Notes: generated by a model from the letters alone, not told the origin. A DNA stretch of 32,000 nucleotides from Cereibacter sphaeroides 2.4.1 (GCF_000012905.2 NC_007493.2:1230001-1262000); one strand, 5' to 3'. Counted from the first letter of the stretch, positions 1 through 32,000 are shown. Made by a program: numbers and translations.

Positions 1-567
1 TTCAACGGGATGCAGAGCTCTCTTTCCATGGTCTACGACCGCGAGACGGGCGCGATGCGGACGCTGCTCGTCAGCCCCTATCCGCGCTGGTTCCTTCTCG
101 GCTCGAAGCTCGTGGCGGGCGTGCTGGTCTCGATCCTGCAGGTCTATGCTTTCCTCCTCATCGCCTGGCTCTGGGGCATCCGCCCGCCGCCGCTCGGCTA
201 TCTCGCCGTCCTGCCCGCGCTGTTCCTGTCGGGGCTGATGCTGGGCGCGCTCGGCCTCTTCATCTCGTCGGCGATCCGGCAGCTCGAGAACTTCGCGGGC
301 GTGATGAACTTCGTGATCTTCCCGATGTTCTTCGCCTCGACCGCGCTCTATCCGCTGTGGCGGCTGAAGGACTCGAGCCCGCTTCTGGCCGATATCGCGC
401 TGGCCAATCCCTTCACCCACGCGGTCGAACTGATCCGCTTTGCCCTCTACCGGCAGGTCGAGCCTCTGGCGCTGGCCGTGGTCGCGGGCGCAGGCCTCGT
501 CTTCTTCGGAGCGGCGGTCTTCATGTACGATCCCTCGAAGGGCCTGTGGGCCCTGCGCAAGCGATAG
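1..567 (+). CDS. ABC-2 type exporter permease, C-terminal part (5' end lies outside the window)
   Basis: Frame 1 is open from nt 1 to TAG 565-567. The translation is a series of hydrophobic helices (LVAGVLVSILQVYAFLLIAWLWG, FVIFPMFFASTALYP, LAVVAGAGLVFFGAAVF) typical of ABC-2/NodJ-like permeases. The context fits the exporter found in PQQ-dehydrogenase clusters. Confidence 0.75.
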   Translation, partial: FNGMQSSLSMVYDRETGAMRTLLVSPYPRWFLLGSKLVAGVLVSILQVYAFLLIAWLWGIRPPPLGYLAVLPALFLSGLMLGALGLFISSAIRQLENFAGVMNFVIFPMFFASTALYPLWRLKDSSPLLADIALANPFTHAVELIRFALYRQVEPLALAVVAGAGLVFFGAAVFMYDPSKGLWALRKR

Positions 568-576
568 GAGGTTCCC

Positions 577-1170
577 ATGCTCAGATGGTGCATTCCGGCG
601 ATCCTCGCGGCGGGCACCGCCATGGGGGCGGATTTCTCCGATCCCGACTGGCCCTGCATCCAGCGCAAGCAGCCGCATCTGTCGCTGGGGCAGGTCTGGA
701 GCGGGCCTCTCCCGGATGCCGCGACCGAAGAGCTGGCGCGCGAACCGGCGATCCAGGGGTTGGCGCAGGAGCTGGAACAGCGGCGGCTTCCGGTGGAAGA
801 GGCCGAAGGGCGGATCGCCCGGTTCGCCGCCGACCACGAGCCGCAGGAGCTGGTGGCGCTCTATGTCGCGACCTTCGAGCGGATCGAATCCGTCCGCAAC
901 CGCGTGATGGCGGGCATCACCCGCTATGCCCACAGCCAGGAGGCGCTCGACCGCCGGATCAACGCGGCCCGCACCGAGATGGGCCGGCTCATGGCGGCGG
1001 AGGACAAGGACTTCGACCGGATCGACGCACTCGAGGAGCAGCTCGACTGGGACACGCGGATCTTCCGCGAGCGCCAGCAGTCGCTGACCTATGTCTGCGA
1101 GACGCCGGTGATCCTCGAGCGCCGGGCCTTCGCCCTGGGCCGGGCGGTGACGCAGCACCTGCCGAAATAG
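577..1170 (+). CDS. Secreted hypothetical protein coupled to the ABC-2 exporter (helical, coiled-coil-like)
   Basis: The ATG lies 9 nt after the permease stop and is preceded by TAGGAGGTTCCC (strong SD). Third codon positions are GC-rich. The N-terminus has a signal peptide (MLRWCIPAILAAGTAMGA). The mature part is rich in E/R/A/L, and I recognise no domain. Confidence 0.6.
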   Translation: MLRWCIPAILAAGTAMGADFSDPDWPCIQRKQPHLSLGQVWSGPLPDAATEELAREPAIQGLAQELEQRRLPVEEAEGRIARFAADHEPQELVALYVATFERIESVRNRVMAGITRYAHSQEALDRRINAARTEMGRLMAAEDKDFDRIDALEEQLDWDTRIFRERQQSLTYVCETPVILERRAFALGRAVTQHLPK

Positions 1171-1314
1171 TCGCGCCCGCTGTCGATGCGACGCGCCCCG
1201 TGCTGCACGCTGGGTGCTGCGCGGTTTCTCCCCCGCGCGCTCCCGATGCGGTTGGGCAGCCTGAAGCGGCGCTCCTCACCGACGTCCGCCCGCCGTCCGG
1301 CCGGGGCGGGTGGC

Positions 1315-2358
1315 CTATTCCCACTCCAGCTCGGCATAGGCGGCCGAGGCGTTGCGCGGATGGCTCTCCTCGTAGCCCGTCCAGTGCCGCGCGTCTTCGG
1401 GATCGCGCGCGCGGATCGCGGCGCTCATCGGCAGTCCCTCGGCAATCGCCGCGCGGATCGTGGTGCGCAGATGCTCGAGATAGGCGCGCGTCGCCTGCGC
1501 TCCCTCGGGCCAGGGCAGCGGCGCGGGACCGTGCCCCGGCACGATGCGGCGCACCTCGGGATGGGCGGCCGAAAGCCAGCCGATCCAGCCTTTGAGCGAG
1601 CCGTCGAGCGTCGGCAGCAGGCCGTTGAACACCAGATCGCCGGTGAAGAGCGTGCCCGAGACCGGCTCGAACACCGTCAGGTCATTGTCGGTATGGGCCG
1701 TGGGCACCGCCTGCAGATGCAGCCGGAGGCCGCCCAGATCCAGCCACTCCTCCGCCACGCCGCGGTCGGGCGGCACGGGCCGCGTGCCGAGCAGCGCGCC
1801 CGCGCCGATCTGCGTGGGATAGCTCTCCATCCAGCCCTCGGCGCGCGCCTCGATGCCCGCGGCGAGTTTCGGCGCCCCGAGGATCTCGGCGCCCGCCTCG
1901 CGGAAGAGATCGGCGCCGAACGTGTGGTCGGGATGCATGTGGGTCAGGATCACCGCCCGGATCGGCAGGTCGCTGCGCGCGCGGATCGCGGCATAGAGGG
2001 CCTCCGCCTCGGCCCGGCTCGCGCCTGCGTCGATGACGGCGATCCCTTCGGTGCCGATGGCAAGGCTCAGATTGGCGATGGCGCCGCGGTTCTGCGGATC
2101 GGGCAGGGCGGTCTGCCCCTCATGCACCCAGAGGCCGCCGCCGATCTCCTTCATCGCAAGCCGCGGCAGCGCCTCGGTGGGCAGGCACCGGCTCTCGCCC
2201 CCGGCAAGCTCGGGATGCGCCGAAAGCCAGTCCGCCGCCCGCGCCTCCGCGGTTTTCCGGCAGTCGGCCTCGCTCAGCGCCGCGGGTGCCGGAAGCAGCC
2301 GCTCGGCGCAGAGGGCGGGATCCGCCAGCAGGCAGACGCTCAGCATCAGATGAAACAT
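1315..2358 (-). CDS. Secreted MBL-fold zinc metallohydrolase (quinoprotein relay system zinc metallohydrolase-like)
   Basis: It carries the HxHxDH motif (ILTHMHPDHTFG) plus downstream His/Asp ligands. I start it at ATG 2358 (MFHLMLSVCLLADPALCA, signal-like; AGAGG SD upstream) rather than ORF-track 2427. It is divergent from the SoxYZ-like carrier gene. Confidence 0.8.
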   Translation of the reverse strand: MFHLMLSVCLLADPALCAERLLPAPAALSEADCRKTAEARAADWLSAHPELAGGESRCLPTEALPRLAMKEIGGGLWVHEGQTALPDPQNRGAIANLSLAIGTEGIAVIDAGASRAEAEALYAAIRARSDLPIRAVILTHMHPDHTFGADLFREAGAEILGAPKLAAGIEARAEGWMESYPTQIGAGALLGTRPVPPDRGVAEEWLDLGGLRLHLQAVPTAHTDNDLTVFEPVSGTLFTGDLVFNGLLPTLDGSLKGWIGWLSAAHPEVRRIVPGHGPAPLPWPEGAQATRAYLEHLRTTIRAAIAEGLPMSAAIRARDPEDARHWTGYEESHPRNASAAYAELEWE

Positions 2359-2463
2359 GCCTCTGCCTAGCCGCTTCCGCAGGCGCGCGCACTCAGCCGA
2401 AAGTCTCATAGGCGGGGCGGGCTGCACATGGTTTCATGTTGACTGCCAGCACAGGAGATCGCC

Positions 2464-3270
2464 ATGCGCATCGTCCGGTCGAGCATCATTTGTGCAGTTC
2501 TGCTGACCACCCCGCTCTGGGCCGAGGAAAAGCCCAGTCCGCTCCAGTCGGGCGAGGCCTGGGAGAGCCTGCAATTCGACGTCTTCGGCACCGGGGACAT
2601 CGTCGAGACGCCCGGCGCGCTCAGCCTCGACACGCCCTTTCGGGCGCACGATCCGGCGCTCGTGCCGGTGCGGGTGACGCAACCTCCCGACGGGCCGCGG
2701 ATCGAGGAACTGACCTTGGTCATCGACGAGAACCCTGCGCCGGTGGCCGCGACCTTCACGCTGGGCCCGGCGATGCATCCGCTCGATCTCGAGGTGCGGG
2801 TGCGGGTCAATGCCTATTCCAACGTGCGCGCGGTGGCGCGGACGGAAGGCGGCCAGTGGCAGATGGCAGGCCGCTTCGTCCGCGCGACGGGGGGATGTGC
2901 CGCGCCTGCGGGCAAGGATGCCGAGGCGGCTCTGGCCCATCTGGGGCAGATGCGGTTTCAGCCCGTCTCCGCCGACACGAGTGGCGGCGACCTGCGGCGC
3001 GAGGCCAAGCTCATGATCCGGCACCCGAACTATTCGGGGCTGCAACGCGATCAGGTCTCGCTGATGATGATCCCCGCCCGATTCATCGACCGGCTCGAGG
3101 TGATGCAGGGCGAAGAGCTTCTGTTCTCGATGACCGGCGGCATCTCGATCTCGGAGGATCCGGTCTTCACCTTCCGCTACCGCGACAATGGCGCAGGCGA
3201 GGTGACGGTGCGGGCCGTGGACACGGAAGGGGTGGAGTTCGGGGCGACCTTCCCGCTGCCTGCCGGCTGA
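2464..3270 (+). CDS. Fused SoxY/SoxZ-like periplasmic carrier protein (quinoprotein dehydrogenase-associated SoxYZ-like carrier)
   Basis: An AGGAG SD lies 6 nt upstream of the ATG. It has a signal peptide (MRIVRSSIICAVLLTTPLWA). The N-half is SoxY-like and ends in an internal GGC motif (RATGGCAAPAG, Cys145 = nt 2896-2898). The C-half is SoxZ-like (MIRHPNYSGLQ...SISEDPVFTFRY). Confidence 0.75.
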   Translation: MRIVRSSIICAVLLTTPLWAEEKPSPLQSGEAWESLQFDVFGTGDIVETPGALSLDTPFRAHDPALVPVRVTQPPDGPRIEELTLVIDENPAPVAATFTLGPAMHPLDLEVRVRVNAYSNVRAVARTEGGQWQMAGRFVRATGGCAAPAGKDAEAALAHLGQMRFQPVSADTSGGDLRREAKLMIRHPNYSGLQRDQVSLMMIPARFIDRLEVMQGEELLFSMTGGISISEDPVFTFRYRDNGAGEVTVRAVDTEGVEFGATFPLPAG

Positions 3271-3436
3271 CGGCAACATTTGCCCGCCGAAGGGAACCGC
3301 AAGGGCTTGTCGCCCGTTGGGGAAACCGGGCAAGATCGTCCGGGATGCGGATGCGACCATAGGGAGCGTGACGGTCGGGGCCGACGGGGAAGACCGCGCA
3401 GGGAGGAGGAAGCCCGCGCGGAAACGGGAGGAAGAG

Positions 3437-4144
3437 ATGGGACATGTTTCGGGAGGCATCGCCTGCGCAGGGGCGCAGCGGGTGCCCACACGCATGATCG
3501 GCGACATCCTGATCGTCGATGACCACCCGCTGATGTGCGACGCGCTGGCGATGACCTTGACCCACGCCTTCGGCCTGAAACGCGTCCGCAGCGCCGCGAG
3601 CCTCGCCGCGGCGGAGAAGATCCTGCGCGAGGGGCCCTTGCCCGATGCCATCGTGCTCGACCTGAACCTGCCGGACGTGCGCGGCATCGAGGGCGTGATG
3701 AGCCTGCAGAAGCTCGCGCGGAGCGTGCCGCTCACGGTGATCTCGGCCGAGGTCGATGCCGAGATGGTGACGGCCGCCATGGCGGCCGGGGCGCAGGGCT
3801 ATGTCTCGAAAAGCCTGCCGCGGCCGCAGATGGTCGAGGCTTTCGCCCGGATGTGGACCGGCGAATTCGTCACGCCCGAGGAATACGATGCCGACGGGGC
3901 GGGCGAGGACGGCGGCGAGCAGATGCGCGAGCTGGCCCGCAGCTTCGCCACCCTCACGCCGCAGCAGATGAACATCCTGCGGCTGATCTGTCAGGGCCGG
4001 CCGAACAAGCTCATCTCCTACGAGCTCTCGATCGCCGAAGCGACGGTCAAGACCCACATCGCCGCCATCATGACGAAGATCAACGTGAGAAACCGCACGC
4101 AGGCGGCCCTGCTGGCCAGCAAGGCGCGGATCTTCGCGCGGTAG
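3437..4144 (+). CDS. LuxR/NarL-family two-component response regulator (REC + LuxR HTH)
   Basis: The REC domain shows ILIVDDHPL...VLDLNLPD...YVSK. The C-terminal LuxR HTH shows LTPQQMNILRLICQGRPNKLISYELSIAEATVKTHIAAIMTKINVRNRTQA. Start ATG 3437 follows GGGAGGAAGAG. ATG 3494 (MIGDILIVDD) is an alternative but has no SD. ORF-track start 3317 is unsupported. Confidence 0.85.
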   Translation: MGHVSGGIACAGAQRVPTRMIGDILIVDDHPLMCDALAMTLTHAFGLKRVRSAASLAAAEKILREGPLPDAIVLDLNLPDVRGIEGVMSLQKLARSVPLTVISAEVDAEMVTAAMAAGAQGYVSKSLPRPQMVEAFARMWTGEFVTPEEYDADGAGEDGGEQMRELARSFATLTPQQMNILRLICQGRPNKLISYELSIAEATVKTHIAAIMTKINVRNRTQAALLASKARIFAR

Positions 4145-4154
4145 GGAGCGTCGC

Positions 4155-5315
4155 GTGACGACAGAGCATCCGGCGGAGGTGAGGGAGACCGCCCAAGGGG
4201 CGGGGGCGCCCGTGGTCTTGTCAGAGCCTGCGGATGCGCCGGATCTGGCCGAGCGCCTGCGGGCCGGGCTGGCGGACGCACGGCCCGCGGCCGTCCTGCT
4301 CTTCGCCTCGCCGGGCGCCGATCTTCCGGCGCTGGCGGCCCATCTCGGGCCCGCTCTCGGCACGCGGGTCGTGGGCTGCTCCTCGGCGGGCGAATTCGCC
4401 TGCGGCGGCTACGGCCACGGTCACGTCGTGGCGGTGGGCCTGCCGGCGGCACGCTTCCGCACCGAGGCGGTGTGGCTGCGCAACCTCGCCGGGCTCGGCG
4501 TCTCGGAATGGATGGCCGAGCTGCGCGCGCTCTTTTCCCGCTTCGAGGTCCAGCCGCGGCGGCACCGCTTCGGGCTTCTCCTGATCGACGGGCTCAGCCG
4601 TCAGGAGGAGCTGGTGGCGGCGACCGTCGATGCGGTGGCCCACCGCCTGCCGGTGCTGGGCGGATCGGCGGGCGACGGGCTGCGCTTCGAGGAGACCTGC
4701 CTCGTCCTCGACGGCGAGAGCCACCGCGACAGCGCGATCTTCGCGCTGTTCGAGACGGATTTCGCGCTGGAGCAGGTGATCTTCGACCATTTCACCCCCT
4801 CGGGGAGCCGGATGGTGGTGACCGCCGCCGTCCCCGAGGAGCGGCTGATCCTCGAGATCAACGCCGAGCCCGCGGCCGAGGAATATGCGCGCCTGATCGG
4901 CCTTGCGCCCGAGGCGCTGAACCCGCGCGTCTTCGCCGAGAACCCGCTCCTTGTCCGGATGGGCGGGCAATATCACGTCCGCGCCATCCGCGAGGTCACG
5001 CCCGAGGGCGGGCTCACCCTCATGTCTTCGATCGAGAGCGGCGTCCTGCTGGCGCTCGGCCGGGCCGACGATCTGACCCACGGGCTTCAGGCCCGGCTCG
5101 AGGCCTTGGGAGAGCGGCCTGCGCTGATCCTCGCCTTCGACTGCATCCTGCGCCGTCTCGCCCTCGAACAGGCGGGGCTCGAGCCCGCCGTGGCGCGGCT
5201 CTTCGCCGACTGGCGCATCGCGGGCTTCAACACCTACGGCGAGCAGCACGGCGGTGTGCATGTGAACCAGACCTTCGTGGGCCTCGCCCTGATGGAGCCC
5301 GCCCATGCTGCGTGA
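4155..5315 (+). CDS. FIST-N/FIST-C domain sensor protein (NosP-like)
   Basis: GTG start lies 10 nt after the response-regulator stop, with a GGGAG SD. It is 386 aa and cytoplasmic. Its FIST-type C-terminus (FNTYGEQHGGVHVNQTFVGLAL) and its position immediately upstream of, and overlapping, a NahK/ErcS-type kinase match the NosP-NahK arrangement. Confidence 0.7.
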   Translation: MTTEHPAEVRETAQGAGAPVVLSEPADAPDLAERLRAGLADARPAAVLLFASPGADLPALAAHLGPALGTRVVGCSSAGEFACGGYGHGHVVAVGLPAARFRTEAVWLRNLAGLGVSEWMAELRALFSRFEVQPRRHRFGLLLIDGLSRQEELVAATVDAVAHRLPVLGGSAGDGLRFEETCLVLDGESHRDSAIFALFETDFALEQVIFDHFTPSGSRMVVTAAVPEERLILEINAEPAAEEYARLIGLAPEALNPRVFAENPLLVRMGGQYHVRAIREVTPEGGLTLMSSIESGVLLALGRADDLTHGLQARLEALGERPALILAFDCILRRLALEQAGLEPAVARLFADWRIAGFNTYGEQHGGVHVNQTFVGLALMEPAHAA

Positions 5316-6738
5316 CGACGACGGCCTCGAACGGCAGGTCGAGAAGCTGAAGCGGATCAACGCGGCGCTCGTCGAGCGGCTGGATCGCGCCGATGCCTCG
5401 CGCGGCTCGCACTGGATGCTGTTCCAGACCGCGACCGTGCTCGAGCAGGAGCTGCTGGCGCGCAACCGCGATCTGGAACAGGCGCTCGCCCATCTGGAAT
5501 CGGTGAACCGGGAACTGGCCCTCGCGCGCGAGACGGCGGACGAGGCGAACCGCTCGAAGAGCCGTTTCCTGCGCGCCGCAAGCCACGATCTGCTGCAACC
5601 CCTGAGTGCCGCCAAGCTCTTCCTGTCGCATCTGTCCGAAACGGTGAACGAACCGCTGCAGGCCGATCTGGTCTCGCGGATCGGCACGGCCTTCGATTCG
5701 ACCGAAGAGCTGATCCGCGCGCTGCTCGAGATCTCGCGGCTCGATTCCGTCAGGCTCGACATTTCGACCGAGCGGGTCTCGCTGGGCCGGCTCTTCCAGC
5801 GGCTGATGGTGGATTTCCACGGCGACGCGGCCGCCCGCGGGCTGGAACTGCGCTTCGTCAACTCCTCGGCCACGGTCATGTCGAACCCGGTCTTCCTGCG
5901 CCGGATCGCCCAGAACCTCGTCTCGAACGCGATCAAATACACGCGGACGGGCCGGGTGCTCGTCGGCGCCCGGCGCGAGGGGGCGGATGTCTGGCTCGAG
6001 GTGCATGACACGGGCCCCGGCATCGCGCCCGAGGACCGCGAGCGGATCTTCAACGAATTCGAGCGGCTGGCGCCCGAAGGCGAGGAACCGGGCACGGGCC
6101 TCGGCCTCTCCATCGTGCGGCGCGCCTGCCTGCGGCTCGGCCACGAGGTCGCACTCGACAGTGCCCCGGGGCGCGGCTCGGTCTTCCGCATCCGCCTGCC
6201 GCGCGCGCTCGAGGCGCCGGGGGCGATCGAGGCGGGACCGGCCTCGGCGGCCAGCACCGGCGCGGTCCAGCGTCTGGCCGGAGCGCCACCGGAGCAGATG
6301 CTGATGGCCGATCCGGTGGCGGCGGGCCCTGCGGCCGCGCCCCTCGTCGGGCGGCGGGTGCTGGTGGTCGAGAACGATGCAGCGATGCGCGACGCCTATG
6401 CGCTCCTCCTCCGGCGCTGGGGGATGCTGGTCGCCACGGCCGACGGCACTCAAGCGGCCCTCGACCGTCTCGGAAGCTTTCTGCCCGAGCTTCTGGTGAC
6501 CGATTACCGGCTCGACCGCGGGGAGACCGGCCTTCAGACCATCGCGGCGCTGCGCCGCCGTCTGGGTCCGCGCCTGCCCGCGCTGATCGTGACGGCCGAA
6601 CCCGCCGCCCAGCTCGAAGCGCAGGCCGACCGGCTGGAGGCCGCGCTGCTGCGCAAGCCGGTGTCCGAGAGCGCGCTGCGCGAGCGGCTCTCGGCGCTTC
6701 TGGAGGGCCGCCGCCGGAGAGCGGCCGCCGCGGAATGA
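5305..6738 (+). CDS. Soluble hybrid sensor histidine kinase/response regulator (NahK/ErcS-like)
   Basis: The ATG overlaps the FIST gene by 11 nt. It has an N-terminal coiled coil (LERQVEKLKRINAALVERL), H-box SHDLLQPLSAAKL, N-box LVSNAIKYT, G-boxes HDTGPGI and GTGLGLSIV, and a C-terminal REC domain (VLVVENDAAM...LLVTDYRLD). There are no transmembrane segments. Confidence 0.85.
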   Translation: MLRDDDGLERQVEKLKRINAALVERLDRADASRGSHWMLFQTATVLEQELLARNRDLEQALAHLESVNRELALARETADEANRSKSRFLRAASHDLLQPLSAAKLFLSHLSETVNEPLQADLVSRIGTAFDSTEELIRALLEISRLDSVRLDISTERVSLGRLFQRLMVDFHGDAAARGLELRFVNSSATVMSNPVFLRRIAQNLVSNAIKYTRTGRVLVGARREGADVWLEVHDTGPGIAPEDRERIFNEFERLAPEGEEPGTGLGLSIVRRACLRLGHEVALDSAPGRGSVFRIRLPRALEAPGAIEAGPASAASTGAVQRLAGAPPEQMLMADPVAAGPAAAPLVGRRVLVVENDAAMRDAYALLLRRWGMLVATADGTQAALDRLGSFLPELLVTDYRLDRGETGLQTIAALRRRLGPRLPALIVTAEPAAQLEAQADRLEAALLRKPVSESALRERLSALLEGRRRRAAAAE

Positions 6739-6748
6739 AAGGATGAGC

Positions 6749-7357
6749 ATGAGACCCTTGCGAGCGATGCTGCTCCTCGTGGCGCTGACGGTGGCCACCG
6801 GGGCCGAAGCCGGACGGCTGGCCGAGGTGATCTTCCGCCCCGGCGCCTTCGCCGCCACCGGCGAGGTCACGTGCTACGCCCATCGGCGCGAGGGGCCCGA
6901 GGTGCGGGGCCTCCAGCTCGTGCCCGAGGGCGCGCTTCTGGTCTCTCCCGTGGCCAGCGCCGAGGGCCCGCGTCTCGCGCTCGTCCAGAGGGTGGACGGG
7001 CGCGACCAGCCCGTCGCCAGTTTCTCGGCCGCGGGCGGCGATCCGGTGCTCCTGTGGTTCCTCGAGAACACGGTGCGCAGCATGGCGACCATCACCGAGG
7101 GCAGCCCCTTCTACATCCGCAACCGGATGCGCGAAGCGCTCGGGGCCGCCGGTCTCGCCGAGGCCGAGGGGCCGGTGACGGCCGAACTGCGCCCGTTCGC
7201 CGAGGATCCGAAGCGGGCCGCGATGGGCGCCTTCGCGGGCCTCGTCCTCCGGATCACCGTCGATCCCTCCGCCCCCGTTCCGATCCGCGCGCTTGAAGCC
7301 GATACGACGGCCGCGGGCGGCATCTACCGCGAGACCCTGACGTTGGAGGCGCCATGA
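6749..7357 (+). CDS. Secreted hypothetical protein
   Basis: It starts 4-10 nt after the kinase stop. ATG 6749 has AAAGGA 5 nt upstream; ATG 6743 is the alternative. It has a signal peptide (MRPLRAMLLLVALTVATGAEA) and GC-rich third positions. I recognise no domain. Confidence 0.6.
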   Translation: MRPLRAMLLLVALTVATGAEAGRLAEVIFRPGAFAATGEVTCYAHRREGPEVRGLQLVPEGALLVSPVASAEGPRLALVQRVDGRDQPVASFSAAGGDPVLLWFLENTVRSMATITEGSPFYIRNRMREALGAAGLAEAEGPVTAELRPFAEDPKRAAMGAFAGLVLRITVDPSAPVPIRALEADTTAAGGIYRETLTLEAP

Positions 7358-7857
7358 CTTCCCTTCTGCCGTTCCCCCGCATGCGGTGCCTCGCGCTGAT
7401 CCTGGCCCTCCTGCCGCTGCCCGCCATCGCGCAGACCGGCACACCCGCCGCGCCGCCGGAAGTCTCAGGCGGCGCTCCCACCGCGGCCCCCCAGCACACG
7501 GGCGAGGCAGCCCCGCCCGGCGCGGCGCGGGGGCCGGATGCGGGCGCGGTGCGCGCCGCGCCCGATCTCCATTTCGACGAGCGCCTCAACGATTATCCGA
7601 CGCTGGCGCGCGCCGACTATATCTTCGCCTGCCTCGCGACCAACGGGCAAGATCGCAACACGATGCGGCGTTGCGCCTGCTCCATCGACGTGATCGCCTC
7701 GATCCTGCCCTACGAGGCCTATGAGAAGGCCGAGACCATCCTCTCGATGCGACTGGGGACGGGCGAGCGCGCCGGCCTGTTCCGGATTCCCGCGACGCAG
7801 GCCGGCGTGGCCGACCTCCGGCGCGCGCAGGCGGAAGCCGAGATGACCTGCTTCTGA
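7354..7857 (+). CDS. Secreted hypothetical Cys-containing protein with an Ala/Pro-rich linker
   Basis: Its start overlaps the upstream stop in an ATGA arrangement, with a GGAGG SD 4 nt upstream. It has a signal-like N-terminus (RCLALILALLPLPAIAQ), a roughly 45-aa A/P/G linker, then a globular part with Cys93, Cys107, Cys109 and Cys166. Confidence 0.6.
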   Translation: MTSLLPFPRMRCLALILALLPLPAIAQTGTPAAPPEVSGGAPTAAPQHTGEAAPPGAARGPDAGAVRAAPDLHFDERLNDYPTLARADYIFACLATNGQDRNTMRRCACSIDVIASILPYEAYEKAETILSMRLGTGERAGLFRIPATQAGVADLRRAQAEAEMTCF

Positions 7858-7949
7858 GGAGCGCCCGGCCGCCTTCGGGCGAGCGCAGTCCCGCGACCCC
7901 GGCGGGATTGCCGACCTCCGGCGCGCACAGGCGGACGCCGGGATGACCT
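7810..7949. repeat. Imperfect 40-nt direct repeat (7810-7849 and 7910-7949), exactly 100 bp apart
   Basis: Position-by-position alignment gives 37/40 identities, with mismatches at 7827, 7836 and 7841. Copy 1 is the last 40 nt before the final two codons of CDS 7354-7857. Copy 2 is intergenic, just before the stop of the convergent ABC ATPase gene. Confidence 0.85.
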
Positions 7950-7954
7950 CCGGC

Positions 7955-8737
7955 CTACCTTCGTCCGTGGAAGTCCGAGCCGGGGTCGTTCAGCACCATG
8001 TCGCGCAGCCGCTCCCAGAGATGGCGGCGGAGTTCGGCATAGAGGGGCAGGGCGCGGGTATCGGTGTCGCGGCGCGGGCGGGGGAAGGGAACGGCCACCT
8101 CCTCGACCACCCGGCCCGGTCGCGGCGACATGAGGAGGATCCGGTCGGCGAGGATCAGCGCCTCATCCACCGAATGCGTGACGAAGAGCACAGTCGCCGG
8201 GCGCCGCTCCAGAAGCCGCATGAGCTCGACCTGCATGAGCTCGCGCGCCTGCGCGTCGAGGCTCGCGAAGGGCTCGTCCATCAGCAGGATCTCGGGTTCG
8301 GCCGCGAGCGCGCGTGCCAGCGCCAGCCGCTGGCGCATCCCTCCCGACAGCTGGGCCGGCCAGCTTTTCGCGAAGCGTGAAAGACCGACCAGCTCGAGGT
8401 AGCGGTCGGCCCGCTGCCGCGCCTCGGCCCGCGACAGCCGCGGCAGGGCGAAGGCCACATTCTCGCGGGCGCTCTTCCAGGGGATCAGCCGGAAGGACTG
8501 GAATACCAGCGCCGTCTTTTCACCCGGACGCGGCGGCGCGCCCTCGACCGTCACCCGGCCCGCGTCGGGCGCGATCAGCCCCGCCACGAGGCGCATGAGC
8601 GTGGTCTTGCCGCAGCCCGAGGGGCCGAGCACCACCACCACCTCGTCGCGGCCGAGCGACAGTGAGACGTCCTCCAGCGCAGAGACCTCGCCGAAGGCCA
8701 GCGACACACGGTCGAGCCGGACGTGCTCGGCCCTCAC
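7955..8737 (-). CDS. ABC transporter ATP-binding protein (NitT/TauT nitrate/sulfonate/taurine-type)
   Basis: It has Walker A GPSGCGKTT, signature LSGGMRQRLALARAL and Walker B LLMDEPFASLD. I chose the GTG start at 8737 because it forms a GTGA overlap with the SBP stop and gives a typical 260 aa. The ORF-track extension to 8980 overlaps the SBP gene. Confidence 0.85.
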   Translation of the reverse strand: MRAEHVRLDRVSLAFGEVSALEDVSLSLGRDEVVVVLGPSGCGKTTLMRLVAGLIAPDAGRVTVEGAPPRPGEKTALVFQSFRLIPWKSARENVAFALPRLSRAEARQRADRYLELVGLSRFAKSWPAQLSGGMRQRLALARALAAEPEILLMDEPFASLDAQARELMQVELMRLLERRPATVLFVTHSVDEALILADRILLMSPRPGRVVEEVAVPFPRPRRDTDTRALPLYAELRRHLWERLRDMVLNDPGSDFHGRR

Positions 8738-9714
8738 CCCTGCGCCGGGCCGAGCTTCTGCAGCACCGTCTCCAGCGGCCCGAAGTCCGTCCATTCCTCC
8801 AGCCCGACCGGGCGGAGACCCTGGAAATCCTCGGTGCCATACATCCATTCCGTCGTCACCTTCAGTTCCTCGCGCGTGAACCCGCCATCGATGCTCCAGC
8901 TGTTGCGGTAGGCGCGGGCCAGTTCCTCGAGATCGGCTCGCGGCACGTCGGGGCGCGCCACCGCCATCCGCTCGACCCATGTCGCGGGATCCTGGAAATC
9001 GCGTGCGGCCAGCACCAGCGCCTCGATCACCGCCTCGACCTCCGCCCGGCGGCTCTTAAGAACCTCGGTCGTGACCGCATTGACCTTGGTCGTGACCGGG
9101 GCGGCCGCGAAATAAGCGTCCATGCCCACGAGGATCCGCAGGCCCTCGCGATCAGGCATGGCCGTCCATGTTCCGATCGACATGGTGGTGGCATCGACCT
9201 GACCCGCCAGCAGCGCCTGCGCCCGGACCGCGGGCTGGCCCAGCGGCACGAGGTTCAGCTTCGAGACATCGACGCCTTCGGCCGCCAGAACCTTCGCGCT
9301 CAGCGAATGGTCGAGCGAGCCCACCCGGCCGATGCCGAAGCTGCGGCCTTCGAGCGCGCGGGGCGTCTCGATCTCGGGCTTCGCCGCGATCAGGAAGGGC
9401 AGCGCCTTGTTGGGCGACATCACCGCGCGCAGATCGGTCGTGCCGCGGGCGGCGAGTTGCAGCAGCGCATCCGTCGAGACATTGGCCATCTCGCCTTCGC
9501 CCGCCTGCAGCGCGGCCAGCGCCATCGGCGTCTGCTGCACGCGCACCAGCTCCACCTCGACGCCGGCGCGCTCGAAATAGCCGTTGGCCAGCGCCAGATC
9601 CATCACGGAATTCGGCACCAGCGGCGTCTCGAGATCGCTCACGATGAGACGGAAGGGCTCGGCCGCGGCCGGGGCGGCGACGGCCAGCAGAAGCAGGGCG
9701 AAAAGGCGTTTCAT
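8734..9714 (-). CDS. ABC transporter periplasmic substrate-binding protein (NMT1/THI5-like, NitT/TauT family)
   Basis: It has a signal peptide (MKRLFALLLLAVAAPAAAEP) and a GGAGGA SD. The sequence resembles sulfonate/nitrate/HMP-type binding proteins. Confidence 0.8.
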   Translation of the reverse strand: MKRLFALLLLAVAAPAAAEPFRLIVSDLETPLVPNSVMDLALANGYFERAGVEVELVRVQQTPMALAALQAGEGEMANVSTDALLQLAARGTTDLRAVMSPNKALPFLIAAKPEIETPRALEGRSFGIGRVGSLDHSLSAKVLAAEGVDVSKLNLVPLGQPAVRAQALLAGQVDATTMSIGTWTAMPDREGLRILVGMDAYFAAAPVTTKVNAVTTEVLKSRRAEVEAVIEALVLAARDFQDPATWVERMAVARPDVPRADLEELARAYRNSWSIDGGFTREELKVTTEWMYGTEDFQGLRPVGLEEWTDFGPLETVLQKLGPAQG

Positions 9715-9733
9715 GGATCCTCCGGGGAACGGG

Positions 9734-10534
9734 TTACGGCCTGTCCGGTAGGCGCCAGCGCGACAGCCGGCCCTCCAGCAGGCGAAGGCTCTCGGTCACG
9801 ATCACGCCGATCGCGGCGAGAGCCAGCACGATCACGAAATAATCCGCCATGCGGAACGTGTTGCCATAGAGGGCGAGAAGCCCGCCGAGGCCGGTCACGG
9901 CGGTGTAGAGCTCGGCCACCACGGTGTTGATGAGGCCGATGGTGGCGCCGAGCCTGAGCCCCACCACGAGGAAGGGCAGCGCGCCCGGCAGCACGATATG
10001 AAGCTGGATGCGCGCGGCCGAGGCCCCGGTCGAGCGCGCCATCTCGATCAGTTCACCGTCCCGGGCGAGGACGCCCGCATAGGTGTTCAGCACGATGGGC
10101 ATGACCGCGCCGAGAAAGACGATCATGGCCTTGGCTTCGGTGCCAAGCCCCAGCAGCACGATGATGAGCGGGATGAAGGCCACCCGCGGCGTGGCCGCCA
10201 GCGCGAAGACGAAGAGGTCGAGCGTGCGGCCCAGAAGCCGCACCATGCCCATCAGTGCGCCGAGCGGGATGCCCACCAGCACCGCGGCCCCGAGGCCGGT
10301 GCCGTAGGTCAGGAGGCTCTGGCCGATGGCGGTCTGCAGCCGTCCCTCGGCCCAGAGCCGCGCCGCCGCCTCTGCGGTGGCGGCGGGCGAGGGGATCAGG
10401 CCGCGCGGGACGGTGGCCGAAGCCAGACCCCATAGAAGGAGGAGGAGGCCGAGGAAGAGGAGGCGCAGCACGAGGACGGTCCCGGCCCCCGCCGGCCGCC
10501 GGCTTCCGCCGCCCGTCCCTGTCCATCCCGCCAT
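9734..10534 (-). CDS. ABC transporter permease (BPD-type, NitT/TauT family)
   Basis: It has multiple transmembrane helices and an EAA-like loop (ELIEMARSTGASAARIQLHIVLPGALP). I start it at ATG 10534, which is preceded by GGGGAGGGGTCGG. The ORF-track GTG at 10597 is the alternative. Confidence 0.8.
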   Translation of the reverse strand: MAGWTGTGGGSRRPAGAGTVLVLRLLFLGLLLLLWGLASATVPRGLIPSPAATAEAAARLWAEGRLQTAIGQSLLTYGTGLGAAVLVGIPLGALMGMVRLLGRTLDLFVFALAATPRVAFIPLIIVLLGLGTEAKAMIVFLGAVMPIVLNTYAGVLARDGELIEMARSTGASAARIQLHIVLPGALPFLVVGLRLGATIGLINTVVAELYTAVTGLGGLLALYGNTFRMADYFVIVLALAAIGVIVTESLRLLEGRLSRWRLPDRP

Positions 10535-10647
10535 CCGACCCCTCCCCGGGCGCTGTCGGCCGAGCCTTGCAGGATCAATGGGGGACGGCAATCCCACTTT
10601 AGGTTGAGGGGTGAAACCCCCGCGAAAGCAGGCGGCCGGGCTGTGGC

Positions 10648-11340
10648 TCAGCCGAGCGCGTAGCCTGCGCCGCGCACGGTGCGGACAGGATCCTCGCCGC
10701 CGTGGAGGCAGAGCGCCTTGCGCAGCCGGCCGACGTGCACATCGACTGTACGGCTGTCAACATAGATGTCGCGCCCCCAGACCCGGTCGAGCAATTGCTC
10801 GCGGCTCCAGACCCGGCCGGGCTTCTCCATGAAGGTCGAGAGCAGCCGGAACTCGGTGGGCCCGAGCTTCAGGAGCTGGGCGCCGCGGTGCACCTTGTGG
10901 GTTTCGGGATCGAGGCGGATGTCCTCGAACTCGAGCGTCAGGCCCACGCTAGAGGGTCGCGCGCGCCGGAGCTGGCTGCGCACCCGCGCCATCAGTTCGA
11001 CCACCGAGTAGGGCTTGACCACATAATCGTCGGCCCCGGTTTCGAGGCCGCGCACCCGGTCCACCTCTTCCGAGCGGGCCGAGAGCATGATGATCGGCAC
11101 CGAGCGCGTCGAGGGGCGGGACTTGAGCTGACGGCAGACCTCGATCCCGGAGACCGAGGGCAGCATCCAGTCGAGCACGATCACGTCCGGCCCCGCTTCC
11201 TCGACGAGCATCAGCGCCTCGTCGCCGTTGCCGGCCTGCACCACCCGGAAGCCCTCGGATTCGAGGTTGTAGGACAGGACCTCGCGCTGTGCGGGCTCAT
11301 CCTCGACGAGCAGGACCACGGGCTGATCGGCGGGCGACAT
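10648..11340 (-). CDS. phoB: Phosphate regulon response regulator PhoB
   Basis: It is OmpR-family. The REC domain shows VLLVEDEPA...VIVLDWMLP...YVVKP. The winged helix shows LGPTEFRLLSTFMEKPGRVWSREQLLDRVWG. It lies directly downstream of phoU, with the stop and start sharing 1 nt. Confidence 0.92.
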   Translation of the reverse strand: MSPADQPVVLLVEDEPAQREVLSYNLESEGFRVVQAGNGDEALMLVEEAGPDVIVLDWMLPSVSGIEVCRQLKSRPSTRSVPIIMLSARSEEVDRVRGLETGADDYVVKPYSVVELMARVRSQLRRARPSSVGLTLEFEDIRLDPETHKVHRGAQLLKLGPTEFRLLSTFMEKPGRVWSREQLLDRVWGRDIYVDSRTVDVHVGRLRKALCLHGGEDPVRTVRGAGYALG

Positions 11341-12065
11341 CAGTCGGCCCTCTCGGCGGGCATCATGCTGGTTGCGGTCATGTCGGCCTTCGGGCGCGGC
11401 TCCTCGGGCAGGCTGCCGGTGACCAGATAGATCACCTGCTCGGCGATCGAGGTGGCATGGTCGCCCATCCGCTCGATGTTCTTGGCGATGAAATGCAGAT
11501 GCATGCAGGCGGTGATGTTGCGCGGATCCTCCATCATGTGGGTAAGGAACTCGCGGAACAGGGCATTGTACATCTGATCCACCTCGCGGTCGCGCTGGCG
11601 CACGTCCGCGGCGAGCTGGGCATCGCGGTGAATGTAGCTGTCGAGCGCATCCTTGAGCAGCAGCTCGACCGCATTGGCCATGCGCCGGATCGAGCCCGTC
11701 GAGTCGCCCACCTGCGCCAGCTGACCCAGAACGACCGAGCGTTTGGCGAGGTTCTTGGCATAGTCGCCGCAGCGTTCGAGCGCCGCCGCGATCTTGATGA
11801 CGGTCAGCACGGTGCGCAGGTCGGTCGCCGTGGGCGAGCGCAGCGCGATCAGCCGCGCGGCCTCGGCCTGGATCCGCTCCTCGAGCGCGTCGATGGCCGC
11901 GTCGTTGCGCCGGACCTGTTCGGCCAGCTCCTCGTCGCGGGTTTCGAGGGCCTGCGCGGCATCAAGGATCGCCGCCTCGACCATGCCGCCCATCTTCATG
12001 ATGAGGGCCTGCACGGCCTCGAGATCGCGGTCGAAGGCCTGGAAGATATGGGGTTCTGTCATCAT
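11340..12065 (-). CDS. phoU: Phosphate signalling complex protein PhoU
   Basis: It has two PhoU repeats (ERCGDYAKNLAKR and ERMGDHATSIAEQ). I start it at ATG 12065, which is preceded by GAGGAGGA immediately after the pstB stop. The ORF-track start 12161 overlaps pstB. Confidence 0.9.
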   Translation of the reverse strand: MMTEPHIFQAFDRDLEAVQALIMKMGGMVEAAILDAAQALETRDEELAEQVRRNDAAIDALEERIQAEAARLIALRSPTATDLRTVLTVIKIAAALERCGDYAKNLAKRSVVLGQLAQVGDSTGSIRRMANAVELLLKDALDSYIHRDAQLAADVRQRDREVDQMYNALFREFLTHMMEDPRNITACMHLHFIAKNIERMGDHATSIAEQVIYLVTGSLPEEPRPKADMTATSMMPAERAD

Positions 12066-12075
12066 GCGGTCCTCC

Positions 12076-12873
12076 TCAGCCGATCCGGCCCGAGATGTAG
12101 CTTTCCGTGCGGGGATCACGCGGATTGGTGAAGATCTGGCCCGTCTCGCCGTATTCGACAAGGCGGCCGAGGTGAAAGAAGGCGGTGCGCTGGCTCACGC
12201 GGGCGGCCTGCTGCATCGAGTGGGTGACGATCACCACCGAGAATTGCGCGCGCAGCTCGTCGATCAGCTCCTCGATCTGGGCGGTGGCGATCGGGTCGAG
12301 CGCCGAGCAGGGCTCGTCCATCAGCAGCACCTCGGGCGAGGTGGCGATGGCGCGGGCGATGCAGAGCCTCTGCTGCTGGCCGCCCGAGAGGCCGGTGCCG
12401 GGCGAGGACAGGCGGTCCTTCGCCTCGTTCCAGAGCGCGGCCCGGCGCAGGGCGCCTTCCACGATCTCGTCGATCTCGGCCTTGGACCGCGCGAGGCCGT
12501 GGATGCGCGGCCCGTAGGCCACGTTGTCGTAGATCGATTTGGGGAAGGGGTTCGGCTTCTGGAACACCATGCCCACCTTGGCGCGCAGCTGCACCGGATC
12601 GACGCGGGTGTCGTAGATGTCCTGCCCGTCGAGCGTGATCTTGCCCTCGACCCGGCACCCCGGGATCGTGTCGTTCATGCGGTTCAGGCAGCGCAGGAAG
12701 GTCGACTTGCCGCAGCCCGAAGGGCCGATGAAGGCGGTGACGGTCTTGCCGAGGATGTCCACATCCACGTCGCGGAGGGCGTGGTTGGAGCCATAGAAGA
12801 CCTGCGCCTTGCGGGCGGCGATCTTGACCTCGTCGGCGCTCACGATGCGGTCTGCGTAACGGATGTCGTCCAT
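12076..12873 (-). CDS. pstB: Phosphate ABC transporter ATP-binding protein PstB
   Basis: It has Walker [24 protein letters not shown] and [11 protein letters not shown], plus the PstB-typical [10 protein letters not shown] motif. Confidence 0.95.
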
Positions 12874-12883
12874 GAAAGCCTCC

Positions 12884-14233
12884 TTACCAGCGGCGCTCGA
12901 AGCGGCGGCGAAGAATGATGGCAGCGGCGTTCATGCAGATGAGGAACGCGAGCAGCACGATGATGGCCCCCGAGGCCCGCTCGACGAAGGCGGGATCGGC
13001 GCGCTGGGTGAAGTTGTAGACCTGCACCGGCAGGGCCGAGGCGGGGTCGAAGAAGCCCTCGGGCGGGGCGGCCGGATATTCGCGGACGAAGGCCACCATG
13101 CCGATCAGCAGGAGCGGCGCGGTCTCGCCCAGGGCGCGGGCCATGCCGATGATCGTGCCGGTGAGGATGCCGGGCAGGGCCAGCGGCAGCACATGGTGGA
13201 AGACGGCCTGCATCCGCGAGGCGCCGACGCCGAGGGCCGCGTCGCGGATCGAGGGCGGCACCGCGGCGAGGCTGACCCGGGTGGCGATGATGATGGTGGG
13301 CAGCGTCATCAGCGTGAGGATCAGGCCGCCCACGATGGGGGCCGACTGCGGCAGGCCCATCATGTTGATGAAGATGGCGAGGCCCAGGATCCCGAAGACG
13401 ATGGAGGGGACGGCGGCGAGGTTCGCGATATTCACCTCGATCAGGTCGGTCCAGCGGTTCTTCGGCGCGAATTCCTCGAGATAGATCGAGGCGGCGACGC
13501 CGATGGGCAGGGCCAGGACCAGCACGATGATCATCATGTAGGCGGAGCCGAGGATGGCCACGCCCAGCCCCGCGGCCTCGGGGCGCACTTCGGAGGCGTC
13601 GGCGCCCAGAAGGAAGTCGGGGTTGAAGGCCAGCGTGATGAGGCCCGCCTCGCGCATCCTCTGGGCGAGGCCCAGCTGCTCGGGCGTCACGTTGCTGTCG
13701 AGCTTCGCGCTCTCCATCGTCACGCGACCCTTGAAGAAGCCGTCCACCCGGCCGTTGGCGAGCGCCCGGAAGGTGATGGTCTCGCCCACCAGCGCGGTGT
13801 CGGCCAGCACGCGATTGCGCAGGGTGGCCGCGGCTTCCTTGGACAGGAGGCCCGCGATGTCCTTGTCGCTGATCCCTTCGGTCTTGAGGCCCGCGGCGGC
13901 GACGGCCGCCACCATCGAGGCTTCGAGCTGCCGGCCGTAGCCGATAGTCGTGACCTTCTTCATCTCGTCGATGTTGCGGTTGCCCTTCGGGTCCACGATC
14001 TTCGCGTCGAGCGTCAGCGGGATCTCGATGAAGGTCTGGCGGAAGGCGCCGGCGCCGTTGCCGATCACCGAGCTCAGGAGCACGACGAGGGCGAGGATCG
14101 AGAGGCCGACCGCGGTGAGCCCGTAGGCGCGGAAGCGGCGTTCGGCGGCATTGCGGCGGCGGGTGCGGCTGTCGGGGGCAAAGAGCGTGCCCGCGCGCGG
14201 GGCCCGGCCCTCGGGGGCGGAGGCGTCGGTCAT
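12884..14233 (-). CDS. pstA: Phosphate ABC transporter permease PstA (long alphaproteobacterial form, 449 aa)
   Basis: ATG 14233 (MTDASAPEG) forms an ATGA overlap with the pstC stop. The C-terminal permease core carries [25 protein letters not shown]. The 869-aa ORF in the track is this gene plus a shadow frame across pstC. Confidence 0.9.
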
Positions 14234-15675
14234 TCGTACTGCTCCCGGTATTTGCGCACGATGTAGAGGGCGAGGACGTTCAGCACCAGCGTGATGACGA
14301 AGAGCGTGAGACCCAGCGCGAAGGCCACCAGCGTCTCGGGCGAGGCGAATTCGGTGTCGCCGGTGAGCTGGCTCACGATCTTCACCGTCACGGTGGTCAT
14401 GGCCTCGAACGGGTTCATCGAGAGCTTGGCCGCGGCGCCCGCGCCGAGGACCACGATCATGGTCTCGCCGATGGCGCGGCTCGCGCCGAGGAGGATCGCG
14501 CCCACGATGCCGGGCAGCGCCGCGGGCAGGATCACCTGCTTCACGGTCTCGGACTGCGTGGCGCCGAGCCCGTAGGAGCCGTCGCGCAGCGATTGCGGCA
14601 CGGCGTTGATGATGTCGTCGGACAGGGACGAGATGAAGGGGATCAGCATGATCCCCATCACGAGGCCTGCCGTCATCACCGAGGAGGAGGAGGAGCCGAG
14701 CCCGAGCGGCTGGGCGAACCAGTCGCGCAGCGCGGGGCCCACGGTGATGAGGGCGAAGAGGCCGTAGACGATGGTGGGGATGCCCGCGAGGATCTCGATG
14801 GCGGGCTTGGCCCAGCCCCGCGTGCGCGGCCCGGCATATTCCGACAGGTAGATCGCGGTCAGAAGCCCGATCGGCACCGCCACCACGAGGGCGATGATCG
14901 AGATGTAGATCGTGCCCCACAGGAGCGGCCAGATGCTGAGGTCGGACCCGCCGCGGAACTGCGGGTTCCAGGTCAGGCTGAAGAAGAAGTCCTGCGCCGG
15001 ATAGAGGCGGAAGAAGTGCATCGTCTCGAAGACGAGCGAGAGCACGATGCCCACGGTCGTCGCCACCGCCACCAGCGAGGCCGCGATCAGGAGCCACATG
15101 ATGAAGCGCTCGGAGACGTTGCGGGCGCGGAAGTCGGGCGTCGTGCGCAGGAGGGCCGCGGCGAGGCCGCCGAGGCTCGCGCCGAGCACGAGGACCGACA
15201 TCCAGAGGCCGAAGCTCGCCTGAAGCGCGCGATGGGTCCGGGCGGCGTTGAGTGTTTCGGGCGTGACGTCGGCCACGGCCGCGCCGACCGCACGCAGACG
15301 CGGCGCGAGCCCTTCGGGCGTGAGCGCCGCCAGATCGCGATCCGAGAGATCCTCGGCCACCGCGAGCCGGTCGAGGCCCACCGAGATGCGCCGCACCTCG
15401 GCCATGGCGAGGCTCGCGGTCGTGGCGTCGTCGGTGGCGGGCAGGAGGCTCGCCACCCGCTGCTCGACCACGAGCGGTTGCACGGCAAGCCACAGCACCA
15501 GCAGCGCCAGCGCTGGGACGGCGGTCAGCAGCGCCGCATGCTGGCCGTAGTGGCCGGGCAGGGAATGCAGCCGGCGCGGATCCCCGCCCGCGCGGGCGAG
15601 CGCGAGACGACGGCCGGCCACGAAGGCTGCGGCGGAGAGGATCAGGACGGCCAGAACGAGGGTGCCGAGGCTCAT
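14230..15675 (-). CDS. pstC: Phosphate ABC transporter permease PstC (long form)
   Basis: The permease core carries YGLGATQSETVKQVILPAALPGIVGA. I prefer the ATG start at 15675 (MSLGTLVL) over the TTG at 15690 given in the ORF track. Both starts have weak SDs. Confidence 0.88.
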   Translation of the reverse strand: MSLGTLVLAVLILSAAAFVAGRRLALARAGGDPRRLHSLPGHYGQHAALLTAVPALALLVLWLAVQPLVVEQRVASLLPATDDATTASLAMAEVRRISVGLDRLAVAEDLSDRDLAALTPEGLAPRLRAVGAAVADVTPETLNAARTHRALQASFGLWMSVLVLGASLGGLAAALLRTTPDFRARNVSERFIMWLLIAASLVAVATTVGIVLSLVFETMHFFRLYPAQDFFFSLTWNPQFRGGSDLSIWPLLWGTIYISIIALVVAVPIGLLTAIYLSEYAGPRTRGWAKPAIEILAGIPTIVYGLFALITVGPALRDWFAQPLGLGSSSSSVMTAGLVMGIMLIPFISSLSDDIINAVPQSLRDGSYGLGATQSETVKQVILPAALPGIVGAILLGASRAIGETMIVVLGAGAAAKLSMNPFEAMTTVTVKIVSQLTGDTEFASPETLVAFALGLTLFVITLVLNVLALYIVRKYREQYE

Positions 15676-15700
15676 GCTATGTCCGGTCAAGGGAAGGAGG

Positions 15701-15722
15701 CGGCGCGAGGAGCCTCGCGCCG
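15701..15722 (-). other. Intercistronic GC stem-loop between pstS and pstC
   Basis: CGGCGCGAGG (15701-15710) and CCTCGCGCCG (15713-15722) are perfectly complementary, giving a 9-10 bp stem. It sits in the 58-nt pstS-pstC gap. Such hairpins classically stabilise the upstream pstS message segment. Confidence 0.6.
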
Positions 15723-15733
15723 CCGGGGGAGGG

Positions 15734-16777
15734 TCAGTTGCTCAGCGGGCCCATCGGCACGCGGTTCGCGACCATTTCCTGCGTCTTGGCCAGCTCGGGA
15801 TCCGAGACGAGGCCGTAGGCCGCGAGCGGGCCGTCGGGGCCGGCCATCTCGTCGGAGACGAAGAACTCGATATATTCCTGCAGGCCCGGGATCACGTCGA
15901 GATGGGCGTTCTTGACGTAGAAGAAGAGCGGGCGCGACACCGGGTAGTCGCCGGCGGCAATGGTCTCGACCGAGGGGCTGACGCCCGACATGGTGGCAAC
16001 CTTCAGCTTGTCGGTGTTGTTCTGGTAGAACGACAGGCCGAACACGCCGATGGCGTTCTTGTTGGCGCTGATGCGCGAGAGCGTCTCGGTATAGTCGCCG
16101 TCGATGTCGACCGAGGCACCGTCGGTGCGCAGCGTCATGCAGAGCTCTTCGGCCTTGTCCTCGTCGCCGCCGTTCGCGGCCGCGAAGGCCTCCATGGCGC
16201 CGCTTTCCTCGCAGCCGGCGAGGACCACCTTCTCGTCGAACACTTCACGGGTGCCGTGCTTGGTGCCCGGGATGAAGGCGAGGATCGGCTGGTCGGAGAA
16301 GTCGCCGTTCACGTCCTTCCAGCTCTTGTTCGGGTTGGCCACGAGCTTGCCGTCGACCACCACCTGCGCCGCGAGCGCCTTGAACCAGTCGGCCGGCGTG
16401 AAGGCGAAGTCGGGGCCCTGGATGTCCGAGGCGAAGACGATCCCGTCGTAGCCGATGCGCACTTCCATGATCTCGTTCACGCCGTTCTGGGCGCAGAGGT
16501 CGATGTCGGACTGCTTGATGCGCGAGGAGGAGTTGGCGATGTCGATGGTGTTCTCGCCCACGCCTTCGCAGAGTTTCTTGCGCCCCGCGCCCGAGCCGCC
16601 GGATTCGACGACCGGCGTCGGGTAGTCGAAGTTCTCGCCGAAGGCCTCGGCCACGATGGTGGCATAGGGCAGCACGGTCGAGGAGCCGGCGCTCTGGATG
16701 TTGTCGCGGGCAGCGGCGATGCCTGCGGAGGCGGCGACCACGGCCAGCGACGACACCGTGAGCTTGAGAAGGGACAT
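15734..16777 (-). CDS. pstS: Phosphate ABC transporter substrate-binding protein PstS
   Basis: It has a signal peptide (MSLLKLTVSSLAVVAASAGIAAA) and an AGGAG SD. The PstS-family sequence shows SAGSSTVLPY...ESGGSGAG. It is the first gene of the pst operon. Confidence 0.92.
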   Translation of the reverse strand: MSLLKLTVSSLAVVAASAGIAAARDNIQSAGSSTVLPYATIVAEAFGENFDYPTPVVESGGSGAGRKKLCEGVGENTIDIANSSSRIKQSDIDLCAQNGVNEIMEVRIGYDGIVFASDIQGPDFAFTPADWFKALAAQVVVDGKLVANPNKSWKDVNGDFSDQPILAFIPGTKHGTREVFDEKVVLAGCEESGAMEAFAAANGGDEDKAEELCMTLRTDGASVDIDGDYTETLSRISANKNAIGVFGLSFYQNNTDKLKVATMSGVSPSVETIAAGDYPVSRPLFFYVKNAHLDVIPGLQEYIEFFVSDEMAGPDGPLAAYGLVSDPELAKTQEMVANRVPMGPLSN

Positions 16778-16848
16778 GGGGTACTCCTGTCGGTTGGGAC
16801 GGCCGCGCCGGGCGACCTCGGGGCCGTCCTAGACCTCCTGCGAGTCGG

Positions 16849-16881
16849 GTTTATTGCAGTTCGGTGACAGTTTTGTAACGG
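16849..16881 (-). promoter_or_regulatory. Candidate Pho box (three tandem 11-bp units) upstream of pstS
   Basis: The minus strand reads CCGTTACAAAA CTGTCACCGAA CTGCAATAAAC. The 7-mers match the enterobacterial/rhizobial CTGTCAT consensus at 4/7, 6/7 and 5/7, with 4-nt spacers. The box ends 72 nt upstream of the pstS ATG. Confidence 0.5.
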
Positions 16882-17152
16882 AGGCCGGCGGGGGCGCCGC
16901 GAAGCCTGGGCAAGACTGATGCGCCTGAGGGTGGATGCGAGGGACACACGGAGCCTGCTGCCGTGCAGGAGAGCGTCCCGGCCATCGGCATTGTCGCACC
17001 TCCTCGGTCGCGACCCGCCATCGACAGTGCCGTGGCCTTCGGCACGCTCGGCACCTCCTCGGCACTCGCCGTTGTGCGGAACAGCGTCTTCCCCGGCATT
17101 GGCATCGGTCGACCGCCGGCTGCCCGCCGCGTCGGCCGGGTGCAGCGCCGGG

Positions 17153-17842
17153 TCAGAGGGAGAAGAGATCCGGCGCCACGGGCTCGATCGGCTCGATGAG
17201 ATCGGGACCCTCGTTGCGGATCGAGTTGACCGTCCGGGCGACCTCGTGCCAGCCCAGAGCCTCCATCGGCAGGCGCGGCAGCGCCTCGACCGGGCAGCCG
17301 CCGAGCCAGTCGGCGGCCGCCTCGAGGCCCATCATCACCGGCATCCGGTCGTGCACCTGCGCCAGCGCACCGCGCACGGGCTCTGTCAGGACGGCGCAGG
17401 TCGGACCCTCGTACTCGGGCAGGCGCACGCGGCTTTCGAGCCCCGCCATGAGGAGGGCCGGTGCATTGCCCGAGGGGCGGATGTAGTGGGGATATTTCAC
17501 CCCGCCGCGCACCTGCCACTCGTAATAGCCCGAGGCCAGCACGAGGCAGCGTCCGCCGCGATAGGCCGCGCGGAAGCTGGGCGCGGTCGCCACGCTCTCG
17601 ATGCGCGCATTGATGGTGGTGGCCTTCCAGTCCTTCAGGCTGCCGCGGTGAAAGGCGGGGATCAGCCCCCAGCGGGCGAGATCGCCCTGAAGACCCAAGG
17701 GCCCCTGCCGCACGATGGGAATCATCGCCGTGGGCGGCACGTTGTAGCGGGTCTCGATCTCGGTCGCACCGGGCGCGAGCCCCTGCATCCAGCCGGCAAG
17801 CTGCGCCCAGGTCAGCTCCTTGTGGGCCATGCGTCCGCACAT
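17153..17842 (-). CDS. SOS response-associated peptidase (SRAP/YedK/HMCES family, abasic-site DNA-protein crosslinking)
   Basis: It has the N-terminal MCGR with catalytic Cys2, plus the SGYYEW and HDRMPV motifs. It is 229 aa. An AGAGG SD lies in the 10-nt gap after the arsR-like stop. Confidence 0.88.
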   Translation of the reverse strand: MCGRMAHKELTWAQLAGWMQGLAPGATEIETRYNVPPTAMIPIVRQGPLGLQGDLARWGLIPAFHRGSLKDWKATTINARIESVATAPSFRAAYRGGRCLVLASGYYEWQVRGGVKYPHYIRPSGNAPALLMAGLESRVRLPEYEGPTCAVLTEPVRGALAQVHDRMPVMMGLEAAADWLGGCPVEALPRLPMEALGWHEVARTVNSIRNEGPDLIEPIEPVAPDLFSL

Positions 17843-17852
17843 GGCCTCTGCC

Positions 17853-18206
17853 TCAGGGCCGGCAGAACATGTCGTAGAGCAGCACCATGGCGCGGCTCAC
17901 CTTGGGATCGGCGATGGAATACCAGATCGTCTTGCCCTCGCGCCGGGCCGACACCAGCCCCTCCTGCCGGAGCCGCGCGAGCTGCTGGCTGACGGCCGCC
18001 TGCCGCGAGGCGAGGAGCGACTCGAGCTCGGTCACCGATCGCTCGCCGTTCGAGAGATGGCAGAGGATCATCAGACGCCCCTCGTGCGAGAGCGCCTTGA
18101 GAAAGCCCGCGGCCGCCTGCGCCTGCATCACCATCTGCTCGGGAGGCACGGGTGCCGCCTCGTCAGCATCCAGTTGCGGGTCGTGCAGGTCGAAGGACAT
18201 GGGCAT
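17853..18206 (-). CDS. ArsR/SmtB-family transcriptional regulator
   Basis: The winged HTH shows FLKALSHEGRLMILCHLSNGERSVTELESLLASRQAAVSQQLARLRQEGLV. I start it at ATG 18206 because GAGGAG lies 4 nt upstream. The ORF-track start is 18236. Confidence 0.85.
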   Translation of the reverse strand: MPMSFDLHDPQLDADEAAPVPPEQMVMQAQAAAGFLKALSHEGRLMILCHLSNGERSVTELESLLASRQAAVSQQLARLRQEGLVSARREGKTIWYSIADPKVSRAMVLLYDMFCRP

Positions 18207-18272
18207 GGAACTCCTCATCGGGAGCACATGTAGCATGGCGGACGGCCCGTGGCGAGATGCCGCAAGGTGAGG

Positions 18273-18773
18273 TCAGCTCTCGGGGAGGAAGCGCCCGAAC
18301 CGGCCCTGCGAAAAGAGGAGCGGCGCGCCCGGACGCAGGGTCGCCCGCAGCACCGAGCCCAGCACGATGGCATGGTCGCCGCCCTCGTGCAGGGCGGCCT
18401 GCCGGCAGTCGAACCGGGCGAGGGGCGCGGGCAGGAGGGGCACGCCCTCGGCATTCGAGCGATAGCTCAGGCCCTCGAAGCCTGCGCCGCCGCGGGTGAA
18501 ACGCGCGGCGAGATCGCCCTGATCGGCATCGAGCACATGGATCGCATAATGCGCGGCATTGGCGAAGAGGTCGAACCGGCTGGAGGACCGGGCCGGAGAC
18601 CAGAGCACCAGCGGCGGGTCGAGCGAGACCGAGGCGAAGCTGTTGGCGGTCATGCCGGCCGGCCCGTCGTCGGTCAGCACCGTCACCACGGTCACGCCCG
18701 TCGCGAACCGGCCGAGCGCGTCGCGGAAGGCGCGCGCATCGGCGTCGGGGGCGAAGAGGATCTCCTCGGTCAT
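18273..18773 (-). CDS. Flavin reductase family protein (NAD(P)H-flavin oxidoreductase domain)
   Basis: It shows FRDALGRFATGVTVVT...MTANSFASVSLDPPLVLW, typical of the Flavin_Reduct family. ATG 18773 follows GAAGGAGAG. The ORF-track extension to 19010 has no support. Confidence 0.85.
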   Translation of the reverse strand: MTEEILFAPDADARAFRDALGRFATGVTVVTVLTDDGPAGMTANSFASVSLDPPLVLWSPARSSSRFDLFANAAHYAIHVLDADQGDLAARFTRGGAGFEGLSYRSNAEGVPLLPAPLARFDCRQAALHEGGDHAIVLGSVLRATLRPGAPLLFSQGRFGRFLPES

Positions 18774-19008
18774 CCGGGCTCTCCTTCGGGCAGGCCCCGG
18801 CGGGCGGGCCGCGGGCAGCTGGTCTCGTTCCGCCTGCGCGACCGGAAGGCGCTCGGGCGGGCTTTCCGTCTCACGATCCGCGCCGATGTGCAATGCGTCG
18901 GAAGCGTCGGTGCGGGAGGAGAGGCGCGGAACGGCCCCGGTTCCCGTGCGATCCGCCCTTGTCGCGCCGGATGGCTGCGCTAAGCCAGAGCTGTCAGCCG
19001 GAGGTGCC

Positions 19009-20004
19009 ATGCTGTTTGCCTATCAGAGAAACGGGGCCAAGTTGCGCCGCCTGCCGCCCGCGTCGGAACCGGAGGCCGAGGCCTGCCTCGCCTCGGCCCT
19101 CTGGATCGACCTCTACAAGCCGCTTCCAGGTCAGGTCGAGGCTGTCCGGCAGCTGGGGGTCGAGGTGCCGACGCTGGCCGACATGGAGGAGATCGAGGTC
19201 TCGAGCCGCCTCTACCGCGAGGAGGGGCTCGATTACATGACGGTGGTGCTGCCGGGCCAGACCGAGCTGAAGGAGCAGATTTCCGCGCCCGTCTGTTTCG
19301 TGCTCTCGCCCGAGCGCCTGGTGACGGTGCGCCATCATGTGCCGCGCCCCTTCGAGACCTATCCCGAGCGCGCCGACAAGGTGGGCCTCGGCTGCGCCCG
19401 CCCCGAGCAGGTGTTTCTGGGGCTGATCGAGGAGATCGTGGGGCGGCTCGCGGATCTGATGGAAGGATCTGGGCGGAGCCTCGACACGGTCTCGCGCGCG
19501 ATCTTCCAGCCGCCGGTGGCCACGCGCTCTCATGGCGCGCCGGCGCCCGAGCGGCTGCAGGAGCTGCTGGAACAGGTCGGGCGCGAGGGCGAGCGGCTGG
19601 CCCACATCCGCCTCGCGCTCCTGACGCTGGAGCGGGCGCTCGGCTTCTTCGCCCAGACCGTGCCCGACCGGATCGAGCAGGAGGGGCTGAAGCCCGCGAT
19701 CAAGAGCCTGCAGCGCGACATCGCGGCGATGGAGGTCCATGCCGATTTCGTCTCGCAGCGGGTGGCGCTGGCGACGGACGCCACGCTGGGCATGATCAAC
19801 CTCGCGCAGAACGCGACCGTGAAGATCGTGTCCGTGGTGGCGGTGCTGTTCCTGCCGCCGACGCTGGTCGCAAGCATCTACGGCATGAACTTCGCCCACA
19901 TGCCCGAACTGGAGCGGCCCTGGGGCTATCCCGGCGCGCTCGGGCTGATGCTGGCCTCCGCCGCCGGTGCCTGGGCCTATTTCAAATGGAAGAAGTGGCT
20001 GTGA
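19009..20004 (+). CDS. corA: Magnesium/cobalt transporter CorA
   Basis: ATG 19009 lies 4 nt after a GGAGG SD. The C-terminus has two transmembrane helices and the YGMNF signature (SIYGMNFAHMPEL). The 481-aa ORF-track version carries a spurious N-terminal extension. Confidence 0.9.
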   Translation: MLFAYQRNGAKLRRLPPASEPEAEACLASALWIDLYKPLPGQVEAVRQLGVEVPTLADMEEIEVSSRLYREEGLDYMTVVLPGQTELKEQISAPVCFVLSPERLVTVRHHVPRPFETYPERADKVGLGCARPEQVFLGLIEEIVGRLADLMEGSGRSLDTVSRAIFQPPVATRSHGAPAPERLQELLEQVGREGERLAHIRLALLTLERALGFFAQTVPDRIEQEGLKPAIKSLQRDIAAMEVHADFVSQRVALATDATLGMINLAQNATVKIVSVVAVLFLPPTLVASIYGMNFAHMPELERPWGYPGALGLMLASAAGAWAYFKWKKWL

Positions 20005-20147
20005 GCGGCCGCCCGGCGCCGTCTGCATAGCCGTCCGTCGAGGGAAAGGCCCGGAGGGCGGCTGGCCGCAAGGCCGGACCGAAGCGGCGGCGCCGGGCAG
20101 GGCGCAGCCCCTGCGGCGTCCGTCCGGCAGCGGGGCCTTCCGCGCGG

Positions 20148-21224
20148 TCAGCCGGCCCGGAAATGTTTCGCGAGCTTCAGCCCCTGGCCCTGATAGTTCG
20201 AGGCGATGCCCGCGCCATAGAGCATGTCCGGGCGCTCCTCCATCCGCTCGTAGACGAGGCGGCCCACGACCTGCCCATGTTCGAGCGCGAAGGGCGCCTC
20301 GTGGCAGCGCACTTCCAGAACCCCGCGCGAGCCCGTGCCGCCGGCCTGCGCATGGCCGAAGCCCGGATCGAAGAAGCCCGCGTAATGGACGCGAAATTCG
20401 CCCACCATGGCGAGGTAGGGCGCCATCTCGGCGGCATGATCGGGCGGAATCGTCACCGCCTCGCGGCTGACGAGAATGTAGAAGGCGCCGGGATCGAGGA
20501 TGATGCGCCCGTCGCGCGCGCGCACCTCCTCCCAGAAGTCCGAGGCCGGATAGTGGCCGATTCGGTCGAGATCGATCAGGCCGGTGTGCGGCTTGGCGCG
20601 GTAGCCCACGAGATCCCCCTCGACGGGGCGCAGATCGACCGAGAAGCCGAGCCCGCCCGAGATCACCGGCGTGCCGTCGACGAGCGGCTCGCGCCCGTGA
20701 AGGTCGGCGAGCTCCGCATCCGACAGCGTGGCCTCGCCCGCCCGGAAGCGGATCTGGTTCAGCCGCATCCCGGGGCGGACGAGGACCGAGAAGCTGCGCG
20801 GGCAGACCTCGGCATAGAGCGGGCCATGGTAGCCGTCGCGGATCCGGTCGAACTCGGTGCCACCGTCGGCGATGGTGCGGGTGAGCAGGTCGAGCCGCCC
20901 GGTGGAACTCTTGGCGTTGGCCACGGCCGAGACGCCCGGCGGCAGGGCAAGGCTCTCCATCAGCGGGATGACATAGACGCAGCCCTTCTCGAGCACGGCG
21001 CCCTGGGTCAGATCCACCCGGTGCATCTCGAATTCGGCGAGGCGATCTTTCACCGAGCGGCCGGCGCCCGCGAGAAACGAGGCGCGCACGCGATAGGCCA
21101 CGCGGCCGAGCCGCAGATCGAGGCTCGCGGGCTGGATCTGTCCGGCGATCGGGGGAATGTCGGCGGCAATGGCGCCCGAGGCGATCAGCGACCGGATCCG
21201 TTGCGATGCGAGAACTCCGGCCAT
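20148..21224 (-). CDS. dcd: 2'-deoxycytidine 5'-triphosphate deaminase, long (358 aa) alphaproteobacterial form
   Basis: A GAGGAGAGAGGG SD lies upstream. The N-terminus (MAGVLASQRIRSLIASGAI...IQPASLDLRLG) is Dcd/dUTPase-like. The length is about twice that of enterobacterial Dcd. Confidence 0.75.
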   Translation of the reverse strand: MAGVLASQRIRSLIASGAIAADIPPIAGQIQPASLDLRLGRVAYRVRASFLAGAGRSVKDRLAEFEMHRVDLTQGAVLEKGCVYVIPLMESLALPPGVSAVANAKSSTGRLDLLTRTIADGGTEFDRIRDGYHGPLYAEVCPRSFSVLVRPGMRLNQIRFRAGEATLSDAELADLHGREPLVDGTPVISGGLGFSVDLRPVEGDLVGYRAKPHTGLIDLDRIGHYPASDFWEEVRARDGRIILDPGAFYILVSREAVTIPPDHAAEMAPYLAMVGEFRVHYAGFFDPGFGHAQAGGTGSRGVLEVRCHEAPFALEHGQVVGRLVYERMEERPDMLYGAGIASNYQGQGLKLAKHFRAG

Positions 21225-21252
21225 CCCTCTCTCCTCGACAGGCTTTCAGAAG

Positions 21253-21288
21253 CAAAGAAGCCCGCCTCGACAGAGGCGGGCTTCTTTG
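21253..21288 (-). terminator. Rho-independent terminator hairpin downstream of tRNA-Pro (symmetric, potentially bidirectional)
   Basis: AAAGAAGCCCGCCTC (21254-21268) pairs perfectly with GAGGCGGGCTTCTTT (21273-21287) around a GACA loop. It starts 1-2 nt after the tRNA 3' end. The minus-strand tail is CTTCTTTGCTTCTG. Confidence 0.8.
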
Positions 21289-21289
21289 T

Positions 21290-21367
21290 TGGTCGGGCCG
21301 GCGAGATTCGAACTCGCGACCTTCCGCCCCCCAGACGGACGCGCTAACCAGGCTGCGCCACGGCCCG
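21290..21367 (-). tRNA. tRNA-Pro (anticodon GGG)
   Basis: The reverse complement folds by hand into a cloverleaf. It has acceptor CGGGCCG/CGGCCCG, D arm GCGC-AGCCTGGTTA-GCGC, anticodon stem TCCGT/GCGGA with loop CTGGGGG, T arm GCGAG-TTCGAAT-CTCGC, discriminator A and an encoded CCA. Confidence 0.9.
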
Positions 21368-21377
21368 ACAGGCGGGA

Positions 21378-21405
21378 TACATAACGAGATTTGCCGCGGG
21401 AGCAA
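21378..21405 (-). promoter_or_regulatory. Candidate sigma70-type promoter for tRNA-Pro
   Basis: The minus strand reads TTGCTC (21405-21400), a 16-nt spacer, then TATGTA (21383-21378). The -10 element ends 10 nt before the mature tRNA 5' end. Confidence 0.35.
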
Positions 21406-21447
21406 GCGGGAAACGCACCGGATCTCCCGCCTTATTCCGCACCCCCG

Positions 21448-22293
21448 TCACGCCTGCCGAAGCCGGTCGCGCAAGGCCAGCAGGCGTTCGCGCAAGGCCA
21501 GCACCTCGGCCCGCTGCGCGTGAAGACAGCCCGCAGGAAGCGCCCTGAGCCGCGCGGGACGCCATGTCACCGCCGCGTCCCCGTCCGAATCAACCGAGGC
21601 GCCGTCCGATTCGGCCTCCGGCTCGCAGGGCAGGGTGGCCTCCGGGGAGGGGCGCTTTGCCTCGGGCTTCGGCGGCAGGGGGGCCGTGCTGCGACGCAGC
21701 CGTGCCGGAACCTCGCCGGGATCGCGACGCGCGACGAGCGGCTCGGGCGGGGACCAGGCAAAGGGGGCCGCGGGTTCGATCTCGGTGACAGGCGTCTGCG
21801 GCGGATCGGCCGGGGCCTCTTCCGGTGGCTCGTCCGCGCCCTTGGTCGGCACGGGCTCGGGATCGGAGAGAGCGGACGCGGCATGCGCGGCCGCGGCGCG
21901 GCGCAGGGTCTCTGCCCGCTGCGGCTCGCGCGCGAAGGGCACGACCTCGCCGCGCGGCTCTTCCTCGACCGCGGCGAAGGGCGCCTCGTCCAGGGCAGGA
22001 TCGTCGGCGCCGGGATCCTGTCCGCCGAGGCCCGCCACATGGCGCACGCCCTGCTCGCGCAGGATCTTCTGCACGCCGCGGATGGTCATGCCCTCGTCAT
22101 GGAGCAGGCGGCGGATGCCGGCGAGCAATGCCACGTCGGAGGGCCGGTAGTAGCGCCGCCCGCCCGCCCGCTTGACCGGCCGGATCTGCGGGAAGCGGCT
22201 CTCCCAGAAGCGCAGCACATGGGCCGGCGTCTGCAGGATGTCGGCGACCTCGCTGATCGTGCGGAAGGCTTCAGCCGATTTTTCCATCCGCAT
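21448..22293 (-). CDS. MerR-family transcriptional regulator with a long acidic/Pro-rich C-terminal tail
   Basis: The N-terminal MerR HTH shows [55 protein letters not shown]. It starts 6 nt downstream of ihfA. ATG 22287 is an alternative start. Confidence 0.85.
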
Positions 22294-22299
22294 GTCCGA

Positions 22300-22602
22300 T
22301 CAGTTCTTGCCGCCGGCGGCGACACGCTCCTTCATCAGATGCGAGGGGCGGAAGGTGAGGACCCGGCGGGGCGAGATCGGTACCTCGTCGCCCGTCTTGG
22401 GGTTGCGGCCGATCCGGGCCGACTTGTCGCGCACCGTGAAGGTGCCGAAGGAGGAGATCTTCACCGTCTCGCCCGAGGCCAGCGCGTCCGACACATGCTG
22501 AAGCACGGATTCCACCAGCTGCGCGGATTCGTTGCGAGACAGGCCCACCTCGCGAAACACCGCTTCGCTCAGATCCATGCGCGTCAAGGTCTTGTCGCTC
22601 AT
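22300..22602 (-). CDS. ihfA: Integration host factor subunit alpha
   Basis: It shows GFGTF-type [37 protein letters not shown] start it at ATG 22602 ([11 protein letters not shown], 100 aa) rather than 22629. Confidence 0.92.
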
Positions 22603-22692
22603 CACATTCCCCACCCAAGGTTTCGCCACAGGATGAGGTATGAAGGATTCCGAGTCAATATCAACGGCTTGGAGCGGGCCGTTGAGACAGGT

Positions 22693-23664
22693 CTACCAGC
22701 GGAGGACCACCGAGCCCCAGGCGAGCCCGCCGCCGATCGCTTCGGTGACCAGAAGGTCGCCTTCCTTGATCTGCCCGCGTGCCTTGCCGACCGAGAGGGC
22801 CAGGGGAATCGAGGCGGCCGAGGTATTGCCGTGATCCTGCACCGTCAGGATCACGCGGTCCATCGGAACCTGCATCCGCTGGGCGGTGGCCGAGATGATG
22901 CGCAGGTTGGCCTGATGCGGCACGATCCAGTCGACATCGCCGGCGCCGAGGCCCGCCTTCTCCAGTGCCGTATGCGCTGTTTCTGCAAGCTTCTCAACGG
23001 CATGGCGGAAAACCTCGCGTCCCTGCATCCGCAGGTGGCCCGTGGTGCCGGTCGAGGAGCCGCCATCGACATAGAGCAGGTCCTTGAAGCGGCCGTCCGA
23101 ATGCAGGTCGGTCGCAAGGATGCCGCGGTCGGCGGAGGTGCCGGCGCTCTCGGTGCCCTCGAGCACCACCGCGCCCGCGCCATCGCCGAAGAGCACGCAG
23201 GTGGCCCGGTCGTTCCAGTCCATCAGGCGGCTGAAGGTCTCGGCCCCGATCACGAGCACGCGCTGCGCCTGACCCGAGCGGATCAGCGCATCGGCATTGG
23301 CCAGCGCATAGACGAAGCCCGCGCAGACCGCCTGCACGTCGAAGGCGAAGCCGCGGGTCATGCCCAAGGCCGCCTGCACCATGGTGGCGGCGGAGGGGAA
23401 GGTGAGATCGGCCGTGGAGGTGGCGACGATCAGCGTGTCGATGTCGTCCGGCTGAAGCCCCGCGTCCTCGAGCGCTGCACGCGCCGCGCGGGCGGCGAGG
23501 TCGGAGGTCGTCTGTCCCTCCGCCGCGAAATGCCGCCGTTCGATGCCCGACCGGGTGCGGATCCATTCGTCGGTCGTCTCGACGATCGCCTCGAGTTCGG
23601 AGTTCGGGACGACACGGTCGGGCAGATAGTGCCCGACGCCCCTCACCACGGCGCGTATTGTCAT
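22693..23664 (-). CDS. fabH: Beta-ketoacyl-ACP synthase III
   Basis: It is 323 aa. The active-site context shows [11 protein letters not shown] (Cys), VPHQANLRI (His) and [10 protein letters not shown] (Asn). It lies 6 nt downstream of plsX. Confidence 0.95.
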
Positions 23665-23670
23665 TCAGCT

Positions 23671-24783
23671 CTACCGTTTCTCAGATCTGCCGGGGGCGGC
23701 CATCTCGTCCGGGGCATCCTGCCCCGCCCGTCCGGCGGATGCAAGCCGTGCCGCCAGCCGCTCGTGGAAGCCCGATTGCGCGAGCCGGGCCGCCAGCGCG
23801 ATGGCCGCGGCGACCCCCGTGCCATCGGCGGAGCCGTGCGATTTCACCACGGTTCCGTTCAGCCCGAGAAAGACGCCGCCGTTCACGCGGCGCGGATCGA
23901 TGCGCTTCTGCAGCCGCTTGAGGGAGCCCAGCGCCAGAACCGCCGCCATCTTCGACAGGATGTTCGCGCCGAACGCCTCGCGGAGGAAATCCGAGATGAG
24001 CTTGGCCGTGCCTTCGCCCGTCTTCAGCGCGACATTGCCGGTGAAGCCGTCGGTGACGATCACGTCGCAGCGGCGGCCGGGGATGTCGCCGCCCTCGATG
24101 AAGCCCACGAATTCGTAGGCGCCGGCGGCGGCATTGGCCGAGATCAGATCCTGGGCCACCTTGAGTTCGGCGCGGCCCTTGTGCTCCTCGGTGCCCACAT
24201 TCAGCAGGCCCACGCGGGGACGCTCGAGGCTGAGACCGTTGCGGGCATAGGAGGCGCCCATCAGGGCATATTGCGCAAGATCCTCGGCGTCGGCCTTGAT
24301 GTCGGCGCCGACGTCCAGCATCACGTTGAAGCCGCCGGGATTGCGCGAGGGCCACATGCAGGCGATGGCCGGCCGGTTGACGCCGGGCAGCTTGCGCAGC
24401 CGGATCATCGAGACTGCCATCAGTGCGCCCGTGTTGCCGCAGGAGACCGCGACGGTCGCCTCGCCCGCGCGGACGCTCTCGATGCAGGACCACATGGAGG
24501 TGCCTTCGCCATGGCGCATGACCTGGCTCGGCTTGTCGTTCATCGTGACCACGCGCGGAGCGTGGCGGATCTCGCAGCGACCCTTGAGGTCCTTGCGCTT
24601 GGCGATCATCGGGCCAAGATGGGCCTCGTCACCATGGACGATGAAATAGGCGCCGGGGATGGCGGAGGCGGATTCAGCGAGGCCGGCCACAACAGCGGCC
24701 GGACCCCGGTCTCCGCCCATCGCATCGACGGATATGACTATGCGTCCTGCGCCCGTCGCCTGGAATGCGGTTTCGCTTGCCAT
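23671..24783 (-). CDS. plsX: Phosphate acyltransferase PlsX
   Basis: It shows the VDAMGGDRGP motif and GFTGNVALKT. It sits in the conserved rpmF-plsX-fabH order. Confidence 0.95.
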   Translation of the reverse strand: MASETAFQATGAGRIVISVDAMGGDRGPAAVVAGLAESASAIPGAYFIVHGDEAHLGPMIAKRKDLKGRCEIRHAPRVVTMNDKPSQVMRHGEGTSMWSCIESVRAGEATVAVSCGNTGALMAVSMIRLRKLPGVNRPAIACMWPSRNPGGFNVMLDVGADIKADAEDLAQYALMGASYARNGLSLERPRVGLLNVGTEEHKGRAELKVAQDLISANAAAGAYEFVGFIEGGDIPGRRCDVIVTDGFTGNVALKTGEGTAKLISDFLREAFGANILSKMAAVLALGSLKRLQKRIDPRRVNGGVFLGLNGTVVKSHGSADGTGVAAAIALAARLAQSGFHERLAARLASAGRAGQDAPDEMAAPGRSEKR

Positions 24784-24808
24784 GCGTTGGGGGGAGGTCA
24801 GGCGCGGC

Positions 24809-25015
24809 TTACGCCGCGTCCTCGTCCAGATCGGTTTCCGCCGTCACCGCCACCACTTCGCGCGAGTCATAGTGACCGCAGGCGCCGCAGACGTGGTGCG
24901 GGCGCTTCAGTTCGCCGCAGTTCGGGCACTCGGCCGGATTGGAAGCGACGAGCGCGTCGTGCGAGCGACGCATGTTGCGCCGGGAACGGGTGACTCGGTT
25001 CTGAGGGACAGCCAT
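24809..25015 (-). CDS. rpmF: 50S ribosomal protein L32
   Basis: The N-terminus reads [19 protein letters not shown]. It has a CPNC...CGAC zinc ribbon and is 68 aa. Confidence 0.95.
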
Positions 25016-25192
25016 GTCTCAACCTCGTGTTACGGAGGGGCCAGGCCCCTGTTTTGCCTTGGGGATTCGCGCGCTTCCCCAAGGGGCGGGCGCTTGTGAT
25101 CCGCGTGTCGAACGAGGCGCGGAACATAGTGGGATTCTGGCCCGGCGCAAGCCCCTTTCTCTCGGGGCGTGGCGCATGGGCCGCGGGCTTGG

Positions 25193-25786
25193 TCAGCCGT
25201 CGCCCTCGGCGCCGCCCGCGGGCTCGTCGCCGCCCATCCGGCGGCGGAGCTCGGCCAGGCTCGCGAAGGGTTTCAGGTCGGTGTCCGAGAGCGGGGCCGC
25301 CCCGGGGGGCGCGAACGTCGCGGCGTCGAGCTCGGCCCCCGGCGCGCGGGGGTAGAGCGGCAGCGCGAGCGCGAGGGCCTCGACCGCGACGGCGCCGGCA
25401 TCGATCACCTCGGGCAGGGGTTCGCTGTCGTCCTCGGGGATCTCGACCTCCTCGCCCTCGGGGACGGTGTAATTGGCGAGGTAATGCCGGCTCACCGCCT
25501 CGTCGATCCGCGTCGTGACGGGGGCCAGCGTGACCGAGCAGGGCTGCACCACGGTGGCCGCGAGCCGCCCCTCGAGTTCGAAGTCGCGCTTGCCCATCGG
25601 GCGGATCTCGCCCTTGAAGCTCATGCCGCGCACGGCGCTGATGCCGAGCAGGGCCGCCACCAGCCCCTGGACCTCGGCGTCGGGCTCGATGCGGAAGCGG
25701 GTGGGGCGGTTGGCGGAGAGGGCGGCCACCCGGAACGGGCAGGAGACGGGCAGATCGGCACTCGAGGCTTGGACGGGTTCCGGCAT
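25193..25786 (-). CDS. yceD: YceD/DUF177 family protein (large-subunit rRNA accumulation protein)
   Basis: I start it at ATG 25786 (MPEPVQASS), giving 197 aa with an acidic C-terminal half. It holds the conserved position upstream of rpmF. The ORF-track start 25993 adds an Arg/Pro-rich shadow extension. Confidence 0.75.
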   Translation of the reverse strand: MPEPVQASSADLPVSCPFRVAALSANRPTRFRIEPDAEVQGLVAALLGISAVRGMSFKGEIRPMGKRDFELEGRLAATVVQPCSVTLAPVTTRIDEAVSRHYLANYTVPEGEEVEIPEDDSEPLPEVIDAGAVAVEALALALPLYPRAPGAELDAATFAPPGAAPLSDTDLKPFASLAELRRRMGGDEPAGGAEGDG

Positions 25787-26007
25787 GACGCGGTTTCTTT
25801 CCGGTTTTCGGGCGGTTGCGGGCGCCTTGTCCGCGCCGCGGGCCGCCGGTGGGGGCGCAGGCGGCGGGGCTGCCGGGGCGCAGGGTGCCGGTCCTCGTTC
25901 CTTCCTTGAACAGAGGCCGGACCTTCTGTAAGCCGGTGGCTGAGCCGCAGACGGTCCATCGTCGCGTTCGGGATACGGGGCTTCGCCCCGCAAGGCAAGG
26001 GGTCGTC

Positions 26008-26505
26008 ATGGCGCGGGAAGTCAGGATCGGAGCAGCGCAAAACCGGCGGGGCCTGCGCAGGTTGGCGCTGGGACTGTCGCTTGCCGTCGTGGTGGCCGCC
26101 TGCCAGCCGATCTACCGCAATCACGGTTATGTGCCGACCGAGATCGACCTGCAGCGGATCGAGGTCGGCCGCGACACCCGCGACAGCGTGGCCGAGATCG
26201 TGGGCCGGCCGTCGGCCTCGACGCTTCTGAACGACAGCGGCTGGTATTATGTGCAGAGCCGCTACCGCCATTACGGCGCGCGCGAGCCGCAGGAGGTGGA
26301 CCGTCAGGTGGTGGCGATCACCTTCAACCCGACGGGCACCGTGCGCAACATCGAGCGGTTCGGTCTCGAGAAGGGGCAGATCGTGCCGCTGTCGCGCCGA
26401 GTGACCGACACGACGATCGAGGGCACGGGCTTCCTGCGCCAGCTGTTCGGCAACATCGGCGCGCTGCGGACGCAGGACATGATCAACGACAACGGCATCC
26501 GCTGA
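26008..26505 (+). CDS. bamE: Outer membrane protein assembly factor BamE (SmpA/OmlA lipoprotein)
   Basis: It starts at ATG 26008 and has lipobox LAVVVAAC. The SmpA/OmlA-like core shows IEVGRDTRDSVAEIVGRPS...DSGWYYV. Confidence 0.8.
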   Translation: MAREVRIGAAQNRRGLRRLALGLSLAVVVAACQPIYRNHGYVPTEIDLQRIEVGRDTRDSVAEIVGRPSASTLLNDSGWYYVQSRYRHYGAREPQEVDRQVVAITFNPTGTVRNIERFGLEKGQIVPLSRRVTDTTIEGTGFLRQLFGNIGALRTQDMINDNGIR

Positions 26506-26524
26506 GCCGCTGGGCCGGACGGAG

Positions 26525-26545
26525 CCGGGGGCTTCGCGCCCCCGG
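26525..26545. terminator. Bidirectional GC hairpin between convergent bamE and msrB
   Basis: CCGGGGGC (26525-26532) pairs with GCCCCCGG (26538-26545) around a TTCGC loop, giving an 8-bp all-GC stem. There is no clear U tract. Confidence 0.55.
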
Positions 26546-26597
26546 ACCCCCGCGGGATATTTGAGCCAGAATGAAGGGCGCGCCGGCGGAGGGCGGC

Positions 26598-27002
26598 CTA
26601 GCCCTTCGGCTCGAAGGTCATGGCCACGCCGTTCATGCAGTAACGCAGGCCCGTCGGCTGCGGGCCGTCCGGAAAGACGTGGCCCAGATGCGCCTCGCAG
26701 CGCGCACAATGCACCTCGGTGCGGCGCATGAAGAAGCTGCGGTCCACGCTGGTCTCGACCGCTTCGGGATCGATCGGAGCCCAGAAGCTGGGCCAGCCGG
26801 TGCCGCTCTCGAACTTCTGCGCCTGATCGAACAGGGGCGCGCCGCAGCCCACGCAGCGGAAGACGCCAGGCTCCTTCGGGAAATCGTCGTGGGTGCCGGC
26901 CCGCTCGGTGCCGTGCTTGCGCGTCACCTTGTAGGCGAGCTCGGAAAGCTCGGCCCTCCATTCCGCATCGCTCTTCACCACCTTCTCGCGCTCGTCGGTC
27001 AT
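26598..27002 (-). CDS. msrB: Peptide-methionine (R)-S-oxide reductase MsrB
   Basis: It has CVGCGAPLF and CARCEAHLGHVF zinc CxxC pairs, GWPSF, and catalytic RYCMNG. It is 134 aa. Confidence 0.93.
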   Translation of the reverse strand: MTDEREKVVKSDAEWRAELSELAYKVTRKHGTERAGTHDDFPKEPGVFRCVGCGAPLFDQAQKFESGTGWPSFWAPIDPEAVETSVDRSFFMRRTEVHCARCEAHLGHVFPDGPQPTGLRYCMNGVAMTFEPKG

Positions 27003-27108
27003 GTTCGTCTCCCGCTGCTGGCGCGGCCCCTTGACCGCTTGCGCCCTTCGGCGGCGCGGCTCATATCTAGGCGCGCCGTTCCGCTGCGCAAGTCACGAGG
27101 AGGTGTCG

Positions 27109-27861
27109 ATGCTCGCGCTCAGCAGGGGCCGCTATCTGGCGCGGCCGGCCGCGGGCCTAGAGGATCTGCGCCGGGCGCAGGAGCTTCGCTGGCTGGCCTT
27201 CCATGCGCGCCGCGCGGGAAGCGGGGCCTCCGGGCTGGACGCCGACCGGTTCGACGGGGCCTGCAGCCACATGCTGATCGAGGAGGCGGAGAGCGGGGCG
27301 CTGGTCGGCTGCTTCCGCTTCCTGACCTTCGCCAGCGGGCGCGAGATCGGCCGCAGCTATTCGGCGCAGTTCTACGAGCTGTCGGCGCTGGAGGGCTTCG
27401 CGGGGCCAATGGTCGAGATGGGGCGCTTCTGCATCCATCCCGATCGGCGCGATCCGGACATCCTGCGCGTGGCCTGGGGGGCGCTGACGCAGCATGTGGA
27501 CCGGGCCGGGATCGAGATGCTCTTCGGCTGCTCCTCGTTCCATGGTACCGAGCCCGAGGCCTATCTCGACACGTTCGCCATGCTGAAGGAGCGCCATCTT
27601 GCGCCGCCGCGCTGGTTGCCGCGGGTGAAGGCCGCCTCGGTCTACCGCTTCGCCCAGCGCCTCGCACGGCGCGAGCCGGATGCGCGGCGCGCCATGCTGC
27701 AGATGCCGCCCCTCCTGCGGACCTATCTGATGATGGGAGGATGGGTGTCCGATCACGCGGTGGTGGACCGCGAAATGGACACGCTCCATGTCTTCACCGG
27801 GCTCGAGATCGGCGCCATTCCCGCGCGCCGCGCGCGCGCCCTGCGCGCCGTGGCGGGCTGA
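27109..27861 (+). CDS. GNAT-family N-acyl amino acid synthase (OlsB-like, ornithine-acyl-ACP N-acyltransferase family)
   Basis: ATG 27109 lies 5 nt after GAGGAGG. Family-typical motifs are RAQELRWLAF, VEMGRFCIHPD, LFGCSSFHG and LLRTYLMMGGW. It is 250 aa. Confidence 0.65.
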   Translation: MLALSRGRYLARPAAGLEDLRRAQELRWLAFHARRAGSGASGLDADRFDGACSHMLIEEAESGALVGCFRFLTFASGREIGRSYSAQFYELSALEGFAGPMVEMGRFCIHPDRRDPDILRVAWGALTQHVDRAGIEMLFGCSSFHGTEPEAYLDTFAMLKERHLAPPRWLPRVKAASVYRFAQRLARREPDARRAMLQMPPLLRTYLMMGGWVSDHAVVDREMDTLHVFTGLEIGAIPARRARALRAVAG

Positions 27862-27867
27862 GGCAGG

Positions 27868-29007
27868 TCAGCGGGCGCCGCGCCAGATCCAGCCGCCGCC
27901 CAGAATGCGGCTGTCGCCCGGCGCGTAAAAGACGCAGGCCTGACCCGGCGAGACGCCGTCCTCGGGGGCGATCAGTTCCACCTCGGCCTCGGTGTCCGAC
28001 AGCGGGCGGATCACCGCCTCGCGCGGGGCCCGGGTGGAGCGCACCTTGGCCATCACCTGCCATTCGGAGCGGGAGGTGAGCGGGGCATCGCCCAGCCAGT
28101 TGATCTCGCGCACCGGGACGATCCGGGTCGAGAGCGCCTCCTTCGGGCCCACGATCACCTGACGCCGCTCGGGATCGAGCCGCACCACATAGAGCGGATC
28201 GCCGAGGCCGCCGATGCCGAGGCCGCGTCTCTGGCCGATCGTGTAGTGGATGACGCCACGATGTTCGCCGAGCACCCGGCCGGAGAGATCCACGATCTCG
28301 CCCGGGTCGGCCGCGCCGGGGCGCAGCTTCTGGATCACCTCGGCATAGTTGCCGTTCGGCACGAAGCAGATGTCCTGGCTGTCGGGCTTGTCGGCCACGG
28401 GCAATCCGTGCCGCGCGGCCAGCGCGCGGGTCTCGGCCTTCGAGGCGAGATGGCCGAGCGGGAAGCGCAGGAAGGCCAGCTGCTCGGGCGTGGTCGAGAA
28501 GAGGAAATAGCTCTGGTCGCGCGCGGGGTCGGCCGCGCTGTGCAGCTCGGGCCCCGCCGGGCCCATCTTGCGCTGGATATAGTGGCCCGTCGCCATGCAG
28601 TCGGCGTCGAGATCCTTCGCCGTCTGCAGCAGGTCCTTGAACTTCACCCGTTCGTTGCAGCGGATGCAGGGCACGGGCGTGGCCCCGGCCAGATAGGCGT
28701 CGGCGAATTCGTCGATCACCGCCTCGCGGAAGGTGTTCTCGTAATCGAGCACATAATGGGGAAAGCCCATCGTCTCGGCCACGCGCCGCGCGTCATGGAT
28801 GTCGCGCCCGGCGCAGCAGGCGCCCTTCTTGGCCAGCGCCGCGCCATGGTCGTAGAGCTGGAGCGTGACGCCCACCACATCGTAGCCCTCGGCGGCGAGC
28901 TCGGCCGCCACCACGGAACTGTCGACGCCGCCCGACATGGCCACCACCACGCGGGTGACGGCGGGGGGCTTGGCGAAACCCAGCGAATTGAGCGGATGGT
29001 CGAGCAT
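27868..29007 (-). CDS. mnmA: tRNA 2-thiouridine(34) synthase MnmA
   Basis: It has the PP-loop [12 protein letters not shown], catalytic Cys contexts (CCAGRD, VPCIRCN) and a C-terminal barrel. I start it at ATG 29007 (MLDHPLNS) rather than 29079. Confidence 0.92.
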
Positions 29008-29074
29008 GGCTGCGCGCCTTCGGATCGGTGAAGCGCGCAATATAAGAAAATGCAGCGCAGTCTCAACCCCTCGT

Positions 29075-29089
29075 TTCACCGATGATTAA
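29075..29089 (+). promoter_or_regulatory. Possible degenerate CtrA box upstream of sciP (TTCA-N7-TTAA)
   Basis: TTCACCGATGATTAA matches TTAA-N7-TTAA with two mismatches in the left half. It ends 42 nt upstream of the sciP ATG, in a locally AT-rich stretch. Confidence 0.3.
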
Positions 29090-29130
29090 GGCCGCTCCGT
29101 CAGCCTTTCCGCCTGATGGAGGGATGAGGG

Positions 29131-29409
29131 ATGTATCTCAAGCGCGTTGATGGTCCGCGGCAGGTGACGCTGCCGGACGGGACCGTTCTGAGCCGGGCCG
29201 ACCTGCCGCCGCTCGACACACGGCGCTGGGTTGCAAGCCGCAAGGCAGCCGTCGTGAAGGCGGTGATCCACGGGCTCATCACCGAGCGCGAGGCGCTGGA
29301 CCGCTACAGCCTGTCCGAAGAGGAATTCGCCCTGTGGCGGTCGGCGGTGGCCGCGCACGGCGAGAAGGCGCTGAAGGTCACGATGATCCAGAAATATCGG
29401 CAACTTTAG
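29131..29409 (+). CDS. sciP: CtrA inhibitor SciP (DUF1153 small transcriptional regulator)
   Basis: It is 92 aa and reads MYLKRVDGPRQVTLPDGTVLSRADLPPLDTRRWVASRKAAVVKAVIHGLI...KVTMIQKYRQL. It matches the SciP/DUF1153 family and lies immediately upstream of ctrA, as in other Rhodobacterales. Confidence 0.85.
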   Translation: MYLKRVDGPRQVTLPDGTVLSRADLPPLDTRRWVASRKAAVVKAVIHGLITEREALDRYSLSEEEFALWRSAVAAHGEKALKVTMIQKYRQL

Positions 29410-29436
29410 ATTGTATTCAGCTTCGCCTATGCGAGA

Positions 29437-29455
29437 GTAACTCATGATTAACCAT
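29437..29455 (+). promoter_or_regulatory. CtrA binding-site candidate in the ctrA promoter (GTAA-N7-TTAA overlapping the TTAACCAT half-site)
   Basis: GTAACTCATGATTAACCAT is a full box with one mismatch to TTAA-N7-TTAA. It also contains an exact copy of the TTAACCAT 8-mer known from Caulobacter CtrA targets. It lies 50-68 nt upstream of the ctrA ATG, inside an AT-rich island (29400-29480). Confidence 0.55.
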
Positions 29456-29504
29456 TGGGCATCATTGTAGTTAATACCTAGGGTGGCGATGCGGAGCGCG
29501 AGTG

Positions 29505-30218
29505 ATGAGAATACTGCTGGTGGAGGATGATCCGACCACGTCCCGCAGCATCGAATTGATGCTGACTCATGCGAACCTGAACGTCTATTGCACCGATCTC
29601 GGCGAGGACGGGATCGATCTGGCCAAGCTCTACGATTACGATCTCATCCTGCTGGATCTCAACCTGCCCGACATGAGCGGGCACGAGGTCCTGCGCCAGC
29701 TCCGCCTTGCGCGGGTGGACACGCCCATCCTGATCCTGTCCGGCGCCGACGATACCGAGAACAAGATCAAGGGCTTCGGCTTCGGCGCCGACGATTACAT
29801 GACCAAGCCCTTCCACCGCGAGGAGCTGGTCGCCCGCATTCATGCCATCATCCGCCGCTCGAAGGGCCATGCCCAGTCCGTGATCCGGACGGGTAAGATC
29901 CTCGTTAATCTCGATGCGAAGACCGTCGAGGTCGAGGGTAAGCCCGTGCATCTGACGGGCAAGGAATATCAGATGCTGGAGCTGCTCTCGCTGCGCAAGG
30001 GCACGACGCTCACGAAGGAGATGTTTCTTAATCACCTTTACGGAGGCATGGACGAGCCCGAACTCAAGATCATCGATGTGTTCATCTGCAAGCTGCGCAA
30101 GAAGCTGGCCGAGGCCACGGGGGGCGAGAGCTACATCGAGACGGTCTGGGGCCGGGGCTATGTCCTGCGCGATCCGGTGACGACCGAGACCGACCGGCGG
30201 TTCGCCATCGGCGCCTGA
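29505..30218 (+). CDS. ctrA: Cell-cycle/motility/GTA master response regulator CtrA
   Basis: It reads [20 protein letters not shown]...[13 protein letters not shown]...ADDYMTKPF. The OmpR-type winged helix shows [30 protein letters not shown]...VWGRGYVL. I take ATG 29505, which is one codon inside the ORF-track GTG at 29502. Confidence 0.95.
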
Positions 30219-30281
30219 CCGGCCTGCCCGGGCGCGGCCTCCGGGACAGGCGGGCTGGACGAGGCTCGGGCGGTTGCCTAA

Positions 30282-32000
<1,719 letters not shown>

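Follow-up and report, generated by a model that had tools for sequence, protein, structure and literature searches.

A fused SoxYZ-like carrier and a metallo-beta-lactamase-fold partner in a lanthanide methanol dehydrogenase island of Rhodobacter sphaeroides: annotated genes and a possible periplasmic cysteine relay

Lanthanide methanol dehydrogenases of the XoxF type occur widely and are of environmental importance, and the accessory genes that travel with xoxF (SoxYZ-like, SoxH-like and rhodanese-like) form a recognised 'known unknown'. A window of 32,000 nucleotides from Cereibacter (Rhodobacter) sphaeroides 2.4.1 brings up this question at one divergent gene pair, which the original prediction had described as a cysteine carrier and a metallo-beta-lactamase (MBL)-fold enzyme: what would the one carry and the other hydrolyse? 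Both open reading frames, at 1315-2358 on the minus strand and 2464-3270 on the plus strand, are present with a coding-type GC3 (0.86-0.88), and the spacer between them (2359-2463) is exactly 105 bp, as predicted, with an AGGAG Shine-Dalgarno sequence 6 nt 5' of the carrier ATG. The window is identical to locus L001 and shows 2 mismatches in 11 kb against CP012960. The identity of the pair is almost beyond doubt: these are the already named SoxYZ-like carrier and relay metallohydrolase 2, accompanying a lanthanide/PQQ-dependent methanol dehydrogenase in R. sphaeroides. Since RefSeq names both genes, with identical names for C. sphaeroides proteins at 96-98% identity, and papers from 2024 and 2026 discuss both as uncharacterised, the feature was already known. 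The original prediction thus re-identifies annotated genes, and its hypothesis is weakened by the available evidence. Its remark that no biochemical demonstration is known agrees with the literature searched, which reports neither a biochemical function for carrier or hydrolase nor an experiment showing a carrier adduct or a hydrolase substrate.

The carrier (268 residues), a quinoprotein dehydrogenase-associated fused SoxYZ-like protein, scored 270 bits against TIGR04557, whose curated equivalog cut-off is 140, over model positions 1-225 of 226. The predicted fusion of a SoxY half to a SoxZ half was borne out by Pfam, with SoxY at residues 39-145 (1.4e-30) and SoxZ at residues 179-262 (4.1e-22), as well as by Foldseek, in which the AlphaFold2 model (pLDDT 85.8, pTM 0.83) best matched SoxY (2ox5/2oxg, TM on target 0.82-0.84) and SoxZ (1v8h/2oxh_A). 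Its N-terminus, MRIVRSSIICAVLLTTPLWA|EE, is canonical for Sec-type export, with a basic n-region, a hydrophobic core and an LWA|EE site; the predicted Sec signal peptide (about residues 1-20) has low pLDDT.

The carrier keeps a single GGC (residues 143-145), with the Cys145 codon (TGT) at 2896-2898 on the plus strand and within the family motif [VI]-K-A-[SA]-G-G-C-[SA]-A-P. Cys145, with AAPAGKDAEA after it, is internal and at the Y/Z junction, as had been predicted. The sole other cysteine, Cys10, lies inside the signal peptide. Conservation is nearly complete: 38/38 sequences keep Cys145, as do 122 of 123 diverse representatives, and in 103 of these 123 the mature protein has no other cysteine. 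It aligns with the last Pfam SoxY position and with position 147 of 149 in TIGR04488 ('SoxY_true_GGCGG'), which makes it homologous to the carrier cysteine of SoxY. In the model it stands at the start of the one internal stretch with pLDDT <50, the loop 146-150 right behind it, and this part of the chain, which joins the SoxY-like half to the SoxZ-like half, is predicted to be flexible.

The partner (347 residues, MBL fold) reached 346.6 bits against TIGR04559, quinoprotein relay system zinc metallohydrolase 2 (curated cut-off 280; model positions 2-283 of 283), so that both proteins score above the NCBIfam cut-offs of the families suggested for them; against TIGR04558 (relay metallohydrolase 1) it reached only 169.4 bits, with a cut-off of 300. 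The expected HxHxDH motif was found as HMHPDH at residues 140-145 (1924-1941, minus strand), conserved in homologues, in a Pfam Lactamase_B domain (3.6e-21), and 120 of 121 homologues have all seven ligands (H140, H142, D144, H145, H222, D241 and H276). The words zinc and hydrolase in the family name are themselves putative, since they derive from homology.

The AlphaFold2 model of the hydrolase (pLDDT 96.8) drew an uncharacterised Burkholderia MBL, chlorothalonil dehalogenase, alkylsulfatases (among the closest, E ~1e-15) and B1/B2 lactamases into its 50 best Foldseek neighbours. The closest solved structures are the alkylsulfatases SdsA1/Pisa1, chlorothalonil dehalogenase Chd (6uxu) and the B. 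cenocepacia MBL 8d2z (E 1.8e-19 to ~1e-13, TM on query 0.54-0.70, C-terminal helical extension included), but their identity to the hydrolase is only 19-27%, 8d2z is missing the D-H of the motif (HYHAVR), and the alkylsulfatases have additional domains and double the length. Alkylsulfatases carry out S-O hydrolysis at a binuclear Zn site. Such neighbours indicate the fold and not the substrate, and a binuclear site with seven ligands is a general feature of MBL hydrolases. Glyoxalase II has the MBL fold and HxHxDH in common with the hydrolase, but was rejected as an assignment, as TIGR03413 gave 25.6 bits against 200.8, over 58 residues around the motif only; no glyoxalase II appeared among the 50 best Foldseek neighbours, and the PDB sequence match 2xf4 (the glyoxalase II test) came at 3.9e-07, below Chd and VIM. 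Subclass B1 and B2 metallo-beta-lactamases were likewise rejected (53.3 and 33.1 bits against 200 and 240).

The pair had been taken for two signal-peptide proteins, which fits the sequence of the carrier but not that of the hydrolase. The N-terminus of the latter (MFHLMLSVC..C..C..C) has no basic n-region, and its first 66 residues (2161-2358, minus strand) form a module with four cysteines, C9, C17, C33 and C58, in the position of a signal peptide. Each of the four is invariant in 121/121 close homologues, and AlphaFold2 folds the module as a hairpin (2-22), a helix (30-46) and a strand (51-60) at pLDDT 94-98. By sequence and model, a recognisable Sec/Tat signal is absent here and in all 121 close homologues. 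The start at nt 2358 is fixed by homologues with stop codons 2-9 codons upstream, and the same start Met is used in 116/121 annotated homologues. Orthologues in Hyphomicrobiales and Azospirillum do carry Sec/Tat signals. As no signal is recognisable, it is doubtful whether the hydrolase shares a compartment with the periplasmic carrier, and in R. sphaeroides the two may never meet.

What the pair accompanies is clearer. The quinoprotein genes that the original prediction had suggested looking for upstream are there: in the source genome, adhI-cycI-xoxFGJ and a lut/PedABC-like transporter lie directly upstream of the window, with a 600-residue XoxF-type PQQ dehydrogenase, its cytochrome and a XoxJ-like protein. 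At 7-10 kb upstream, these match TIGR03075 (PQQ dehydrogenase), TIGR03874 (cytochrome) and TIGR03871 (XoxJ-like), together with a CXXCW protein (TIGR03865). XoxF has a vicinal Cys-Cys and a lanthanide-type D-Y-D motif. The rhodanese-like CxxxCW protein keeps a cysteine at the active-site strand end (VVVFC128-KRE-C132-W), invariant in 32/32. The window opens with the 3' part of an ABC-2 permease gene (10-567, plus strand; PedC/LutF-like, PQQ/lanthanide-associated; TIGR03861, 261.9 bits against 241), which begins upstream; the complete gene and the remaining transporter genes are present in loci L001/L004. Between it and the hydrolase gene, 577-1170 (plus strand) encodes p197, an exported 197-residue protein with no Pfam or NCBIfam match, whose cysteines in WPC27 and YxC174ETP are kept in 51/51.

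Downstream of the carrier, all on the plus strand, follow a LuxR/NarL-type response regulator (3437-4144; Pfam Response_reg and GerE; best NCBIfam match ErdR, below cut-off), a NosP-like FIST-domain protein (4155-5315; Pfam FIST and FIST_C; NF041558 323.7 bits, below its 450) and a soluble NahK/ErcS-like hybrid histidine kinase (5305-6738; NF041832 324 bits, below its 400). The order of this trio is that of AfdR-AfdT-AfdS, RfdRTS and FlhR-orf2-FlhS (PMC4776306). Two small exported proteins come next: p202 (6749-7357), without conserved cysteine and without a Pfam or NCBIfam family, and p167 (7354-7857), which has no Pfam, NCBIfam or PDB match and four invariant cysteines (F-x-C93, C107-x-C109 and a C-terminal C166-F; kept in 66/66). 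That the pair sits within an island of adhI-cycI-xoxFGJ, lut-like ABC transporter and regulatory trio, as the core of a conserved module, is nearly certain.

Across 80 carrier loci, the most constant partners are the hydrolase (66) and p167 (65), the latter usually immediately downstream of the carrier and convergent with it, and also encoded beside the carrier on pSymB of S. meliloti and a plasmid of Azospirillum; we found no description of this constancy in the literature and family libraries searched. p202, which co-occurs with p167, is present in 53 loci, the histidine kinase is linked in 51, the response regulator in 48, and p197 occurs in 50, most often as the immediate, divergently transcribed upstream neighbour of the hydrolase gene, in the gene-order slot of M. 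extorquens lutG (lut gene order from PMC7391723, PMC6850437). We place p197, hydrolase, carrier, p167 and p202 in the conserved core with great confidence; export signals are found in all of them but the hydrolase. The C1 context of the module is real: of 41 related loci with full flanks, 36 have xoxF or pqq genes no more than 10 kb away, xoxF is beside the module in 30/80 and adhI plus fghA in 29/80. In Azospirillum the module stands beside H4MPT formaldehyde pathway genes (fae, mch), in Paracoccus the carrier is directly 3' of pqqBCDE, and in Ancylobacter it neighbours pqq genes; genes of GSH- or H4MPT-dependent formaldehyde oxidation and AfdRS/FlhRS-like regulators thus adjoin it.

Systems with the same family names have been described in the P. 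putida KT2440 ped cluster (PP_2677/PP_2678 and PP_2666: carrier, SoxH-like metallohydrolase and rhodanese/CXXCW protein; likened here by description, PMC12997753) and in the SoxYZ-S2/S4 fusion clades of lucinid symbionts and Hyphomicrobium (PMC11237559). Like the present locus, they have a PQQ alcohol/methanol dehydrogenase, a cytochrome c, a XoxJ/PedG-like protein and a PedABC-type transporter. However, their carrier and hydrolase genes are in tandem whereas ours are divergent, the four-cysteine N-terminal module stands here in place of the hydrolase export signal, and the setting here is a C1 island (adhI, cycI, xoxF) with AfdRS/FlhRS-like regulators. A further relative by description is SoxH, a periplasmic MBL-fold protein of sox clusters that shares the fold, the binuclear-type ligands and the position beside a SoxY-type carrier. 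The NCBIfam model of our hydrolase is named SoxH_rel_PQQ_2, but it is a distinct equivalog family, and the protein here has no recognisable export signal and an extra four-cysteine domain.

How, then, should the pair be read? Homology to SoxY, SoxZ and SoxH, and the annotation of many members as 'sulfur-oxidizing protein SoxY' by JGI, might suggest a fused SoxYZ with SoxH as a genuine thiosulfate-oxidising Sox component, which is hardly credible. Both halves have the fold of Paracoccus pantotrophus SoxYZ (PDB 2ox5, 2oxg, 4uwq; TM 0.73-0.84), the homologous cysteine is likewise periplasmic and preceded by G-G, and the idea of covalent carriage on a mobile arm applies to both. However, the carrier is a single fused polypeptide and not a heterodimer, its signal is of the Sec and not the Tat type, and its motif (GGCAAPAG; GGC[SA]AP in the family) is internal where true SoxY ends in GGCGG; its 57.4 bits against true SoxY (TIGR04488, cut-off 125) and 53.6 against true SoxZ (TIGR04490, cut-off 76) refute membership. 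The context, moreover, is PQQ and C1, and no soxAX, soxB or soxCD for the partners SoxAX, SoxB and SoxCD was found in the window or in annotated related loci. The original prediction itself, a protein-tethered periplasmic route in which Cys145 binds formaldehyde or another aldehyde as a thiohemiacetal, oxidation (here assigned to XoxF) gives a thioester and the MBL enzyme releases formate, is unlikely. Thiols add spontaneously to formaldehyde and the MBL fold includes thioesterases, and this established chemistry favours it. The analogy is with GSH-dependent formaldehyde oxidation (Gfa, AdhI, FghA), in which a thiol captures the aldehyde and a thioester is hydrolysed; there the thiol is a small molecule, the pathway is cytoplasmic and FghA is a serine hydrolase. 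The neighbouring xoxF, adhI/fghA and fae/mch genes and the trio in the order of the formaldehyde-responsive AfdRS/FlhRS systems also speak for it, and the authors of PMC11237559 favour a carbon over a sulfur role. Yet the hydrolase scores far below glyoxalase II, has none among its 50 best structural neighbours and shows no recognisable export signal in this clade, the FghA thioesterase step is already supplied beside the module, and PQQ, at the base of a narrow funnel, would have to be within reach of an internal loop. In R. sphaeroides, a mutant in adhI is unable to oxidise formaldehyde (PMC4776306), and there is therefore no quantitatively relevant periplasmic bypass. The same module also occurs in the P. 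putida ped cluster, which serves ethanol and higher alcohols, with a minimal RB-TnSeq phenotype (PMC12997753), and the model leaves the CXXCW rhodanese-like protein, p167 and p197 without a role. The formaldehyde-thioester idea is thus weakened, with the C1 context in its favour.

Somewhat less improbable is a maturation or assembly set for lanthanide quinoproteins, in which the cysteine proteins form or isomerise the vicinal disulfide or chaperone PQQ or lanthanide into apo-XoxF, and the hydrolase processes a precursor or chelator. We still consider this rather unlikely. The CxC of p167 presumably resembles disulfide-isomerase mimics, which would fit such a role, as would the position of the carrier beside pqq genes in Paracoccus and Ancylobacter. 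In M. extorquens, a mutant of lutG, whose position p197 occupies, grows poorly with La, and orf6/orf7, beside pqqE and candidate counterparts of carrier, p167 and p202, are needed only with La. On the other hand, one would hardly design a disulfide oxidase as a single-cysteine carrier that is paired with a hydrolase, and lanthanides are hard Lewis acids; we know of no evidence for thiol-lanthanide chemistry. The module genes are absent in P. aeruginosa, which has only the Ca-dependent ExaA, and stand beside lanthanide-dependent PedH in P. putida, but Ca-dependent enzymes from organisms without the module have the vicinal disulfide as well (PMC12997753). A very unlikely possibility is a periplasmic sensing input, in which the carrier and its cysteine partners report aldehyde, redox, lanthanide or PQQ status to the regulatory trio controlling xoxF/adhI. 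The trio forms one continuous block with p202/p167 and the carrier in some 50 of the 80 loci and also in S. meliloti, where a stand-alone four-cysteine module is encoded just upstream of the response regulator gene, and the formaldehyde sensing mechanism of AfdRS/FlhRS is still to be explained (PMC4776306). However, the kinase and the FIST protein are soluble and cytoplasmic, without membrane or periplasmic domain, which leaves a periplasmic signal with no obvious way in, and the Azospirillum and Ancylobacter loci have carrier and p167 without the regulators.

We tentatively favour another reading, in which the genes encode a relay of periplasmic cysteines acting in the service of the lanthanide/PQQ enzyme XoxF, and not a pathway of carbon oxidation. 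The Cys145 thiolate, on its flexible loop between the two halves, would act as acceptor and take over a sulfur-linked adduct, such as a persulfide, S-sulfonate or mixed disulfide. We infer that such adducts could arise by attack of sulfur nucleophiles or thiols on XoxF, at its strained vicinal Cys122-Cys123 disulfide, or on PQQ, at the C5 carbonyl. Transfer might run via the co-conserved exported cysteine proteins, p167 (CxC and C-terminal Cys), p197 and the rhodanese-like CxxxCW protein, although the direction of transfer and the partners, like the nature of the adduct, are proposals. The binuclear metallohydrolase would hydrolyse the carrier-bound adduct, its putative substrate, and regenerate the free thiol, in parallel to the release of sulfate from SoxY-cysteine S-thiosulfonate by SoxB and, as has been proposed, by SoxH as a SoxB substitute (PMC11237559).

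The named accessory families, SoxYZ, SoxH and rhodanese-like TIGR03865, all come from the sulfur-oxidation toolkit, and p167 and p197, with four and two invariant cysteines, are both exported, which is consistent with a thiol or sulfur adduct as the cargo. The vicinal Cys-Cys of XoxF, the invariant cysteine of the rhodanese-like protein and the alkylsulfatases among the closest structural neighbours of the hydrolase fit this as well, and the frequent xoxF or pqq neighbours tie the module to the quinoprotein system. A review of the ped cluster suggests that disulfides are formed or PQQ is shielded from sulfur nucleophiles, and it points to a thioredoxin-like gene within the operon of M. extorquens (PMC12997753); in Hyphomicrobium, thiosulfate is inhibitory during growth on methanol and not during growth on formate (PMC11237559). 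Against sulfur, many hosts do not oxidise thiosulfate, and in H. denitrificans the neighbouring genes pmpAB are thiosulfate-unresponsive (PMC11582611, PMC11237559). Against the relay, P. putida transposon data show minimal phenotypes on alcohols, measured without lanthanides (PMC12997753). Two further points run counter to it: the genomic context is one of carbon (C1) and not of sulfur metabolism, and the hydrolase of this clade has no recognisable signal peptide.

Carrier and hydrolase may be only the annotated part of a larger cysteine relay, so far undescribed, that has several components and is needed specifically for the function of lanthanide-dependent XoxF, a possibility about which we remain cautious. 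Its members would be the carrier, p167, p197 (in the LutG position), the CxxxCW protein and the four-cysteine module, hydrolase-fused or separate, plus the La-specific orf6/orf7 of M. extorquens. If the cargo were identified, it would reveal either a protein-tethered periplasmic chemistry or the upkeep of a cofactor sensitive to sulfur nucleophiles and of a strained disulfide. The carrier is encoded in at least 589 species-representative genomes, and p167, p197 and the four-cysteine module add three targets for study, with R. sphaeroides and S. meliloti as genetically tractable hosts. The four-cysteine module belongs to no Pfam or NCBIfam family, and we found no description of its free-standing form in the literature or family libraries searched; it occurs as a stand-alone protein at 13 other loci.

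The divergent genes at 1315-2358 (-) and 2464-3270 (+) encode a binuclear hydrolase and a covalent-type cysteine carrier that are accessory to a XoxF/PQQ system, and this identity and general design of the pair are secure. Both proteins are already known and annotated, with RefSeq giving the same two family names (SoxYZ-like carrier and relay zinc metallohydrolase 2) to Cereibacter sphaeroides proteins 96-98% identical to them. Three features absent from the papers and family libraries searched make the long-recognised question of their function more tractable, without answering it: a small exported protein (p167) that is a constant partner of the carrier, a four-cysteine module that occurs fused to the hydrolase or free, and a paradox in the export of the hydrolase. 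Because the window is about 70% G+C, many of its long open reading frames are artefacts, and real frames were told by third-position GC. The hydrolase (347 aa, GC3 0.88) and carrier (268 aa, GC3 0.86) are both of coding type, and the predicted spacer of exactly 105 bp separates them; the ORFs at 357-1595 (+), 1186-2370 (+), 2434-3780 (-) and 4221-6257 (-) are opposite-strand or other-frame artefacts, not genes.

The carrier gene is preceded by an AGGAG ribosome-binding site, and its product has a classical Sec-type N-terminus followed by Pfam SoxY (residues 39-145) and SoxZ (179-262) domains, in agreement with the proposed fusion. It has two cysteines, Cys10 within the signal peptide and Cys145 (TGT, nt 2896-2898) within the internal motif RATGGCAAPAG, where it had been placed. 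Since the SoxY models stop exactly at Cys145 (position 112/112 in Pfam; 147/149 in TIGR04488, whose model end is GGCGG), this residue corresponds by homology to the cysteine with which SoxY carries its cargo, though internal. It never varies among 38 sequences that share 51-87% identity with the query, and 122/123 representatives at 34-55% identity keep it; their motif is [VI]-K-A-[SA]-G-G-C-[SA]-A-P, and in 103 of the 123 it is the sole cysteine of the mature protein. The structure model is confident (pLDDT 85.8, pTM 0.83), with Foldseek matches to SoxY 2ox5/2oxg (TM on target 0.82-0.84) and SoxZ 1v8h and 2oxh_A. In it, Cys145 comes after the last SoxY strand (132-141), and since residues 146-150, just past it, are the sole internal stretch with pLDDT below 50, the model predicts a flexible internal arm at this point. 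That the carrier is part of a genuine Sox thiosulfate pathway is ruled out by scores far under the true SoxY (57 vs 125) and SoxZ (54 vs 76) cut-offs, by its motif and by the lack of sox partner genes in the window and the loci annotated. In one R. sphaeroides assembly (CP047031.1, locus L002), the carrier at 11888-12693 is called as two ORFs, SoxY (183 aa) and SoxZ (85 aa); splits also affect xoxF and the genes for the FIST protein, the kinase and the ABC transporter, which points to assembly frameshift errors and not to a real unfused variant. The candidate carrier locus tag RSP_2590 was reported as up-regulated upon Pos19 over-expression, which we did not count as evidence.

The hydrolase carries HMHPDH at residues 140-145 within a Lactamase_B domain, as expected of the proposed HxHxDH enzyme, and passes TIGR04559, 'quinoprotein relay system zinc metallohydrolase 2' (346.6 bits, cut-off 280). 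It falls under the cut-offs of relay metallohydrolase type 1 (169 vs 300), glyoxalase II (25.6 vs 200.8) and the B1/B2 lactamases. Its seven ligands (H140, H142, D144, H145, H222, D241 and H276) are kept in 120/121 homologues. The structure model is very confident (pLDDT 96.8), and its best structural neighbours are, in rank order, an uncharacterised Burkholderia MBL protein (8d2z), chlorothalonil dehalogenase (6uxu), the alkylsulfatases SdsA1 and Pisa1, and B1/B2 lactamases; glyoxalase II is absent from the top 50. The HMM and structural rankings together rule out a glyoxalase-II-type thioesterase.

Of the two signal peptides originally called, that of the carrier stands, but the hydrolase in this clade appears, from its sequence and model, to have none. 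Its N-terminus, M-F-E/H-x-h-h-x-h-C9 ... C17 ... C33 ... C58, lacks a basic n-region, and 116/121 annotated homologues begin at the same Met. Upstream starts at GTG 2427 or ATG 2409, which would add a basic n-region, were rejected: in homologues a stop falls 2-9 codons ahead of the aligned Met, and conservation does not extend 5' of that Met. Conservation and the model instead define a module of 66 residues (window 2161-2358, -; C-x7-C-x15-C-x24-C), modelled as a hairpin (2-22), a helix (30-46) and a strand (51-60) with pLDDT 94-98. All four cysteines are kept in 121/121 homologues, so a paired-loss test for disulfide partners is uninformative. The module belongs to no family in Pfam or NCBIfam. 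Classical Sec or Tat-like signals replace it in the TIGR04559 proteins of four Hyphomicrobiales-type loci and of an Azospirillum plasmid, and the four such members scored match or beat the R. sphaeroides protein (354-404 bits). All other small proteins of the cluster have normal signal peptides. Because the module stands where orthologues have signals, the periplasmic location of the R. sphaeroides hydrolase is in doubt, and whether it would be periplasmic or not is, judging by sequence and model, the main unexplained point. An HMM of residues 1-66 further recovered the module as a free ORF, 65-75 aa long, in 13 other loci (L010, L021, L025, L028, L034, L041, L045, L060, L068, L072, L073, L077 and L086:19383-19613), also without a signal peptide; in S. 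meliloti pSymB, such an ORF with identical spacing lies just 5' of the response-regulator gene.

Relatives of the carrier occur in at least 589 species genomes. Among the best 80 loci, all from Alphaproteobacteria, with partner genes counted by tblastn, the hydrolase accompanies the carrier in 66 and p167 in 65, followed by p202 (53/80), the kinase (51/80), p197 (50/80), the response regulator (48/80) and the FIST protein (47/80). The genes xoxF, xoxG, xoxJ and that for the rhodanese-like CXXCW protein are each found in about 31/80, adhI in 28/80, fghA in 24/80 and pqqB/C/E in 18-19/80; where at least 9 kb is available on both sides, 36/41 loci have xoxF or pqq genes. The exported p167 (7354-7857, +) has four invariant cysteines (F-x-C93, C107-x-C109 and, as the extreme C-terminus, C166-F). 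Most genomes have it directly 3' of the carrier and convergent with it, and it also accompanies the carrier in S. meliloti pSymB, whose layout is of the Roseobacter type, and on the Azospirillum plasmid, where an H4MPT formaldehyde-oxidation cluster ends with the genes for hydrolase, carrier and p167. In R. sphaeroides it lies downstream of the kinase gene with p202 (6749-7357, +), an exported protein of no recognised family. A third exported protein, p197 (577-1170, +), has two invariant cysteines (WPC27 and YxC174ETP) and mostly travels with hydrolase and carrier, not with the transporter (6/80 loci for the permease). Profile searches with p167, p197 and p202 gave no significant match among PDB sequences, Pfam or NCBIfam. 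In Paracoccus the divergent hydrolase is followed by pqqBCDE, carrier, response regulator, FIST, kinase, p202 and p167; in Ancylobacter, carrier and p167 adjoin pqqEDCB, and the 10 kb around them holds no hydrolase gene.

The quinoprotein genes anticipated by the original prediction are indeed present directly upstream of the window, in the order adhI, cycI, a 600-aa PQQ dehydrogenase (TIGR03075), a methanol-related cytochrome c (TIGR03874), a XoxJ-like protein (TIGR03871), the CXXCW protein (TIGR03865), which retains VVVFC-xxx-CW, and a PQQ-associated ABC transporter (substrate-binding protein, beta-propeller, ATPase and permease), inside whose permease gene the window starts. XoxF has a vicinal Cys-Cys and a lanthanide-type D-Y-D motif. 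The M. extorquens order lutA-B-C-D-E-F-G parallels substrate-binding protein, beta-propeller, p147, p82, ATPase, permease and p197, which places p197 in the lutG slot. The small exported proteins p147 and p82 (7702-8145 and 8161-8409 in loci L001/L004, upstream of the window) have no NCBIfam match and sit between the beta-propeller and ATPase genes, in positions parallel to lutC/lutD; lanthanide binding has been reported for one of the two lut products. Growth with La is impaired in M. extorquens lutG, orf6 and orf7 mutants; orf6/orf7 (META1p1746/1747 of strain AM1) adjoin pqqE near xoxF1GJ, and their deletion hampers methanol growth only when La3+ is supplied (PMC7391723). In layout, orf6/orf7 resemble carrier and p167 (or p202/p167) beside the pqq genes of Ancylobacter and Paracoccus; the literature searched does not state their products, and an Ancylobacter-seeded homologue search returned no named Methylobacteriaceae among its best 120 matches.

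We tentatively favour a reading in which a thiol/sulfur-adduct relay would protect or repair XoxF. SoxYZ fusion clades that adjoin ADH or xoxF, with soxH and rhodanese, were defined in a 2024 study and suggested to serve carbon metabolism or to guard methanol dehydrogenase against thiosulfate (PMC11237559), and Sox(YZ)/SoxH genes were noted, though not taken further, by the Dahl group in a Hyphomicrobium PQQ cluster (PMC11582611). The original prediction instead had the carrier thiol capture an aldehyde, which would be oxidised to a thioester and released as acid by the hydrolase. This cycle is chemically coherent and agrees with the C1 gene context, but we consider it unlikely: the hydrolase has other structural affinities and no export signal, an R. 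sphaeroides adhI mutant is unable to oxidise formaldehyde (PMC4776306), FghA is encoded adjacent, and the cysteine proteins are left unexplained. A 2026 review of the ped cluster lists PP_2666, PP_2677 and PP_2678 as uncharacterised, with minimal RB-TnSeq phenotypes without rare earths, and puts forward two ideas, one being disulfide formation or cofactor stabilisation and the other the shielding of PQQ from sulfur nucleophiles (PMC12997753). A role of the carrier/hydrolase module in maturation seems to us rather doubtful.

A sensing role of the module appears very improbable, and part of the probability belongs to none of these four readings. The genes 3' of the carrier encode a LuxR-type response regulator (3437-4144, +), a FIST protein (4155-5315, +) and a soluble hybrid kinase (5305-6738, +), which are ErdR-, NosP- and NahK-like (Pseudomonas proteins), all under cut-offs. 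They share their order with R. sphaeroides AfdR-AfdT-AfdS and RfdRTS and with Paracoccus FlhR-orf2-FlhS, which regulate formaldehyde/C1 genes through a mode of sensing as yet unexplained (PMC4776306).

The rest of the window, from 7955 on, is taken up by genes with no relation to the module: an Ssu-like ABC transporter, phoB, phoU and the pst operon, then SRAP, ArsR, CorA, dCTP deaminase, MerR, FabH, PlsX and MnmA. In many Roseobacter-group assemblies (L008, L014, L016, L018-L020, L025, L032, L034, L043-L045, L048, L050, L061 and L062) the contig stops about 2 kb 5' of the carrier, just past p197; complete loci have the class III alcohol dehydrogenase gene adhI and fghA at that position, and the ends are probably assembly breaks at a multi-copy gene. 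Over the 11 kb compared, the window has two mismatches to CP012960 and is identical to L001, a 238-kb contig labelled human skin metagenome (ENA ERZ938332), in which this R. sphaeroides chromosome fragment is most likely a spike-in, mock-community member or contaminant.

Follow-up and report, generated by a model that had tools for sequence, protein, structure and literature searches.

The locus considered here raises the question of what signal reaches a histidine kinase that itself lacks a sensor domain, and of whether the kinase and its neighbors belong with the NO-responsive NosP/NahK system of Pseudomonas or with the formaldehyde regulators of the FlhRS type. Within the window (the whole 32,000-nt stretch of R. 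sphaeroides 2.4.1 DNA that was analyzed), the analysis confirms a three-gene operon encoding a regulator (R), a FIST protein (T) and a kinase without a sensor domain (S):

ATG 3437 to TAG 4142-4144, plus strand: R, LuxR/NarL-type response regulator, 235 aa
GTG 4155 to TGA 5313-5315, plus strand: T (RSP_2592), stand-alone FIST_N+FIST_C protein, 386 aa
ATG 5305 to TGA 6736-6738, plus strand: S (RSP_2593), soluble hybrid histidine kinase, 477 aa

All three frames have a GC3 of 0.88, typical of coding DNA in a 70% GC genome, and GTG 4155 is supported as the FIST start because P19 of the protein is at least 90% conserved (53 homologs). R and T are separated by a gap of 10 nt, with GGGAG immediately 5' of the FIST start, and the FIST and kinase genes share an 11-nt overlap, ATG 5305 lying within the FIST gene. 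This packing had been described beforehand; its coordinates are borne out, and it is conserved across 79 orthologous loci. In most of these the T-S junction, measured from the FIST stop to the first possible kinase start, is an overlap of 11, 14, 17 or 4 nt or a gap of 0-3 nt, and the R-T junction is usually an overlap of 1 or 4 nt. A scan for sigma-70 promoters and terminators over window positions 2300-8100 returned none. The operon also stands, as had been proposed, beside XoxF-type and quinoprotein accessory genes, and its immediate neighbors are as follows:

1-567: PedC-type ABC-2 permease (NCBIfam TIGR03861, above cut-off)
577-1170: protein of 197 aa
1315-2427, minus strand: relay metallohydrolase 2 (NCBIfam TIGR04559, above cut-off)
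2464-3270: SoxYZ-like carrier (NCBIfam TIGR04557, above cut-off)
6743-7857, plus strand: two genes, co-oriented with the kinase gene, whose products (204 and 167 aa) have signal peptides

The quinoprotein accessory arrangement (1-3270) is kept upstream of R-T-S in most loci. Also upstream are gfa, adhI (encoding glutathione-dependent formaldehyde dehydrogenase), a cytochrome c in the cycI position (101.8 bits on NF043008, below the cut-off of 240), xoxF, xoxG and a PQQ-system ABC binding protein; R-T-S lies ~7 kb downstream of xoxF and ~9 kb from the adhI-cycI operon. On the other side, the 204- and 167-aa proteins gave no Pfam or NCBIfam match. Of 80 orthologous loci that reach that far, the great majority have their genes, orf204 and orf167, following the kinase gene; both are absent from one (L065), and they probably belong to the R-T-S operon.

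The order of the trio, a LuxR regulator, a FIST protein and a histidine kinase, matches that of FlhRS and of AfdRTS-RfdRTS. In R. sphaeroides, the R-T-S operons afdR-afdT-afdS and rfdR-rfdT-rfdS regulate adhI (Hickman et al., 2004, summarised in PMC4776306), and in Paracoccus denitrificans FlhSR is an activator required for induction, with roles in formaldehyde, methanol and methylamine oxidation. Exactly two FIST genes of the NosP family are present in the R. sphaeroides genome, both lying between genes for a LuxR regulator and a hybrid kinase, and the second R-T-S set, with a PAS kinase, is found at C1:1.55 Mb. Since these two sets match the published description of two operons, the trio is one of AfdRTS and RfdRTS, and the correspondence to the afd/rfd loci that the preliminary description had guessed at was right (PMC4776306). 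Its further supposition that such a system had not been examined was mistaken, as genetic work on this family exists both in P. denitrificans (FlhRS) and in R. sphaeroides (Afd/Rfd, FlhR). The genome of P. denitrificans DSM 413 contains a single such FIST gene, located in the syntenic order MBL, SoxYZ-like, R, T, S, orf204, orf167, with identities of 61, 52 and 51% for R, T and S, respectively, and its FIST protein forms one clade with T at 100/100 support. Judged from sequence, this syntenic locus would be flhR-orf2-flhS. The trio, RSP_2591-2593, is quite likely an R-T-S system of the FlhRS/Afd-Rfd type, the syntenic ortholog of FlhR-orf2-FlhS, with its input via T.

R comprises Response_reg and GerE HTH domains (Pfam) and retains the receiver phospho-acceptor D75. 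Its best NCBIfam match is ErdR (NF041830) at 142 bits against a cut-off of 390, a model that does not discriminate here, because the regulator in the AgmR position of a bona fide NosP/NahK locus, to which R is 35% identical, itself reaches only 184.8 bits. R is presumably RSP_2591, which the Klug lab named FlhR; RSP_2590 is listed as hypothetical, and the RSP_2591 mRNA is credited to Billenkamp, whose paper reports that CcsR targets flhR. The flhR mRNA is a target of the CcsR1-4 sRNAs (PMC8034643, also the source of the CCUCCUCCC motif), and two short motifs in and around the gene may bear on its expression and on that of T:

3401-3409, plus strand: GGGAGGAGG, in the 5' leader of R, the exact complement of CCUCCUCCC, the anti-SD loop motif of CcsR1-4
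4071-4082, plus strand: TGACGAAGATCA, a TGA-N6-TCA (Fnr/CrpK-type) motif, 73 nt 5' of the FIST start

The first of these, GGGAGGAGG, is present in a single copy in the window and in 70 copies in 4.6 Mb, both strands counted. The second falls within a CrpK-only peak from published ChIP-seq data, at chr1 1234000-1234399 (window 4000-4399), whose assigned gene is RSP_2592, listed as a hypothetical protein (PMC4263372 Table 3).

The kinase had been described as having neither a membrane domain nor a sensor domain of its own, and this holds. S consists of the Pfam core HisKA, HATPase_c and Response_reg, with the catalytic H94, the N, G1 and G2 boxes and the receiver D400 all present; domain and hydropathy searches of its 477 residues gave neither a PAS nor an Hpt domain nor a membrane helix, and 19-residue windows across R, T and S gave no membrane helix, with a maximum Kyte-Doolittle value of 1.35. 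A candidate stand-alone Hpt gene is located at C1:2981159-2981344. Assignment to a NosP/NahK-type module, made in the preliminary description together with the suggestion of comparing the trio with the Pseudomonas proteins, was borne out in part. The trio is of the same broad family as Pseudomonas NosP/NahK (ErcS') with its LuxR regulator: the NosP and NahK/ErcS models are the best NCBIfam matches of T and S, and R, T and S are 35-37% identical to a bona fide NosP/NahK/AgmR-like set, but every score falls below its cut-off, the FIST protein lies in a separate clade and the PAS domains are missing. S scores 324.4 bits on the NahK/ErcS model NF041832 (cut-off 400) and 262.7 bits on the NahK model NF041831 (cut-off 1500), where a control NahK scores 555.5 and 1708.3 bits; T scores 323.7 bits, full-length, on the NosP model NF041558 (cut-off 450), where a bona fide NosP scores 601.6 bits. 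The bona fide reference loci were taken from a phylum-wide scan; a NosP reference sought in 14 control genomes matched only in Methanocaldococcus, below the cut-off. The kinase alignment is in two parts, as residues 8-83 of S align with NahK 32-107 (39% identity) and residues 39-467 with NahK 462-873 (35% identity), and the same two-part alignment is seen against the genome's own PAS-containing paralog kinase. S shares with NahK/ErcS the core of HisKA, HATPase and receiver together with an N-terminal helical segment, a feature common to all three groups of kinases compared, whereas the PAS region between this helix and HisKA is present in NahK and the paralog kinase and absent from S. S looks like NahK minus its PAS block, with the N-terminal helix kept. 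Another lineage (L120) also has a PAS-less kinase beside a NosP that scores above the cut-off.

These comparisons bear directly on whether T is a true NosP, that is, a heme protein that senses NO (alternatively heme or redox state) and by way of a NahK-type kinase would gate the quinoprotein and C1 genes. T has FIST_N (1.9e-40) and FIST_C (3.7e-21) domains in Pfam and shares the NosP layout of a stand-alone gene directly upstream of that of its partner kinase; full-length coverage by the NosP and NahK/ErcS models, 37% identity to a bona fide NosP over 366 residues and retention of C75, C330 and H369, which are invariant family-wide (H369 being the sole family-wide invariant His), are all consistent with such a role. 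NO input would also be physiologically sensible, as the AdhI/AdhC enzyme class reduces S-nitrosoglutathione (PMC4776306). However, every curated cut-off is missed, and in the tree T belongs to a separate Paracoccaceae clade (100/100 support) on a long stem of 0.86, outside the NosP-like clade (97/97), which is sister to the type-2 paralogs and not to the T clade. Moreover, the gammaproteobacterial NosP fixed residues C51, Y55, C291 and C328 are replaced by A, A, S and F in T, which instead carries the type-1-specific residues H365, M290 and G310, and the signal genetically defined for the orthologous FlhSR is formaldehyde-generating metabolism. A true NosP at this locus is accordingly held to be improbable. 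A PDB sequence search with T returned no relative, and comparison of its AF2 model (pLDDT 89) with solved structures is uninformative on a heme pocket, because the only solved FIST folds are the human FBXO22 complexes (TM ~0.45 to the T model); the next structural matches are cyanuric acid hydrolase and chorismatase.

T might conversely have no sensory role, being chaperone-like or vestigial, with S controlled by its own receiver, by cross-talk with the paralog or through control of expression by sRNAs and CrpK. The rfdT mutant, the only T-gene mutant reported, showed unchanged adhI expression with formaldehyde (PMC4776306), and for the homologs in Pseudomonas, models of heterodimer formation and cross-talk have been put forward (PMC12997753). 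Yet T lies between R and S in all loci examined with the overlap conserved, keeps 44 near-invariant positions across 46 distant FIST family members, and has a fold predicted with high confidence; since purifying selection and gene coupling both argue for a working partner, a non-sensory T is very improbable. The remaining choice is between the two formaldehyde operons. The trio could be the repressor set RfdRTS, with the PAS-kinase paralog at C1:1.55 Mb as AfdRTS, given that the R-T-S layout is common to both sets and that the database name GfdT is found on both FIST clusters; as a discriminator between Afd and Rfd this name was discarded, being applied to Paracoccus orthologs as well. Against RfdRTS, both synteny and phylogeny make the trio the ortholog of the only P. 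denitrificans system, which is an activator, and RSP_2591 has been called FlhR, the activator targeted by CcsR. In addition, Rfd is said to respond to a different signal (PMC4776306), which fits a kinase with PAS domains of its own. The repressor assignment therefore seems rather unlikely, and AfdRTS, the activator set, is favored as the probable identity of the trio on account of the synteny with the FlhRS activator and the Klug lab name.

With the trio read as an activator set of the Afd type, a model can be outlined by which it may operate. Translational coupling would allow T to be made in step with S, and T would bind S, plausibly at the N-terminal helix, and set its autophosphorylation rate, by analogy with NosP and NahK/NosK. 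S would then autophosphorylate on H94 and pass the phosphoryl group to D75 of R, either directly or by way of the S receiver (D400) and a stand-alone Hpt protein, upon which phosphorylated R would activate adhI-cycI and other C1 genes. Expression of R would be further damped by CcsR1-4, as the literature on flhR indicates, their anti-SD loops matching the leader exactly, and the T-S part of the operon may have its own CrpK-dependent promoter. As kinases of the FlhS/AfdS type lack a sensor domain, T suggests itself as the candidate through which the signal enters, and proteins of the NosP type bind and regulate partner kinases that lack sensor domains (PMC12570481; PMC11237717). It is tentatively suggested, as a possibility on the doubtful side, that the FlhSR/AfdRS pathway receives its signal through T (RSP_2592; orf2 of P. 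denitrificans), which would then be the missing input component. What T senses could be formaldehyde or a glutathione adduct, for example via the invariant C75, C330 and H369 or the type-1-specific H365. Alternatively, as a relative of NosP, it could render the regulon responsive to NO, S-nitrosoglutathione or heme, in keeping with the additional S-nitrosoglutathione reductase activity of the regulated AdhI-class enzyme.

As a genetic entity the R-T-S system is already known: genetics defined its regulator and kinase family over twenty years ago, and the mRNA is an established sRNA target. What the present comparison contributes is the connection that the gene called 'T' or 'orf2' in the formaldehyde regulators encodes a relative of the NO/heme sensor NosP, from one and the same protein family, and that the partner kinase corresponds to NahK minus the PAS block; among the open-access papers searched in full text, none was found that links NosP, or FIST together with a histidine kinase, to formaldehyde. 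The comparison also shows that the FIST-kinase-LuxR module was already tied to PQQ-dehydrogenase clusters before the alpha/gamma-proteobacterial split. With T as the input candidate, formaldehyde sensing by bacteria carrying R-T-S becomes a simple experimental question.

Set beside known systems, the trio is most like FlhR-orf2-FlhS of P. denitrificans, with which it shares the R-T-S order, a hybrid kinase of ~440-480 aa without a sensor domain, a SoxYZ-like carrier and MBL upstream, and orf204 and orf167 downstream. The two differ in that P. denitrificans has one set only, whereas R. sphaeroides has the second, PAS-kinase set, and in that the P. denitrificans regulator and FIST genes overlap (ATGA) where the R. 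sphaeroides trio has a 10-nt gap. With respect to NosP (PA1975), NahK, also called ErcS' or PedS1 (PA1976), and ErbR, also called AgmR (PA1978), of the ethanol-oxidation ped/exa cluster of Pseudomonas, the trio is, as far as the sequences allow, a distant PAS-less cousin and not a member. Both systems have a FIST gene just 5' of that of a soluble hybrid kinase, an adjacent LuxR-type regulator, a PedC-type transporter and PQQ-dehydrogenase genes nearby, and a common N-terminal kinase helix and HisKA-HATPase-REC core (35-39% identity). The P. putida module sits in the PQQ-dehydrogenase ped cluster (PMC12997753), and in other Pseudomonadota, NosP/NahK loci of the bona fide kind (L118, L119, L121) also adjoin a PedC permease. 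However, NahK carries a PAS block of ~350 residues that S lacks, nosP-nahK lie opposite the regulator in Pseudomonas whereas R-T-S share one strand, and the Pseudomonas output is HptB/Rsm biofilm control, whereas the known output of the trio's system is formaldehyde and C1 metabolism. The NosP-NosK/NahK-NosR/NarR systems of Burkholderia and Legionella likewise place a kinase without a recognized sensor domain under an auxiliary FIST sensor; however, the kinases there are not hybrid kinases with quinoprotein genes as neighbors, and the output regulators are c-di-GMP enzymes, whereas the trio has a LuxR DNA-binding regulator.

The trio consists of three closely packed genes:

ATG 3437 to TAG 4142-4144, plus strand: LuxR-type response regulator R (Pfam Response_reg and GerE)
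GTG 4155 to TGA 5313-5315, plus strand: stand-alone FIST protein T (Pfam FIST_N and FIST_C)
ATG 5305 to TGA 6736-6738, plus strand: hybrid histidine kinase S (Pfam HisKA, HATPase_c and Response_reg)

The starts, the stops, the 10-nt gap between the regulator and FIST genes and the 11-nt overlap between the FIST and kinase genes all reproduce the preliminary description. GC3 is 0.88 in each of the three frames. GGGAG lies ahead of GTG 4155, and conservation that extends back to P19 among 53 homologs speaks for translation of the FIST gene from this GTG. Close junctions recur across 79 orthologous loci, so the compact arrangement goes beyond this one genome: the FIST and kinase genes mostly overlap by 4-17 nt or are separated by 0-3 nt, and for the regulator and FIST genes an overlap of 1 or 4 nt is usual. 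The kinase was likewise confirmed to lack a membrane or sensor domain, as Pfam reports only the three signaling domains and a hydrophobicity check revealed no segment sufficiently hydrophobic for a membrane helix in regulator, FIST protein or kinase. The phospho-acceptors are retained (kinase H94 and D400, regulator D75). The H-box, H-D-L-L-Q, departs from the H-E/D-x-x-T/N phosphatase motif (as given in PMC12570481), which is common in hybrid kinases.

That the trio is embedded in a quinoprotein dehydrogenase locus also proved correct, given the neighboring genes, named by NCBIfam matches above curated cut-offs, and the presence of gfa, adhI, cycI, xoxF, xoxG and a PQQ-system ABC binding protein gene within 18 kb upstream of the window:

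1-567: PedC-type alcohol ABC permease
1315-2427, minus strand: “quinoprotein relay system zinc metallohydrolase 2”
2464-3270: “quinoprotein dehydrogenase-associated SoxYZ-like carrier”

Regulation of adhI by systems of the FlhRS and Afd/Rfd type is already known in this strain. As reviewed from Hickman et al. (2004), adhI is under the control of AfdRS, a formaldehyde-responsive activator, and RfdRS, a repressor, with afdT and rfdT placed between the respective R and S genes (PMC4776306); flhR-orf2-flhS of Paracoccus denitrificans has the same layout (PMC4776306). A profile search of the source genome found exactly two NosP-family FIST genes, the second of which belongs to a paralogous operon:

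Chromosome 1, 1.552 Mb: second FIST gene, flanked by LuxR regulator and hybrid kinase genes
L004 (G000:C1:1545001-1560000), 5159-9381, minus strand: paralogous R-T-S operon, with a 733-aa kinase bearing two PAS_7 domains

Immediately downstream of this operon come coxG/coxS/coxL/coxM-like molybdoenzyme genes, and upstream of it are glycogen genes (phosphoglucomutase and debranching enzyme). The operon's products share 44% (R), 43% (T) and 42% (S) identity with those of the window. P. denitrificans DSM 413 possesses one such FIST gene, at a syntenic locus ordered MBL, SoxYZ-like, R, T, 441-aa kinase, orf204, orf167, where R, T and S are 61, 52 and 51% identical to the window's proteins; hence the trio would be the ortholog of FlhR-orf2-FlhS. 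The earlier guess at the afd/rfd loci was thus right, and the accompanying view that the system had not been examined was mistaken for the very strain, in light of the afd/rfd genetics (Hickman et al., 2004, via PMC4776306) and of work on CcsR and flhR. As to which set the trio represents, FlhSR is described as an activator required for induction by formaldehyde-generating substrates, as is AfdRS, and the Rfd system is reviewed as answering a signal other than that of Afd (PMC4776306), which fits the paralogous kinase with PAS domains of its own. The trio is therefore probably AfdRTS, the activator set. The database name “GfdT” was rejected as a discriminator, since it is applied to both paralogs and database names consequently do not help to separate Afd from Rfd.

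Published data on this strain allow locus tags to be proposed. ChIP-seq in strain 2.4.1 placed a CrpK-only site, assigned to “RSP_2592, hypothetical protein” and positively regulated, at chromosome 1 1234000-1234399 (PMC4263372). As the window begins at 1230001, this peak corresponds to window 4000-4399 and spans the FIST start; TGACGAAGATCA (TGA-N6-TCA) at 4071-4082, in the 3'-terminal part of the regulator gene and 73 nt before the FIST start, coincides with it, which suggests a candidate internal promoter for the FIST-kinase part. RSP_2590 is described in the literature as a hypothetical protein, which fits the SoxYZ-like gene, and from these two anchors we infer that the regulator, FIST protein and kinase are RSP_2591, RSP_2592 and RSP_2593, respectively. 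According to papers citing Billenkamp et al. (2015), the sRNAs CcsR1-4 target flhR mRNA, and the anti-SD sequence CCUCCUCCC is present in the loop of each CcsR (PMC8034643); F. Billenkamp also provided a fragment of “RSP_2591 mRNA” that has served as control RNA. The exact complement of the anti-SD sequence, GGGAGGAGG, occurs at 3401-3409, 28 nt upstream of the regulator ATG, as one of 70 copies genome-wide. Taken together, these points indicate that the regulator is likely the gene named flhR by the Klug laboratory. A second G-rich SD, GGGAGGAAGAG, stands immediately 5' of the regulator start.

The kinase, judged by its sequence, would be unable to sense by itself. Work on relatives lends support, by analogy, to a regulatory FIST-kinase pair, as NosP of B. 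pseudomallei binds NosK and, when loaded with hemin, inhibits NosK autophosphorylation (PMC12570481), and NO-bound NosP of Legionella activates NahK (PMC11237717). Phosphate may then pass directly from kinase to regulator or, equally possibly, be relayed through the kinase receiver and a stand-alone Hpt protein. The latter route is made possible by a candidate in the genome, where just one short ORF encoding an isolated Hpt domain exceeds the Pfam cut-off; it could relay for both hybrid kinases:

G000:C1:2981159-2981344: candidate stand-alone Hpt, 37.9 bits, in a 124-aa open frame

The FlhSR signal has been called biochemically unidentified in the literature, and the AdhI-class enzyme, the regulated target, also reduces S-nitrosoglutathione (PMC4776306).

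Maximum-likelihood analysis of 47 FIST proteins groups that of the window with its P. denitrificans counterpart in a clade (100/100) on a long stem (0.86), and makes the NosP-like clade (97/97) the sister group of the PAS-kinase-associated paralogs (100/98). C75, C330 and H369 are invariant in 46/46 aligned sequences; C51, Y55, C291 and C328, fixed in gammaproteobacterial NosP, are replaced in the window's protein, and H365, M290 and G310 are particular to its clade. The AlphaFold model (pLDDT 89) is confident except for loop 364-369, which bears both of these histidines. A PDB sequence search with this protein detected no relative, and among solved structures the FIST fold is represented by human FBXO22 complexes only.

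The best 80 loci from named genomes that are orthologous to the trio (type 1) all belong to Paracoccaceae and close kin. The order R-T-S-orf204-orf167 is found in almost all that reach that far, with the exception of L065, which has neither downstream gene; upstream, most have PedC and a 197-aa gene or an MBL and SoxYZ-like pair. The two downstream products matched no family, and the 167-aa protein, at 46-90% identity (mostly 51-70%) across orthologous loci, is better conserved than the 204-aa protein:

Window 6743-7857: genes, overlapping at ATGA, for two proteins with signal peptides (204 and 167 aa)

L011 and about half of the other type-1 loci (for instance L012, L013 and L017-L021) carry a second two-component pair between kinase and orf204, absent in Cereibacter and most Paracoccus, which recalls MoxXY/MxaXY of P. 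denitrificans:

L011 10488-12682: inserted pair, 513-aa HisKA/HATPase kinase and OmpR-type regulator

The initial designation as a NosP/NahK-type module holds for family resemblance and fails for membership proper, since the best NCBIfam models for the trio are NosP, NahK/ErcS and ErdR, with every score below its cut-off.

Scores of the trio against NCBIfam models
FIST protein, NosP (NF041558): 323.7 bits, cut-off 450
Kinase, NahK/ErcS family (NF041832): 324.4 bits, cut-off 400
Kinase, NahK proper (NF041831): 262.7 bits, cut-off 1500
Regulator, ErdR (NF041830): 142 bits, cut-off 390

The NosP family was found in 83 of 401 Pseudomonadota genomes scanned, 20 above cut-off. At L118, a bona fide locus (NosP 601.6 and NahK 1708.3 bits) with an adjacent LuxR regulator and PedC, identity to the window is 37% for FIST, 35% for the kinase core and 35% for the regulator. 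Kinase residues 8-83 align with NahK 32-107 (39% identity) and residues 39-467 with NahK 462-873. This split, which recurs against the source genome's own PAS kinase, and an N-terminal helix motif common to all three kinase groups argue that the window's kinase is NahK-like with the PAS block removed. Such loss probably occurred more than once in the family, as in another lineage (L120, G080:C1:3580001-3597000, 6623-9002) a NosP that exceeds its cut-off (562.7 bits) has as partner a short kinase without PAS domains, in which the NahK N-terminal helix is joined straight to HisKA. Type-2 modules, which contain the PAS-kinase-associated paralogs, sometimes adjoin PQQ-dehydrogenase and PedC genes in relatives (L131, L133), and the P. 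putida genome encodes the NosP homolog PP_2663, PedS1 and AgmR three genes before pedC (PMC12997753); together with the Paracoccaceae loci, these arrangements suggest that the association of FIST-kinase-LuxR modules with quinoprotein loci is old and widespread.
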